Positions 1 to 64,000 of a stretch of 64,000 nucleotides of DNA are shown in pieces (the first letter of the stretch is position 1; every line of letters starts with the position of its first letter). The position numbers and the translations under genes are program-made. Origin of the DNA: Candidatus Aminicenantes bacterium. GTDB lineage: Bacteria; Acidobacteriota; Aminicenantia; UBA2199. The notes beneath the pieces are model-generated. The model did not search any database. It saw only the letters and a list, made by a program, of their open reading frames with translations, and was not told where the DNA came from. Location of the stretch: positions 196,818 through 260,817 of the forward strand of contig CAVYQZ010000006.1 of assembly GCA_963770755.1 (NCBI GenBank). Reading direction: 5' to 3'.

Positions 1-420
1 GCGTAAAACAGAGGAAAAATAAAAACGGCGAATTCAGCCAGGGGCCTGGAAAAAAAACGTCTCAATCCGGCCAGGTTTTCGCTGCGCCAGTTTTCATTCA
101 GCAGCATGAAGGGGAGAAGCAAAATCGCGATTGCGAAGAATATGCCGATGGTGAACGGAGTAATGATTTTAAAAAAGGCAATCAGGTAAAAATAAGCCGT
201 GGTCGCCAGCAAGCCCAGTGCCGCGGCTTCCAGAATTCCGATCGCAGCGATTCTGGTTTTCCAGGCGATAAAAAAACCGATGCTGATGATGGCACCCAGG
301 AATAAAACAGCTCCCAGCAGGGGAGGAAGCAACCATGGACCGTAACTGAACAAGAGCAGGTTGATCGTAAAAATCACGGCGGCCGCCAGCAGAAGGATGC
401 GGATGACACGTTTACTCATC
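1..420 (-). CDS. Hypothetical polytopic membrane protein, 5'-partial (start ATG at 420, runs off window)
   Basis: Reverse-complement translation from ATG at 418-420 gives MSKRVIRILLLAAAVIFTINLLLF..., hydrophobic throughout; not in ORF track because no stop inside window. Confidence 0.35.
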
Positions 421-456
421 ACCCGGAGTATAGCATTTTCTGGAAACGAAAACCAT

Positions 457-485
457 TTGACATTTTCAGGGATTTCACGTATATT
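457..485 (+). promoter_or_regulatory. Sigma-70-like promoter TTGACA-N17-TATATT upstream of CDS 592..1344
   Basis: ttgaca at 457-462, 17-nt spacer, tatatt at 480-485; read directly. Confidence 0.4.
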
Positions 486-591
486 TTTTCAGAGCTTTAT
501 AGCAAATTCTAAAATTTATTAGCTTTTTAGAAGAAATTTTGAATTTGCTATCTAAAGCTCTTATCCAGCTCTGCTGGGTGAGGAGAAGCCC

Positions 592-1344
592 ATGAGAAGA
601 TTGATTTTGTTGCTGATTTTGTCGGCCGCTTTTTCTTCATTTTTAACTGCCCAATCGACGCCTCGACCCATATCCATTTCGGTCGATCCCGGACTGGAAT
701 TGTCCTTTAATTCCATCCGCACTCTGGTCGGCCCAGAGAAAACAGCAAACACCTTTAATTTTCTGACGACCCGCTTGGCGCTGAAAATGGATGTCATCGA
801 ATATCTCTCGGTGGAAATTTTGGCCGGGTTCCATTATGCCTATGCCAGCGAGCCGCTTGATTTCACCAGCATGCCGCTTTCGCTGCGCTGGGACCGTGAA
901 AAATTCTCTGGACTGCTGCTCGGCTTGGCGGCGAGTTCCGAACCGCTGACCATGGACGATTTTTCACTGAAAGTCAGGGGGGAATTCACCTGGGCCATGG
1001 AAAAAGAAAAGACCTGGGAAATTGAACTGCCTACAGTCAGTGGCGAAGCCACGGGGGATAATGCCTTCAGCCTGCTGACCCTGGATGTGACCGTGCAATA
1101 CGATGGCTTCAGCGGAGTGACCCTTTTTGCCGGTCCGCGTTTAAGTCTGCTGAACGGGACATTTACAGCCGCTGAAACTATCATCGATCTGCAAGGTCAA
1201 CAGGAATTTTCTTATCGTCAAAAAAACTTTTTCGCCGTGTTGGCCGGCGCGGTGATCGAAATCGGCGGCAACTGGGAATTGAACGTCAAGGCCAGCCTGC
1301 TGGGACGGACCGAATTGTCCCTGGCTGTTTTTTACATTTTTTGA
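592..1344 (+). CDS. Hypothetical secreted/outer-membrane protein (signal peptide, C-terminal aromatic residue)
   Basis: N-terminus MRRLILLLILSAAFSSFLTAQ; ends ...AVFYIF; GGAG RBS before ATG. Confidence 0.55.
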   Translation: MRRLILLLILSAAFSSFLTAQSTPRPISISVDPGLELSFNSIRTLVGPEKTANTFNFLTTRLALKMDVIEYLSVEILAGFHYAYASEPLDFTSMPLSLRWDREKFSGLLLGLAASSEPLTMDDFSLKVRGEFTWAMEKEKTWEIELPTVSGEATGDNAFSLLTLDVTVQYDGFSGVTLFAGPRLSLLNGTFTAAETIIDLQGQQEFSYRQKNFFAVLAGAVIEIGGNWELNVKASLLGRTELSLAVFYIF

Positions 1345-1352
1345 GGTGAGCC

Positions 1353-2648
1353 ATGAAAATTAAAATGATACACTTGATTTTTTTTATTGGGATCTTTATC
1401 GCTGCCGCTGCCGGGCAAGCGGGCGAAAAAATAATTTCCGCTGCTACGCCTGCCGATTTTATTTCTGGACAATTGGTCGTCAAACTGGCGGCCGACAGCC
1501 AGGCGGACTTGTATAACTACGAATTTATTGCCAACCGCTTTGACGGTCAAATCAAAAGCGTGCAGCGTGAAAAATACTTCGGGTATTTGCTGATCGAAAC
1601 GACTCCCGAAACCGATTTGTCTGAGTTTAAAAAAAGATTGGCCGCTGAAAAATGGGTGCAGGACATCTCGTTCAATTACCAGGCCTCGATGAACGGCAAG
1701 ATTCCCGACGAGCAGTTTTTTTCTTACCAGTACGCTTTGCTCAACAGTGGGCAGGTCTATTACCCGGAACAAAATCTCAGGGGCATTGCCGCCGCTGATA
1801 TCAAAGCCAGTGAAGGCTGGGACTGGAGCATCAGCAGCCAAGATACCCTGATCGCCATCGTCGATTCCGGGATTGCCCTGGGGCACGAGGATCTGAAAAA
1901 CAAACTGCAGCCGGGCTATGACTTTGTCAACGACGATGACGACCCGCAAGATGACAACGGCCACGGTACTTTTGTGGCATCACTGGCTGCCGCCGAAACC
2001 GACAATGGCATCGGCATAGCCGGAGTGGGCTGGAATGCCATGCTGCTGCCGGTAAAAGTGCTGGACAGTCAAGGCAACGGCACTTACCTGACCATTGCCG
2101 TCGGCATCAGATACGCCGCCGACCAGGGGGCCAGGGTGATCAACCTGAGCCTGGGCGGAAATAATGACAGCTTTATCTTGAAGGACGCCTGCCAATACGC
2201 CTTCGACAAAGGTTGTATTCTGGTTGCTGCTGCGGGCGATAGCGGCAGTGAAACGGTCCAATTCCCGGCGGCATACGATTCTTTGTGCCTGGCCGTCGGT
2301 GCCAGCGACGCCAACGACGTTCTGGCTCCTTTTTCAAACCGCGGCCAGCAAATCGATGTGGTGGCCCCCGGTGTTTGGGTTTTCGGTGCCAGCTTCGACC
2401 CGGCGCGGCCGACCGAATTGCGCTCTTATGATTGGGGCAATGGAACGTCACTGGCCGCCGCTCATGTTTCCGGTGCCGCGGCCCTGCTGATTGACTATAA
2501 ACCGCTGCTGACCAATGTGCAGGTTATGGACATTATCAAGTATACCGCCGATGACGTCAACAGTGACACCCACCCAGGAGTAGACGAGGAGATGGGCTAT
2601 GGGCGCATTAATTTGCAGACCCTCCTTTCTCCATACTTCCTGAACTGA
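1353..2648 (+). CDS. Subtilisin-like serine peptidase (S8 family) with signal peptide
   Basis: Catalytic triad motifs DSGIALGHEDL, HGTFVASLAAA, GTSLAAAHVSGAAALL. Confidence 0.9.
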   Translation: MKIKMIHLIFFIGIFIAAAAGQAGEKIISAATPADFISGQLVVKLAADSQADLYNYEFIANRFDGQIKSVQREKYFGYLLIETTPETDLSEFKKRLAAEKWVQDISFNYQASMNGKIPDEQFFSYQYALLNSGQVYYPEQNLRGIAAADIKASEGWDWSISSQDTLIAIVDSGIALGHEDLKNKLQPGYDFVNDDDDPQDDNGHGTFVASLAAAETDNGIGIAGVGWNAMLLPVKVLDSQGNGTYLTIAVGIRYAADQGARVINLSLGGNNDSFILKDACQYAFDKGCILVAAAGDSGSETVQFPAAYDSLCLAVGASDANDVLAPFSNRGQQIDVVAPGVWVFGASFDPARPTELRSYDWGNGTSLAAAHVSGAAALLIDYKPLLTNVQVMDIIKYTADDVNSDTHPGVDEEMGYGRINLQTLLSPYFLN

Positions 2649-4270
2649 TGCTTTCCTATCTCAAAGTTGAAAACCTGGCGGTGGTGGAAAAAGTCGGCCT
2701 TGATTTTTCTGCCAACCTTAATATTCTTACCGGAGAAACCGGAGCCGGGAAATCCATTCTCATTGACGCCATTATGCTGCTGATCAATAAAAAAACTCCG
2801 GCAAACATCGTGCGCAACGGCACGCAAAAGTTGACGGTCGAAGCTTTGTTTATCCGGCAAGACGAGGAGATCATTTTAAAAAGGGAAATCAGCAAGAGCA
2901 AATCCCTGACTTATCTCAATGGAGAACTTGTTCCCTTTCCCATGGTCAAGGAAAAGGCTGAAGGTCTGCTGAACATCTATGGCCAGAAAGATCACATTTT
3001 TCTGCTCAATACCGCCAACCATCAGATTTTTCTCGATCGATTCGCGCAACATGGCGGTCTGTTGACGGCGTTGGCTGAAAAGTGCCGGTCGCTTCGCGGA
3101 CTGCAGGCCAGACGGAATGAACTGCAGGCCAAGTACGGGCAAGCCAGAGAAAAAATTGATTATATTGATTTTCAACTGCATGAAATCGAAAGCCTCGACC
3201 TGCATCCCGGGGACGAGCAGGTGTGGCAGGAACGTTTGAAAATCCTGGCCGCGGCCGAATCAATCCTGGAAAAATCCGAAATCCTGATCCAGGATTTTTA
3301 TCAAAATGACCAATCGGTTTACAACCTTTTAGCCCGTGACTTGGCTGCGGCCGCTTATCTGGGATCATTGTTTCCGGAATTCGACCATTTGAAAGACGAA
3401 ATTGACCGTTTCTTTAATTTGCTGCCGGAAATATCCGGCTTTCTGAGCAACCTGGCGGGAAAGGTCGATTACAATGAAAATGAATTGAATGAAATTTCCG
3501 AAAAATTGTCCCGACTGGAAAAACTTAAAGCCAAGCACAAACTCAGCCTGGAGCAATTATTGGAAAAATACAAGTATATGCGCCAGGAAAGGGACGAGTT
3601 GCTCAACCTGAATTTTTCCCTGACCGATATTGAAAAAGAGATTGCCTGCGAACTGGCTGAATACAAAATATTGCTGGCTCAAATCAGGGAAAGCCGGCGG
3701 AAAAACGCCAGTAAACTCAGTACATTGATCATCAAAGAACTGTCATTTCTGGAAATGGAAAAAGCCCGCTTTGAAGTTCGCATAGAAGAAAATGAGCCTA
3801 ATCCGGAAAATATCAATGAAACCGGCCCCGATAAAATCGAGTTTTACTTCAGTTCCAATCCAGGCCAGACCCTGGGGCGGTTGAAAGACGTGGCTTCAGG
3901 CGGCGAACTGTCGCGTTTGATGCTGGTGCTGAAATCAATCAGCGGCGACGAATCCGGAGCCACTTTCATTTTCGACGAGATCGATTCGGGTATCGGCGGC
4001 AAAACAGCCGAATTTGTCGGCGAAAAACTGCGTAAAATTTCCGCCCAGAATCAGGTGATCAGCATTTCCCACCTTCCCCAGATCGCCCGTTTTGCCGATC
4101 GCCATTTCCTGATCAACAAGGAATTCAAAAACAACCAGACTTACAGCACGGCCACGGTCCTGGAAAACAGCGCCCGGGTCAGGGAGATTGCCCGCTTGAT
4201 GGCCGGCAGCGCCATTAATGCCGATGTACTGAAGGCCGCCGAACTTTTGCTTGCCCGATCCAAAGTATGA
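2648..4270 (+). CDS. recN: DNA repair protein RecN
   Basis: N-terminus MLSYLKVENLAVVEKVGLDFSANLNILTGETGAGKSILIDAI, coiled-coil middle, C-terminal ATPase signature; start overlaps upstream stop (TGATG). Confidence 0.9.
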   Translation: MLSYLKVENLAVVEKVGLDFSANLNILTGETGAGKSILIDAIMLLINKKTPANIVRNGTQKLTVEALFIRQDEEIILKREISKSKSLTYLNGELVPFPMVKEKAEGLLNIYGQKDHIFLLNTANHQIFLDRFAQHGGLLTALAEKCRSLRGLQARRNELQAKYGQAREKIDYIDFQLHEIESLDLHPGDEQVWQERLKILAAAESILEKSEILIQDFYQNDQSVYNLLARDLAAAAYLGSLFPEFDHLKDEIDRFFNLLPEISGFLSNLAGKVDYNENELNEISEKLSRLEKLKAKHKLSLEQLLEKYKYMRQERDELLNLNFSLTDIEKEIACELAEYKILLAQIRESRRKNASKLSTLIIKELSFLEMEKARFEVRIEENEPNPENINETGPDKIEFYFSSNPGQTLGRLKDVASGGELSRLMLVLKSISGDESGATFIFDEIDSGIGGKTAEFVGEKLRKISAQNQVISISHLPQIARFADRHFLINKEFKNNQTYSTATVLENSARVREIARLMAGSAINADVLKAAELLLARSKV

Positions 4271-5565
4271 CTTTTTTCATCAAGACCTTCGGCTGCCAGA
4301 TGAATGTCAACGATTCGGAAAAAATTCGCCATTTATTGGAAAGCAAGGGGCTTGAGCTCAGTCGCAGCGAAGCAACTGCCGATATCATTATCATTAACAG
4401 TTGTGCCGTGCGTGAAAAACCCCAGGAAAAAATATTTTCCTATATCGGCCAGTTTCCTCCTGCCAAGAATATCATCGTTGCCGGCTGCGTGGCCCAAGTG
4501 GAAAAAGGGAATATTTTCAGGAAAAAAGTCAAAGTGGATTACGTGGTCGGCACGCATCAGTTTTACCGTATTGGTGAGATCATTGATGAGATTCGCCGCG
4601 GCGCCACTCCCGGAGCAGCGACGGCTTTCTCGAGGCAGTGGCAGGAATTGATTCCCGCGCCATCGGCCCGCAGCAGCAGCGTCACCGGCTATATCTCTAT
4701 CATGGAGGGTTGTGATAATTTTTGTTCCTACTGCATCGTACCCTTTACCCGCGGCCGCGAAAAATACCGTCCCCTGGCCGCCATATTGCGCGAAGCCGAA
4801 TACCTGGCCAAGCAAAATTATCAGGAAATCGTCCTGCTCGGCCAGAATGTCAACCATTGGCACGAGCCGTCCGGCGGCCTGACTTTTGCCGATATGCTGC
4901 GGTCTTTGGCCAGACAGATTCAAATACCCTGGATTCGCTTCATCACATCATATCCAGGCTACCATGACCGGGAACTGCTGGATGTCATGGCGAAAAACCG
5001 CAATATTGTCCGCCACATTCATTTCCCGGCTCAATCCGGATCGAGTCGGATCTTGAAAAAAATGCAGCGCACCTATTCCCGTTCGCAGTATGTGCATATC
5101 ATCGAGGATTTTCGTCGTGCCATTCCGGGAATGAAATTCAGTTCAGATTTCATTGTCGGTTTCCCGGGCGAAAGCAGCCGCGATTTCAGCCTGACCATGT
5201 CGCTGCTCGAACGGATGCAATACGAATCGGTTTTTTCCTTTATCTATTCGCCCCGGCCCCACACCAGCGCAGCGGCCATGGCCGTCACCGTGCCTGCCGC
5301 AATAGCCAAGGAGCGCTTACTGGCTTTGCAAAAACTGCAAGCGGATATCCAGTTGCAAAACAACCGCCAATTGATTGGTCAGACCATCCGGGTTTTAATT
5401 GTTAACAGACACGGCAAAAAACCCGGAGAAGTCATCGCTCGCAGTGAGAGCTACCGCGTGGTCAATTTTTCATCGCAAACACCCGTCGGCACATTCGCCA
5501 TGGTTAAAATCACCGCTGCTGGCCCCCATTCCCTGCGCGGCGAGCAGGTCGACGCGGCGGTTTAA
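4267..5565 (+). CDS. miaB: Radical-SAM methylthiotransferase, MiaB-like (tRNA 2-methylthioadenosine synthase)
   Basis: N-terminal MTTase domain FIKTFGCQMNVNDSE, radical SAM CDNFCSYCIVPFTRGRE, C-terminal TRAM-like region; ATGA overlap with recN stop. Confidence 0.8.
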   Translation: MTFFIKTFGCQMNVNDSEKIRHLLESKGLELSRSEATADIIIINSCAVREKPQEKIFSYIGQFPPAKNIIVAGCVAQVEKGNIFRKKVKVDYVVGTHQFYRIGEIIDEIRRGATPGAATAFSRQWQELIPAPSARSSSVTGYISIMEGCDNFCSYCIVPFTRGREKYRPLAAILREAEYLAKQNYQEIVLLGQNVNHWHEPSGGLTFADMLRSLARQIQIPWIRFITSYPGYHDRELLDVMAKNRNIVRHIHFPAQSGSSRILKKMQRTYSRSQYVHIIEDFRRAIPGMKFSSDFIVGFPGESSRDFSLTMSLLERMQYESVFSFIYSPRPHTSAAAMAVTVPAAIAKERLLALQKLQADIQLQNNRQLIGQTIRVLIVNRHGKKPGEVIARSESYRVVNFSSQTPVGTFAMVKITAAGPHSLRGEQVDAAV

Positions 5566-5575
5566 ATCAGTATTT

Positions 5576-6250
5576 TTATTTCTTCCGCGGGCGGCACAAA
5601 GCGATCGCACGCACCGGGGCGCCATCGGTTTCGGCTATCTTCAGTGGCAGGCAGCAAAATAAGAATTCGGCGGCAGGGATGTTTTGCAGATTAACCAGGT
5701 TCTCAATGAGGACGATGTTCCTGTCCAAGAAAATATGGTGGATCGGCAATGCGCTGGAGTCATGGACATCGAAGGAAATGGTGTCCACGCCGATCCCCTT
5801 GAAATCAAAGCCGCTCAGCCATTGTGCCGCCTCTTCCGAAAGTACCGGATAGCTGCTGAAATATCTCGCATGCCCCCAATGTTCGCTCCAGCCCGTATGC
5901 AACAGGACGAAGTCCTTTCCATTCAACAGTTTTCGGAAAGGAAGCAGATCGTTAACGGCGATGGGTTGACCCGGCAAGGCTGACAAATCCAGTGTCGCGG
6001 CAACGCCGATAAAGTGGGGCAAGCCCAGTTGCTCCAGAGTCGGTCCAGCCTCGAGTAAATGGGCCGGCGCATCCATGTGCGTTCCGCTGTGAGTCAGCAT
6101 GGTAATTCGCTGCTCGGCAAACCCGTGGCTGGCCAATGTGAAAGGCTTGAAAAAAACAGGGGGTTCCGTACCAGGGAAATAGGGCATGGTGGGTGAAATC
6201 GTATGACTCAGATCGGTTACCGTCAATCCGCTAAAAAAATCGTTTTTCAT
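5576..6250 (-). CDS. Cyclase-family protein (kynurenine formamidase-like)
   Basis: HSGTHMDAPAH metal-binding motif; start taken at MKNDFFSGL (ATG 6250, AGGA RBS), ORF track extends to 6298. Confidence 0.7.
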   Translation of the reverse strand: MKNDFFSGLTVTDLSHTISPTMPYFPGTEPPVFFKPFTLASHGFAEQRITMLTHSGTHMDAPAHLLEAGPTLEQLGLPHFIGVAATLDLSALPGQPIAVNDLLPFRKLLNGKDFVLLHTGWSEHWGHARYFSSYPVLSEEAAQWLSGFDFKGIGVDTISFDVHDSSALPIHHIFLDRNIVLIENLVNLQNIPAAEFLFCCLPLKIAETDGAPVRAIALCRPRKK

Positions 6251-6272
6251 AAAAAATTCCTTAAAATCACTT

Positions 6273-8309
6273 CTAACGCAATAGACGCAAAAAGTCATTC
6301 TCGCTGATGATTTTTACATGGTTTTTTTCGGCTCGGGCCAATTTGGAGCCGGGATTGGCACCGCTCAACAGATGTGTTGTCCGGGCGCTTACATTTTCCA
6401 GCACCCGGCCCCCACGTTTTTCGATCTCCTCGGCCGCCAGCGAGCGGGGGATGAATTTGGTCAAAGAACCGGTAATGACCCAGGTTTGGCCGGCAAAAGC
6501 ATCATTAATTCGGCGGGCAGCTCCCTTTTCAGTTGCGAATTTCAATCCCATTTCCTTCAGGCGGGAGATTAGCTGCAGGTTCTCGGGCTTGCTGAAATGA
6601 CCGACCAGCAGCCGCCCCGTGGTTTCGCCAATACCTTCGATGGCAGCGAAAATTTCCCAATCATTTTTTTTAGCGGCGGCGATGATCTTGTCCATGGAAT
6701 CAAAGCCATGGGCGATCAAGGCGCTGGCCGCGGCGCTGGCTACGCCGTCAAAGCCAAGGGCGGCCAGAACCCTGGCAAAAGGCCTGGATTTGCTCGCGGC
6801 TACGCCGGCGCGGATGCGGGCGATTTTTTTTTCCTTGAAGCCTTCTTCCCCGGCCAACATGGCATAATCAAAGCTGTAAATATCGGGGATGCTTCGCACC
6901 CAACCTCTGGCAAACAGCAAAGCGATGGTCTTTTCCCCCAGAGCTTCGATGTCCATCTGTTCCTTGGCGCAAAAATAATTGAGGCCACGCCGGCGCCGCT
7001 CGGGGCAGACTTCATTTTTACAGAAATGATGGGCACCCTCTTTGACCAATGGCGTTGAGCAGAAAGGGCAACACTTTGGAATTTTATATATAGAAGGATG
7101 GGTATCACTTTTTTCCAGCACGTCATCGACGGCCGGAATGACGTCTCCACGCTTGGAAATGCTGATCTCATCGCCAATGCCCAACTCCAGCATGTCGATG
7201 TAATCCTGGTTATGCAGCGTGGCCCGCGTGACCGTACTGCCGGAAAGGGCCACCGGTTTTAACAGCGCCACCGGAGTAACACGGCCGTTGCGCCCCACCT
7301 GGACTTGAATGTCAAGCAAGATGGTCCGGCCCTGCGGGGAGTCGAACTTGTAAGCCATGGCCCAGCGCGGGTGGTGAGCGGTGGTTCCGAGCTCCTGACG
7401 AATGTTCATTTCCACCACCTTGATCACCAGACCGTCAATATCATACGGCAATTCCCCGCGGGTGGATGCTTGCCGGCGCAGGTATTCCTCCACTGATGTT
7501 AAGGGCAAGGTTGTGATTTCGGGAAACATCCGACGCGCACGCAGCCGCTTGTCGTCTTCGTCGGAAAAATATCCCAGACGCGGATTGACACGAAATCCCA
7601 ATTGCGCCAACCGTTGAAGAATTTCCAGGTGGTCGCGGATGGATTCATTCTGAAAAAAACCTTCATAAACAAAAATATTCAAGGGCACCCTGGCAGTCAA
7701 AGCCGATTTGAGGTTGCGCAGTGACCCAGCTGCCAGGTTGCGCGGATTGGCGTATTTTTCAGCCATCCCTGAATTGAAACGTTCAAAATCCGGGCGCGTA
7801 ATATAAATTTCGCCGCGTACGGCCAATGGCGAGGATTCAGCGATGCGCAGGGGGACCTGGCTGATGGTGCGCACGTTGGCGCTGACATCGTTGCCCAGTA
7901 AACCGTTGCCCCGGGTCAGGGCGTATTGCAATTCTCCCCGGTCATAGTAGAGGACGATGGATGCGCCGTCAATTTTTTCCTCGATGGTGAATCCGATGTT
8001 GCTCCCGGCCGCGGCCGTGGTTTTTAGCAGCCATTGCCCGAGTTCTTCAGGCTGGTAAAGCTTGTCCAGGCTAAGCACGGGCACGCGATGCGTTTTTTCT
8101 GGAAAAGTATTGTCCAGGTCGGAACCCACCCTGCGGCTGGGTGAATTGATACTGACGTATTGGGGAGATCTCTTTTCCAGGCGTACCAGCTCGTCAAACA
8201 AGCGGTCGTATTCTTCATCGCTGATTTCGGGACGGGCTTGAACGTAATACAAATACTGGTGTTTGAGCAATTCAGCGGCAATTTCTTCCATCCGCTTCTT
8301 GTAATCCAT
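6273..8309 (-). CDS. ligA: NAD-dependent DNA ligase LigA
   Basis: Adenylation motif KIDGASIVLYY, Zn-finger CPFCSTPL, HhH and C-terminal BRCT; start taken at MDYKKRMEEIAAELL (8309); TATAAT only 7 nt upstream suggests leaderless mRNA; ORF track extends to 8393. Confidence 0.85.
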   Translation of the reverse strand: MDYKKRMEEIAAELLKHQYLYYVQARPEISDEEYDRLFDELVRLEKRSPQYVSINSPSRRVGSDLDNTFPEKTHRVPVLSLDKLYQPEELGQWLLKTTAAAGSNIGFTIEEKIDGASIVLYYDRGELQYALTRGNGLLGNDVSANVRTISQVPLRIAESSPLAVRGEIYITRPDFERFNSGMAEKYANPRNLAAGSLRNLKSALTARVPLNIFVYEGFFQNESIRDHLEILQRLAQLGFRVNPRLGYFSDEDDKRLRARRMFPEITTLPLTSVEEYLRRQASTRGELPYDIDGLVIKVVEMNIRQELGTTAHHPRWAMAYKFDSPQGRTILLDIQVQVGRNGRVTPVALLKPVALSGSTVTRATLHNQDYIDMLELGIGDEISISKRGDVIPAVDDVLEKSDTHPSIYKIPKCCPFCSTPLVKEGAHHFCKNEVCPERRRRGLNYFCAKEQMDIEALGEKTIALLFARGWVRSIPDIYSFDYAMLAGEEGFKEKKIARIRAGVAASKSRPFARVLAALGFDGVASAAASALIAHGFDSMDKIIAAAKKNDWEIFAAIEGIGETTGRLLVGHFSKPENLQLISRLKEMGLKFATEKGAARRINDAFAGQTWVITGSLTKFIPRSLAAEEIEKRGGRVLENVSARTTHLLSGANPGSKLARAEKNHVKIISENDFLRLLR

Positions 8310-8386
8310 GGGGCAATTATAAAAAAAAACGGCCGCGGAGTAAACAGTACGCTGGCAATCATTTTTATTTCTATTTTTCAAAACAA

Positions 8387-8413
8387 TTGACAAATACCGG
8401 AAAAAACTATAAT
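8387..8413 (+). promoter_or_regulatory. Sigma-70-like promoter TTGACA-N15-TATAAT in ligA/DUF4388 divergent region
   Basis: Perfect hexamers read directly; spacer short (15 nt). Confidence 0.35.
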
Positions 8414-8438
8414 ATTAATATTTAATTAAGAGAGATAA

Positions 8439-8978
8439 ATGAGCTTAAAAGGATCGCTAACTTCAATCAATCTGGCAGACATCATTCAGCTTGTTTCCAA
8501 TTCCAATCAAAGCGGCCGCTTCATTCTGACGCGCCCGAGCGGACAGCAGGGAATGATTTACCTGAAAAAAGGTGAAATAGTCCATGCCGAAGCTGATTCT
8601 TTCAAAGGTGAAGATGCTATTTTCACCCTGATCTCCTGGAATGAAGGCGAATTTGTTTTTGAAGAAGGGGTATTGGATACTCCCACCAGTATTCAGCGGC
8701 CGATAACTTCTTTGCTGATGGAATCGGCGCGCCGCATCGACGAATGGAAGCTGCTGCGCAAAAAAATCGGCTCTATCGATGCTATTCCCGAATTCAGCGA
8801 CATCGACCGTCAGGAACGCCGCAAAATTTCCCTTTCAACCATGGAATGGGTGATTATTGCCAAAATCGACGGCAAAAAGAACATCAACCAGATTTCCAAA
8901 GAATGTGCGGTCAATATCTTCGATACGGCACGCATCATCTACGGCATGGTCACTTCGGACCTGATCAAGCTGAAGTAA
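8439..8978 (+). CDS. Standalone DUF4388-domain protein
   Basis: GSLTSINLADIIQLVSNSNQSGRFIL...GMIYLKKGEIVHAE...AIFTLISWNEGEFVFEEG matches DUF4388 consensus from memory. Confidence 0.6.
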   Translation: MSLKGSLTSINLADIIQLVSNSNQSGRFILTRPSGQQGMIYLKKGEIVHAEADSFKGEDAIFTLISWNEGEFVFEEGVLDTPTSIQRPITSLLMESARRIDEWKLLRKKIGSIDAIPEFSDIDRQERRKISLSTMEWVIIAKIDGKKNINQISKECAVNIFDTARIIYGMVTSDLIKLK

Positions 8979-9019
8979 AAACCACGGCATCTGGACGCTG
9001 ATTCTTTAATCAAAAAATT

Positions 9020-9391
9020 CTATTCGATAACGACCAGGGCAACCGCCATATCCTTGGTATGGGAAAGAGACAGGAGCACGTTTTTTAATTTTTTATTTTT
9101 AAATTTTTTCAGCGCTGCCGCCGCCAGCTGGAGCTGAGGTTTGCCGAGCTCATCATTTTCCACTTCAACGTCCTGCCAGCTCATGCCGTCACGAAACCCG
9201 GTGCCCAGTGCTTTAAAAAAAGCTTCTTTGGCTGTGAAACGGGCCGCGTAATGCTGGGCTTTGAAATGCTTGCTTTCACAATAACTGATTTCCCGTGCCG
9301 TGAAAACCCTTTCGACAAATCCGTTGTCCTGCTCCAGCAGTTTGCGTATGCGACCGATTTCGACCAGGTCCACGCCAATGCCCTTGATCAT
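9020..9391 (-). CDS. acpS: Holo-[acyl-carrier-protein] synthase AcpS
   Basis: MIKGIGVDLVEIGRIRKL... typical 4'-phosphopantetheinyl transferase, 123 aa. Confidence 0.85.
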   Translation of the reverse strand: MIKGIGVDLVEIGRIRKLLEQDNGFVERVFTAREISYCESKHFKAQHYAARFTAKEAFFKALGTGFRDGMSWQDVEVENDELGKPQLQLAAAALKKFKNKKLKNVLLSLSHTKDMAVALVVIE

Positions 9392-9497
9392 ATAACCACC
9401 TGTAGCACAGTATAAAAAAATAAGCCGGAAAAATCAACCGCAGCAAAGGCGTCCGGCGTTTTTTTGTGTCCGTATATATGGTATACTATAATTGCTC

Positions 9498-11822
9498 ATG
9501 AAGCAATTTATTTTAAAACATTTGAAAGTAATTTTTGTTGTCGGCAGCATTCTGATAATCATACTGTTGGGGATTTTACTGGGATTGATTCTCGTCTATC
9601 AGAAGGGTTTTCCGCAAATAAGGAATCTGGAAGACATCAAGCCCGTGGTGATGACCACCGTCTTTGACGATCAAAATTCGGCAATCAAGGATTTTGCCAT
9701 TGAAAAACGGGTCATCGTCAAAAGCGCTGATATTCCTGAAATCCTCAAAAAAGCGCTCGTCTGCGCCGAAGACAACCAATTTTATGGTCATTGGGGAATT
9801 AATTTTCGCGGCTTCGTCCGCGCCGTCGGCGGCGTTTTGCTGCGAAAGAAATGGGGCGGAGGCAGTTCCATCACTCAGCAGCTGGCCCGAGGCCTTTTCC
9901 TGACTCCGGAATTCACCCTCAGCCGCAAACTGAAAGAAATGTTGCTGGCGATCCAGATTGAAAAAAAATATACCAAAGATCAGATATTGACCTTCTATTG
10001 CAACAAGATTTTTTTGGGTGGCAGCATCTATGGCGTCGAAGCCGCCGCCCATTATTATTTCGGTAAAGCTGTAAAGGATGTCAATCTGGCCGAAGCCGCA
10101 TTGATTGCCGGAATCATTCCCAATCCCAATGGATTATATGCGATTTTCAAACGGCCGGAAAACACGCTTAAACGTCGGAATTCCATATTGCTCAAAATGC
10201 TGCTGCTGAATGCCATCAACAAAAATGAATACCAGCAAGCCTTGGCCATCAAGCTGCCGGAAAAACCCTTTGATGCGGGTAGTGAATCTATAGCCGACTA
10301 CTTCACCGAGGATACGCGCAAATACCTGGAAAGCAAATACGGTGACAACCTTCTTTATAAAGGCGGCCTGAAGGTGTTTACCACCCTGAACGGTGAGATG
10401 CAGCGTTGGGCTGAAGATGCGCTCAAGGAAGGGCTGCGGGCTTTGGACAAGCGCCGCGGCTGGCGCAGTCGTGACAAATTGTTCAACCTGATTGAAAACA
10501 AACTGGATGTCTCGAAATTCCAGTTGTCGGCCTGGGAAAACATCAAAATCGAGCCTAACCACATTGTCGAAGGCGTGGTCATGGAGGTAGGCAGAACCAA
10601 AGTGATCGTGCGCATCGCCGCTTTCCGGGGAGAGATGAAGTCGGCGGCGGCCAGATGGACAAAAAGGGCTCTGACGCGACTCTTCAAAGTCGGCGATGTT
10701 GCCATGTTCAGGATATTGGCAGCCGACATGGCAAAAAAGAAACTGGAACTGAGCCTGGAACAGGAACCTGAAGTCGACGGAGCCATTTTGGTCGTGGATA
10801 ATAAAACCGGCGAAATCAAGGCCATGGTCGGCGGTTACGCTTTCCAAAAAAGCAAATTCAACCGCGCCATTCAGGCCATGCGCCAAACCGGCTCGACCTT
10901 CAAGCCGATCATCTATACGGCGGCACTGGAACACGGCTTCTCGGCGGCCACCATTATCCAGGATGAACCCTTTTCTTTCGTGGACGAATGGACGGGAGAA
11001 CTGTGGGAACCCCGGAATCATCTGGAGGATTTCAAAGGTCCGCTGACTTTGCGCCGTGGCTTGGAGCAATCCCGGAACGTGATTACGGCCCGAATTCTGG
11101 AGGCTATAACTCCGGCCGTAGGATTGCAATATGCCAAGAAATTCGGCATCACTTCCGATCTCAAACCTTACATGTCCATGGCACTTGGCGCCTTTGAAGT
11201 ATCGCTCAAGGAAATGGTCGAAGCGTTCACCGTTTTCCCCAATTACGGCATCAGGGTCAATTCCTATTTTATCCGCAGCATCAGCGATCTGAATAATAAC
11301 ATAGTCGAAGAAAACATTCCCGATCGCAAGCAGGTCATCGAAAAAGAAACCGCTTTCATCATGAATTACCTGCTGCAAGGAGTGGTGCAGTCGGGAACTG
11401 GTTGGAGGGCGCGGGCTCTACCGGCGCCCATCGGAGGAAAAACCGGCACGACCAATGATTTCTCCGACGCCTGGTTCATCGGTTTTTCGCCTACATTGAC
11501 CGTCGGTGTCTGGGTGGGATTTGATCAGAAAAAAAGTCTGGGCAACGAAGAAACCGGCTCGTATACGGCCGCGCCGATTTTTGTCGATTTCATGAAAAAT
11601 TATTTAAGCAAATATCCGGAAACCAATAAATTTCGCATTCCCTCCGGTGTCTACATGATCACAATTGACAAGTACACCGGAAAACTGGTGACTCCCGACT
11701 GCCTTTATCCATTCAGTGAAGCTTTTTTGCCGGGCACGGAACCTCTTGAATTCTGCAACGACGAGGAACACCAGAAAATTTACAATTATTTTAAAACCGA
11801 AGAAGCGAGCGATGAAGAATAA
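9498..11822 (+). CDS. Class A penicillin-binding protein (PBP1A, transglycosylase/transpeptidase)
   Basis: GT51 motif CAEDNQFYGHWGINFRGFVRA; transpeptidase STFKP, KTGT; ATG 9498 chosen (ORF track uses TTG 9492); TATAAT at 9487-9492 suggests leaderless. Confidence 0.9.
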   Translation: MKQFILKHLKVIFVVGSILIIILLGILLGLILVYQKGFPQIRNLEDIKPVVMTTVFDDQNSAIKDFAIEKRVIVKSADIPEILKKALVCAEDNQFYGHWGINFRGFVRAVGGVLLRKKWGGGSSITQQLARGLFLTPEFTLSRKLKEMLLAIQIEKKYTKDQILTFYCNKIFLGGSIYGVEAAAHYYFGKAVKDVNLAEAALIAGIIPNPNGLYAIFKRPENTLKRRNSILLKMLLLNAINKNEYQQALAIKLPEKPFDAGSESIADYFTEDTRKYLESKYGDNLLYKGGLKVFTTLNGEMQRWAEDALKEGLRALDKRRGWRSRDKLFNLIENKLDVSKFQLSAWENIKIEPNHIVEGVVMEVGRTKVIVRIAAFRGEMKSAAARWTKRALTRLFKVGDVAMFRILAADMAKKKLELSLEQEPEVDGAILVVDNKTGEIKAMVGGYAFQKSKFNRAIQAMRQTGSTFKPIIYTAALEHGFSAATIIQDEPFSFVDEWTGELWEPRNHLEDFKGPLTLRRGLEQSRNVITARILEAITPAVGLQYAKKFGITSDLKPYMSMALGAFEVSLKEMVEAFTVFPNYGIRVNSYFIRSISDLNNNIVEENIPDRKQVIEKETAFIMNYLLQGVVQSGTGWRARALPAPIGGKTGTTNDFSDAWFIGFSPTLTVGVWVGFDQKKSLGNEETGSYTAAPIFVDFMKNYLSKYPETNKFRIPSGVYMITIDKYTGKLVTPDCLYPFSEAFLPGTEPLEFCNDEEHQKIYNYFKTEEASDEE

Positions 11823-11849
11823 ACGCTGACGGTATCCCGTTGGCGCGGT

Positions 11850-12215
11850 CTACTTTTTAAGCAGGAAATAGCCCATCAACCGTTGATCGGGCTGGACAAC
11901 CATAATGCGAAAGTATTCGTCCCCCTTCAAAAATTCTTTTTTCAAACGATACGTGAATTTCCTTCCCCGGCGGGGATTCGTTTTAACTATGGCCAGTTCT
12001 TCAAACAGCAGCTCCTGTTTGGAATTATACACGTTAAAAAATGGGACTGCATCTTTGAAAGTCAAAACGACCTCATAAAATCCCTGGGGGTATTCCGTAC
12101 CGGCATGGATATAGGCCCGGGGAAAGTTCATTGCCCCAAGATGGATATCCTGGCTTTGCGCCGAAAGCAGAAAGGTAATCAGCAGCAAGCCCATCAGTAT
12201 CAATTTTTTGTTCAT
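11850..12215 (-). CDS. Hypothetical small secreted protein
   Basis: Signal peptide MNKKLILMGLLLITFLLSAQS. Confidence 0.5.
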   Translation of the reverse strand: MNKKLILMGLLLITFLLSAQSQDIHLGAMNFPRAYIHAGTEYPQGFYEVVLTFKDAVPFFNVYNSKQELLFEELAIVKTNPRRGRKFTYRLKKEFLKGDEYFRIMVVQPDQRLMGYFLLKK

Positions 12216-12310
12216 TCTGATCTCTCCTGCTTTGCATTATAAGGGGAAAAAAAACATTTTGTCAAATAAAGCTGAACCCGGCGGATAAATCAATTAATAA
12301 AAAAAAATGA

Positions 12311-12345
12311 AAAGGGCCAAGTTTTTAACCTTGGCCCTTTTTATT
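12311..12345. terminator. Bidirectional Rho-independent terminator hairpin (aaagggccaag / cttggcccttt) flanked by A/T runs
   Basis: Perfect 11-bp stem, 8-nt loop, T-run on both strands; downstream of minus-strand CDS 12376..13551. Confidence 0.55.
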
Positions 12346-12375
12346 GCCACTGTTGATCAGTGGAGAATTCGTGTA

Positions 12376-13551
12376 TTAAAAGATATAGCGGAATCCTAAC
12401 AGCAGCTTGTGATGATGTTCAAAATCACGATCCGCAGTGATTACCGGTGTGCGCAGTTCGCCGAAAATCGAAGCGGTTGAGGATTTAACCTCGAAAATAT
12501 TGATCCCGACTTCGCCGACCAGGTCGATGCCGCCCTTGCGCCCCACCCGTTCCTTGGTGCTGAAGCCCAACCCAGCGCCCAAATAAGCCGGACCGGCATG
12601 CAAGTTCAACAGGGCATTGCCCATGAAAAAAGATTTCCAGGGCTCGCCCTTGACCGGGACGCCGCCGCCCAATGTGAGGATGAAATCCAGCCTGTCAACC
12701 GCAATGTTGAATAAAACGCCGGCCCGGGCCCAGATCATGCCCGTATAGGTTCCCTTCAGGAAACCGGGGCCGCCCTCGATCAGGAAGTGTAGCGGATTTC
12801 TTTTTGCGACCGGAACGATGAGTGCAACCGCTGGTTCCAACACCTTGAGCATCATTTCACAGGGGGCGGATTTTATGGCGTATTGACCCTCGCCAATGCC
12901 TACCACCGAATACTCGCCGACTTGGTCTATGCTGATCTCGGTTGAGCAGTTTTCAGCAGTCAACTCGAAGGTGTTTACGACTGCGCCGGCAGCATCCTTG
13001 ATTTCCACAACGGATTTTATGACGTTCTGCGAAGCGCACATGTCAATGGTCACCGGTTTGCCCACTTCCACTTCGGCCGGCGTTACGGTCAGGGCGCAAA
13101 TCGGCGGCGGGATTTCCTGGGTATTTTTCAATGAAATATTTCCGCAGATCAGGGGTACGATGAATTCATACGCTTTACCGTCCCGGAAAATGGTAAACGT
13201 ATAGGCCGGAACCGGCTTTTTCCCCTCAAAAATAACGTCTTTCTTTACTTTGACTTTACGGCCTTCCTTAAAAAGCATCCACTCCAATGTGTCGCCCGGA
13301 TTCAATTCGGTCATCTGGATATCAGCTTGCTGGATTTGTTCCAGAAAAGCGAAAACCAATTCACCGTTTCCGGCTTCCTCAAACCCCATTTTGACGTCAC
13401 CCGCTTTTTCCACCGCGATGACCTTCAGGTCTTCGGGCTGGATATCCTTGTCTTTATAAAAAGGATGCTGCCCCAAGCGGGTTACCTTTTCAACAGCCGG
13501 GACGGAAAGCATAAAACAAAAAATCAGCCCGAACAGAAACAGTTTTTTCAT
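12376..13551 (-). CDS. Hypothetical secreted protein, probable outer-membrane beta-barrel with N-terminal soluble domain
   Basis: Signal peptide MKKLFLFGLIFCFMLSVPA; C-terminus ...LLLGFRYIF with terminal F typical of OMPs. Confidence 0.55.
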   Translation of the reverse strand: MKKLFLFGLIFCFMLSVPAVEKVTRLGQHPFYKDKDIQPEDLKVIAVEKAGDVKMGFEEAGNGELVFAFLEQIQQADIQMTELNPGDTLEWMLFKEGRKVKVKKDVIFEGKKPVPAYTFTIFRDGKAYEFIVPLICGNISLKNTQEIPPPICALTVTPAEVEVGKPVTIDMCASQNVIKSVVEIKDAAGAVVNTFELTAENCSTEISIDQVGEYSVVGIGEGQYAIKSAPCEMMLKVLEPAVALIVPVAKRNPLHFLIEGGPGFLKGTYTGMIWARAGVLFNIAVDRLDFILTLGGGVPVKGEPWKSFFMGNALLNLHAGPAYLGAGLGFSTKERVGRKGGIDLVGEVGINIFEVKSSTASIFGELRTPVITADRDFEHHHKLLLGFRYIF

Positions 13552-13632
13552 TGTAAATTCCTCCTCAATCTAAAGAATTCGCTAGTCTTATAAAATTTAT
13601 ATGCCTATTAAAATGAAAAGTCAAGTGAAAAA

Positions 13633-14163
13633 TTACTTTTCGATCCCGGTTCGGGCCGGGACTTTTTTCTGGTAATAGTGGCGTATTTCCTGCATGTCGG
13701 TGATCAAGTCCGCTTGCGCCAAGACTTCTGTTGGAGCGTAGCGTCCGGTCAGGATCATTTCCAGCGCCCGGGGCTTTTCAGCCAAAAGCTGCAGCACCGG
13801 TTTCACGGCAATGATTTTGAAATGGAGCAGTGTATTGATCTCATCAAGAACCAGTATCCGGTATGCGCCGCCGGTCATGGCTTTCCTGGCCGCGTCCAGG
13901 CCGGCTTCGGCCGCTTCCCTTTCAATACTGCGGACTCCGTTTTCCTGATGATGAAATTCGGGCAACCCGAACTGCTCGATGGTAATCAATTCCGGCATAA
14001 AACGCTTGACCGCCAGCAACTCGCCATATTCCCCTTTTTTTAAAAACTGTGCGATGTATGTTCTCATGCCCCGGCCGGCCGCCCGCAGGGCCAAACCCAG
14101 CGCGGCGGTTGTTTTGCCCTTGCCGTTGCCGGTATAGACCTGGATGTAGCCATGTTCGATCAT
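13633..14163 (-). CDS. Cob(I)yrinic acid a,c-diamide adenosyltransferase (CobO/BtuR type)
   Basis: YTGNGKGKTTAALGLALRAAGRGMRTYIAQFLK P-loop characteristic of the family. Confidence 0.85.
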   Translation of the reverse strand: MIEHGYIQVYTGNGKGKTTAALGLALRAAGRGMRTYIAQFLKKGEYGELLAVKRFMPELITIEQFGLPEFHHQENGVRSIEREAAEAGLDAARKAMTGGAYRILVLDEINTLLHFKIIAVKPVLQLLAEKPRALEMILTGRYAPTEVLAQADLITDMQEIRHYYQKKVPARTGIEK

Positions 14164-14170
14164 GACGGCC

Positions 14171-17100
14171 TCAATTCATCTTCATGGAATACAATTTCGA
14201 AATGCCTGGTTCATCCATGCTGATGCCGTAAATATAATCGGCTTCCTCCATGGTCTTGAAGTTATGGGTGATAATGACGAATTGGGTTTTTTTCTTCAGT
14301 TGGTGCAGGAATTTTAAAAACCTTTGAATATTGGCTTCATCAAGCGAAGCGTCCACTTCGTCAAAAACGCAAAAAGGCGACGGTTTATATTCAAAAAGGG
14401 CAAAAAGGAAGGCCAGTGAAGTCAGTGTTTTTTCTCCCCCGGAAAGCAAGCGCATGCTTTGCAGCCTTTTGCCCGGAGGTTGGACCTGGATTTCAAGGCC
14501 GGTTTCCAGCACATTGTTGTTGTCGGTCAGCAGCAGCTCCCCCTCGCCGCCTTCGAAAAGGATCTTGAAATTCCTGACGAAATTATCCTTGATGGCTTCA
14601 AAAGCCTTGAGAAAACTGGAGCGCGACTCATCGTCGATGCGGGCTATGGCTGCATTCATATCGAGAATGGATTTGACAATATCATCTTTTTGCGTCTGCA
14701 GGAAATTGAAATCCTTTTCCAATATATCATATTCCGCTTCGGCTGAAAAATTCAGACGGTCGCTTTCGCGCATACGGTTCAGTTTGTTGACCATGTCGTT
14801 CAATTGGGTGTCGAGTTCGGCGATTTCCCCCTGCAATAGGGTGGCATCGGCCTCGATGTCCTTCAGTTCCATGCCCAATTCCTGGTTGGCGATTTCTTCC
14901 AGCTGGAAGAGGTCCTTTTTTATTGCCGCCAAACTGATCTCACTTTCTTTTTTATTTTCACGCCAGGCTTCCAGGGCATCTCTTCTCGCCGTCAGGTCGG
15001 TGGAAATTTTCTTGGCTTGTCCGTTTACCTTGTCCAGAGTCAATTCTTCATTTTTCAGTGATTTTTCCAGATCGCTTTTTTCCTTTTCCAAGCCCTTGCC
15101 GCCGGCTTTGGTCTCCTTGATCTTGGTCACGCATTGGGCTATTTCTTTTTCCAGGCGTTTGGTTTCTCCCTCGGCGCCGTGAATTTGCTGCCGCCGTTTT
15201 TCCAGCCGGACCTGTATTTCCTGCAGCGAATTTTTTCGTGAATTCATTTTTTCACGGATCAGGTTCAAGGTATTGTCGTGATGGATTTTTTCCTTTTCCT
15301 TTTCATTGATCTGCTGGAGCAGCTTCCCGCTTTCCCGGCCGAATTCTTCTTTTTCCCTTTCCAGCTTTTCATTCTGTTTGTCCAGGGCGGCCTTGTTTTG
15401 CTCAAGTCCGTTGAGGCGCTCCCTGAGTTTTTCCATCTCGGCACGCAGCCCCTCGATTTCGCTGCCGGTGCTCTTGATGCGGTTCAGGCCCAGGTCACGA
15501 TTTTTTTTCAACGCTTCCAGACGTGAGTGCAGTGAAATGCTTTGCTCTTTATGTTCGTGCCATGCGGCTTCAGCCTTTTCCAGCCGCCCGGCTTTTTCTC
15601 TTTTCTCTCTGGAAATCTGTTCAAGGTTCGCTCTCATTCCCGCCAGCTCTCCGTTGAGCGCGATGATTTTTTTATCGATTGCCTTGATCTCATCCAGCAC
15701 TTCCAGTATTCCCCGCTCACGGTTTTTGATCAGCACCCCGTTGGCTCCGATGACTTCACCCTGTTCGGTAACAATGTCCACTCCGTATTTAGAGAAAATA
15801 GCCAAACCGTTCTTCAGGGTGTCCACCAGAACGCCATCCCGGAAAAATGTTTTTATCTTCTTATCTTCCAACTCGAAAAGGTTTTTTACATAATCCCTGA
15901 ACCCGGCTTCCTGGCGAATGGCTTCGGGCAATTTTGCGGCGGCGGAACGCTTTAGAAAGGCCTTGCGTAGGTCCGGCTGCAAGGCTGCTTGGCTGTCCGC
16001 GATAATCGGTGCGTCCAGCTCATCAAAATAAAAACTTTCCAAGACAGCGTGCAAATTTTTTGGGGCCACCAGGAGTTCCTGCAGAAAATCGCTGTTTTTG
16101 TCCGCCAACGGTTTGCCTTGCTTCCCGGTGATTTTTTGTTTGATTTCCAGGTATTTTTCTTTCTGGCGACCGAGATTGCTGATCTCATTCATGGCATCGC
16201 GCAGTTGCTTTTCCGCTGTTTCGTTGGCAGCCTGCGTATTTTTAAATTCCGCGGCGGCGACGTCAGCTTCCTGCTCCCGTAAACGCAGGTCTTCGGCCAG
16301 TGCCGCGACCATTTTTTCGATCTGGGTGATCTCCGGATTCTGGCTCTGGGTCTCAAGTTCCCGGATGATATGCTCGCGGTTGCCGATATCCGCTTCAAGG
16401 CGCATCAGGTTTTTTTCCAGTTGGGCGGATTCGTTGCGGTTGCGGGAGATCTCCACCTGCAGATTGAACATCGATTTTTTAAGATGCCCATCCTGAACAT
16501 TTCGATCGGCGACGTTTTTATTGAGATCGGCGATTGCCAGTTCCAATCCATGGTTGCAGCCATCCTGCTCGGATAATTGCCTGTCATAGCCGGCCATTTC
16601 CGCAGCCAGGGTTTTGTCCTGGCTGCCGATCTCCATTATCTCGGTTTGGCTTTCCGCCATCAATTTCTGCAACTCCACGATTCTCTGCTTCAGGAACTCC
16701 TGGCGCTGCTGGGATTTTTCGATTTCCTTGTTGCCGTTTAAAATGGCATTGTTGTGATCGAAAATCAGCTGTTGATTTTTTTTAAGGTTTTGATCCAGAT
16801 TCCAGCGTTTCGTTTCCAGATCGAGCAGGTTCTTGTCGAAAGCGGCGATTTCCTTGACCAACGCCGCTTCACCGTTCAAAAATTCAACGATTTTTCCGCC
16901 TTGGCGGTCAAAGTCTTCCTTGAAGGACAGGTACTTTTTTTTCAACAGGGCTTTCAGGTAATCGTTTTTGGAATTCTTGATTTCACGATAACGGCGGGCG
17001 AAATGGACCTGGTTTTTCAACTCCCGCAGCCGGTTGTTCTTTTCCTGCAAGACCAACTCCAAACTATCCAGATTTTGCTGGGCGATGATCAATTTGCCGG

Positions 17101-17620
17101 TTGTTTCCTTTTTTCTTTCCAGGTACTGGGCAATGCCCGCTGCTTCTTCTATCAGGATGCGCCTCTCGCTGGGTTTGAGATTAATCATTTTCTCGACGCT
17201 GCCCTGTTCGAAGATGAAATAGTTGCGTTCACCGATGCCCAGATCGAACAGAGTGTCCTGGATATCCTTGTTGCGGCAGAATTTTTCATTCAGGATGTAT
17301 TTGCCTTCACCGGAACGGAAAAACCGCCGGGCAATATAAGTTTCCGAATCCTGATTGACGAAATAGGCTCCGACCTCGGTCATGCCCAGCGGTTTTTTTG
17401 AGGAGCTGCCGGTAAAGATCAGGTCTTCATTGTTTTCGCCGCGCAGGTTCTTGATGCGCTGTTCTCCCAGTACCCATAAAATGGCGTCGACCAGGTTGCT
17501 TTTGCCGCAGCCGTTGGGGCCGATCAAGGCCGTAATGCCCTGGTGAAACTTGATGACGGTTTTCTCCGGAAACGATTTAAAGCCGTGCAATTCGATTTTA
17601 TTCAGATAGACAATACTCAT
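14171..17620 (-). CDS. smc: Chromosome segregation protein SMC
   Basis: N-terminal Walker A IELHGFKSFPEKTVIKFHQGITALIGPNGCGKSN, long coiled coils, C-terminal LSGGEKTLTSLAFLFALF signature; start at MSIVYLNKIEL (17620), ORF track to 17656. Confidence 0.9.
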   Translation of the reverse strand: MSIVYLNKIELHGFKSFPEKTVIKFHQGITALIGPNGCGKSNLVDAILWVLGEQRIKNLRGENNEDLIFTGSSSKKPLGMTEVGAYFVNQDSETYIARRFFRSGEGKYILNEKFCRNKDIQDTLFDLGIGERNYFIFEQGSVEKMINLKPSERRILIEEAAGIAQYLERKKETTGKLIIAQQNLDSLELVLQEKNNRLRELKNQVHFARRYREIKNSKNDYLKALLKKKYLSFKEDFDRQGGKIVEFLNGEAALVKEIAAFDKNLLDLETKRWNLDQNLKKNQQLIFDHNNAILNGNKEIEKSQQRQEFLKQRIVELQKLMAESQTEIMEIGSQDKTLAAEMAGYDRQLSEQDGCNHGLELAIADLNKNVADRNVQDGHLKKSMFNLQVEISRNRNESAQLEKNLMRLEADIGNREHIIRELETQSQNPEITQIEKMVAALAEDLRLREQEADVAAAEFKNTQAANETAEKQLRDAMNEISNLGRQKEKYLEIKQKITGKQGKPLADKNSDFLQELLVAPKNLHAVLESFYFDELDAPIIADSQAALQPDLRKAFLKRSAAAKLPEAIRQEAGFRDYVKNLFELEDKKIKTFFRDGVLVDTLKNGLAIFSKYGVDIVTEQGEVIGANGVLIKNRERGILEVLDEIKAIDKKIIALNGELAGMRANLEQISREKREKAGRLEKAEAAWHEHKEQSISLHSRLEALKKNRDLGLNRIKSTGSEIEGLRAEMEKLRERLNGLEQNKAALDKQNEKLEREKEEFGRESGKLLQQINEKEKEKIHHDNTLNLIREKMNSRKNSLQEIQVRLEKRRQQIHGAEGETKRLEKEIAQCVTKIKETKAGGKGLEKEKSDLEKSLKNEELTLDKVNGQAKKISTDLTARRDALEAWRENKKESEISLAAIKKDLFQLEEIANQELGMELKDIEADATLLQGEIAELDTQLNDMVNKLNRMRESDRLNFSAEAEYDILEKDFNFLQTQKDDIVKSILDMNAAIARIDDESRSSFLKAFEAIKDNFVRNFKILFEGGEGELLLTDNNNVLETGLEIQVQPPGKRLQSMRLLSGGEKTLTSLAFLFALFEYKPSPFCVFDEVDASLDEANIQRFLKFLHQLKKKTQFVIITHNFKTMEEADYIYGISMDEPGISKLYSMKMN

Positions 17621-17778
17621 GATTTCGTCCAAGCCGGGCCTGCCGGCCGCTACCAAGATAGCACAACTCCGCCTGTTTGTAAATTTCCTTTATTGAGAAG
17701 CCACAGCGCCTTTTTATGTTGAGTCAAACGCTGTGAGCGGTCGCAGTCTTCTCCTTTGCCCGATTTGGGCCGCCATGA

Positions 17779-18759
17779 TCAGCGGGGTTCCATTTCCACT
17801 GTCAACGTTTTCCATTCATTTTGATCCGGATAGCGGTTCGGGTCCTTCAGGCGCCGTAGCAGGAGCAACGATGCATGGGAACCGGGAGACAGGCCGTCCA
17901 GCAGCAGGGAAAAATGGGAAAAGTTTTTAACCTTGTTGCCGTTGCATTCAAGAACGATGTCCAAAGGACTGATGCCGGCGCGGTCGGCGGGTCCGGCGAT
18001 GGCTACCATGGTGATCAAGACGCTTTCAGCGCGAGCTATTCCCGAATCCGCGGCCTGGGCCGGTGTCACGTTGTCCCACATCAGCCCGAACCTGGAAAAT
18101 GTGATGTGAATACCCCTCTGCCGGAGGGCGGATGCCAAGGCATTGATGAAATTACGGGCCGAATCTTCGGTTCTGAAAAAAAAGTCGTACCGCGATCCGG
18201 CATGCATGTTCACGTTCCAATTCAGGCCTTCGGGCGCCTTGGGAAAATGTGTCCGCAAATCGGGCCAAAAACGCAGGTCCACGCTGCGTACGGAATTCAA
18301 CGGTATAAAACAGAATGACGAGCCCCGGTATTGATTCAGGTATCCTGTACGCCATTCCGTTTCGATCCGGATGTCGTCAGCTTTTGCGGGCTGGTCTTTA
18401 TACTTTTTTCTTTCGCTGGTTTTGCCCTTCGTGATGCGGATGTCCTTGGCAAAAAAAACGGTACGGCTGAATCCGGGATCCAGAAAAGCCATCTCTTCAT
18501 GAATGGCATTTTTGAAGGCGGCGTTGATCTGTTCGGGGATGAAGCCGGTTTGTGGATTGATCCAGTACCAAAGTCCCCGGCCTGGTTGCGGCCAGATTTT
18601 TTGCTCCAAGACCTGGGCCCAGGAAAAATCCACCGTCATCCAGGCGCATAATATGCCGGCAATCACCATGAACGCCCATGTCGGCTTGGTGATTTTTTCG
18701 CCCCGTCCGGCATGGATAACTGGAAACTGTTTATGTTGTCCTGTCACTTTTTTCTCCAC
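17779..18759 (-). CDS. Membrane-anchored protein with C-terminal PDZ-like domain
   Basis: N-terminal TM helix WAFMVIAGILCAWMTV; C-terminal AESVLITMVAIAGPADRAGISPLDIVLECNGNKV resembles PDZ. Confidence 0.5.
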   Translation of the reverse strand: MEKKVTGQHKQFPVIHAGRGEKITKPTWAFMVIAGILCAWMTVDFSWAQVLEQKIWPQPGRGLWYWINPQTGFIPEQINAAFKNAIHEEMAFLDPGFSRTVFFAKDIRITKGKTSERKKYKDQPAKADDIRIETEWRTGYLNQYRGSSFCFIPLNSVRSVDLRFWPDLRTHFPKAPEGLNWNVNMHAGSRYDFFFRTEDSARNFINALASALRQRGIHITFSRFGLMWDNVTPAQAADSGIARAESVLITMVAIAGPADRAGISPLDIVLECNGNKVKNFSHFSLLLDGLSPGSHASLLLLRRLKDPNRYPDQNEWKTLTVEMEPR

Positions 18760-18792
18760 TAACTCATGTGTTCAATACTTTTTTGATAAATT

Positions 18793-19089
18793 TTACCGAT
18801 GTCCATTATGGTTACGATCACGCGGCGCAAAGGTTTTTTCGCTTTTGCCGCCGCTTCGCGATTTGACAATGATATCGCTGACTGCCAGGATGATCCCGAC
18901 ACCCAGCAAACTGAAGCCAAGTATCCTGCTGTTGCCGAAAAAGATTCCCGCCACAATGAATGCCGATGCGAGCCCGGCCAATGGCGAGAGCGTTTTGACC
19001 CTTTTATAGCGGCTGCCCAGCAGGAACATCCCGGTGATGAGCAAAAGAACCAACAGGGAGAATACGATGTATATATTCGCTACTGTCAT
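18793..19089 (-). CDS. Small polytopic membrane protein (about 98 aa, 3 TM)
   Basis: MTVANIYIVFSLLVLLLITGMFLLG...; start at ATG 19089, ORF track to 19149. Confidence 0.4.
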   Translation of the reverse strand: MTVANIYIVFSLLVLLLITGMFLLGSRYKRVKTLSPLAGLASAFIVAGIFFGNSRILGFSLLGVGIILAVSDIIVKSRSGGKSEKTFAPRDRNHNGHR

Positions 19090-19267
19090 GATGTTTCCAT
19101 AATTTGCATTATACAAAACAAGGCAATTTTTTAATAGTCCTCGGGGCAAGACGGATCAAGTAAATCAGTGAGCTACCGGCCAGTATGTTTTTAACAATCC
19201 CATGGCAATTAAACTCCCCCCTGGATCTTGTCGGGTCCATATCCCGGTCTCCCGACGGCTGCCCGAG

Positions 19268-19296
19268 GTGACAACATTTCGAAATTGTCGTAGAAT
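19268..19296 (+). promoter_or_regulatory. Sigma-70-like promoter GTGACA-N17-TAGAAT upstream of GNAT-HDAC gene
   Basis: Hexamers and 17-nt spacer read directly; GGGAGA RBS follows. Confidence 0.4.
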
Positions 19297-19313
19297 GGTT
19301 CGGGAGAATTACC

Positions 19314-21056
<1,743 letters not shown>

Positions 21057-21140
21057 AATCGGCCGGAGCCGGTCATGTTCCAACCTATTTTCCTTGTTCC
21101 GTAAATGCGTAGGGCAATGATTTTGCATATTTAAGTTTAA

Positions 21141-21176
21141 CGAGGTGGTCGCATTTTGCGACCACCTCGGATTTTT
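21141..21176 (+). terminator. Rho-independent terminator after the GNAT-HDAC gene
   Basis: 12-bp perfect stem cgaggtggtcgc/gcgaccacctcg, 5-nt loop, followed by TTTTT. Confidence 0.6.
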
Positions 21177-21207
21177 CCTGTGCGCTCAATTGAAAAACAA
21201 AATCTAT

Positions 21208-21248
21208 TTAAAAAAAAGGCGCGGTCCGGATACAGAATCCGCCGCGCC
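21208..21248 (-). terminator. Rho-independent terminator (minus strand) after the DUF6429-like gene
   Basis: Stem ggcgcgg...ccgcgcc with A8 run on plus strand (T8 on minus). Confidence 0.55.
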
Positions 21249-21275
21249 TCCGGAGAGAAGGGAACAAAAAGGGGC

Positions 21276-21515
21276 TTAGGGGAGATATTGGGCTTTGAGT
21301 TTCTCGGCCAGTTGTTTGCCCGATTCGGTTATAAGGACCAGTTTTTTGTCCTTAATTTGGACGATCATTTTTTCATCGTGAAGTTGATTCAGTATTTTGA
21401 AACTATAGCCGTTCCAGGTGCAGAAGACCTTTTCGCCGGGATTATTGCGCGAGTCCTCTTCCCAGCCGGTCAGGTAGAGCAGAAGCATATTGAGTTCCTT
21501 GAGTTTTTCTTCCAT
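21276..21515 (-). CDS. Small DUF6429-like protein (79 aa), function unknown
   Basis: MEEKLKELNMLLLYLTGWEE...WNGYSFKILNQLHDEKMI...ITESGKQLAEKL resembles the LLYLTSW...W.G...L.EKGLI small-protein family (from memory). Confidence 0.5.
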   Translation of the reverse strand: MEEKLKELNMLLLYLTGWEEDSRNNPGEKVFCTWNGYSFKILNQLHDEKMIVQIKDKKLVLITESGKQLAEKLKAQYLP

Positions 21516-21520
21516 GATTT

Positions 21521-21561
21521 CCTCCTTTTTTGAGGGGGGCTTGCGCCCCCCCGTTTTTTTT
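21521..21561 (-). terminator. GC-rich hairpin (gggggg c ttgc gccccccc) flanked by T-runs; terminator for comEA
   Basis: Read directly, immediately 3' of comEA stop. Confidence 0.5.
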
Positions 21562-21859
21562 AAATGGTGATCAGCGGCTGCAGCTTGGCAAATATCTTTT
21601 CGCCGATGCCTTTAACCTTCATCAGGTCCTGGGGGCGTTTGAAATTGCCGTTGCTTTTTCTGAACTCCAGGATCCGCAGGGCCATCTTGGGTCCGACTTG
21701 CGGAAGCTTTTCCAATTGCCCGGCATTGGCGGTGTTGATGTTGACCCGCTTGTCTCCGCTCGCGGCCGCTTGTTTTTCGGCCGCATCGAGCGACACAGTG
21801 GAAACTGCGACCATCGCCAGGATGACCAGCAGGGTGAGAAGTTTTTTGGTTTTTGTCAT
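21560..21859 (-). CDS. comEA: Competence protein ComEA (helix-hairpin-helix DNA-binding, signal-anchored)
   Basis: MTKTKKLLTLLVILAMVAV...VNINTANAGQLEKLPQVGPKMALRILEFRKSNGNFKRPQDLMKVKGIGEKIFAKL; start ATG 21859 with GGAGG RBS, ORF track to 21937. Confidence 0.8.
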   Translation of the reverse strand: MTKTKKLLTLLVILAMVAVSTVSLDAAEKQAAASGDKRVNINTANAGQLEKLPQVGPKMALRILEFRKSNGNFKRPQDLMKVKGIGEKIFAKLQPLITI

Positions 21860-21986
21860 GTTGACCTCCTGCCACGGGGTAATCAGCTTTGCTGCCAAGT
21901 GGAAAGGGTCGGTCGGGAAACAATGCAAACGACCCATATCAATAGATAAAACAACCTTAGACTATTTTTTTTGCTTTGAGCGACAA

Positions 21987-22033
21987 GTAAATAAATCTTT
22001 ACATTTTTTCTGCCCTTGTAAATAAAAGTTTAC
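21987..22033. repeat. Two tandem copies of palindromic motif GTAAATAAA-N-TTTAC (21987-22002 and 22018-22033), 31 bp apart
   Basis: Read directly in comEA/pseudopilin divergent region. Confidence 0.4.
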
Positions 22034-22141
22034 CTCGGCCAGCATGGAACAAAGCTGGAAAACTTGATTGGCCGCGGTTTTCCATTCATTGCCGCACTTG
22101 GCAGAGAATATGAATCACTTTTACTGAACCAGGAGGAAAAA

Positions 22142-22504
22142 ATGAACAAAGGCTTCACATTGATTGAAACGCTGGTTGCATTGACGCTGCTGTTGCTGGC
22201 CATTCTGTTCAGCGCCCGGGTCATGAGTTTTGCCCTCCAGCAGTTACGTCAGTCAGTCTTGCGTTTCCGTCTGACGGAAACCGGTGATTATTACAAGCAT
22301 TACTTGTCTTCCCGGCCTTTTCCCGCGCTTGAACTTGCGGAGGGCGATCACCGGCAGAAAAGCCGAGAGTTTCTCGTAACCTGGCAGGTCGAAGCGGTCG
22401 CAGCCGGATTAAAGCGAATCACGCTGTTGGCGGCCGCAGCCCATGCTTCCGTGAGCACTGTTTTTTACAAATCAAACTTCATCCAGGAGGTGAAAAATGA
22501 TTAA
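22142..22504 (+). CDS. Type IV pilin-like/pseudopilin (N-terminal methylation motif)
   Basis: MNKGFTLIETLVALTLLLLAILF prepilin signal (G|FTLIE); AGGAGG RBS; ORF track starts 22064. Confidence 0.7.
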   Translation: MNKGFTLIETLVALTLLLLAILFSARVMSFALQQLRQSVLRFRLTETGDYYKHYLSSRPFPALELAEGDHRQKSREFLVTWQVEAVAAGLKRITLLAAAAHASVSTVFYKSNFIQEVKND

Positions 22505-22844
22505 AGGCTTTGGAATTTTGGAAATGCTGATTTCCCTGTCTTTAGGCCTGGGGGTTTTAACGGTGATCATTGCCCACGCTGCAGAAACCGGACGGTTTGC
22601 CAAAAAAATCACCAGCAACCAGGAAAGGTTGGAAGCGATATTTCATACCGTGGATACCATTAAATCCGACCTGAACAAATGCGGCATGCGCTTGCAGGAA
22701 GCCGGAAAAACTTTCGACATGCCCTGGTTCGAAAGCTCGCCGGGTGGTTTCAAGGTGACCTACGGATTGGCCGATGAAGCGCTTCTGGAAAATGCCCTGC
22801 AAGGGCAGCAGATTTTTAAAAATTGCCAAGAACGAATTTTTTAA
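22497..22844 (+). CDS. Pseudopilin, N-terminal portion (likely continues into 22792..23187 after a homopolymer frameshift)
   Basis: MIKGFGILEMLISLSLGLGVLTVII prepilin motif; stop TAA sits inside T6A6 run 22837-22848. Confidence 0.6.
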   Translation: MIKGFGILEMLISLSLGLGVLTVIIAHAAETGRFAKKITSNQERLEAIFHTVDTIKSDLNKCGMRLQEAGKTFDMPWFESSPGGFKVTYGLADEALLENALQGQQIFKNCQERIF

Positions 22845-23187
22845 AAAAGACAAAATTGTTTTGATTTACGACCCGCTAGGGCAGGTTTGGGAATTCAATG
22901 AAGTCAGTGATTTTATTGGCGGCGTCGTGGCCTTAAAAAATCCGCTGCAGCATGATTTTCCCGGAAACAGCCCGGTGCTGGCATTGAAAAAAGTGGAATA
23001 TAGATTCTATCCCGCCCAGCACGTTTTGAAGAGAAAGAGCGACAAGGGGAATTTTCAACCCCTTTTAGAGGAGGTCACTGATTTTTACGTGACATTTTTC
23101 CCGGATGCCAACTCGGTTTTATATCGCATTGAAGTCAATAAAAAAGAGCAGATCCGCGGCTATATCTTTCTGCTCAATCTGGTGTAG
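22792..23187 (+). CDS. Hypothetical; probable C-terminal continuation of pseudopilin 22497..22844
   Basis: No own pilin N-terminus or RBS; removing one T from T6 at 22837-22842 fuses the frames (..QERIFKKDKIVLIYDPLGQVWEF..). Confidence 0.45.
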   Translation: MPCKGSRFLKIAKNEFFKKDKIVLIYDPLGQVWEFNEVSDFIGGVVALKNPLQHDFPGNSPVLALKKVEYRFYPAQHVLKRKSDKGNFQPLLEEVTDFYVTFFPDANSVLYRIEVNKKEQIRGYIFLLNLV

Positions 23188-23189
23188 CC

Positions 23190-24527
23190 ATGAAGCGCAG
23201 GGGCAACATCGTCATTGCGGTTCTTTTCGTAATGCTGCTGTCTTTTTCCGGGCTGGCCCTGCTGACGCACTCGCTGCTGCACAATAAAATAATCGCCGCC
23301 AGGCGAGGCAAATGGCAGATTTGCACAGTGCTGGAACAGGCCATTTTATTGCAGCTGCATCGGTATCGGCAGCAACTGGGCGACAGCGACATGAATCACT
23401 ATGCCGCTCCGGAAACCGATTTTTTCAACAGCCTGAACTTTCCTGACTTAAGTGAAAACGGTGTGCAGGTCAAAAACCATTTCAGCTGGCAAACGCTGAC
23501 TGCGGGCGGCGGTTTTAACAAGATCAGGATCTTTAACCTTCTGACCGCCGGCAGCGAAAAGAGCCGCTTGGCATATGGCGGACAAGCTTCCGTCGAGTTG
23601 CTGACGGGGGATATTCCCCTCAGTGAGTTTTCCCTGCTGGTGCATAAAGATATCAGCGAAACGCAGGCCGCCTACCTTGCCGGAAAAGGGGTTGAATGGA
23701 CGGGTCAGTTAATAAACTTGCCGGGCAAACCGGCCGTTTCCGGAGAATGCCGCAGCCTGCTGGCCGCAGCCATGAAACTGTCCGGTCCATTCCCGGATTG
23801 GCGGCAGATCAGGGAGAAATTCAACCTGGAACCTTCCGACGCGGCCATTCCAACCGGAATTTATTTAACACTGTCTGCTGGACAGATCGAAACGATTTTT
23901 GTTGAGGGGGACCTGCAGTTGCTTGAATTTCGAGCTGTAGCAGGCCTGCAGTCAATTGTTTTCGGGCAGGATGCCCGCTTGTCGGAACTTAGTTACCGGC
24001 CGGGCCTGGAATCCATGTTATGGGTTGGCCATGAAGAGGCGAACGGCTGCCGGTTTGCCGAGAAAATATTTGTCCATGGCAATATATGTGCGATCGTCCA
24101 GTCAGGGAACGCCGCCTTTGCGGACGACTCGCGCATCCAGGTGCTGGCTTCCGGGCAAATGAGGGTCAATACGGGGCTGGTTGGAGAAAACCTGGGTTTG
24201 CAAAAAACCAAATTTGCCCACCTGCTGTTGATGACCAGCAACAAGGATTTCATCAGCAATGACGAGCTCAATGCCGATATCGTTCTGGCTCCGGGATCCG
24301 GCAGCACGATCGAGGCCCATGTGTTGGCCGCGGGAAAAGTTGTTCATGGCGACGGATTGCTGAAGCTCTCCGGCAGCCTGATTGCCGGAGATATCCAGAA
24401 TTCGGGGCGCCTGCAAGTCCGGGCCATGGACGGTGCATTCGATTTTCCGGCACAGCTGGATTTTAAAAATTTCAAATGCCTGCAAAATTTTCGGGTCCAT
24501 TTCATCACGGAAGGCGGCGATGAATAA
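23190..24527 (+). CDS. Large pseudopilin-associated protein (GspK/PilX-like), N-terminal TM anchor
   Basis: MKRRGNIVIAVLFVMLLSFSGLALLTHSLL; position within pseudopilin operon. Confidence 0.45.
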   Translation: MKRRGNIVIAVLFVMLLSFSGLALLTHSLLHNKIIAARRGKWQICTVLEQAILLQLHRYRQQLGDSDMNHYAAPETDFFNSLNFPDLSENGVQVKNHFSWQTLTAGGGFNKIRIFNLLTAGSEKSRLAYGGQASVELLTGDIPLSEFSLLVHKDISETQAAYLAGKGVEWTGQLINLPGKPAVSGECRSLLAAAMKLSGPFPDWRQIREKFNLEPSDAAIPTGIYLTLSAGQIETIFVEGDLQLLEFRAVAGLQSIVFGQDARLSELSYRPGLESMLWVGHEEANGCRFAEKIFVHGNICAIVQSGNAAFADDSRIQVLASGQMRVNTGLVGENLGLQKTKFAHLLLMTSNKDFISNDELNADIVLAPGSGSTIEAHVLAAGKVVHGDGLLKLSGSLIAGDIQNSGRLQVRAMDGAFDFPAQLDFKNFKCLQNFRVHFITEGGDE

Positions 24528-24945
24528 AAAGGGATTGACGGTGGTTGAATTGCTGGTGACGGTCGCTTTGTTCGCTTTCTTGCTCATAACCGTGGTTCCG
24601 GGGCTGCAGTCGTTTTTCATCCGCCTGGAGATCCATAACGGCTTGCGCACGGTGAGCGCCGCGCTGAGCACGGCCCGTTATCAGGCTATCCAGGAAAACC
24701 AGTCGGTGCGGGTCGAAGTTGTCCCCGGCTGCCTTAGCCTTAGTGTCGACAACGGCCAGGGTTGGCAGGTAACCCGCCGCTTCGAGCTCAGCAGAAAGCT
24801 TTCGATCCAGGCCAACAGCCGGCCGGTTTTTTCGCCGCTGGGCAACGCTTCACCCCTATGCACCATCACCCTGGAAATGCGCAAAAAGGTGTACCGCGTC
24901 GTGCTGTCGATGTACGGCCGCATCAAGGTCTACGGCAACAATTAA
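24520..24945 (+). CDS. Pseudopilin GspH/FimT-like
   Basis: MNKKGLTVVELLVTVALFAFLLITVVPGL prepilin motif; ATG overlaps upstream stop (ATGAATAA); ORF track starts 24382. Confidence 0.7.
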   Translation: MNKKGLTVVELLVTVALFAFLLITVVPGLQSFFIRLEIHNGLRTVSAALSTARYQAIQENQSVRVEVVPGCLSLSVDNGQGWQVTRRFELSRKLSIQANSRPVFSPLGNASPLCTITLEMRKKVYRVVLSMYGRIKVYGNN

Positions 24946-24971
24946 AGCTTTGGACGAAAAAAGTCGCCTGG

Positions 24972-26255
24972 TTATTTCACTTTCGGCAGAATGTTTTTCA
25001 GGATGTCCTTGTGCACGGTGAAGGTCAGCATCTTGAGCTTGATGTAGTCGCCGCGAAAAAAGTAATAGCCTTCGTACCTGCCCCAGCGCGCCGAGCGCCC
25101 CGAATCCTTGATCAAAAACCAGTCCTGACCCTTATAATGGTTATAGCCGACCAGATGGATGCCGTGGTCATCTTCAGTTGTTTTATTGTCAATGCGGTAT
25201 TCGCGGGCGTCCTGATTGATATAAGACTGGGGGATATCAAAAGAGGGGATGAAGCAGACGTCCTGGAAACCCAGCTTGCCCGGTTCGGAAACATCGCCGC
25301 CGATGGCCACGCTGTAGCCGGACTTAACGGCCTTGACGATCAGGCCGTACCACTCGCTCAACGGCAGGTTGAGATATTCCTTGCTGTGCCACCAGTTGTC
25401 CGGAACTGTGAATTCCTGATACGTATAGAAAGGGAAAAAACTGGTCGACATGACGTCGGTGTAGTCGTCCATATTGAGCGGGGTTTCGTTATGCAGGAAT
25501 TCCAACGGCGTCATTTCCTTGCCGTTGAAAATGAATTTCTGCGGCGGAGTTCCCAGGTGCTTGTTTAAAATAACGGTCACATGGGCGAGTACATCCTGTT
25601 CATCCCACAGGCTGTTGGTTTTGACCCAATCAAGATAGGCGTGGAGCTCATCGATCAGCCGCACGTGGTCATGTTTTTGTTCAGCCGCCCGGATTCCGGG
25701 AAACACGTCTCCGGGAACAATGCCGACCATCTTCCAGATGCGGTTCAGGGCATTGCCTTCGCCGCCTTCGGCGACCAGCGAATCCCCGCGCTCACGGACA
25801 AAGCGCCTGACTTTTTCCAGGTATTCATGATAGACGGTCCACATTTCGGCCAGCTTGATTTTCTTTCCCGACAAGCGAAAAATCTCGGACTCGTAATAAG
25901 AAGTGCCGGCGAAACTCCAGCAGGTGTTGGTATTGTACTGGGCCACGGGCGGGAAATGGAAACAAGTCTTGAAAACAGACTTGGAACGCGGTGGAAAGAC
26001 ACCGCTCATATCGGACAACAGGCTCTTGGCCTGGGCCTTGGCCTTGTCCTTTTCTTCCAGCTGCTTTTTTTTGATTTTATCCGTTTCTTCATCACGGTCT
26101 TGCTGTTCTTTTTCCCGTGCCTCATCCATAGCCTTCAAAACCGGGTCGGTGTACTTTTTTTCGTATTGAACCTTGTTTTTCTGATCAGTGGCCGCCCGCA
26201 ATCCGAAAAAATTCATTACGCCGAAGCATAGAAAAAGTAAGAACATTTTTTTCAT
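24972..26255 (-). CDS. C1-family cysteine peptidase (aminopeptidase C/bleomycin hydrolase-like) with signal peptide
   Basis: Active-site QYNTNTCWSFAGTS; signal MKKMFLLFLCFGVMNFFGLRAA. Confidence 0.7.
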   Translation of the reverse strand: MKKMFLLFLCFGVMNFFGLRAATDQKNKVQYEKKYTDPVLKAMDEAREKEQQDRDEETDKIKKKQLEEKDKAKAQAKSLLSDMSGVFPPRSKSVFKTCFHFPPVAQYNTNTCWSFAGTSYYESEIFRLSGKKIKLAEMWTVYHEYLEKVRRFVRERGDSLVAEGGEGNALNRIWKMVGIVPGDVFPGIRAAEQKHDHVRLIDELHAYLDWVKTNSLWDEQDVLAHVTVILNKHLGTPPQKFIFNGKEMTPLEFLHNETPLNMDDYTDVMSTSFFPFYTYQEFTVPDNWWHSKEYLNLPLSEWYGLIVKAVKSGYSVAIGGDVSEPGKLGFQDVCFIPSFDIPQSYINQDAREYRIDNKTTEDDHGIHLVGYNHYKGQDWFLIKDSGRSARWGRYEGYYFFRGDYIKLKMLTFTVHKDILKNILPKVK

Positions 26256-26275
26256 GGCTGCTCCTTAAATTGTAA

Positions 26276-27667
26276 TTAGTATTCCGCGCTCTTGGGCGTG
26301 CGCGGAAAGGGAATGACGTCGCGGATGTTTTCCATGCCGGTCAGGTACATGACCGCCCTTTCAAAACCAAGCCCGAAACCGGCGTGGGGGGCACCGCCGA
26401 ATTTGCGCAAGTTCAAGTACCACTCGTAATCCGATTCCTTGAGCCCCATTGCCGCGATCCGCGCTTTGAGCACATCGTGTCTTTCTTCGCGCTGGCTGCC
26501 GCCGATGATTTCACCGACTTCGGGAACCAACAGGTCCATGGCGGCCACGGTGCGGTTGTCGTCGTTCAGGCGCATGTAGAAAGCCTTGATCGCCTTGGGA
26601 TAGTCGGTCACGAAAACCGGTTTTTTGAATACTTTTTCGGTCAGGTAGCGTTCATGTTCGGTTTGCAGATCGTTGCCCCAGGTGATCGGGAAATTAAAAG
26701 ACGTCCCCGATTTTTCCAGGATTTCGACGGCCCGGCTGTAACTGATGTGTTCGAACTCGGATTCGAGGACCAGCTGCAGCCGCTGCAGCAGGCCGGTGTC
26801 GATGAAGCGGTTGAAAAACTCCATCTCCTGCGGCGCTTGCTCCAGGACAAAGCGGATGACGTATTTCATCATGTCCTCGGCCAGGTGCATGTTGTCGCTA
26901 AGATCGGCGAAGGCGATCTCGGGTTCAATCATCCAGAATTCCGACGCGTGGCGCTGGGTATTGGAATTTTCGGCGCGGAAAGTCGGGCCAAAGGTATACA
27001 CACGGTTGAAGGCCAGGCAAAATCCCTCGACATTGAGTTGGCCGCTGACGGTCAGGTTGGTTTCCTTTCCGAAAAAATCCTGGCTGAAATCGATCTTTTT
27101 TTGTTCGTTCAGGGGCGGATTCTGCATATCCAGGGTGGTCACGCGGAACATTTGCCCGGCGCCCTCGCAATCACTTCCGGTAATGATCGGAGTATGCACA
27201 TAAATAAAACCATTTTCATGAAAAAACTTGTGGATGGCATATGCCAGCAGGCTGCGTACCCTGAACACGGCCATGAAGGTGTTGGTGCGCGGACGCAAAT
27301 GGGGGATGGTGCGCAGGTATTCGAATGAATGGCGCTTCTTTTGCAGCGGGTATTCCAGACTTGAAAGACCGATCGCTTCGATGGTTTCCGCTTTCAGTTC
27401 GAATGGCTGACCCGCCGACGGCGAAGCCATCAGTTTTCCTGCAACTTTCAGGGCTGAACCGAGCGGGAATTTAGTCGCTTCGCTGAAATTGGCCAGCTCT
27501 TCTCCATAAACGACCTGCAGGTTTTTGAAACATGAGCCGTCATTCAGTTCGATGAAAGCAAAATTTTTCGATATGCGTTGGGTGCGTATCCAGCCGCGGA
27601 CTTCCAGCTCGGTTTCCAGCAGCGGCGTCGGGTCGGCAAAAATTTCCTTGATCGTGATCCAGCTCAT
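26276..27667 (-). CDS. asnS: Asparaginyl-tRNA synthetase
   Basis: Class IIb aaRS: anticodon-binding OB fold N-terminus, [28 protein letters not shown]-terminus; start at [10 protein letters not shown] (27667, GAGGTG RBS), ORF track to 27805. Confidence 0.9.
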
Positions 27668-27909
27668 GTCTTCACCTCGATGAAATCCAATTGTAGCGCA
27701 AAACCGCCCGGCGGGCAAATTCCAGTCAGGATGATTTTTACATGGGCCAATATGATCTGCAGTGCAGCGTGAATGGATTGAACTCACAGCGGCCATGTGT
27801 TGCACAAATGGGATCCCCTTCCGGGCCGTGTTGACAATCCGGAAATATTATATCAGAATGGTCGGGCGGGCAAAATCAAGGATTGACCTGCATGCAGGGA
27901 GGAAACAGG

Positions 27910-28722
27910 ATGAAAAAAAAGATTGAAAATGCCAAGTGTTTCTTAGGTCGCGGCTTGATAGCGGCGTGGTTGTTACTGGCGCTGTTTTTATCTCTGCCGG
28001 CGCAACAGGGTTTTAACCAGCAGGAAAAAGAATCAATTCGAAATTACAAACGTGCCAAGGAACACTTTCTCAAGGGCGGAGAATTCTTGAATAAAGGGAA
28101 ACTGGAGAAAGCTCGGAATGAGGTCGATATTTCTTTGCAGATATTCCCGGGTTATGCCGATGCCTACCTGCTCATGGCTGAGCTTGATTACCGTCAAGGT
28201 CAGTTGGAGCCGGCCTTGCGGGCGATTGAAACCGCCAAAGCGAATTTTAAGAAATTCAGCCGCTTCTACGAGTATTCCTACCTGGAGTATCTTAAACTTT
28301 TACGGGAAGAAAGGGACTTTGTGGATAAACATATCAGCGACCTGACGAGGCAGCTGATGAACCCCATGGAAGACGAGGAAAGACAGAAGCTGGAGGACGC
28401 GATCAACCGGGATAAACAAACCCGCGACACACTGGATACCCGTTTGCGCAATCCGATCCCCGAGGTCCTGGAAGTCCCGGCCGAATATCATTACACGCAT
28501 GGCAATATTCTCTTTAAGATGAAGCGTTTGAATGAAGCGCAGGCGTTTTATCAGGCTGCGATTCAGGCCGAGCCAAAGCATGCCAACGCTTACAACAACT
28601 TGATCAATATTTTTTATGTCCAGGGCAACATGGCCCAAGCTCTGGAATACCTTAATCAGGCCGAGTCCAGAGGCGTTCGCGTGACCGAGGGACTGAAAAA
28701 AGCGGTTCTGGAACGGCAGTAG
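27910..28722 (+). CDS. Secreted TPR-repeat protein
   Basis: Signal/anchor MKKKIENAKCFLGRGLIAAWLLLALFLSLPAQQ; TPR-like helices; GGGAGG RBS. Confidence 0.6.
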   Translation: MKKKIENAKCFLGRGLIAAWLLLALFLSLPAQQGFNQQEKESIRNYKRAKEHFLKGGEFLNKGKLEKARNEVDISLQIFPGYADAYLLMAELDYRQGQLEPALRAIETAKANFKKFSRFYEYSYLEYLKLLREERDFVDKHISDLTRQLMNPMEDEERQKLEDAINRDKQTRDTLDTRLRNPIPEVLEVPAEYHYTHGNILFKMKRLNEAQAFYQAAIQAEPKHANAYNNLINIFYVQGNMAQALEYLNQAESRGVRVTEGLKKAVLERQ

Positions 28723-28750
28723 CCCAGTAATCGCGGCAGGATTAAAGCGG

Positions 28751-30424
28751 TTATTTGATCTTTTTCCCGGGAAGTTTTTGTCCGCCCTGAAAAAACGTCA
28801 AACCGGTGACATGCCCGCCGGCATCGATGTCGAATACCAATTGTGCGTCAACCACCTTAAGAAAGAAATCCTTTTTGGATTCGGCGAAGAGCTCAACTTT
28901 GGTTTGGCCTGTGGCTTGTCCCATCAGGTGGCCGTCCTCAATGGTTACTACGATTGAAAACCCGGGCATCAGTTCGTATTCACCGATATAGCGCATGAGG
29001 AGTTCAGGGGCCAGGGCGATCTCTTTGCGGTCGACCGGCAAAGGCTTGGCGCTGCGTCTGTAGATCTCGGCCGGGCCGATACGCGCCTGGACGCGCAGGC
29101 CGATGACTTTACCAGCCTCGTCCCGGCTGAAGCGGATCATCGTCGGCGTATCGGCAAAGAAGAATTCACTGACAGAGGCAGCTAGAATTTCGTGTCTGGC
29201 GCCTCCGGCGCGCTGGGAAAAGAGCTTCTCCCCTTGGCGGGTGATCATGCGTGCTTCGCTGTCCTGGTTCTCGTATACGCCGGTCAGGGTATCCAATTCA
29301 TCGCTCGTCAATATCATTGTCTTGCGTTCGGCTGCGGGCAGGTCCAGGACCAGTTCGGCAATGCGCAACGCCCGCGGTTCCGGCATGCGGTCAGCGATGG
29401 CGCTGTTGGTCAGGACGGCCACATAGACGCGGTCATCGGGCAGGGCCAATGCATAGGAAGTAAAACCGTTTATGCCGCCCCCGTGCTCAATGCAACGGTG
29501 ACCCCTGAAATCGGAGATGAACCAACCGTAACCGTAGCCGGACGATTCACCATTGGCCAGATGATATGGAGAGAAAGCCTTGTCCAGCCACTCTTTTTTC
29601 AGCAGTTTCCCGGAAAAAACGGCGTCGTTCCACACGGTCAGATCGTCGACCGAAGAAAGCAGCGAGCCGGCGGCATAGGGTTGGGTCATGCTTAAGTAGG
29701 GGGCGTTGACGAAGCCATCGTTGTCTTTCTGGTAGCCGGCCACACGGCGGGGAATGACTTGTTCCGTGCGGTCATAATATGAATGTTTCATTGCCAATGG
29801 AGCAAAGATTTTATCTTCGACAAAGGCCTCATAGCTCTTTCCGGTTACTTTCTCGATGATGGCGCCCAGCATGACGTAACCGGTGTTGTTGTAGCTCCAG
29901 CGCTCGCCGGGGGTGAACTCGAACGGCTTGTCCTTGGACATGTCGATGATCTCCTGCGGAGTCATGTCCTTGCGCCACATCTGCAGCCATTCCTCCATGT
30001 TGGTGTAGCTCTTGATCCCCGAAGTGTGGGTCAGCAGATGTTCGATGGTCACTTTTTTATCGCCGCTCGTGAATGGCGGGAGATATTTGCTGATTTCGTC
30101 CTGCAGGGACAGTTTCCCTTGCTCCGCCAGCATCAGGATGGCTGTCGCGGTAAACTGCTTGGTTATCGATCCCAGGCGGAAGATCATGTCGGGCTCTATC
30201 TTGACCCCGAGTTCGATATCAGCCAGGCCGTAGCCCTTGCGGAAAATGGTATGTCCATCGCGACGGACAATCACCGCGGCTCCGGGTTCGCCGGGCTTGT
30301 ATATCTTGCTCATGACGGCGTCGATTTCCTGGGTTAGGTTTTTATTGTTTTTCGGACCGCTCGCTCCCAGTTGCAGGGCCAGGAGCAGGATCAGCAGCAT
30401 ATAAAAAATACGGATAATTCTCAT
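28751..30424 (-). CDS. Beta-lactamase-family serine hydrolase (class C/PBP-like fold) with C-terminal extra domains
   Basis: SITKQF (SxxK) motif, YNNTGY, signal peptide; start at MRIIRIFYML (30424, GGAGG RBS). Confidence 0.75.
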   Translation of the reverse strand: MRIIRIFYMLLILLLALQLGASGPKNNKNLTQEIDAVMSKIYKPGEPGAAVIVRRDGHTIFRKGYGLADIELGVKIEPDMIFRLGSITKQFTATAILMLAEQGKLSLQDEISKYLPPFTSGDKKVTIEHLLTHTSGIKSYTNMEEWLQMWRKDMTPQEIIDMSKDKPFEFTPGERWSYNNTGYVMLGAIIEKVTGKSYEAFVEDKIFAPLAMKHSYYDRTEQVIPRRVAGYQKDNDGFVNAPYLSMTQPYAAGSLLSSVDDLTVWNDAVFSGKLLKKEWLDKAFSPYHLANGESSGYGYGWFISDFRGHRCIEHGGGINGFTSYALALPDDRVYVAVLTNSAIADRMPEPRALRIAELVLDLPAAERKTMILTSDELDTLTGVYENQDSEARMITRQGEKLFSQRAGGARHEILAASVSEFFFADTPTMIRFSRDEAGKVIGLRVQARIGPAEIYRRSAKPLPVDRKEIALAPELLMRYIGEYELMPGFSIVVTIEDGHLMGQATGQTKVELFAESKKDFFLKVVDAQLVFDIDAGGHVTGLTFFQGGQKLPGKKIK

Positions 30425-30555
30425 GGGTTCCTCCGGTTTTTTAAGGCTGTCCACTGTTATTCTACGTTTGCGGCGGCAGAGGGGTTCTGTTTGAATTTAT
30501 TTTTATTGTCTTTTTTGGAATTTTCACCTAAAATAACCATTGATCGAGGCTAAAA

Positions 30556-31329
30556 ATGAAAACCGTTATTTTTTATTATACCGGAACAGGCAATTCGTTA
30601 TGGTCGGCACGGCTGCTGGCTGAAAAACTGGATGGCGCAGCGCTGCGGCCGCTGAAGGCCGCGGACCCTTTTGCGGCCGGAGATGCCGATGCCGTGGGTT
30701 TTGTCTTCCCTGTGCACATGTGGGGCATACCGGGTCCGGTACTGGAATTCCTGGAAAAGCTGACGCTCAAACCTGACGTGTATTATTTTGCACTGGCGGT
30801 TAACGCCGGTCAGGTATCACGCACATTGATCCAACTGCGCGGGCTCCTTTCCAGGCGCGGAGTGAAGCTTGCCGCCGGGTTCAGCATTGCCCTACCCAGC
30901 AATTACATCCCCTGGGGGGGACCGGGAACGGAAAAACGACGCAACAATTTGTTCCGGCTCGGGCGCGAAAAAATTAATGAGGTCGGGGCCTTTATCGGCG
31001 AGCGGAAATCGGGAGTGATCGAAAGGGGACCGGCCTGGCAGCGCATTCTGTTCACCGCCATTTATAAAATGACTTTCAAGCAGGTCAAAACAATGGACAA
31101 GGGCTTCTGGTGCGACGACAGATGCAATGCCTGCGGCATCTGCGTCAAGGTCTGCCCGGCAAAAAATATCGTTCTGGAAGCGGGCAAGCCGGTTTGGCAG
31201 CATCGCTGCGAACAATGTCTGGCCTGCATCCAATGGTGTCCGCAGGAATCGATCCAATACGGTAAAAAGACAGCGGCTTACGAACGCTACCACCATCCCG
31301 AAGTGCAATTGAAAGACATGATCACCTGA
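30556..31329 (+). CDS. Flavodoxin-like domain fused to 2x[4Fe-4S] ferredoxin (EFR1-like)
   Basis: MKTVIFYYTGTGNS flavodoxin start; CNACGICVKVCP and CEQCLACIQWCP clusters. Confidence 0.75.
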   Translation: MKTVIFYYTGTGNSLWSARLLAEKLDGAALRPLKAADPFAAGDADAVGFVFPVHMWGIPGPVLEFLEKLTLKPDVYYFALAVNAGQVSRTLIQLRGLLSRRGVKLAAGFSIALPSNYIPWGGPGTEKRRNNLFRLGREKINEVGAFIGERKSGVIERGPAWQRILFTAIYKMTFKQVKTMDKGFWCDDRCNACGICVKVCPAKNIVLEAGKPVWQHRCEQCLACIQWCPQESIQYGKKTAAYERYHHPEVQLKDMIT

Positions 31330-31366
31330 ACCATCACTCCAAGCGGCGCTATGAAAATGAATCGAT

Positions 31367-32278
31367 CTAGATAACCAGTTTGCCCCTGATTTCGCCAAGA
31401 CTATTTATATGCAAATTTGTCATTTCCTGTTCAAGTTCGGCTAGGATGCGCACGGCGGCGGCCGGTTCGTAGAAGTTGACGGTGCCGATTTGAACGGCTG
31501 AAGCGCCGACCAGAATATATTCCAGAACATCCTTTCCTGAGGTAATTCCGCCCATGCCGATGACCGGGATCTGGACTTGGCGGCAGACTTCCCAGACCAG
31601 TTTCAAGGCCAAAGGCTTGATGGCCGGACCGGATAATCCGGCCAGGGTGTTGGCAAACAGCGGCCGCCGCTTTTCCAGGTTCACGGCGAGTCCCAGGAAC
31701 GTGTTGACCAGGGACAGGGCGTCGGCGCCGGCTTCCTGAGCCGCGCGCGCGATAACGGCGATATCAGCAGTGTTGGGTGAAAGCTTGACGATCAATGGCT
31801 TGTGGACATGCTCCTTGATGCGCTTGACCAGGCGGTAAGTATGTTGATCGTCCTGGGCCGGGCAGGCGCCGCCTTTTTTGACGTTGGGGCATGAGATGTT
31901 CAGCTCCAGCATGGAGACTTCGGGCATGGCGGCGAAGATTTCGGCAACTTCCACGAACTCCCGGTCGTCCTGGCCGCAGACATTGACGATAATCGGAGTA
32001 GTGGTTCGGGCGCTAAGGCGGCGGATGATCTCCTGCAGTTTGTCGGCCCCCGGGCCTGCCAGGCCGATGGAATTGAGCAAGCCGGCCGGGGTTTCGCAGA
32101 GGCGCGGCGGCGGGTTGCCCGGGCGGGCATTTTTATATATGCCCTTTAAAACCAGGGCGCCCAGGATATCCAAATTGAAAAACGGAGTGAATTCCTCGCC
32201 GTAGCCGAAGGTGCCCGAAGCCGGGATAAGCGGATTCTTCAGAGTGCAAAAACCCAGGTCGACGCTCAGATCGGCCAT
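31367..32278 (-). CDS. pyrD: Dihydroorotate dehydrogenase, catalytic subunit (class 1B PyrD)
   Basis: MADLSVDLGFCTLKNPLIPASGTFGYGEEF...; start at ATG 32278, overlaps pyrK end. Confidence 0.9.
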   Translation of the reverse strand: MADLSVDLGFCTLKNPLIPASGTFGYGEEFTPFFNLDILGALVLKGIYKNARPGNPPPRLCETPAGLLNSIGLAGPGADKLQEIIRRLSARTTTPIIVNVCGQDDREFVEVAEIFAAMPEVSMLELNISCPNVKKGGACPAQDDQHTYRLVKRIKEHVHKPLIVKLSPNTADIAVIARAAQEAGADALSLVNTFLGLAVNLEKRRPLFANTLAGLSGPAIKPLALKLVWEVCRQVQIPVIGMGGITSGKDVLEYILVGASAVQIGTVNFYEPAAAVRILAELEQEMTNLHINSLGEIRGKLVI

Positions 32279-33063
32279 TGGATCTCTTCCAGGGGGAACA
32301 CCGGTCCCTCGTCGCATACTTTCCGGTATCGGCCGTCTTCGGCGGCGATCGCGCAGCTGTGGCAGACTCCGAAACCGCAGCCCATGATCGCTTCCAGGGA
32401 AACGTAATTTTCCATGTTCCTTGACTTGAGCATTCCGGCCAACACGGCCAGCATGGCTTCCGGGCCGCAGGCCATGGTCGCATCCGGGTGTTGTTCAGTG
32501 ATTATTTTTTTCAGGCCGGAAGTCAGCAGTCCTTTTTGACCCTGGCTGCCGTCTTCGCTGAAAATGTAAGTTTTTTCAAGCGGAATGGCGCTGATTTCTT
32601 TCAGCAATTGCAGATCAACGGCGCGGCGGCCACCGTAGAGCAATACCAGCGACTGCTGCGCAGCATACGTTTTGGCATAATTAAAAAGGGGAACGATGCC
32701 CCGACCGCCGGCGATGAGGAGTATTTTCTTGCCCGGTAATTCCGGGAAAGAATTGCCCAGCGGGCCGAGGATATTCAGGTGATCGCCGCTTTGATGGTCC
32801 TTCAGCAGAGCCGTGCCGCGGCCGTTGACCTGAAAGTATAGCCAAATGTAAGGTGGTTCGCTTTGCAGGATGCCGAAGGGACGGCGCAGCAACGGATCCA
32901 GGGAAGGCGATACGCGGACCATGACAAAATTTCCCGGCCTTGCCTCCAGGGCGATTTTCGGGACGAGGATTTTCAATTGGTAGTAATCTTTTCCCAACCA
33001 GCGGGTTTCCTCGATGCGTCCGCTTTCGTCATGCATGGCAGCATTATGCCATGCTTCATCCAT
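32266..33063 (-). CDS. pyrK: Dihydroorotate dehydrogenase electron-transfer subunit PyrK (FAD/2Fe-2S)
   Basis: C-terminal CGFGVCHSCAIAAE cluster; ATG at 33063 (MDEAWHN) preferred over GTG 33078 used by ORF track. Confidence 0.8.
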   Translation of the reverse strand: MDEAWHNAAMHDESGRIEETRWLGKDYYQLKILVPKIALEARPGNFVMVRVSPSLDPLLRRPFGILQSEPPYIWLYFQVNGRGTALLKDHQSGDHLNILGPLGNSFPELPGKKILLIAGGRGIVPLFNYAKTYAAQQSLVLLYGGRRAVDLQLLKEISAIPLEKTYIFSEDGSQGQKGLLTSGLKKIITEQHPDATMACGPEAMLAVLAGMLKSRNMENYVSLEAIMGCGFGVCHSCAIAAEDGRYRKVCDEGPVFPLEEIQWPI

Positions 33064-33071
33064 GCTGTAAA

Positions 33072-33129
33072 TAGTCACACTTTGGTTTCAGTAAGTTCTG
33101 TAATTCGCTGAAACCAACTAGTGTGACTA
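33072..33129 (-). promoter_or_regulatory. 20-bp-stem hairpin in the pyrK leader abutting the start codon
   Basis: tagtcacactttggtttcag ... ctgaaaccaactagtgtgacta near-perfect inverted repeat read directly; further hairpins at 33191..33244 and 33243..33259. Confidence 0.35.
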
Positions 33130-33301
33130 TCCCCCTTGGGGACATACAAATCAATCCCTCACCTGACGGTTCGGAATGATCTGAAGTATACCAACACTGG
33201 ATGTTTTTGGCGGTTTATCGAAATTGCCAAAAACATAGCGTTGGTAAAGACCATTTACCAAACAGAGATTCTCTTAGCGAGGTTTTTTTAGTAAGAAAAG
33301 G

Positions 33302-33964
33302 CTACTGTGCGTCTGCTTTGCCGGCACTCAGCAGAGTTTGAGCTTCCTGGGCGCTGGGGGTGTTGGGAAATTCGCTGATGATCCTTTTCAGGCTTCCAAC
33401 GGCTTCTTCCTGACGGAGGCTTCTGGTTTGAATTTTGGCCAGCATCAGGATGATCAACTCCTTGCCCATTTTGGTTTTCTTGTCTTCGAGCATCCGTTTG
33501 AGCAGATCGATGGCTTCCTGGCTTTTGCCGCTGTCGGCCAGCACCTGGGCTTCGAGCGTTTTTTTCTGGTCGTTGATGATGGCGATGCGGCTGCCGGGGA
33601 ATTGCCGCAGGGCTTTCTCGGCATTGGCCAGGTCCCCTTTTTCATAATACAAGGCGGCAATGAAAAGATTGCCGGCGCTGGAAATGCCTTTCTTCAGTTT
33701 TAATTTCTGCAGCTTGCCGATCTTTTGATCGATGCTCAAGGCCGTGTCGGTGCGGATGCTGAAGGCGCTGGCGTAAACTTTGTTTTCACTGGCCGTACTG
33801 AGGCCGGTAAGAAAAAATATGGCCAATATGATGATGACCAGCAGCAGCGCGATTCCCGTCAAGGCGAAGATCAAGCGGCGGTTATTTTTGAAAAATGCGA
33901 GAACTTGTTCGAAAAAATGGACAAAAGGATCGGCCTTCAAGTGTTCTTTTTCTTTTTTTTTCAT
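33302..33964 (-). CDS. Membrane-anchored TPR-like protein
   Basis: N-terminal TM LIFALTGIALLLVIIILAIFFL; TPR-like C-terminal helices. Confidence 0.5.
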   Translation of the reverse strand: MKKKEKEHLKADPFVHFFEQVLAFFKNNRRLIFALTGIALLLVIIILAIFFLTGLSTASENKVYASAFSIRTDTALSIDQKIGKLQKLKLKKGISSAGNLFIAALYYEKGDLANAEKALRQFPGSRIAIINDQKKTLEAQVLADSGKSQEAIDLLKRMLEDKKTKMGKELIILMLAKIQTRSLRQEEAVGSLKRIISEFPNTPSAQEAQTLLSAGKADAQ

Positions 33965-33980
33965 TTTACCTCATTGGTAT

Positions 33981-34053
33981 TGCGCCTGAGATGACTCGAA
34001 CATCCAACCCTGGGATTAGGAATCCCATGCTCTATCCTTTGAGCTACAGGCGC
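33981..34053 (-). tRNA. tRNA-Arg (anticodon CCT)
   Basis: Manual fold of reverse complement: acceptor GCGCCTG/CAGGCGC, D-arm TAGCTCAAAGGATAGAGCA, anticodon stem TGGGA/TCCCA with loop TTCCTAA, T-loop TTCGAGT. Confidence 0.7.
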
Positions 34054-34165
34054 AAGAATAAAGCAATATCATTTTTCGCGACATATGTCAATTGACCTTT
34101 ATTGGCGATCGTGTTAAATTATCTGGGACAGGGCTGCCGTTTCCCCGGCGGCGAGGATTTGGAGA

Positions 34166-36337
34166 ATGAAAAATAAAAACATCAAAGGCGTGCGTCTGAT
34201 CGTGACAGCCATGGTCCTGTTTTTTATCGCTTTCGTGATCATCCGCATTTATTTTGAGGAGAGCAAGAATTTTTCGCCGCAGTTTTTAAAAAGCAACACC
34301 CTGATTTTCGGATTGTGGATCATTATCATCCTTTTCGGTCTGACTTTTCTTTTCATCCTGGCCCGAAATATTTTAAAGATGTACTATGAAAAAAACCAGG
34401 GCGGCGCCGTGCACAGTTTTAAAAACCGCCTGGTCTTTTTTTTCATCGCTTTTTCCATCGTTCCCACCCTGCTGCTGTTTTTTTTCGCCACCGACGTCAT
34501 TTCGCAAAGCATTGAGCAGTGGTTCAAAACTCCGGTCGAGAACATCATGAAAAATGTTGATGATGTCAAAACCAACTACTATAGTAAAATAACCGAAGAC
34601 CTCGAGCATTTTTCCGGAATCATCGCCGTTATGATCCAGCAGAAGCGGATGTATACCGATGACAATAAAATTTTCCTGCAGAACCGGCTTAAAGAGAAAA
34701 TGCTGGAATACAAGCTTGACGTGGTCAATATTTACAGGAACCGAAACGAAATTTTCGCTATTTTTAATCCGCGCATCCCCATGCAGGAATATAAAAACCT
34801 GCCCTTGAATGTCGTTTACAGCGGCCTGGGAGGCGCCGGATTCACCAAGATTGACACTCTGAAAAATGGCGAGTTGATCCGCAACGGGGTCGCTTTTGAT
34901 ATCGAGCAGGGTGATAAAATGCTGATCATCACCGGCAAGTATTTTCCTGAGAGCTATACGCGCAGTCTCGGCATTCTGGAGGCTATGGTCAACAAGCACA
35001 GTCAGATGAGGGTTTTGCGTGATCCGGTAAAAAACACCTATATGCTGCTGTTTTTATTCATTACTATCCTGATTATTTTTTCCGCCTCCTGGCTTGGTTT
35101 TTATCTGGCCAAGGGCATTACGGTGCCGATTGAGAAGTTGATATCGGCGACCGCCGAAATCGCCAAGGGAAACTTGGATGTGCGCATTGACTATGCGGCC
35201 AAGGATGAATTCAATACGCTGATCAATGAATTTAACCGCATGGCTTTTGATCTGAAAGAAAACCGGGACAAATTGAACCGGCGCACCATCGAACTGCGCC
35301 ACCGGCGCAGCATCATTGAAACTATTATGAAGAACATCACCTCCGGAGTCATGGCCTTGAATTCAAAAGGCGAAATCATTGCCCTGAACCCCGAAGCGGC
35401 CCGCATGCTGTCGCTGGAGGTGGAGGCTGTTTTCAGGAAGAATTTTACCCAGGTGATTTCCGAAACCGTTTACAAGGACATTCATCAATTGATAAGCAAG
35501 GCCTTCGAGACGCGCTTCAAGCTGATCGAAAAAGAAATTGATATCAAACTGCAGGGCCGGATCATCAATCTGGCCGTAAAAATCACCCAATTGCGCAACC
35601 CGATCAATAATCGTTTTTCAGGTCTGCTGGTCGTGTTTACCGACTTGACCGAATTGATCAAGGCCCAGCGCATGCTGGTTTGGCGTGAAGTGGCCAAGCG
35701 CATCGCCCATGAAATCAAGAATCCGTTGACCCCCATTCAAATTTCATCGCAAAGAATTTTGCGCAGCATGGATCAGTCGCCCGAAAAATTTCGGGCCATT
35801 GTTGAGGATAGCTTGCATATAATTTCCCAGGAATTCGATTCAATCAAGCGATTGGCTGAGGAATTCGCCAATTTCGCCCGCTTGCCCGAAATTAAATTTA
35901 CCCAGGGTGATATTAATGAAATTCTGGAAAAAATGCTTGCTGTCTACACGTCGATTTATCAGAATGTCCAGTTCAAGGTCAAGTTGGATGTGGAACTGCC
36001 GACGTTGGTCAAGCTCGATGTCGAACAAATCAAGAGGGTCTTTGTCAATATTCTGGATAATGCTCTGGAGATCAGCGGCAAGGAGGGTGAAATTGAAATT
36101 TCCACCCACTATAACAGCGAAAGCAAGTTCATTACCGTCGAAATCGCCGATAACGGGCCCGGCATCAGCGATGAAGACAAGCAGAAAGTTTTCCTGCCAT
36201 ACTTTTCCAAAAAGAGTTCTGGGACCGGCCTGGGCCTGGCCATTGCCCATAATATCATGGAAGAGCACAACGGTTTGATTTCGGTCGTGGACAACCAGCC
36301 CCACGGCGCCCGATTCATTATCGAGCTCCCGGCCTGA
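34166..36337 (+). CDS. Sensor histidine kinase (TM-HAMP-PAS-HisKA-HATPase, NtrY-like), no adjacent response regulator
   Basis: H-box AHEIKNPLTPI, G-box GTGLGLAIAHNIMEEHNG, two N-terminal TM segments. Confidence 0.85.
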   Translation: MKNKNIKGVRLIVTAMVLFFIAFVIIRIYFEESKNFSPQFLKSNTLIFGLWIIIILFGLTFLFILARNILKMYYEKNQGGAVHSFKNRLVFFFIAFSIVPTLLLFFFATDVISQSIEQWFKTPVENIMKNVDDVKTNYYSKITEDLEHFSGIIAVMIQQKRMYTDDNKIFLQNRLKEKMLEYKLDVVNIYRNRNEIFAIFNPRIPMQEYKNLPLNVVYSGLGGAGFTKIDTLKNGELIRNGVAFDIEQGDKMLIITGKYFPESYTRSLGILEAMVNKHSQMRVLRDPVKNTYMLLFLFITILIIFSASWLGFYLAKGITVPIEKLISATAEIAKGNLDVRIDYAAKDEFNTLINEFNRMAFDLKENRDKLNRRTIELRHRRSIIETIMKNITSGVMALNSKGEIIALNPEAARMLSLEVEAVFRKNFTQVISETVYKDIHQLISKAFETRFKLIEKEIDIKLQGRIINLAVKITQLRNPINNRFSGLLVVFTDLTELIKAQRMLVWREVAKRIAHEIKNPLTPIQISSQRILRSMDQSPEKFRAIVEDSLHIISQEFDSIKRLAEEFANFARLPEIKFTQGDINEILEKMLAVYTSIYQNVQFKVKLDVELPTLVKLDVEQIKRVFVNILDNALEISGKEGEIEISTHYNSESKFITVEIADNGPGISDEDKQKVFLPYFSKKSSGTGLGLAIAHNIMEEHNGLISVVDNQPHGARFIIELPA

Positions 36338-36398
36338 AATATGCCAGGGCGCTTGCTTTCTTTGCCATGACCGCTGACGCGGTAATAAAAAAAGGAGA

Positions 36399-38051
36399 AT
36401 GACCATGGCCGATAACATGTTGCCGATCAAAGAGGTGGCTGTCAGGTTCGGAATTGCTGAAGAAGAACTCTATTACTATGGCCCCTACAAAGCTAAAATC
36501 GAACCATCGCTGGCCCGGCGTCTGGACCAATGCGAGAGCTGCGGCCGGCAAGTGCTGGTGACCGCCACCACCCCGACCCCGGCCGGAGAGGGCAAGACTA
36601 CCACCGCCATCGGGCTCTCCATGGCACTGAACCGCATCGGGGTGAAATCCATCGTCACGCTACGCGAACCCTCCCTGGGCCCGGTCTTCGGCATGAAAGG
36701 CGGGGCGACCGGCGGCGGCGCTTCCCAAGTATTGCCTTCCGATGAGATCGACCTGCACTTCACCGGGGATATTCATGCCGTCACCACGGCCAACAACCTG
36801 CTGGCGGCAATGATCGACAACCATATTCAGCATGGCAACCGTCTGGCCATCGACACCAGGCGCATCGCCTGGCGCCGGGTGATCGACATGAACGACCGCG
36901 CCCTGCGCGAGATCGTCATCGGATTGGGCGGCCGGCAAAACGGTTTTGCCCGCGAAGACGCCTTCAACATCTCGGTGGCCTCGGAGATCATGGCCGTACT
37001 GTGCCTGGCCGAAGATTTCCAGGATTTAAAGGACCGGCTGGCCAGGATGGTCGTCGGCTATACCTCCAAAAACAAACCCATCACGGCCGCCGACCTGAAG
37101 GCGGTGGGTTCGATGGCCCTGCTGCTGAAGGACGCCATCAAGCCCAACCTGGTGCAAACTTCGGAAGGCACGCCGGCCATCATCCATGGCGGCCCTTTCG
37201 CCAACATCGCCCACGGCACCAATTCCATCCAGGCCATACGCCTGGCCCACGCCCTTGCCGAAATCACGGTCACCGAAGCCGGATTCGCCTCGGAACTGGG
37301 CGGTGAAAAATTCCTGAATTTCGTCTGCCAGACCGGAAAATTCAACGTGGATGCGGTGGTGCTGGTCACTACCCTGCGGGCTTTGAAATATCACGGTGGC
37401 GCCGGCAAGGACAGCCTCGCCGAAAAGAACCTGGAGGCCCTGGTCAAGGGATTTGACAACCTGGACAAGCACATCGAGAACATGAAGGCCTATGCCGTGC
37501 CCCTGCTCGTGGCCGTAAATTATTTCTCCGACAACGACGCCGAAGAGCTGGCGCTCATCGTGAAGCATGTCGCTTCCCGGAAGGTCAAGGCCTTCGTCTG
37601 CGACCCTTTCAACAAGGGCGGGGAAGGCTGCCAGGACCTGGCCCGGGAAGTCGAGCAGGCCGCAAGTTCCGGCGCCCGCGTCCAGCCCATCTATAAGCCG
37701 GGCTGGCCCATCTCCCGCAAGATCGAGACCATCGCCGTCCAGATGTACGGTGCCGCCCGCATCAACTACACCCGCCAGGCCCGCAAGGACATTGAACTGC
37801 TCAATAATCTCGGTTATGACAAGCTGCATGTGATCATCGCCAAAACCCCCAATTCGCTTTCCGATGATCCCAAGGCCCTGGGCCGGCCGCAAAATTTCGA
37901 CGTGGACGTGGATCGGGTCTTCCTGGCGGCCGGGGCCGGTTTCGTGGTGGCGGTTTGCGGCGAGATCATGCTCATGCCCGGATTGCCCCGCAACCCCGCG
38001 GCCGAAACCATCGACATTGATGCCGCGGGCAACATCAGCGGTCTATTCTGA
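36399..38051 (+). CDS. fhs: Formate--tetrahydrofolate ligase
   Basis: TPTPAGEGKTTTAIGL P-loop and overall FTHFS length. Confidence 0.9.
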   Translation: MTMADNMLPIKEVAVRFGIAEEELYYYGPYKAKIEPSLARRLDQCESCGRQVLVTATTPTPAGEGKTTTAIGLSMALNRIGVKSIVTLREPSLGPVFGMKGGATGGGASQVLPSDEIDLHFTGDIHAVTTANNLLAAMIDNHIQHGNRLAIDTRRIAWRRVIDMNDRALREIVIGLGGRQNGFAREDAFNISVASEIMAVLCLAEDFQDLKDRLARMVVGYTSKNKPITAADLKAVGSMALLLKDAIKPNLVQTSEGTPAIIHGGPFANIAHGTNSIQAIRLAHALAEITVTEAGFASELGGEKFLNFVCQTGKFNVDAVVLVTTLRALKYHGGAGKDSLAEKNLEALVKGFDNLDKHIENMKAYAVPLLVAVNYFSDNDAEELALIVKHVASRKVKAFVCDPFNKGGEGCQDLAREVEQAASSGARVQPIYKPGWPISRKIETIAVQMYGAARINYTRQARKDIELLNNLGYDKLHVIIAKTPNSLSDDPKALGRPQNFDVDVDRVFLAAGAGFVVAVCGEIMLMPGLPRNPAAETIDIDAAGNISGLF

Positions 38052-38075
38052 GCCTATTCAGACCGCATCCAGAAT

Positions 38076-39308
38076 TTATTCGGCCCAGAGCTTGAGCAGG
38101 TGCACCAGTGTTTCCGAAGTTTTCTGCATGTCTTCCAGGGCGATCCATTCATATTTGGAATGGAAGTTGTTGCCGCCGGTGAAGATGTTGGGGGTGGGCA
38201 GACCCATAAAACAGAGTCGGGCGCCGTCGGTGCCGCCGCGGATGCTGGCGCGCTTGGGCGTCAGGCCGGCCATGGCCACGGCTTTTTCGGCCTTGGCCAG
38301 CACGTCGGGGTATTGGTCGAGGACCACTTTCATGTTGCGGTAGGATTCCGTGACCTTCACCTCGCTTTTCGCCCCGGGGAATTCGCTGGTGGCATCTTCG
38401 GCGATTTTTTTCAGCAGTGCTTCATATTCCTTCAATCCTGGCTCGGTGAAGTCACGGATCAGGAATTTGATGGTGGCCTCTTCCTCGTTGCCGCTGAGGT
38501 GGTGGGGATGGACGTAGCCTTCGCGGTCTTCGGTAGTTTCGGGTGACAGGGTTTGCTGGGGGAGCCGTTCGATGATGCGGGCGGCGATCTTGATGGCATT
38601 GACCATTTTGTTCTTGGCGAAACCCGGGTGAACGTTGATCCCGGATATTTTTATTTCCAGCGAATCGGCGCAGAACGTTTCGTCTTCGACTTCACCCACT
38701 TTTTCGCCATCGACCGTGTAGCCGAATTCGGCCCCGATCTCGGCGGCCGTAATGTGTTCGACGCCCCGGCCCGTCTCTTCATCCGGCGTAAAAACGATCT
38801 TTATGTTCGGCCGCGGCAGTTCCGGATGGGTGTGCAGCTGGGTCAGGGTGTCCATGATGGCGGCGATGCCGGCCTTATTGTCGGCGCCCAGCAGCGTGTT
38901 CCCCGAGGTGGTGATGATGGTCTTGCCGGTTTTTTCCAATAAATAAGGGTTCTCGCTGGTTTTCAGGACGATGTTTTCACTCTCGGACAGTACCAGGTCC
39001 TGGCCCTGGTAGTTCTTGTGGAGCTTGGGCTGCACCGCCGTTCCCGACACGGCTGGCGATGTGTCCAGGTGGGCGATCAGGGCAATGGTCGGGACCTTGT
39101 GCTTTTGGTTGGTATCCAGTCCCGCCAGCACGTAACCCCAGTCGGTGACCTGGACATCCTTCATGCCCAGTGCTTCGAGTTCGGGCTTGAGCTTGGCAGC
39201 CAGATCCTTTTGCTTTTCGGTCGAGGGAAAAGTTTCGGACGTCTCGCTCGATTGCGTATCAATAACCACATAACTTAAAAAACGTTCCAGGATATCGGGA
39301 TATTTCAT
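38076..39308 (-). CDS. pepT: Peptidase T (tripeptide aminopeptidase, M20B)
   Basis: MKYPDILERFLSYVVIDTQSSE N-terminus and M20 metal-ligand pattern. Confidence 0.85.
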   Translation of the reverse strand: MKYPDILERFLSYVVIDTQSSETSETFPSTEKQKDLAAKLKPELEALGMKDVQVTDWGYVLAGLDTNQKHKVPTIALIAHLDTSPAVSGTAVQPKLHKNYQGQDLVLSESENIVLKTSENPYLLEKTGKTIITTSGNTLLGADNKAGIAAIMDTLTQLHTHPELPRPNIKIVFTPDEETGRGVEHITAAEIGAEFGYTVDGEKVGEVEDETFCADSLEIKISGINVHPGFAKNKMVNAIKIAARIIERLPQQTLSPETTEDREGYVHPHHLSGNEEEATIKFLIRDFTEPGLKEYEALLKKIAEDATSEFPGAKSEVKVTESYRNMKVVLDQYPDVLAKAEKAVAMAGLTPKRASIRGGTDGARLCFMGLPTPNIFTGGNNFHSKYEWIALEDMQKTSETLVHLLKLWAE

Positions 39309-39372
39309 GATGACCTCCGCATACGATTATAAATGATTTCGGCCGAAAGTGAAAGGCTAGGGGGAGGCTGCC

Positions 39373-39401
39373 TTGACAAAGACTGTTTTTTTTACTATGA
39401 T
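39373..39401 (+). promoter_or_regulatory. Sigma-70-like promoter TTGACA-N17-TATGAT upstream of rpmH
   Basis: Read directly. Confidence 0.5.
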
Positions 39402-39437
39402 ATGCTTTAATTTCAAATGTGAGTAAGGAGTGGTCTG

Positions 39438-39572
39438 GTGAAACGAACATTTCAACCGAACAATTTAAAAAGAAAGAAAAACCATGGTTTCCGGGCGCGC
39501 ATGGAAACCAAGGGTGGCCGTGAAATTATTAATCGTAGAAGAAGAAAGGGAAGAAAGAATCTCAGCGCCTGA
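39438..39572 (+). CDS. rpmH: 50S ribosomal protein L34
   Basis: GTG start; [44 protein letters not shown]; not in ORF track (<60 aa). Confidence 0.9.
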
Positions 39573-39575
39573 TTC

Positions 39576-39918
39576 ATGTCTTTTGCGTTTAGAAATTTCC
39601 AGCGGATCACGAAAGAAAATGAATTCGTGCATTTGCTGAGACATGCCCAAAAAGTAAAGAATGATTTTTTTTTTATATTTTTTGAAAAACAACCTTCCGG
39701 GCAGCCGGTTCGCCATTTCCGTTAACCGGAAAATCGGGAACGCAGTTCAAAGAAATTTTATAAAAAGAAAAATGAAAGAATGTTTCAGATTGAATCGTTT
39801 TTTGCTCGAGGATTCCTACGACCTGTGGATTTCCGTGAAAAAAAAGTTTGATCGCCGCAGTGCCATGCAGGCGGAAAGCCTGTTCTTGGATGCCTTGATC
39901 AAGATCAAATACAGGTAA
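39576..39918 (+). CDS. rnpA: Ribonuclease P protein component, apparent 1-nt frameshift in a T10 homopolymer (39666-39675)
   Basis: Frame 1 MSFAFRNFQRITKENEFVHLLRHAQKVKNDFF.. and frame 2 ..LYFLKNNLPGSRFAISVNRKIGNAVQRNFIKRKMKE (RnpA signature) join if one T is removed. Confidence 0.7.
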
Positions 39919-39921
39919 CTC

Positions 39922-40170
39922 ATGAAAAAAGCGTTTCTTTTATTGATCAGGCTCTATAAAAAAACCCTGTCCCCGCTGCTGGGCAATCATTGCCGGTTTT
40001 TCCCCACCTGTTCCGATTATACGTACGGGGCAATTGAAAAACACGGCACTGGACGGGGTATTTATCTGGGCGCAAAAAGAATACTCAAATGCCATCCATT
40101 TCATGCCGGCGGTTATGATCCGGTGCCCGAAAAAAACGAGGTGAATGTCCAATGGATACAAAAAAACTAA
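39922..40170 (+). CDS. yidD: Membrane protein insertion efficiency factor YidD
   Basis: [27 protein letters not shown] motif. Confidence 0.85.
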
Positions 40171-41921
40171 TTCTGGCCATTGTGTTGTCGGTGACGGTGT
40201 TGCTGGTCTATCAATACTTTTTCATGCCCAAGCCCGCGGTTCAGGAACGATCCGTCATGCCTGTTGCCGTTCAGGAACAAAAGAGCGAAGCCGCGGTGGA
40301 AGCCGAGAGCACGGTAACCCCTGACATCGGTTCCATACTGAACCAGCCCGAAACCCCAGTCACGGAAAGTGAACAGCCGCTGCAGACGGTGTCCGATAGC
40401 CTGTCGGCCACAAGTGAAATGCAGGTTACCGTGGATAACGCATTTTTCAGCGCCACATTCACCAATCGCGGCGCCGGCCTGACCTCGCTGATCTTGAAAA
40501 AATACAAGGATGACGCCGGCAAGCCCATGGACCTGATATCGCACAGTGCCAAAGAATCAAAGTTTTATCCTTTTTATTTCTATTCGGAAAAAGACGATTT
40601 TTCCGGGATCCTGAACAAGGCATTGTTTCTCTATCGCGGCGATGAATCGATAAAAGTAGGCGACCGCAAGAGTAGTGAGATTGTATTTGAATATGCCGAT
40701 CCGGTCCAGAACTTGATTGCCCGCAAAAAATTTATTTTCAGCGAAAACAGTTATGTCATTCGCCTGGAGTTCCAGGTCAGTAAAAACGGAAGGGTGGTGG
40801 ATTCGCTGCCGGTGATTTTTGGACCCGATCTGGAAAACAATGACAGCCGCGACCGGGCCATGATGATGAATCTCAAAATCGCTGCCTACCGCAACGACAA
40901 GCTGGAATCGGTCGACTTTGTCAAGCAGAAAACCATGCCCCAGGAAGGCCGGACCTACGAGAAGGCTTCGGGCGAAATGGGATCTGGCTTCTACTGGGCG
41001 GCCTATGAGACCACTTATTTCGCCGCTGTTTTTAAGACCGATCTGCTGAAATCCAAGCTGGCCTACCAGGTGATCAAGCAGCCGCTGGCGCAGAATAAAA
41101 GCAAATTGTATTCCTTTATGGTGGTCACCAATCCGACGTCGATTTTTATCGGTCCCAAGGATGAAAAAATATTGGCCGCCGTTGAAAAAGAGTATCCCGA
41201 TCTGAACAAAATCATTGAATACGGCTGGTTTGGTGCTATTGCCAAGATTATGCTCAAGGGCATCAATTTCATCCATGGCCTGATCCCAAATTATGGATGG
41301 GCTCTGATACTTTTCACGCTGTTCCTGAAGCTGGTCTTGTTCCCGTTGACTTATTCTTCCAGCGTGTCCATGGCCAAGATGCAGAATCTGCAGCCCAAGA
41401 TGAAAGCGATAAAGAAAAAGTACAAGAACACCAAGGATATGGAACAGCGCAAGCTGATGAACATGGAGATCATGGATTTGTATAAGCAGGAGAAGGTCAA
41501 TCCGGCCGGTGGCTGCTTGCCAATCTTGCTGCAGCTGCCGCTTCTGTGGGGATTTTTCCGCTTGCTCTCGGTCTCCATCAATGTACGTCATGAGCCGTGG
41601 ATACTGTGGATCACGGATCTTTCGAAAAAGGATCCGTATTACGTGCTGCCCATCCTGATGGGCATAACCCAGCTTATCCAGCAGCGCATGCAACCATCGG
41701 GCGGTGACGATACCCAAAGAAAACTGATGTATATCATGCCATTTGTCATGACCATCATGTTCGCTTCTTTCCCCAGCGGCCTGAACCTTTATTGGTGCAT
41801 GTCCAACGTGCTACAGATCGGTCAGCAATACATCATCAACAAGAAAATTCATAAAGAGAAGAAAGAGGAAGCAAGGGAAATGAAGCTTTTAAAAAGAAAA
41901 AAAGGAGCCAAAGAGAAATGA
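40152..41921 (+). CDS. yidC: Membrane protein insertase YidC
   Basis: N-terminal TM, large periplasmic domain, C-terminal 5-TM core. Confidence 0.9.
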
Positions 41922-42538
41922 CGGACAAAAAGGAATTTGTCGCAAATTCTCTGCAGGATGCCATTCGCCAGGCGGCTGAAGCCTTTGCTATTCCTGAAGA
42001 AAAACTGAAATATCGCATCATTACTGAAAAAACCAAGTATTTCGGCCACAAGCAACGGGAAATATATATTGAGGCCTGGAGTTCGGATGGCAGTGACCAA
42101 AAAGGACTTGAAGACTTTGTCACCTTGCTGACCCAGAGCATGAAACTGGATTTGCAGTTCAAGTTTGAAAGCAACCCGGATTTCCTGCGCGTTAATTTCA
42201 GCGGCGAAGATTATAAACTGATGCTGTACCAGAATGGCAACCTGCTTAATGCCGTGCAATATTTGCTCAACCGTCTCTTTGCAGATCAGATCGGCAAAAA
42301 GATTTTCTGCGAGTGTGAAAATTACCGTAAAAAAAAAGAAGCCGAATTAAGCACTCTGGCCCACCGCCATGCACGCCAGATCCGTCGAAACGGCCAAGCT
42401 GTCGAATTGCCGGAATTGAACCCTTTTGAGCGGCGGATCATCCACATGACCATCAATAAATACGAGGATCTGGAATCCAAAAGCGACGGCGATAATTTTC
42501 TGAAGGTTATAACCATCAGAAAAAAACCGCATGGATGA
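41918..42538 (+). CDS. jag: Jag/KhpB RNA-binding protein (Jag_N, KH, R3H)
   Basis: R3H motif LNPFERRIIHMTINKYEDLESKSDGD at C-terminus; conserved position after yidC. Confidence 0.8.
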   Translation: MTDKKEFVANSLQDAIRQAAEAFAIPEEKLKYRIITEKTKYFGHKQREIYIEAWSSDGSDQKGLEDFVTLLTQSMKLDLQFKFESNPDFLRVNFSGEDYKLMLYQNGNLLNAVQYLLNRLFADQIGKKIFCECENYRKKKEAELSTLAHRHARQIRRNGQAVELPELNPFERRIIHMTINKYEDLESKSDGDNFLKVITIRKKPHG

Positions 42539-43889
42539 TGAAACGATCGTAGCCTTGGCGACTCCGCCGGGCCAGGCGGGCATCGCCGTGATCAGACTTT
42601 CCGGAAGTAAAAGCCATGCCATTGTCCGCGCATTATTCGAGCCGTTGCCCGGGACATGGCAAGGGCGAAAAAGCTATCATGGGTTCATTCAATCCCGGGG
42701 TCGGCGTATCGATGAATGCCTGGTGACGGTTTTTAAGGCGCCGCGCACCTACAGCGGCGAGGACATGGCTGAAATCTCGCTTCATTCCAATTTGGCCATC
42801 ATTGAAGCGGTGATTGATTTGACCTGCCGTCTCGGGGCCCGGCCGGCCCTGCCCGGCGAATTCACCTACCGGGCTTTTCGCAACGGCAAGATGGACCTGC
42901 TCCAGGCCGAAGCGGTCAACGATTTGATTCGCGCCAATTCGCGGGTCTTTGCCTTGATGGAATTCGGCAATCTGGAAGGCCGGCTTTCCCAAATGGTCGG
43001 CTCGATCCGTGCCCGGCTCCTGGAAATGGCCATGGCTATTGAGACCGATATTGAATTTGCCGAGGACCAGCGGTTGGAAACCGTTGCCATCGATCCCGGC
43101 TTGTCGGCCACGATCAATGATTTGGAAAAAATCCTGGGTCAAAGCCGGTTCAACGAGACCCTCGATCAGGGCATGCAGCTTGTCATTGCCGGCCGGGTCA
43201 ATGTGGGTAAATCCTCGTTGTTCAACGCCCTGCTGATGAAGGAACGCTCGATCATTTCTCCTTTGCCCGGTACGACCCGTGATTATATCCAGGAAAAGCT
43301 GCATGTAGACGGCTTGCCGTTCAGAATCACCGATATGGCAGGCATACGCGAGGTTTCGGGGGACGATATTGAAAATCAGGGCATGCGCCGCAGCCGGGAT
43401 AAAATCGCCCAGGCTGATGCGGTAATTTTCATGGTCGATGCGTCGCAAGCTCTGCAAGCCGGCGATCATGAGATTTATAGCCTGATCCGGGAGAAGAAAC
43501 GGATCCTGCTGGCCAATAAAAAAGATCTGGCGCCGCCGGCGGCGATTGAAAATATCCGCCGCGCTTTTCCTGATGAAATTATGCACCTGGTTTCAGCCAA
43601 AAACGGGGAAAACCTTGAACCGATCATCGATTTTTTGAAAAAATTATGGCGGCAGATCGCTGAACCGGCATGTGATATGGTCGTCAATCTCAGGCAGAAA
43701 ACCTTGCTGGCTAAACTTTTACAGAATTTGCGTCACATTGAGCAATGGCAGACTCAGTGCCCGGCCCAAACAGAAATGATTGCCGAAGAAGTGCGCCAGG
43801 GCCTACGGTTGATCGGTGAATTGACCGGCGCCGTCAGCTCCACCGAGATCCTTCAGGGTATTTTTGCGAAATTCTGCATCGGCAAATGA
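42531..43889 (+). CDS. mnmE: tRNA modification GTPase MnmE
   Basis: G-domain GRVNVGKSSLFNAL, C-terminal CIGK. Confidence 0.9.
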   Translation: MDDETIVALATPPGQAGIAVIRLSGSKSHAIVRALFEPLPGTWQGRKSYHGFIQSRGRRIDECLVTVFKAPRTYSGEDMAEISLHSNLAIIEAVIDLTCRLGARPALPGEFTYRAFRNGKMDLLQAEAVNDLIRANSRVFALMEFGNLEGRLSQMVGSIRARLLEMAMAIETDIEFAEDQRLETVAIDPGLSATINDLEKILGQSRFNETLDQGMQLVIAGRVNVGKSSLFNALLMKERSIISPLPGTTRDYIQEKLHVDGLPFRITDMAGIREVSGDDIENQGMRRSRDKIAQADAVIFMVDASQALQAGDHEIYSLIREKKRILLANKKDLAPPAAIENIRRAFPDEIMHLVSAKNGENLEPIIDFLKKLWRQIAEPACDMVVNLRQKTLLAKLLQNLRHIEQWQTQCPAQTEMIAEEVRQGLRLIGELTGAVSSTEILQGIFAKFCIGK

Positions 43890-45701
43890 AAATCATCGTC
43901 GTCGGAGCCGGGCATGCAGGTATTGAAGCCGCCTATGCCGCTGCCCGCATGGGAGCTGAAACCACCCTGTTGACCATGCATTTGGAGACCCTGGCCCAAA
44001 TGTCCTGCAATCCGTCCATTGGCGGCATCGCCAAGGGTCACCTGGTTAAGGAAATCGATGTTTTGGGCGGAATCATGCCCCGTTCCGCAGATGCCACAGG
44101 CATCCATTTCAAAGTTCTCAATCGCAGCAAGGGACCGGCTGTGCGCGCTACCCGCACCCAGAACGACAAGATTGCCTATCGAAATTATTTGAAAAGTTTT
44201 TTGGAAACGGTGCCGCGGCTCAGAATATATCAGGGCATTGCCAGTGAAATCGTCGTCGCCAATGGCCGGGCCTACGGCGTCAGGCTGCTGGAAGGAGAAA
44301 CCCTTGCTGCCGATGCCGTGATCATTTGCGCGGGAACCTTTTTGGCCGGGCGCATATATATCGGTGCGACCACCTATGCCGCCGGCCGGGCCAATGAGCC
44401 GCCGTCCCTGCAGTTGGCTGAAAATATCGCTGCCCTGGGTTTTAAAATATTGCGCTTGAAGACCGGAACCCCGATGCGTTTGCATGCGGACAGCATTGAT
44501 TGGAAAAAATTCAGTCCCCAGCCGGGTGATGAGCCGCCTATGCCATTTTCAATGTTTACCAAAGGCAAAGTGAAGAACCGGGTTCTTTGTTATCTGGGCC
44601 ATACGACCCCGGCGGTTGGAATGATCGTGCGTGATCATTTGCATTTATCGCCTTTATTTTCGGGAAAAATCCAGGGCATAGGCCCCCGTTATTGCCCGTC
44701 GATCGAAGACAAGATTGTCAAGTTCGCCGACAAGGACAGGCATCATTTTTACCTGGAACCGGAAGGCTTGCGCAACAAGGAAATATATGTCAACGGCTTG
44801 TCTTCGAGCTTGCCGGTCGAAGTTCAGAATAAAATACTGCGGGCCATTCCGGGACTGGACCAAGCGCGGATGATGAGACCGGCATATGCCATTGAATACG
44901 ATGCCATCCAGCCCACCCAGTTGCGAAGCAATTTGGAAGCGCGTGAAATTGAAAACTTGTTTTTTGCCGGCCAGGTCAACGGCACGTCCGGTTACGAGGA
45001 AGCCGCGGCCCAAGGCCTCATGGCCGGGATCAACGCCGTGCTCAAGGCCCGGGGCGAGGCACCGTTCATATTGAGTCGTGACGAAGCCTATATCGGCGTT
45101 ATGGTCGATGATATTGTTCGCATCGGTGTCGATGAACCATACCGCTTGTTTACGGCGCGGGCCGAGTATCGCCTGCAGCTGCGTGAAGACAACGTTTTTG
45201 AACGCCTGGGCGGGCACGGCCTCAGGTTGGGGTTGATCAGCCAGGCCGATTTCAACCGAGAAATGCGCAAACTGGAACGACGCCGAAGCCTTATCGGCAA
45301 GCTCGGTAAAATCAAGGGACTCTGGAATGCCAAGACTGAAACTTATTTCAAACTGCTGAAAATGCCCGAAATGACTTTTGAAAAGCTGGAAGAGCTTCAT
45401 AAAAAACCGCTGCTCAAGAAAAAGACCCTGACCGATGTCTCCTATATCGAGGCCTGCGTCAAATATGAAGGCTACATTGAAATCCAGAAACAGGAAGTCG
45501 CCAGGATGCAAAAAATGCACAAGGTGGTCATCCCGGCCGATCTGGATTTCATGCGCGTTGATGGCCTAAGCACTGAAATAAAACAGAAGCTGCTTCGGGC
45601 CAGGCCCGGCGACCCTGGGCGATGCGGCGCTCGTTCCCGGCGTCACCCCGGCCGCCATCAATGCCATCAGCATTTACCTGACCATGAAATACGGCAGATA
45701 G
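43886..45701 (+). CDS. mnmG: tRNA uridine 5-carboxymethylaminomethyl modification enzyme MnmG, C-terminus restored across an apparent +1 frameshift near 45605-45610
   Basis: MKIIVVGAGHAGIEAAYAAARMG FAD motif; after frameshift the alternative frame reads TLGDAALVPGVTPAAINAISIYLTMKYGR* (canonical MnmG tail) ending TAG 45699-45701; ORF track runs to 45832. Confidence 0.85.
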
Positions 45702-45785
45702 CCGCCTTCACGGTTGATGTTAAAAATTTTAGCCAACCAGTTTTTGAGGCGCACAGGCAGGAGTTGCGACCGGACCTGCTGCTGT

Positions 45786-46490
45786 TCAGATGGCCGCGGA
45801 GAAGCCGAACCAGATTTCCGTCTCCTCGTTGACCTCATCCAGCAGCGGGACCATCACATTGAGCGAGGGGGTCAGTGTCAGCTTGCCCAAAGTCAAAGGC
45901 AGCTTGACGTAGAAGTCGATGTCAGAGAATCCTGTTTTGTCGATGAACTGTTTGCTGTTGAAGCCGATGAGCCCGCCAAACTCGACGTTCACTTTTTCAC
46001 TCACCATCAGCACTTGGCTGCCGCTGAGGCAGACATAGATGCCGCTGCCCAGATTGAAGTCGTAATAGATGGAGAGTCGCGGGGATAAAGACAAAGCAGT
46101 CGTGGATATTGTGGCGTACACCTCCTGGGAGGTATTGTCTTTGAACCTGAAATCGTTTGCGAACCAGAAGCCATAGTGGATGAAACCGGCGCTCAACTCC
46201 CAGCCCTCCGCCACTTTAAAGGTATAGGAAAGGGTCAAGTCGATCTCATCGGAATACCTGAACGTGTCGCGCTGCGCCAGGGCGAAGCTGCTCCAAATGT
46301 TGAGTGAAAGTCCGCTCTCGCCTAGATCGACGGTGAGAGAAGGTTGGACGGCCGCATGGTTGTCGGGCAGCAGATCGAATCCCCGCCAGATGTAGCGGCT
46401 GACCAAGTCAATCTGTCCGGAGACCGTGCCCGCTATCGACGGCATTGTGACTAACAAAAAGACGAGCAGTAATCGTGCAAGTTTTTTCAT
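45786..46490 (-). CDS. Hypothetical secreted protein, probable small outer-membrane beta-barrel
   Basis: Signal MKKLARLLLVFLLVTMPSIAGTVSG; alternating amphipathic strands; start ATG 46490 with AGGAGAGAG RBS. Confidence 0.5.
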   Translation of the reverse strand: MKKLARLLLVFLLVTMPSIAGTVSGQIDLVSRYIWRGFDLLPDNHAAVQPSLTVDLGESGLSLNIWSSFALAQRDTFRYSDEIDLTLSYTFKVAEGWELSAGFIHYGFWFANDFRFKDNTSQEVYATISTTALSLSPRLSIYYDFNLGSGIYVCLSGSQVLMVSEKVNVEFGGLIGFNSKQFIDKTGFSDIDFYVKLPLTLGKLTLTPSLNVMVPLLDEVNEETEIWFGFSAAI

Positions 46491-46558
46491 ACTCTCTCCT
46501 GGAGTCGTCCGCTCGAAGCAGTCGCATATATCCAGTATATCATAATAAAAAGGAAAAA

Positions 46559-46584
46559 GGGCGGGGGGATACTTGCCCCCGCCC
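46559..46584 (-). terminator. 9-bp perfect GC hairpin (gggcggggg/cccccgccc) followed on the minus strand by T-runs; orphan terminator-like element
   Basis: Read directly; preceded on minus strand by a 17-codon ORF MSNGLDEALHGEQAYEM. Confidence 0.3.
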
Positions 46585-46944
46585 ATGAGAATCACATTTC
46601 GTAAGCCTGCTCGCCATGCAGTGCCTCGTCCAAGCCATTTGACATGGCCGAGCTGTATGAGGCTCTTCAGTTAATCGCAATTTTCCAGCAAATAGCCGAC
46701 TTTTTTCTGCCGATCATTGCAATTTCATCATTTTTTCTATAAAATCAACGAATGGAAAAAATTGCTCTTCCTGAAAATGCGCATGGTTTTACGCTAAACC
46801 GCGGGCAAGACAGTATTCCTGATTTGGGGCCTGTGGTCCTTGGACACGCATTGTTTCCAGCTTGCTCAACTTCCTGCCCTTTTGATTCCACTACTTCAGC
46901 AGACTGATGGCCTGGATGACACCGATTCTGAGTCTGGTACGACA

Positions 46945-47949
46945 ATGAGCCGACAAAATCTTGCCGACAGTTCTCGTTGCCTGGTTACCGGGGCCAGCGG
47001 TTTCATCGGCTCCCACCTGGCCGCGACCCTGGCTACCGCGGGGCACGACGTAGCCTGCCTGGTTCGCTCCGGCAGCCGGCGTGATTTCCTTTCCACCCTG
47101 CCGGTGCGTCTGGTCGAGGGCGACTGCCTGGATCGCGGCTCGCTACGCGCTGCGGTGACCGGAGTCGATTATGTCTTTCACCTGGCTGGAGCGATTTCCG
47201 CCCCCGACCGGCAGACCTACTTTGACATCAATTCCACGGGCACGAAAAACCTGGTCGAGGCATGTCTGACCTGCAACCCCACGCTGCGCCGCCTGGTCCA
47301 TGTATCCAGTATTGCCGCGGCCGGACCCAGTCCGCGCGGCTGCACGCTGACCGAAAACGACGAATGCCGTCCTATTTCCGACTACGGCCGCAGCAAACTG
47401 GAGGCTGAGTTTATGGTACGCGCTGCCGGGAAGCGCCTGCCCTGGGTGATTATCCGCCCGTCGAATGTAATCGGGCCGCGCCAAAAGGAACTCGAAGAAT
47501 CGATCGGGCTGCTGCGACGGCACATCAAACCGCTGATCGGCCGCAAGGATTCGCGCACCAGCGTGATCGGCGTCTGGGACCTGGTACGGATGCTGCTCCA
47601 GGCGGCCGCAGACGACCGCGCCATCGGCCGCACCTATTTTGTTACCGACGGCAAGCCAGTTTCCTGGCGCCATATCACCGACATGATAGCACGTGGCGCC
47701 GGTATACGCGGTTTTTTTCTGCCGCTGCCTTTCCCGGTCCTGTATGTGGCCGCGGCCGTGGCCGAGCAGATTGCTCGCTGGCGCAAACAGGCGTCGCCTA
47801 TAGCTCGGGAACATTTAATTTCCGCACGGAATTTTGACTGGGTATATGCTTCTGAGGCCATTGCCAGGGAACTCGATATGATTCCTGAAATGGATCTGGA
47901 TGAGGTGGTGAAGCAAACATTCGCCGCCCGGCGAGCGGAGAGTAACTGA
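46945..47949 (+). CDS. NAD(P)-dependent epimerase/dehydratase-family (extended SDR) protein, paralog 1
   Basis: Rossmann LVTGASGFIGSHL; catalytic YGRSK; ATG 46945 (ORF track 46840). Confidence 0.8.
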   Translation: MSRQNLADSSRCLVTGASGFIGSHLAATLATAGHDVACLVRSGSRRDFLSTLPVRLVEGDCLDRGSLRAAVTGVDYVFHLAGAISAPDRQTYFDINSTGTKNLVEACLTCNPTLRRLVHVSSIAAAGPSPRGCTLTENDECRPISDYGRSKLEAEFMVRAAGKRLPWVIIRPSNVIGPRQKELEESIGLLRRHIKPLIGRKDSRTSVIGVWDLVRMLLQAAADDRAIGRTYFVTDGKPVSWRHITDMIARGAGIRGFFLPLPFPVLYVAAAVAEQIARWRKQASPIAREHLISARNFDWVYASEAIARELDMIPEMDLDEVVKQTFAARRAESN

Positions 47950-47950
47950 T

Positions 47951-48907
47951 ATGGATTTTTCCAAGTTGGAACGGAAGCGCAGTCAGTTTGCCGAACTCTA
48001 CGGGCGCACGCTGCCCCTGCCCGGATTGGCGCTCCAGGCCATGGACGCGTTGGTGTTTGGAGCGGTGCTGTTTTTTGCCGGCTTGATCATCGTTTTTGCC
48101 CCGCGTATCCATGATCCGTGGACGCTGCTGCTGCGCCTCGGCCTCTGGAGTTTGTTTTACGCTGCCTCGCTGGCCTGGCAGCGGCATATCTCCCTACCGC
48201 CTTTGCGGGCGCTGCTGCGTATGGGTTCGGTCCAACTGATATTGGTTCCGATATACTTGATTGTCCATCCCCTGCAATTGATCTTCGTGCACAACTGGCA
48301 AGACCCGGCAATCCTGAGATTGGAAAATACCGTGTTTGGCGTGCAGCCGACATTATGGCTGCAGCGTTTTGTCAGCCCCGGGTTGACCGAATGGATGATG
48401 TTCTGCTACGTGATTTACCTGGTCATTTACCCGGCGCTGGGCGGACTGATCTTCCTGCGTTGGGGGGAAAAATCACTCGAGGATTATTTGTTTACGTTGA
48501 CCCTGGCCAATGTGGTCTGTTTTTTGGGTTTCCTTGTCTACCCGGTGGCCGGGCCACTCAATCATATGGCCAGTGAGTTTAGCGTGCCGCTCAAAGGCTG
48601 GCTGTTCACGGCCATGGGTGAATTCATCCGCAGGGATGTCCACCTGGTTGGCGGCAATCTGCCCAGTCCGCACTGCGCGATTGCCACCGTGATGTGGCTG
48701 ATGGCACATCGCTACCGGCGGCTGGTTTTTTGGCTGCTGACTCCGGTGATTCTCGGGATCTACATTTCCACGGTGTATGGACGATATCACTATGTCAGCG
48801 ATTCGGTGATCGGCATTGCGGCCGGACTCCTGGTGATCGGACTGGCTCCGCTCCTGGTGCGAGGCTGGAACCGCCTGGCCCGGCGCGGCACCCGGGAAAC
48901 GGCATGA
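47951..48907 (+). CDS. PAP2-superfamily integral membrane protein (sphingomyelin-synthase/IPC-synthase-like PAP2_C)
   Basis: Multi-TM; motifs PSPHCA and YGRYHYVSDSVIG resembling SGH and HYTxD/SRx5Hx3D PAP2 motifs. Confidence 0.6.
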   Translation: MDFSKLERKRSQFAELYGRTLPLPGLALQAMDALVFGAVLFFAGLIIVFAPRIHDPWTLLLRLGLWSLFYAASLAWQRHISLPPLRALLRMGSVQLILVPIYLIVHPLQLIFVHNWQDPAILRLENTVFGVQPTLWLQRFVSPGLTEWMMFCYVIYLVIYPALGGLIFLRWGEKSLEDYLFTLTLANVVCFLGFLVYPVAGPLNHMASEFSVPLKGWLFTAMGEFIRRDVHLVGGNLPSPHCAIATVMWLMAHRYRRLVFWLLTPVILGIYISTVYGRYHYVSDSVIGIAAGLLVIGLAPLLVRGWNRLARRGTRETA

Positions 48908-49902
48908 AAGTGTTCATTACCGGGGCCAATGGCTTCATCGGTTCGAGCCTGTGCCGGTATCTCCTGGCCAGGGGCTGGGAAGTGCACGGTTTGGTCCGGC
49001 CCACATCCGACCTGCATAACCTGGAGGGGCTGCCCGTACATCTTTATACCGGCGACTTGCGTGACCCCGCTTCGTTTACTATTCCGGCCGGAATTACCCA
49101 TGTCATCCATTCGGCCTCGATCGTCTCCGACCATGCAGACGAATCCACTTGCCGCGACAATATCTACCTGCTGGCTGTCAACCTGGTCGCCAAGCTGCGC
49201 GCCCTGCCTCAGCCGCCGCAGCGACTGCTGTATATCTCCACGGCCCTGGTTCTCGGCTACAACGGCCAGGGAATCTCAGAGCAGCGGCCGGGAGAATCGG
49301 CCATGTTTCTGGCCTATACCCGTTTCAAGGTCAAGACGGAGGAATTTCTCAGGCAGCAATGGCAAGAGCACGGCTTGCCGGTAGTGATCCTGCGCCCGGG
49401 GGATGTTTACGGGCCCTATGACCGGATATCATGCGCCCAGATGCTGCGCGGCTGTGAGCTTAAGCTGCCCTTGATCGTCGGTAGCGGCAAATGCCGTTTC
49501 GGCTTCTGCTATATTGATAACCTGTGCCAGGCCTCGCTGCTGGCCCTGATTCAACCTGGCATCGAGGGCCGCGCCTATACCGTGACCAACGGCGCCCTGC
49601 CGACCTGGAAAGAGTTCTTCTCGGGACTGCAGCGACGGATGCATTACCGGCAGCGCTTGCGGGTGCCGGCGTGGATTGCATATGTTGTGGCAGCCGTGCT
49701 GCGCGTGATCCATTGGATCCGCCCGAGTTTTCCCCCTCTCATTAACTACTACCGGGTGCGGCGCATCACCACCGAGACCACCTACGACATTTCGCAAACG
49801 GTCCATGACCTCGGCTACCAGCCCGATGACCGCACCGAGCTGCAGTTCGATGAGATTGTGGCCTGGTACAAGCGGGAAAGGAAGAATGGACACATCACTT
49901 GA
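48904..49902 (+). CDS. NAD(P)-dependent epimerase/dehydratase-family (extended SDR) protein, paralog 2
   Basis: MKVFITGANGFIGSSL; YTRFK; ATGA overlap with upstream stop. Confidence 0.8.
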   Translation: MKVFITGANGFIGSSLCRYLLARGWEVHGLVRPTSDLHNLEGLPVHLYTGDLRDPASFTIPAGITHVIHSASIVSDHADESTCRDNIYLLAVNLVAKLRALPQPPQRLLYISTALVLGYNGQGISEQRPGESAMFLAYTRFKVKTEEFLRQQWQEHGLPVVILRPGDVYGPYDRISCAQMLRGCELKLPLIVGSGKCRFGFCYIDNLCQASLLALIQPGIEGRAYTVTNGALPTWKEFFSGLQRRMHYRQRLRVPAWIAYVVAAVLRVIHWIRPSFPPLINYYRVRRITTETTYDISQTVHDLGYQPDDRTELQFDEIVAWYKRERKNGHIT

Positions 49903-50596
49903 TCCCGGAGTGACCCGGGCGCTGCTCTACCCCTACTTGGCATTGGCTTTCACCCTCATGGTGACCGTGTTCCACCATCGCAACCTGCGGCGCGGCCGCA
50001 GCGAGTTGCGTGCTTTTCTGCTTTACTTTGCTTTGTTCTTCCTCTTCTTCCTTGTACTTCCTCTGGCCCTGATCCTGCTTTCTGCTGCTGACCCGGCAGC
50101 CTTTTTGCGCTTGCTCGGTCTGTCCAGCGGCCGGGCCGGGCGGGGGTTGATGCTGTCTGTGATCGCCATTCCGCTCTGCCTTGCCGCCGCCTTCATCGGT
50201 TCGCGCGACCCCGCGCTGCGTGAACAATATCCCTTTGCCAAGGCGGCCTGCCGGACCCCCGGCAACTTTGTTGCGTACGAGGCAGCCTACCTGTTTTTGT
50301 ATTACCTGCCCTGGGAATTTCTCTATCGCGGCCTGCTTTTTCTCATGCTGGTACCGGCGCTTGGACTGTTCCCGGCATTGGCGCTGCAAACCATCATCTC
50401 GACCATACATCATTTCGGCCATCCCGAATCAGAGATCTGGGCCGCTTGCGGCGCCGGATTCATTTTCGGACTGGTGGCCTGGTTTTCCGGTTCCATATTG
50501 TATACTGTGTTCATGCACGCCCTGGTTGGCATTGGCAACGATGTATTCCTTTACAGGCGCTGCCACCGGCCGCGGGTGTTGGAGGATGCCAGGTGA
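49886..50596 (+). CDS. CPBP-family intramembrane metalloprotease (CAAX protease/Abi-like)
   Basis: Motifs WEFLYRG (EExxxR-like), IISTIHHFGH (FxxxH), distal H; 6+ TM helices. Confidence 0.65.
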   Translation: MDTSLDPGVTRALLYPYLALAFTLMVTVFHHRNLRRGRSELRAFLLYFALFFLFFLVLPLALILLSAADPAAFLRLLGLSSGRAGRGLMLSVIAIPLCLAAAFIGSRDPALREQYPFAKAACRTPGNFVAYEAAYLFLYYLPWEFLYRGLLFLMLVPALGLFPALALQTIISTIHHFGHPESEIWAACGAGFIFGLVAWFSGSILYTVFMHALVGIGNDVFLYRRCHRPRVLEDAR

Positions 50597-51588
50597 GAAT
50601 CCTAGTTACCGGAGCCACAGGCTTTGTTGGTGCGGTGCTCATGCCAGAGTTGGTACGCGATCATGGCAGTGAGAACCTGACCGCCCTGGTCTTGCCTGGC
50701 GACCGCATCCCGCCAAGCTGGTCTGGTCTCGGCGTGGATATCATTTTCGGCGATATCGCCGATGCGGCGGCAGTCAGAGCCGCGATTGCCGGGCACAGTC
50801 ATGTCATCCACCTGGCCGGCCTTATTTCCTATTGGCAGCGCGACCGCCAACTCCTTGAGCGGGTCAACCGCGAGGGGGTACGCTGCGTGGTCGAGGCTTG
50901 CCTGGCGGAAAAAGTGAAGCGATTGGTGCATATCAGCTCGGTGGGCGCTATCGGTTTTCATCGCGATGGCACTCCGGCTGACGAAGAGACGCCTTTCAAC
51001 TGGCCCGACAGCCTGCCCTACATGACTTCCAAGCGTGACGGACAGTTGGTGGTCGAAGCGGCCGTGCAGAAGCGCGGCTTGGAAGCGGTAATCCTCAATC
51101 CGGCTTCGATCATGGGACCCGGCGATCATGCTGTGCAAACTCCGCACAACCGGCTTTATCGCTCCATTTACTATGGCCCCCTCTTGGGCTCGTTCCGCGG
51201 CGGCTTGGCGGTGGTCGATGTACGCGACCTGACGGCCATTATACGCAAAGCGCTGACCGGAGGCCGGGCGGGCGAGAAATACCTGGTTATTGGCGCCAAT
51301 CTGCCCTATGCGGAAGTGATCCGTCAAGTCAGCCGCTGCTGCGGACGCAAGGCCTATCCCTTCATGGTGCCGGCGGCGCTGATAACCGCCGCCGGCGGCA
51401 TATTGGAGATTGCCAGCCGTTTCAGCGGCAAGAGGCCGTTGTTGACGGCAGCGTACGGAAGGCTGAGCGGTTGGTTCGCCTATTATGACAACAGCAAGAG
51501 CCGACGCGAGTTCGGCCACAAGTATATTCCGGTTGAACAAACGATCCGCGACGGCTGGGAATTTTATCGACAGAACTTCGTCAATTAA
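50593..51588 (+). CDS. NAD(P)-dependent epimerase/dehydratase-family (extended SDR) protein, paralog 3
   Basis: GTG start overlapping upstream stop (GTGA), GGAGG RBS; VRILVTGATGFVGAVL; YMTSK. Confidence 0.75.
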   Translation: MRILVTGATGFVGAVLMPELVRDHGSENLTALVLPGDRIPPSWSGLGVDIIFGDIADAAAVRAAIAGHSHVIHLAGLISYWQRDRQLLERVNREGVRCVVEACLAEKVKRLVHISSVGAIGFHRDGTPADEETPFNWPDSLPYMTSKRDGQLVVEAAVQKRGLEAVILNPASIMGPGDHAVQTPHNRLYRSIYYGPLLGSFRGGLAVVDVRDLTAIIRKALTGGRAGEKYLVIGANLPYAEVIRQVSRCCGRKAYPFMVPAALITAAGGILEIASRFSGKRPLLTAAYGRLSGWFAYYDNSKSRREFGHKYIPVEQTIRDGWEFYRQNFVN

Positions 51589-51667
51589 ATTAAGAAGCGG
51601 TCGGACCGGGAAACAAATCTTTCCGATATCCGTACACAAGGAAGGAGAAGTTCATTATGGAGGTCAT

Positions 51668-52147
51668 ATGAAAAGAAAAGGTTTGAAAATAGTTTTTGCG
51701 GGACTGGTCATCGCCGGTCTGGCAGCGATTTGTCTGCATTCGCAAACAATCGAGAACGATCAAGCCTGGAAACGGTTTAAAAAAATGCGCGTCCGCGCCG
51801 GGGTGATGATCAGCAAGGGCAGGCCCAACTATACCGAGGCCTACGTGCGCCTGACCGATATCCGCGCCATAATCGAAGATGCCGGAATCTTGGAGCCGGT
51901 GACCATCCTGTTGTATTCCGATTTCGGGACCAAAATCTTCCTCGGCACCTATGCGCCGGTCATCACCGCCAAGGAGGGAGGCGGGCAAAAGATCACATTT
52001 CCGACTATTCCCAATGCCTTTCTGGTGACCCGGGCTCTCAGCTTTCAGCTTGGCGACCTCTATCCCTTTCACTTCCTGGACCGCTCCGGGAAAGTCAGGG
52101 CCATAATCCGTATCCGGTTGATGGGCGACATAGAAAAGGCTTTTTAG
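51668..52147 (+). CDS. Hypothetical secreted/anchored protein
   Basis: MKRKGLKIVFAGLVIAGLAAICL; GGAGG RBS; ORF track from 51485. Confidence 0.45.
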   Translation: MKRKGLKIVFAGLVIAGLAAICLHSQTIENDQAWKRFKKMRVRAGVMISKGRPNYTEAYVRLTDIRAIIEDAGILEPVTILLYSDFGTKIFLGTYAPVITAKEGGGQKITFPTIPNAFLVTRALSFQLGDLYPFHFLDRSGKVRAIIRIRLMGDIEKAF

Positions 52148-52236
52148 CGCCGAATCATGACGCTGCCGGACCGAAAACCGGTTTGCCCCATTGATTACAT
52201 TTAATTTGATATTTGGCGTCTTTTGGTAATTGAAGA

Positions 52237-54024
52237 ATGTTGATGAAATATTTGTTTCTTTTTTTGTATTTTTTACCCTTTCTCTGCCCTGCCGACGTTT
52301 CAGCTGCAGTACCTTTCGACCTTTCTGAAAAAAACATCATCTCATTGGGAAACTGGGAAATCCGTGCTGGAGATCTGCCGCCATGGAATGCTGATTCCGG
52401 AGCAGAGTCCTCCTGGAGCCCGGTTATTTTCTGGAAAGTCCCGCCGGATGGATCGGGGAGTGGACCGCGTGGCCGTTTCTGGTTACGGACCTCCATAACC
52501 TTGCGGGGGGGAAAAGACGAAACGGACCATTTGGCATTGTTTTTTTTCAAAATCCCATCGGCCTTTGAAGTTTTCTGGGACGGTGAGTTGATAACCGCGA
52601 ACGGCCGCTTGGGCAAGGATCGCCTCGAAGAGATCCCGGGAAAAGTGCGCGGGTTCATTCGTCTTCCCGGTAACAAAGCCACCGTGGGCCTGCACCAGCT
52701 TGCGCTGCGTGTATCCAATTTTCATATCCGGAAAAAGGCTCATGAATTCAGGATTATCTTCGGCTATAACTCAACCCTGACCGAAAGACTCAGCAAAAAA
52801 AAAGAAGAAAACCTTCTCTATATGGGACTTTTTTTGACTGCGACCCTGTTCTCTCTCTTTTTGTTCTTGGGAGGATGGCGATATTTCCCTGCTATATTCT
52901 TCAGCGTTTTTACGATTTTCCAGATAATGGACAATTTTTGGGCTTACTTACTGCGCACGGACATTCTGAATGTATCTCTTTTTTATCGGCTGAATCCGGT
53001 TCTGTTTTCCGCCAATAATTTTTCTTTTCTGCCTCTCAATCTTTTCATTATCTGGCACCTGGAGATTCCGCGCCGAAAAACACTTTCCTGGATATTGTTC
53101 GTTATTTCACTGCTGCAGGTTTTTATCCTGTTCATATTCCATTGGAATTTCTGGCAGCTGGATTTCGCGGTGGCTTTTATCATATTGGCATTGATTCTAC
53201 GGCAATTCCGGCGGAGAATAATCGGCAGTGGACCGGCGCTAATCGGGTACGGAGTCTTTTTTGGCAATTGGCTGGCGGCTGCGCTGGTGCCGCTACTGCC
53301 TTTTTTCTCATTCAATAGTACTGAAAAGCCTTTTGTTTCCCTGATGCCCAGTTCCATTTTTCTGGTCGCCTTGATGGGTTCGGTTACCGTGAAAATGAGG
53401 GAGCAATTCCGCGCTCTAGATGCCCTGCGCCTGCGTTCGCAAAGACTTGAGGCGGAACTGCTGAAAAAATCGATCCAGCCTCATTTCATCATGAATACCC
53501 TGTTGTCGATCAAATCGTTCCTGGGCCGAGACAGCAGCAAGGCCGAAAAAATGATCGATGCCCTGGCCGGAGAATTCCGGCTTATCAACCGTATCGCGGC
53601 GGCATTGGAAATTCCATTGCAGGATGAATTGAATTTATGTCGCCTTCATCTCGAGGTGATGGGATTTCGTCGGGATGCCCGCTATACGTTAAAGGTAGAA
53701 GGAGAGCCGAGCGCTTTTTCCATTCCGCCCATGATCCTGCATACACTGATTGAAAATGGTTTGACCCATGCGTTCAAGCCAAGGGAAAACGGGATTTTTC
53801 GATTTGCTTGCAAAAGAGAGGGGCATAAAATTGTATATCGTCTTGAAAACGACGGCTCGAACCTGGCTGAAATGCTCAAGGAAGAAGGGGTGAAAGTTGA
53901 AGAAGGCATGGGCATGAAGTATGTCCGGGCCAGGCTGGATGAAGCGTACAACGGGAAATGGCGCCTTGATTATGGCTTGAGCCGGGGCAAGTGGTTTGTG
54001 CAAATTGAAAAAGGGGATGCATGA
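52237..54024 (+). CDS. Sensor histidine kinase, 7TMR-DISM extracellular + 7TM + LytS/YehU-type His_kinase + HATPase
   Basis: Secreted N-terminal domain, 7 TM helices, QPHFIMNTLLSIKSFL His_kinase motif. Confidence 0.8.
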   Translation: MLMKYLFLFLYFLPFLCPADVSAAVPFDLSEKNIISLGNWEIRAGDLPPWNADSGAESSWSPVIFWKVPPDGSGSGPRGRFWLRTSITLRGGKDETDHLALFFFKIPSAFEVFWDGELITANGRLGKDRLEEIPGKVRGFIRLPGNKATVGLHQLALRVSNFHIRKKAHEFRIIFGYNSTLTERLSKKKEENLLYMGLFLTATLFSLFLFLGGWRYFPAIFFSVFTIFQIMDNFWAYLLRTDILNVSLFYRLNPVLFSANNFSFLPLNLFIIWHLEIPRRKTLSWILFVISLLQVFILFIFHWNFWQLDFAVAFIILALILRQFRRRIIGSGPALIGYGVFFGNWLAAALVPLLPFFSFNSTEKPFVSLMPSSIFLVALMGSVTVKMREQFRALDALRLRSQRLEAELLKKSIQPHFIMNTLLSIKSFLGRDSSKAEKMIDALAGEFRLINRIAAALEIPLQDELNLCRLHLEVMGFRRDARYTLKVEGEPSAFSIPPMILHTLIENGLTHAFKPRENGIFRFACKREGHKIVYRLENDGSNLAEMLKEEGVKVEEGMGMKYVRARLDEAYNGKWRLDYGLSRGKWFVQIEKGDA

Positions 54025-54716
54025 GGATATTAATTGTCGAGGATGAACCGCCCATCGCCGAGTATATTGAACGGTGCACCCGTTTGCTGCTCAAGGGGAG
54101 TATTCGCCGCATTGATGCGGTTTATTCCCTGGAAGAGGCCCGGCTTTTTCTGCGAAAAAACAAGATTGACCTCTGCCTGCTCGATTTGAACCTCAGCGGC
54201 ACTGATGGTTACGATCTTTTAAAACAGGCGCTGGCCATGCCGTTTCAGAGCATTATCATTTCCGCCCATACTGAAAAAGCGGTCAGCGCATTTGAATACG
54301 GAGTCATTGATTTTGTTCCCAAACCGTTCACGATCGAACGGCTGCAAAAGGCCTTTGACCGCTATCTGGATAAAAGTTCCGCCCCTTCCCAAATGAAATA
54401 CCTGGTTTACCGCCTGGGCAAAGAAAACCGCCTGCTGGCCGTGGACGATGTCGTTTTTTTCAAGGCGATCAGGATTTTTGTCGAGGCCTATCTTGGCGAT
54501 GGACGAAAAGTGCTCCTGGACAAGCATTTAAACCAGCTCGAGCATGTTTTATCCGCCGACTTCATCCGAGTCCATCGTTCCTATATGGTGAACATCCATC
54601 ATTTTGACTGCTATCAGCATTCCGGGGAGAGCCGATACCGTCTGCAGCTGAAAGATGGAACAGTTTTGCCGGTCAGCCGCTACCGATATCCGGCGCTGAA
54701 GGAGATACTGAAATAA
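54021..54716 (+). CDS. LytTR-family response regulator (REC + LytTR DNA-binding)
   Basis: MRILIVEDEP...DLCLLDLNL REC; C-terminal LytTR FIRVHRSYMVNIHH. Confidence 0.85.
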   Translation: MRILIVEDEPPIAEYIERCTRLLLKGSIRRIDAVYSLEEARLFLRKNKIDLCLLDLNLSGTDGYDLLKQALAMPFQSIIISAHTEKAVSAFEYGVIDFVPKPFTIERLQKAFDRYLDKSSAPSQMKYLVYRLGKENRLLAVDDVVFFKAIRIFVEAYLGDGRKVLLDKHLNQLEHVLSADFIRVHRSYMVNIHHFDCYQHSGESRYRLQLKDGTVLPVSRYRYPALKEILK

Positions 54717-54780
54717 TGGATTTTTTGCGACTTTTTGCAGACGATGTCCGAAAATCAGTCAAATAATCAATCGTTTTTGA

Positions 54781-54809
54781 CCATTGGGAATGGCATATCG
54801 CCATTGGGA
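54781..54809 (+). promoter_or_regulatory. Direct repeat CCATTGGGA-N11-CCATTGGGA; candidate LytTR operator
   Basis: Two identical 9-mers 20 bp start-to-start, read directly, between the LytTR gene and CDS 55012. Confidence 0.4.
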
Positions 54810-55011
54810 TGAAAAAACGGTCTCTTCATGAATACTCACCGTATTACAATCAGATACCTTGGAAGCCGGTCTACCGGTCTTTATTTAATGGCTAGTGATG
54901 AAATTAGTTTTTTGAGGCAAGGAACACACGGACCGGCGGCAGCCTGCCCGCTGCAGCCGGGGTTTTAATGTAACAGCGAATTGACTTTATATAGAAAAGG
55001 AGGCAAAACCC

Positions 55012-56904
55012 ATGATGAAAATTAAAACGGTTTGGATGCTGGCGATCTTTCTGGGATTAACGGCAGGCATGCAAACAATGACAGCCCAGGTCGAAAAAAG
55101 AGATTTTTCAGCCGAGCAATGGGAATTGAAAAATGCACGTATCGTAGAAAAATTCGGCCGGACCTGCCTTGTCGGCAGTGCTTTTCTGAAAGGATGCCAG
55201 TTCAGTGACGGTATCATCGAGGTCGACATCTATATGCTTGCCGACCGTCGCGCCTACCCCGGGGTCCTGTTTCGCGTTCACGATGAAGAGAACTATGAGC
55301 GCGTTTATCTCCGGCCTCATCGCGCCCCTTTTTACGGCGACGCCGTGCAGTATCTGCCTGCCTTTAACGGTGCGGACAGCTGGCAGTTGTATAACGGCGA
55401 TGGCGTGACTTCCAGTGCGAACATTCCCAAGGGGGACTGGGTAACCCTAAAAATTGAAGTCCTGGGGACGCAGGCCAGGGTATTTCTGGGAGAATCCACC
55501 CAGCCCGTGCTCGAGGTTAACGAACTTGCTTGGGGAAAAAGCGCCGGGACTATCGGGCTGATGACCGGGATGGATGGGGCTACATTTTTTTCCAATTTTC
55601 GCATGGGCACGGACCCAGGGCTTCATTTTGCTTCCGTCCCGCCGGCCGACAATCCTCCGGGCATGATCCGTGATTGGCAGATGTCGCAATCGTTCAGGTA
55701 TAACCAGATTGATATGGACAGATATCCGGATGCGGCTATCCTGAAACAGTTGCAATGGCGGCCGATACAATGCACGGCCAACGGCATGGTTGATTTCTCC
55801 CGGAATCTCCGGCGTCAGGGACCTGAACCGGAAACGGTGCTGGCGCGTGCGATGATCCACTCGGATTCGAAATGCCTAAAAAAGTACAATTTCGGTTACA
55901 GTGACCTGGTCACTGTTTTTCTGAACGGCCGTCCCTTATTTTCGGGGAACAGCGCCTACCGCTCCCGTGAGAGTTCCTTCCTGGGGGTGGTCGGTCCCGC
56001 AGATTCTCTTTTCCTGCCTCTGCAAAAGGGTAAAAACGAACTGTTGCTGATGGTCGCCGAAGTGATGGGCGGCTGGGGATTTCTAGTTCAGGATGCCGCC
56101 GCCGTGGTTCAAAGCAAAGACTTGACGAAAGCCTGGGAAACGGCGAAAACATTCGCCGTGCCCGAATCGGCGGCCTGGGACAGCCGGAGCCATGTTTTTT
56201 ATGTGTCCAATTACGACGGGTACCACCGCAGCCAGGCCGAAGGCCGGCAGACCATCGCCCGTATTTCCGCTGACGGGAAGATTGTCGAACCGCGTTGGCT
56301 GGAAGGGCTGTTTAATCCGACCGGATTGGCCGTTCACCAGGACCGGCTCTTTGCCGTCGAGCGCCGTGCGGTCGCCGTCATTGATATCAAAAATAAAAAA
56401 ATCCTCAGCCGCATCGATCTGCCCGGTGCCATTTTCCCAAATGATATTGCCATTGACCCGGCCGGGACACTATACATCTCCGATTCGGCAGCCCATGCCA
56501 TTTTTCGCGTGATGGGCGAAACAGCCGAGGTTTGGCTGCAGGGGGGTGAGATAGTCAATCCCAATGGTCTTTGCCTGCTGGAGAATGAACTCCTGGTCGG
56601 CAACAACGGCGACCGCTCCTTGAAAGCCGTGGTTGTCGCATCCAAGCAGGTACGGACTGTGACCCGATTCCGCTCCGGCATCATCGATGGCATTGCCGTG
56701 GATGGTCGAGGCAACATACTCTTGTCGCATAATGAAGGCCGCCTGTATCGAATCGGCAAAGACGGGATTTCCGAAAAGATACTCGATACCACTGTGATCG
56801 GCACCAATCTGGCCGATTTTGCTTTTGACTCGAAAAAGGGCCTGTTGCTGTTCCCTACATTTTTAGGAAATTCACTGGTTGCCTATCAACTGAAACAGGA
56901 TTGA
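55012..56904 (+). CDS. Secreted protein: N-terminal DUF1080 (3-keto-disaccharide hydrolase-like jellyroll) + C-terminal six-bladed beta-propeller (SMP-30/gluconolactonase/NHL-like)
   Basis: Signal MMKIKTVWMLAIFLGLTAGMQTMTA; FSDGIIEVDIYML..YPGVLFRVHDEENYERVYLRP typical of DUF1080; repeated GxxVDxxGNIxxS-type blades at C-terminus. Confidence 0.55.
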   Translation: MMKIKTVWMLAIFLGLTAGMQTMTAQVEKRDFSAEQWELKNARIVEKFGRTCLVGSAFLKGCQFSDGIIEVDIYMLADRRAYPGVLFRVHDEENYERVYLRPHRAPFYGDAVQYLPAFNGADSWQLYNGDGVTSSANIPKGDWVTLKIEVLGTQARVFLGESTQPVLEVNELAWGKSAGTIGLMTGMDGATFFSNFRMGTDPGLHFASVPPADNPPGMIRDWQMSQSFRYNQIDMDRYPDAAILKQLQWRPIQCTANGMVDFSRNLRRQGPEPETVLARAMIHSDSKCLKKYNFGYSDLVTVFLNGRPLFSGNSAYRSRESSFLGVVGPADSLFLPLQKGKNELLLMVAEVMGGWGFLVQDAAAVVQSKDLTKAWETAKTFAVPESAAWDSRSHVFYVSNYDGYHRSQAEGRQTIARISADGKIVEPRWLEGLFNPTGLAVHQDRLFAVERRAVAVIDIKNKKILSRIDLPGAIFPNDIAIDPAGTLYISDSAAHAIFRVMGETAEVWLQGGEIVNPNGLCLLENELLVGNNGDRSLKAVVVASKQVRTVTRFRSGIIDGIAVDGRGNILLSHNEGRLYRIGKDGISEKILDTTVIGTNLADFAFDSKKGLLLFPTFLGNSLVAYQLKQD

Positions 56905-56940
56905 ACACGGGTGCGGTTATCTGTTCGAAAAGATCAACAC

Positions 56941-58134
56941 ATGAAAAAAAACATAATAATTTTACTGGCAGCGGCGATTTGTTGCGCTGTGCTGGCGGCG
57001 ACTCCGGATTCGTCCATCCATGAAGCGGCCAAAGCGGGGAATCTGGAGCAGATAAAAAAAATATTGGCTCTCGACAACAAGCAGTTGAATGCAAAGGATT
57101 CACTTGGTTATACGCCGCTCCATTGGTCCCTGATCCGGGCGCAATGGCAGACAGCGGCCTGCCTTCTTGATGAGGGCGCCGATCCGATGCTGACCGGCAG
57201 TGACGGCGCCACGACGTTGCATTGCGCCGCCAATCACGACAACGCCGAGATCATTGTACGGCTGACAGCCAAAGGCGTTGATCCGAACGTCAAAAACATC
57301 TGGGGCAATACGCCGCTGGCGCTGACCGTTCAACGCGGCTGCGCCAATACGGCCCGAGCGCTGATCGCCCATGGCGCCGACATCCAGGCGCAAACCGAGG
57401 AAGGATGGACACCGTTGCACTTGGCGTATCGCAGCGGTCAACCGCTGCTGCGAGAAATCCTAATCAAACTAGGGGCCGATGTACAAGCCCGGGACAGGGC
57501 GAACAAAAAACCGGTCGATCTGAACTTTGTCCGTCCCAGCCGCTGCCCAATTCCTCCGGAAAGATATGCTGAATACACCGGTGAGTATGACATGGGAGAC
57601 GGATTCAAGGTCAAGGTTTTCCGGGATGGAAACAAGCTCATGCTCGAGGATTATGCTCAGGATGAGATTTATCCCATCGCCCCCGACACCTTTTATGATC
57701 GCTTTGAGCCATGGCGGATCAGGTTCTTCCGCGACCGCGCCAACCGGGTGGATAAAATCGTCCTTGATTTTCAAACCCTGACCGTGATCGGCAGGAAGGC
57801 GCTCCCGCCTGGCGAAACAGCTGTCCGGGTGCGGTTGGGGGTGGGCACGAGGGCCCTGGCGACTGGAGATGCCCCGGATGAACTGCTGAAGAGATTGTTT
57901 TTTGAATGGCAGGCAAATGCCCAGTCCCAACTGGTGACCCAGGTTGCCCCGGGTTCGAGCGCGGAAAAAGCCGGCCTGCTGGTCGGGGATATTATCCTCG
58001 AGTTCAACAACACCGCGTTGCGTGAACCGCTGGACCTGCGACGGCTGCTGATGGATGTCACCCCCGCCGACCGGGTCCCTGTGAAAATATGCCGTTCGGG
58101 CGGGATCCGCTACCTGACGGTGCGTTTTGAATGA
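56941..58134 (+). CDS. Secreted ankyrin-repeat protein with C-terminal PDZ domain
   Basis: Signal MKKNIIILLAAAICCAVLAA; about 5 ANK repeats (GYTPLHWS.., GATTLHCAA.., GNTPLALTV.., GWTPLHLAY..); PDZ GLLVGDIILEFNN. Confidence 0.7.
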   Translation: MKKNIIILLAAAICCAVLAATPDSSIHEAAKAGNLEQIKKILALDNKQLNAKDSLGYTPLHWSLIRAQWQTAACLLDEGADPMLTGSDGATTLHCAANHDNAEIIVRLTAKGVDPNVKNIWGNTPLALTVQRGCANTARALIAHGADIQAQTEEGWTPLHLAYRSGQPLLREILIKLGADVQARDRANKKPVDLNFVRPSRCPIPPERYAEYTGEYDMGDGFKVKVFRDGNKLMLEDYAQDEIYPIAPDTFYDRFEPWRIRFFRDRANRVDKIVLDFQTLTVIGRKALPPGETAVRVRLGVGTRALATGDAPDELLKRLFFEWQANAQSQLVTQVAPGSSAEKAGLLVGDIILEFNNTALREPLDLRRLLMDVTPADRVPVKICRSGGIRYLTVRFE

Positions 58135-58188
58135 ATGATGTAATGTGAGCGACCCGGCGTATCAAAAAATTATGAATTCATCATTCAT

Positions 58189-58500
58189 GTGATCGTGAAT
58201 CTGCCTGATCCGCAAACCAAGAAATCACTGGCGCAGATTCATGAATCGTTGGTCATCGCCTATCTGGCCGCCAATCTGAATTTCAGGCAAATACCCCTGA
58301 AAGAATTCATGGATAATTTTGAAAAAAAAATACTGCTTGCTTCTCTGCATCAAACCAACGGCAGCCAGAAAAAAGCCGCTGTGATGTTAAGCCTCAAGCC
58401 TACCGCCCTATTCGAAAAAATGCGCAAACATGGACTCAGCGGAAGGCGAAAGAAATTATCCGAAAAAACTGCAGCGGAGCATATTCAAAAAAAGGAATAA
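58189..58500 (+). CDS. Small orphan Fis-type HTH protein
   Basis: LKEFMDNFEKKILLASLHQTNGSQKKAAVMLSLKPTALFEKMRKHGL resembles the C-terminal HTH_8 of sigma-54 activators/Fis. Confidence 0.4.
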   Translation: MIVNLPDPQTKKSLAQIHESLVIAYLAANLNFRQIPLKEFMDNFEKKILLASLHQTNGSQKKAAVMLSLKPTALFEKMRKHGLSGRRKKLSEKTAAEHIQKKE

Positions 58501-58581
58501 TAAACATCTCAAGGGGATATTTACTGGGTCGATGCGGGAATTGTAGAAGAATGCAAATTGAGGGAATAACGAGGTGGAGTA

Positions 58582-60081
58582 ATGGGCAAAAACTTGGTTC
58601 GCATTAGAATTCTCTTGTTCCTCGCATTCCTTGCTCTTTGCTGTCATGCAAGCGGTGACGATGCCCAAAAAAAGGAAAAAAACATTCAAGCCCTGATGCG
58701 CTATCTTGCCGATAATGATATGTTTAACGGAGCCGTACTGGTGGCGAATAAAGGGGAGATCTTATACCAGAAAGCTTTTGGCTTCGCGAACCTTGAAAAC
58801 GGAGAAAAACTAAAATTACATTCTGTTTTTTGTATCGGCTCCGTTGCCAAACAATTCACCGCCATGGCGATCATGATACTCAAGGAACGGAAGCAGCTTG
58901 CTTACAAGGACAAGCTCGCACAATTTTTTCCTCAAATTGAGAATTCTGAAATGATCACGCTGCGGCAGCTTCTGACTCACACGTCCGGATTGAAAAGAGG
59001 CATTGATTTTCCCGAACTGAAAGTCAACGGCGGTTTGCGTGATGGAATTACAAACCAGGATGTGTTTGACGGAATGACCAAACACAAGGTATTTGACTTC
59101 ATGCCCGGCGAAAAATATTCTTACAGTAATTACGGCTATATCCTGCTGGCCATGGTTGTTGAAAAAGTATCCGGGCTGTCTTTTCCCGAATTTATGAAGC
59201 GTTTTGTTTTCGATCCCTTGAAAATGGAAAATTCGTTTGCCATAGATAAAAATGCGAGCCAAGCGACGCCTCGCGCCATAGGCTATGATATATTCAATGA
59301 AAAAAATGATTTCAACATATTCACGAACGGACCCGGAGGGATTTTTTCCACGGTGGAAGACCTGTTTAGATGGGACCAGGGACTGTATACTGAAAAACTT
59401 GTGTCGCAAGAAACATTGAATGACGCATTTGCTTCCGGCTTGCTTAACAACGGAAAATCGTCACGTACATTAAGCGATTCCACCTGGGGTTATGGGTTCG
59501 GCTGGTTGTTGAGAAAAAATAATTCCGAAAACATTGTCTGGCATGATGGGGGCTTTAACGGATTCAGCGCCGTCTTCTATCGAGAATTGAACAAGAAAAT
59601 TTGCATTGTCATTTTATGCAATAAGGGGCAAATGGGGGCAAATGCCCCCGTCTATGCGGTTCACGAGGCCTTGCTGAAAATTCTTAAAGGTGAATCGTGC
59701 GAATTGCCCAAAATCCCCATCCTGATAAAAATGCATGACATGATTGAAAAAAAAGGCCTTAAAAAATCTTTGGCCACGTATCATGCGCTAAAAAATAAAA
59801 AGACCAATAACTATGATTTTTCTGTCAATCAATTAAACAATCTCGGTTACTTCTATTTGGGTAAAAAAAACTTCGTTGATGCCATAGCAATTTTCAAGCT
59901 TAATACGGAAATATATCCGGCTAACGCCAACACCTTCGATTCGCTCGGCGAAGCGTACATGAAAAACGGCCAGGATGACCTGGCAATCATAAATTACGAA
60001 AAATCGTTGGTGCTGAACCCGGAAAATAAAAATGCCGAAGACATGTTGAAAAAACTGCATGGATTGTCTGCGAATGAATAG
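58582..60081 (+). CDS. Beta-lactamase-family serine hydrolase with C-terminal TPR module, paralog A
   Basis: SVAKQFTAMAI (SxxK), YSNYGY, signal peptide, C-terminal FDSLGEAYMKNGQDDLAIINYEKSL. Confidence 0.8.
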   Translation: MGKNLVRIRILLFLAFLALCCHASGDDAQKKEKNIQALMRYLADNDMFNGAVLVANKGEILYQKAFGFANLENGEKLKLHSVFCIGSVAKQFTAMAIMILKERKQLAYKDKLAQFFPQIENSEMITLRQLLTHTSGLKRGIDFPELKVNGGLRDGITNQDVFDGMTKHKVFDFMPGEKYSYSNYGYILLAMVVEKVSGLSFPEFMKRFVFDPLKMENSFAIDKNASQATPRAIGYDIFNEKNDFNIFTNGPGGIFSTVEDLFRWDQGLYTEKLVSQETLNDAFASGLLNNGKSSRTLSDSTWGYGFGWLLRKNNSENIVWHDGGFNGFSAVFYRELNKKICIVILCNKGQMGANAPVYAVHEALLKILKGESCELPKIPILIKMHDMIEKKGLKKSLATYHALKNKKTNNYDFSVNQLNNLGYFYLGKKNFVDAIAIFKLNTEIYPANANTFDSLGEAYMKNGQDDLAIINYEKSLVLNPENKNAEDMLKKLHGLSANE

Positions 60082-60122
60082 AAATTAAATAAAATTATTG
60101 TGATAATCAGGGGAGTGAGAAA

Positions 60123-61052
60123 ATGAAAAAGCATGCAGTTATTTTATTCGGTTTGTTGATTCTATTTGCGCTATGTCAGGCACGGATCAAGCAAGCAAAT
60201 CCAGAGGTTTTTCCGGTTCTGAATGGCCCATACCTTGGCCAGAAACCCCCGGGAATGACACCGGGAATATTTGCACCCGGGATCGTCTCGACGGCCGAGT
60301 TCGAATTCGCAGGTACTTTTTCTCCGGACGGGAAAGAATATTTCTTTACCCGGCGCCCTGACTACGGGGGATCCGAAAACAGGATTTATTGTACACGGTG
60401 GCTCAACGGACGGTGGAGCCGGCCTGCTCGGGCTTCCTTTGCCAGGGACGTGTTTGAATTTATTCCGGTTATTTGTCCCGATGGGGAAAAAGTGATTTTT
60501 TATTCAGAACGGCCGAAGCCGCAGAACGCCGGCTTTGACGGAAATCTTTGGGTTTCCGAAAAGACCGGCCAAGCCTGGAACGAGGCGCATTACTTCTTGC
60601 GTCCGGCGAACCGGAAGTACTGCATGATGGTCTCTACAGCCAAGAACGGGAACATGTACTTTTCCGGGGTGTTTAATGGCCAGCGTGGTGTTTTTCGTTG
60701 CGAATATCGTTCGGGAAAGTACGCGGAAATGGAGTATCTGCCCGAAGAAATTAATTCAATCAGGCCGGCCCATCCGTTCATCGCCCCGGATGAGAGCTTC
60801 ATGATTATGGATTCGCAGCCCAGCGGCATGGGCAAACCGGAGTTGTTCGTCAGCTTTCGCAAGGCGGACGGCTCATGGACCCGGGCGGTGAACATGGGCC
60901 CGGAAATCAATTCCACGAAAACCGAGTTTGCGGCCAGCGTTTCCCCCGACGGCCAGTACCTTTTTTTCCATCGGCACGTAAACGGAAATGGCGATATTTA
61001 TTGGGTCTCGGCCAGAACTATTGAAGAGTTAAAATCAAGAGATTTTAAATGA
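60123..61052 (+). CDS. Secreted WD40-like/PD40 (TolB-like) beta-propeller repeat protein
   Basis: SPDGKEYFFTRR, SVSPDGQYLFFHR PD40-type repeats; signal peptide. Confidence 0.6.
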   Translation: MKKHAVILFGLLILFALCQARIKQANPEVFPVLNGPYLGQKPPGMTPGIFAPGIVSTAEFEFAGTFSPDGKEYFFTRRPDYGGSENRIYCTRWLNGRWSRPARASFARDVFEFIPVICPDGEKVIFYSERPKPQNAGFDGNLWVSEKTGQAWNEAHYFLRPANRKYCMMVSTAKNGNMYFSGVFNGQRGVFRCEYRSGKYAEMEYLPEEINSIRPAHPFIAPDESFMIMDSQPSGMGKPELFVSFRKADGSWTRAVNMGPEINSTKTEFAASVSPDGQYLFFHRHVNGNGDIYWVSARTIEELKSRDFK

Positions 61053-62587
61053 AAATATTTAAAAGAATTGCCGTGTCAGCTGCAATCGGCATCGTTCTAT
61101 TCTTTGCCTACTTAATGATCGCGTATGGCCCGAAATATATTATTGGCTATTTCACGCATTTGCGTGCTCCGGGAAACGGGGACTGGCAAGTATTTCCTTC
61201 ATGCAAAATCAATAAACCGGACAACGTTTATCATTTTAAGAAAAAGTTGGAAGAAAACTACATTGAAACGTTATTTAACGATAAGATCAGAATTCTTGGA
61301 CTGACAACCTTCGAGGAATATATTGAAAAAACGCATACAACCGCTTTGATTGTGGTAAAAAACGATACGATCATTTACGAAAAGTATTTCAATGGATTCC
61401 GGCGAAATGATTTGTCCATGGCCATGTCCATGACCAAGTCGTTCGTAAATTCGCTTATTGGTATCGCGATGGATGAAGGCTACATTAAAAGCGTGGACGA
61501 GCCCATTACAAATTATTTGCCCGAATTAAAAGAACGTGACCCAGACTTCGCATAAGTTACATTGAAACATCTTTTGATGATGTGTTCCGGGATCGACAGG
61601 CAAAAATCAACCATCAACGGGATCCCGTTGCCATGGGATGGCAAATCGATCACATTCGGTCATCCGCAATTGAGAAAATATATTCTTAAACGTCTTGATA
61701 TTCATAGTGCCCCCGGCAAACAATTCAATTACACCGACTACAACGCGGAGTTGCTGGGCTTGATCCTGGAGAGAGCGATCGGAAAATCGGTATCCGCATA
61801 CCTTGAAGAAAAGATCTGGAAACCTTGCGAAATGGAATATCCTGCCTTATGGCTTCTGGACAGCAAGAAAAGTGGATTTGAAAAGAAATCTTGCGGCCTG
61901 TATGCCAGGCCCATTGATTACGCGAAGTATGGCAGACTATATCTTAACCGGGGCACTTGGAATGGAAGACGGGTTATTCCCGAAGCATGGGTGATGGAAT
62001 CTACTCGCGAAGATATCCAGACGGATCAATTGAATTATTATCCGCCGGGATGGCTTAGGAATACATACTATAAATATCATTGGAAGGGATTTGTGAACCC
62101 GGATGCAACCATTAGCCTTTCTGTCGGCGGCGACATGGGACAAAATATTTATATCTCGCCTCAGAAAAATCTGATTATTGTTCATTGCGGTTCCTACAGA
62201 TCCCAGTATGGTGTGGAAGACTTGTGGGATATTGAAAGAAATATTGACAATCCTTTTTTTGACATAGTGTACTCAAAAGGAGTGTCTGCGGCAATGGCAT
62301 ATCTTGAATCCATGACCCAAACTGCTCGGATCAGCTTGGTCTCTGAACGGCAGTTGAATACAGTCGGCTATGGTTTTTTATATGAGAACAAGTTGGACGC
62401 TGCCATGACTGTTTTTAAGCATGTCGTCGAGATTTTTCCATCATCTTCGAATGCCTACGACAGCCTGGCTGAAGCGTATATGAAAAACGGGCAGAAAGAA
62501 ATGGCAATAAAAAATTATGAAAAATCCTTGACGTTAAATCCTGATAATGAGAATGCAAAAGAAATGATAAATAAATTAAAAAATTAA
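61049..62587 (+). pseudogene. Beta-lactamase-family serine hydrolase with C-terminal TPR module, paralog B, interrupted by in-frame TAA at 61553-61555
   Basis: ORFs 61049..61555 and 61562..62587 are in the same frame; SMTKSF (SxxK) before the stop and LLMMCSGI, YTDYN after it; C-terminal YDSLAEAYMKNGQKEMAIKNYEKSL. Confidence 0.7.
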
Positions 62588-62613
62588 AACCAATGGAGGT
62601 AAATACAAACAAC

Positions 62614-64000
62614 ATGAAAACACTTAAAAAGAATTTAATTTTTACTTTAACATTGCTTTTTCTGTTTCCTCAAATTTATGCTCAAGACAAATTAACCGAA
62701 AAGCTTGATGAAGTCATAGACAAAGCAGTTGAATTGGATATGTTTTCCGGGTGCGTTTTAGTTGCTAAAGAAGACAAAATTTTGTACATGAAAGCTGCAG
62801 GTGAAGCTAATAAAGATTTTCATATTCAGAATACACTGGATACTAAATTTAACATTGCATCCGGAACAAAACCATTTACATCCACTTCTATAATGTTGCT
62901 AGTTCAGAAAGGATTGATTTCCGTTAATGACCCGGTCACTAAATACCTTCCTGATTTCCCATTTGGTGATAAAATAACAATTTTTCATTTGCTTACGCAT
63001 ACATCAGGATTAGGGCATTACACAAGGGAATACAGTGAAAGAATGCACAATATAAGAGGCTTTGAAGATTTCCTGAACTTATTTGTATATAAAGAGAAAT
63101 TGTTATTTGAACCCGGTACTAAATTTAGTTATTCCAACTCCGGAGTGATAGTATTGGGAGCAATTATTGAAAAAGTGTCTGGTTTAAAATATGCTGAGTT
63201 TTTAAGACAAAATATTTTTATTCCTTTGAATATGACAAATACAGCCAGTATAATGCCTGAAGAGGTAATAACAAAACGTGCCTCGGGATATATTAGAAAA
63301 ATCACTGGTGGATTTTTTGAAACATCCTTACGGGTTTGTCCTCCAACCTCTGCAACCGGATTGCGAACTACGGTAACTGATCTTTTTAAATTCATTCGGG
63401 CTATACATAATGATAAATTATTGAAAAAAGAATATAAAGAAATGATGTTCACACCTTATTTAAGTGATGATTTGGGTCCATACGCGTTTTTGTGGGATGT
63501 TCTTAGCGGCTGTATTTATGCTGATTGTAAGGGTACGGTTATCGGTCACCGAGGTGGCCAACCAGGTTTTGAGACCCTGTATTATTATTATCTTAATGAA
63601 AAATATACGATCATCCTTCTATCAAATTATTCGAATAGCAGGAGAATCTATCCAATGATTGAAGCAATTGTATTTGGTAATGATTATATGTTGCCAAAAC
63701 TTCCAGTAGAAATAGAGCTTTATTCCTGGATGAAAAAGATGGGCTCTGAATATGTTATTCAAAATATTAATAACCTACTGAACGATAATAACTATACGAT
63801 TTCTAATTCTCGAATTCTAAATAATGCAGGATATGATTTGATAAATGAAGGAGAATTGGATTATGCAATAGCCTGTTTTATTTTAAATGTCAAACTTTTT
63901 AAAGATGATGCTAATGCCTACGACAGCCTGGGTGAAGCATATTTAAAAAACGGACAAAAAGATTTGGCTATCAAAAATTATGAAAAATCGTTGGAGCTGA
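62614..64000 (+). CDS. Beta-lactamase-family serine hydrolase with C-terminal TPR module, paralog C (AT-rich, 3'-truncated by window end)
   Basis: Manual translation MKTLKKNLIFTLTLLFLFPQIYA..SGTKPFT (SxxK)..LLTHTSGL..YSNSGV..; ends ..YDSLGEAYLKNGQKDLAIKNYEKSLEL at window edge; absent from ORF track because no stop in window. Confidence 0.75.
   Translation, partial: MKTLKKNLIFTLTLLFLFPQIYAQDKLTEKLDEVIDKAVELDMFSGCVLVAKEDKILYMKAAGEANKDFHIQNTLDTKFNIASGTKPFTSTSIMLLVQKGLISVNDPVTKYLPDFPFGDKITIFHLLTHTSGLGHYTREYSERMHNIRGFEDFLNLFVYKEKLLFEPGTKFSYSNSGVIVLGAIIEKVSGLKYAEFLRQNIFIPLNMTNTASIMPEEVITKRASGYIRKITGGFFETSLRVCPPTSATGLRTTVTDLFKFIRAIHNDKLLKKEYKEMMFTPYLSDDLGPYAFLWDVLSGCIYADCKGTVIGHRGGQPGFETLYYYYLNEKYTIILLSNYSNSRRIYPMIEAIVFGNDYMLPKLPVEIELYSWMKKMGSEYVIQNINNLLNDNNYTISNSRILNNAGYDLINEGELDYAIACFILNVKLFKDDANAYDSLGEAYLKNGQKDLAIKNYEKSLEL

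Follow-up and report, generated by a model that had tools for sequence, protein, structure and literature searches.

The window analysed here, a 64-kb stretch of DNA from Candidatus Aminicenantes bacterium, contains an operon of five genes, all on the forward strand (46945-51588), which overlap or abut. The first, SDR1 (46945-47949, 334 aa), encodes an extended SDR assigned to what we call the SDR-B clade, and is separated by a 1-nt gap (TGA-T-ATG) from PAP2 (47951-48907, 318 aa), which encodes a PAP2_3 (Aur1-like) integral membrane protein, a putative phosphoryl or phospho-head-group transferase. An ATGA junction leads to SDR2 (48904-49902, 332 aa), an extended SDR gene directly upstream of CPBP (49886-50596, 236 aa) and overlapping it by 17 nt. 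CPBP encodes a membrane protein with an Rce1-like fold and a variant conserved polar site, and is joined by a GTGA to SDR3 (50593-51588, 331 aa), which encodes the most HpnA-like of the three extended SDRs. Public gene calls on identical sequence give the same five protein lengths. Coordinates, junctions and all quoted motifs are as the original prediction described them, and the upstream gap of about 350 bp measures 349 bp.

A consensus scan finds a promoter-like site (TTGCAA-17-TAAAAT, 46717..46745, forward strand) about 200 nt upstream of SDR1. Both hexamers are kept upstream of two related loci (L001 and L002), while the DNA around them diverges. No Rfam elements were found in the operon leader. 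The operon had been described as GC-rich, and it is indeed the highest-GC 4.6-kb segment of the stretch (0.593, versus 0.500 for the rest of the window and 0.548 for the best non-overlapping segment). Comparison with relatives shows high GC to be a trait of this lineage and not of the module. A single housekeeping gene, FTHFS (36399-38051), is as GC-rich as the operon.

The two membrane proteins

The best Pfam family for the PAP2 protein is PF14378 (PAP2_3; 53.7 bits, cut-off 27), part of the lipid phosphatase-phosphotransferase (LPT) superfamily, which the original prediction did not name. Of the two families that it did name, PF01569 passes (32.5 versus 27.2), but PF14360 (PAP2_C, the SMS C-terminal family) fails (17.6 versus 27). 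The protein has eight predicted transmembrane helices, and its AF2 model (pLDDT 91.7) finds two structures of the yeast IPC synthase Aur1, a sphingolipid head-group enzyme, as top Foldseek matches (9ivc_A and 9vj4_A; E 1e-4, TM 0.56-0.64), with an alignment over the full length (285 columns) that includes the N-terminal helices forming the acceptor groove. The next matches are phosphatases (PgpB and LpxE) at a TM of about 0.35, and SMSr (8ijq_A) likewise reaches only 0.35. Residues H241, R278, H280, Y281 and D284 are invariant, the His-His-Asp triad having been checked in 32-35 aligned relatives. H241, H280 and D284 align with the C2 and C3 motifs of Aur1 (PSLHS and HHYFVD), where the corresponding triad H255/H294/D298 has been shown to be essential (PMC13133130). 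As in Aur1, predictions put the loops of the active site outside the cytoplasm, and the C1 motif K(x6)RP of lipid phosphate phosphatases is absent, here from the window protein and all 55 relatives. Together, fold and motifs support the placement, already proposed in the original prediction, of the PAP2 protein in the phosphotransferase-like (Aur1/IPC-synthase) branch. The resemblance is much weaker at the level of sequence: identity to Aur1 is about 14%, the PAP2 profile matches the PDB AUR1 sequence only at E 5-7, and the equivalog model for PI-DHC synthase (NF052609) gives 19.2 bits against a cut-off of 480. The low identity and the low PI-DHC synthase score both speak against a sphingolipid substrate.

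The phosphatase matches bear on an alternative view, namely that these are ordinary envelope glycan genes, with nucleotide-sugar epimerases or dehydratases, an undecaprenyl-pyrophosphate or lipid A phosphatase, and an unrelated CPBP protease. The PAP2 protein does match the LpxE model weakly (20 bits, cut-off 177), and its best PDB sequence match is the PgpB-type phosphatase 5jki (E 0.009), but that match is confined to the 80 residues at the C-terminus, while the alignment with Aur1 runs from end to end, and the missing C1 motif also argues against a phosphatase. The SDRs match Pfam Epimerase, GDP_Man_Dehyd and RmlD_sub_bind, and the SDR-B profile finds many sugar epimerases of solved structure (100-136 bits). 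However, the GalE, RmlB and LegB models give the window and core SDRs only 27-90 bits, against 111-261 for HpnA, and the flanks of related loci have no glycosyltransferase, flippase or polymerase gene in common. We therefore regard the glycan explanation as highly improbable.

The CPBP protein, which had been predicted to be an intramembrane protease, is at best a putative one. It passes the PF02517 cut-off and has the Rce1 fold, but its closest solved structure is SpdC, the partner protein of SagB in Staphylococcus aureus, and the motifs, though present as quoted, are variants of the canonical set. In place of EExxxR, FxxxH and HxxxN, the polar site reads WE144xxxR148G, SxxxH176 and H211xxxG215xxxD219. 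Four of the canonical residues are invariant (the second Glu, the Arg and the two His), while the first Glu is replaced by Trp and the Asn by Gly, with an Asp eight residues on from the His. Whereas SpdC pairs with a glucosaminidase, the likely partner here is either a lipid enzyme or a soluble SDR. There is no obvious protein substrate, and the model of the archaeomyxosortase MrtA (NF040590) gives 44.4 bits against a cut-off of 200.

Three non-equivalent SDRs

The three SDRs keep GxxGxxG and YxxxK, match PF01370 as expected (SDR1 127 bits, SDR2 105 bits), and are as strongly diverged as had been claimed (27-32% pairwise identity). HpnA (TIGR03466) is the best NCBIfam model for all of them and for SDR-A, the core SDR of the module in other phyla, with 136 bits for SDR1, 111 for SDR2, 200 for SDR3 and 230-261 for SDR-A (cut-off 367.65). 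SdmB, a sterol demethylation enzyme, and OleD come next; SdmB takes second place for SDR-A and SDR3 (120 bits for the latter) and the third or fourth place for the other two SDRs of the window. Scores for SdmB and OleD reach at most 163 bits against cut-offs of 580-600, with OleD at 69-98, and models of NAD_binding_4 and thioester-reductase domains match at 43-75 bits. HpnA, SdmB and OleD are, like the window SDRs would be, extended SDRs of lipid pathways, and SdmB and OleD act on lipids. Although all scores lie below the cut-offs, this ranking agrees with the original prediction that the enzymes are of a lipid rather than a nucleotide-sugar type. The context is different, since no hopanoid genes were found in any flank examined, nor is there a sterol or olefin gene context.

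Profile scores and distribution show that the three SDRs are not equivalent. An HMM built on SDR-B gives SDR1 220 bits, versus 140 for SDR2 and 133 for SDR3, which places SDR1 in the clade whose members fill the reductase slot of Spt operons in other phyla. SDR2 is the sole SDR in a three-gene Aminicenantes variant (L003, L089, L090 and L126) and the positional equivalent of SDR-A, the conserved partner of CPBP. SDR3, whose best solved relative is 3wj7 (E 1e-35), belongs to a clade seen only in Aminicenantes; it sits downstream of CPBP, is restricted to the five-gene versions and is absent from the three-gene variant.

A conserved module and its neighbours

The five-gene order was found in nine species-representative genomes and in 37 of 80 metagenome contigs, an arrangement far beyond chance. 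Of 55 loci compared, those with the closest PAP2 relatives, 48 have a same-strand CPBP gene and one or more same-strand SDR genes no farther than 4.5 kb away; the others mostly lie on truncated contigs. An SDR gene directly precedes CPBP in 45 loci (median gap 25 nt), and the median gap between CPBP and PAP2 is 10 nt. The flanks are unrelated from locus to locus while the PAP2-CPBP-SDR core stays. This core is seen in at least eight phylum-level groups, the labelled taxa being Aminicenantes, Thermoanaerobaculia, Holophagales, Bryobacteraceae, Ignavibacteria/Chlorobiota, Bacteroidota, Zixibacteria, Planctomycetota and Gemmatimonadota. The neighbourhood analysis thus supports the idea that the five genes form one conserved functional unit. 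None of the outcomes that the original prediction had named as contradicting it, such as SDRs clustering with nucleotide-sugar epimerases, was found.

The original prediction noted that no serine palmitoyltransferase partner lies in the window. That is correct, but related loci in other phyla do link the module to this enzyme. One locus (L060) has the order Spt, GNAT-like gene, SDR-B, PAP2_3, and its Spt is a true serine palmitoyltransferase (441 bits to the solved bacterial enzyme). In two others (L047 and L050), an operon of the same four genes adjoins an SDR-A/CPBP/PAP2 trio. The linkage comes from these three loci, in KSB1 and two Planctomycetota, phyla other than that of Aminicenantes. 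Because these loci tie the module to serine palmitoyltransferase, a sphingolipid-type substrate now appears to rank ahead of a polyisoprenoid. The PAP2_3 of the Planctomycetota Spt operon is a paralogue (b-type), 23-27% identical to the a-type PAP2 of the window, so that the latter may act differently. Also speaking against the sphingolipid reading, neither the window nor the surroundings of the five-gene Aminicenantes loci, out to 10 kb, contain an Spt or bCerS-like gene, and there is no Spt near any Aminicenantes copy of the module.

More distant PAP2_3 genes of Terriglobia and Blastocatellia follow a HAD gene in 14 loci, and in nine of these a CDP-alcohol phosphatidyltransferase gene is likewise found upstream. 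The arrangement resembles the inositol-lipid cluster of Bacteroides, where BT_1522 adjoins a CDP-alcohol phosphatidyltransferase and a phosphatase (PMC9246714).

Could the substrate be an isoprenoid alcohol or polyprenyl phosphate instead? The PAP2_3 protein would then remove or transfer the phosphate of a polyprenyl or hopanoid-type (di)phosphate, the SDRs would interconvert prenol and prenal or ring hydroxyl and ketone, and the Rce1-like protein would bind the prenyl chain. Many PAP2 enzymes use C55-PP as substrate. A UbiA-like gene follows PAP2-SDR in two loci (L026 and L042), though its match is below the cut-off (33 versus 34.2 bits), and the cluster of a third (L028) includes an additional LPG_synthase_TM protein, a member of the Pfam family that also holds the hopanoid-associated HpnL. 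The top models of the SDRs are hopanoid- or sterol-associated, and in this respect an isoprenoid fits as well as a sphingolipid, but every SDR score is under its family cut-off. Many SDR-A homologues carry the JGI label "farnesol dehydrogenase", a naming that speaks against the sphingolipid reading, and the plant enzyme FLDH acts on farnesal and farnesol (PMC13415981). However, HpnA is itself a protein of unassigned function (PMC5462960, PMC12583986), and the flanks examined show no conserved gene for a squalene-hopene cyclase, a prenyltransferase or other isoprenoid enzyme. The PAP2 protein aligns with Aur1 from end to end and is devoid of the C1 motif that C55-PP phosphatases typically carry. 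As this explanation also leaves the Spt linkage unaccounted for, we consider it unlikely.

The three-gene Aminicenantes variant points in yet another direction. In its four contigs, a type I FAS/PKS (ER-KS-AT-ACP-KR-DH) and a PPTase are encoded directly upstream of PAP2-SDR2-CPBP on the same strand. The SDRs might thus reduce a dedicated FAS/PKS product or a general fatty acyl thioester, and PAP2_3 might add a phospho-head group to the resulting fatty alcohol or hydroxy-alkyl compound, giving a phospholipid based on a non-sphingoid long-chain alcohol or diol. The matches to NAD_binding_4, thioester-reductase and OleD models are in keeping with such chemistry. But the PKS link is limited to one sub-lineage, which is devoid of SDR1 and SDR3, and PKS genes occur neither in the other 79 genome loci nor in the window. 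Moreover, one of the four contigs (L003) also holds a GNAT-like (bCerS-like) gene, 39% identical to that of L060, and a PKS serving as dedicated acyl-ACP supply for Spt would fit equally well; Caulobacter has dedicated acpR and aasR genes (PMC11324152). A non-sphingoid product is therefore rather doubtful.

A proposed model for lipid tailoring

Our preferred reading, to which we give a probability of roughly 45%, is that the operon is a self-contained membrane-lipid tailoring module, most likely one that acts late in the synthesis of a sphingolipid-type (non-glycerol) phospholipid. From gene structure, families and folds, conserved catalytic residues, linkage across phyla and linkage to Spt operons elsewhere, we infer substrates, step order, topology and the role of the CPBP protein as follows. 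SDR1 would act like CerR in Caulobacter, turning the keto group of an intermediate (a long-chain base or a ceramide-like compound) into an alcohol with NAD(P)H as reductant. PAP2_3, with its His-His-Asp site facing the periplasm, would take a phospho-head group from a glycerophospholipid via a phospho-histidine intermediate and pass it on to the lipid alcohol made by SDR1, releasing diacylglycerol. SDR2 and the CPBP-fold protein may form a second, tightly coupled unit, in which the membrane protein would either dock the soluble SDR2 and present a membrane-embedded substrate to it, or hydrolyse that substrate. SDR3 would contribute an extra, lineage-specific redox step.

BT_1522, the only characterised bacterial Aur1 homologue, makes phosphoinositol dihydroceramide (PMC9246714), and the PAP2_3 family is common to Aur1(-Kei1), BT_1522 and the window protein. 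However, the window operon lacks a Kei1 homologue, an inositol-phosphate synthase is missing from its vicinity, and its SDR and CPBP partners are found in neither known system. In the Spt-bCerS-CerR pathway of Caulobacter (PMC11087976, PMC11324152), the expected chemistry is the same, a 3-keto lipid being reduced with NAD(P)H, and in the Spt operons described above relatives of SDR1 hold the reductase slot alongside Spt and an acyltransferase-like gene. Unlike in the window, Spt and bCerS are present in Caulobacter, head groups are made by enzymes other than PAP2_3, and no CPBP partner has been described. CerR is reported to be periplasmic (PMC11087976), whereas the window SDRs have no signal peptide, which speaks against the sphingolipid reading. 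A further description of CerR is that it resembles NDUFA9; the match of the SDR-B profile to NDUFA9/NUEM is only moderate (77-81 bits), below many of the sugar epimerases, so that the window SDR1 is at most a possible homologue of CerR.

In favour of the sphingolipid reading, a survey of the Black Sea water column reported Spt-like genes in metagenome-assembled genomes of 38 bacterial phyla, with many anaerobes among them (PMC11334938). The literature that we searched contains no description of the present gene composition, in line with the original prediction. Given that the core nevertheless recurs across at least eight phylum-level groups, its product is probably a membrane lipid not yet described, most likely one of the sphingolipid type.

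Operon architecture and base composition

The original prediction had placed five coupled reading frames on the plus strand. All are present exactly as claimed, namely SDR1 (46945-47949), PAP2 (47951-48907), SDR2 (48904-49902), CPBP (49886-50596) and SDR3 (50593-51588), joined in this order by a 1-nt gap, an ATGA overlap, a 17-nt overlap and a GTGA overlap. Public gene calls made for the very same sequence agree on the protein lengths. The 349-bp gap upstream of SDR1 holds a promoter-like TTGCAA-17-TAAAAT (46717-46745), both hexamers of which are kept in two relatives, with diverged DNA around them. No riboswitch or other Rfam element was found around the operon, and no clear intrinsic terminator 3' of SDR3. 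A 159-aa reading frame with an N-terminal hydrophobic segment follows 80 nt after SDR3 (51668-52147, plus strand); it matches no Pfam family, lacks homologues at related loci and was left out of the module.

The window is core chromosome of an Aminicenantes bacterium. Its nearest public locus is L002, with protein identities of 88-94%. Genes are arranged locally as yidC-jag-mnmE-mnmG, followed by an outer-membrane beta-barrel gene, then the operon, the 159-aa reading frame and a LytS/LytTR pair. The mnmG gene (from 43886) has a frameshift near 45600, in its 3' part (45560-45832); the annotated frame continues to 45832 with an unconserved tail and overlaps the next gene. The +1 frame encodes ...GPATLGDAALVPGVTPAAINAISIYLTMKYGR* with a stop at 45701, in agreement with the MnmG C-termini of L002 and another related locus, L001. 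The frameshift is either an assembly indel or a genuine lesion.

The predicted GC richness was borne out: operon GC is 0.593 versus 0.500 in the remaining window, making it the highest-GC 4.6-kb stretch (runner-up non-overlapping stretch, 0.548). The formate-tetrahydrofolate ligase gene (36399-38051, plus strand) equals the operon in this respect (GC 0.606, GC3 0.786), so a high GC3 in this genome can also be a trait of genes with strong bias that are probably highly expressed. An intrinsic GC richness of the module was rejected, since the mean difference between module and flanks is 0.001 over 37 related loci. A clear excess is found only in the window's own lineage, at about +0.08 in the window, L001 and L002, and about +0.045 in L003 and L013. 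Other Aminicenantes with the five-gene operon have a genomic GC of 0.59-0.60, which is that of the present operon. In L001 and L002 the operon directly follows mnmG. In the window, a Gcw_chp-type outer-membrane beta-barrel gene (45786-46595, minus strand) lies between the two; in L001 this gene is found 3' of the operon (13814-14599, minus strand), so operon and outer-membrane gene have exchanged positions. The placement of this gene and the GC offset of +0.08 suggest that the operon was rearranged or inserted in this lineage. Given the swap and the match to other Aminicenantes genomes, the operon may plausibly have been acquired laterally from an Aminicenantes relative of higher GC.

A conserved trio of Aur1-like PAP2_3, extended SDR and CPBP

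The best Pfam family of the PAP2 protein is PAP2_3 (PF14378, 53.7 bits); the SMS-type PF14360, one of the two families that had been expected, missed its cut-off. A single-sequence PDB search gave no match for PAP2. An AlphaFold model built with 35 homologues as input (pLDDT 91.7) had two structures of the fungal IPC synthase Aur1 as its top solved-structure matches (E 1e-4, 285 columns, TM 0.56-0.64), whereas lipid phosphatases reached a TM of only about 0.35. The family profile covers AUR1 over its full length, pairing FPVAGP with FPAAPP, PSPH with PSLH, and RYHYVSD with HHYFVD. H241, R278, H280, Y281 and D284 are invariant in the family alignment, and the three residues H241, H280 and D284 are the counterparts of the triad H255/H294/D298, which is essential in Aur1 (PMC13133130). 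None of the 55 closest relatives has the phosphatase C1 motif K-x6-RP. Judging by the model helices and the positive-inside rule, the protein probably has eight transmembrane helices, with both termini cytoplasmic and the C2 and C3 loops periplasmic.

A scan of one genome per species yielded 80 loci, 55 of them closest to the window and 25 with a more distant PAP2_3. At the 55 closest loci the only recurring protein families are PAP2_3, extended SDR and CPBP. The proposed gene-neighbourhood check came out in favour of a module: CPBP and at least one SDR adjoin PAP2 in 48 of these 55 loci, and the seven exceptions are mostly contigs ending on the relevant side. CPBP is absent from all 25 more distant loci. 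The commonest order (23 loci) is SDR-A, CPBP, PAP2, where SDR-A is the core SDR of other phyla, sometimes followed by a second SDR of another clade, SDR-B; the Aminicenantes order is SDR1, PAP2, SDR2, CPBP, SDR3. Whatever the arrangement, an SDR lies directly 5' of CPBP (45 loci, with a median gap of 25 nt). No common theme emerged from the neighbouring genes of ten lineages (CstA, a cation efflux protein, EamA, a B12-binding protein, Crp, a radical SAM MiaB-like protein, an amine oxidase). A metagenome scan with the CPBP profile added 80 Aminicenantes-type contigs, 37 with the complete five-gene order and the rest with truncated subsets. PAP2 was lost in two of them (L117 7919-9995 and L124 5221-7375), which keep SDR1, SDR2, CPBP and SDR3 with 134-197 nt between SDR1 and SDR2, so the redox part may function without an adjacent transferase.

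The three SDRs are extended SDRs with GxxGxxG and YxxxK motifs and a mutual identity of 27-32%. Their closest solved relative is an uncharacterised oxidoreductase, 3wj7. Their top NCBIfam models are HpnA, then SdmB and OleD, all lipid-associated. Nucleotide-sugar enzymes, which would speak for an ordinary glycan locus, do match as well, but rank behind, and all of these scores lie below the cut-offs; we regard a glycan locus as very improbable. Both trees and HMMs place SDR1 in SDR-B (220 bits on the SDR-B HMM, versus 140 for SDR2 and 133 for SDR3). By position, SDR2 corresponds to SDR-A, and SDR3 is the most HpnA-like of the three. The SDR-A HMM gives 152 bits for SDR3, 142 for SDR1 and 125 for SDR2, and by sequence SDR-A has no clear orthologue in either SDR2 or SDR3.

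In the CPBP protein the canonical motifs are changed, and the change is conserved (WE144xxxR148G, SxxxH176xGH179PxxE183, H211xxxG215xxxD219); it is not safe to take the protein for a standard glutamic protease. That the polar site is so strictly kept across phyla argues for a chemical role, to which the invariant Glu, Arg, His and His also point. The precedent of SpdC, a membrane partner that positions another enzyme, suggests a similar role for CPBP. A single-sequence PDB search with CPBP gave no match. The subfamily comprises 752 representative clusters at E<=1e-10, as stand-alone proteins of about 235 aa. Of 1.84 billion representatives, the 150 best were examined for SDR-CPBP or CPBP-PAP2 fusions, and none was accepted: two long proteins, P0378 and P0408, look frameshifted or chimeric, with truncated CPBP parts. 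The long "CPBP" reading frame of three high-GC loci (L016, L021, L023) was likewise rejected as a fusion, since the SDR lies in a different frame. The pair of SDR2 and CPBP is the most conserved and least understood element of the module.

Lipid pathways suggested by related loci

Taken together, the evidence points to a membrane-lipid tailoring module: an SDR would reduce a lipid carbonyl, and the Aur1-like enzyme would transfer a phosphoryl or phospho-head-group on the inner membrane's outer face. In its most specific form, which is our main model, this reading has the operon carry out late steps of a sphingolipid-type pathway (probability roughly 0.45). SDR1 would then take the role of the Caulobacter ceramide reductase CerR, and PAP2_3 would be a phosphosphingolipid synthase. 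This reading is favoured by operons with serine palmitoyltransferase (Spt), by the relationship to Aur1 and its Bacteroides homologue BT_1522, and by a CDP-alcohol context.

The KSB1 locus L060 (30-4390) encodes, all in one direction, a true Spt (441 bits to the solved bacterial enzyme, versus 200-300 for KBL, BioF and similar enzymes), a GNAT-like protein of 376 aa, an SDR-B in the reductase position (304 bits on the SDR-B HMM) and a PAP2_3. The bacterial ceramide synthase is reportedly a GNAT-type protein. With the GNAT-like gene as the putative acyltransferase, the four genes form a candidate complete sphingolipid operon. In two Planctomycetota loci such an operon, with a paralogous b-type PAP2_3, adjoins the SDR-A/CPBP/PAP2 trio, co-directionally in L050 (2630-10663) and convergently in L047 (8033-16222); carriers in this phylum include a Brocadiaceae MAG. 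In L047 an additional Eis-like GNAT gene (10749-11972, minus strand) closes the operon.

In Terriglobia and Blastocatellia MAGs, a conserved operon has a HAD hydrolase followed by a more distant PAP2_3 (14 loci among L057-L080, for example L078 8694-10600 and L066 7999-8757), with a CDP-alcohol phosphatidyltransferase upstream in 9 of the 14. This arrangement resembles the Bacteroides inositol-lipid cluster, in which BT_1522 makes phosphoinositol dihydroceramide (PMC9246714). By analogy, it suggests that soil Acidobacteriota may have uncharacterised head-group-transfer lipids.

Counting against the sphingolipid-type reading, no Spt was found near any five-gene Aminicenantes copy. Moreover, the Spt operons bring their own PAP2_3 paralogue, and the SDR-B profile has only moderate similarity to NDUFA9, the reported relative of CerR. 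The affinities of the SDRs would suit an isoprenoid substrate too, given HpnA, SdmB and the name "farnesol dehydrogenase" used by JGI for SDR-A, but HpnA itself has no known function (PMC5462960, PMC12583986), and we consider an isoprenoid pathway unlikely. These caveats together set the weight given to each reading.

Somewhat less likely still is an alcohol lipid derived from a polyketide synthase. It would fit one Aminicenantes sub-lineage, where a three-gene version, PAP2-SDR2-CPBP, lies immediately downstream of a type I FAS/PKS (NMO-type enoyl reductase, KS, AT-ACP, ACP-KR-PS-DH) and a PPTase (L003 1-9928; L089 593-7971; L126 926-7962; L090 30-3442). A GNAT-like gene in L003 has 39% identity to that of the Spt operon in L060. 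The FAS/PKS of L003 is split over several frames, probably through long-read assembly errors. Further partners occur elsewhere. An Acidobacteriota MAG (L028 8101-15449) has SDR-A, CPBP, PAP2, SDR-B, DUF3047, two more SDRs and a flippase-like LPG_synthase_TM protein, thus four SDRs in one cluster, followed by an AbiEi/AbiEii toxin-antitoxin pair. At two other loci (L026 and L042) the extra genes are a weak UbiA-like gene, one for a PEP-utilising enzyme, a diverged GNAT-like gene and one for an ABC exporter.

A bolder proposal, which we hold to be improbable as a whole, is that SDR and CPBP constitute a new two-component membrane-lipid oxidoreductase. A non-protease CPBP of the Rce1/SpdC fold would dock the soluble NAD(P)H-dependent SDR and offer it a bilayer-embedded keto-lipid. 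With the Aur1-like transferase, the pair would define a class of non-glycerol (sphingolipid-type) phospholipids not recognised before, made by mostly uncultured bacteria from eight or more phylum-level groups, Aminicenantes among them. If true, a CPBP-like membrane partner would bear on the source of reducing equivalents for the peripheral bacterial ceramide reductase (PMC11087976).

Novelty and biological meaning

All component families are already known, and there are earlier descriptions of Aur1-type transferases and of Spt/CerS/CerR operons from bacteria. A trio made up of PAP2_3, CPBP and HpnA-like SDR is absent from the literature searched, in line with the earlier remark that no characterised operon of such composition was known; the five-gene Aminicenantes elaboration and any role of CPBP in lipid synthesis are likewise undescribed there. 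The mapping of bacterial pathways for sphingolipids and other non-glycerol phospholipids is only just under way, and it is suspected that such lipids come in large part from anaerobic phyla without cultured members. To our knowledge, head-group enzymes are known from very few bacteria. The module is a concrete, compact and widely conserved candidate set of three to five genes. It provides Aur1-type transferase candidates, the first from outside Bacteroidota, and a CPBP that may act in a non-proteolytic way. The set is small enough for heterologous expression combined with lipidomics and, if the outcome is positive, could yield gene markers for lipid biomarkers of anoxic sediments.
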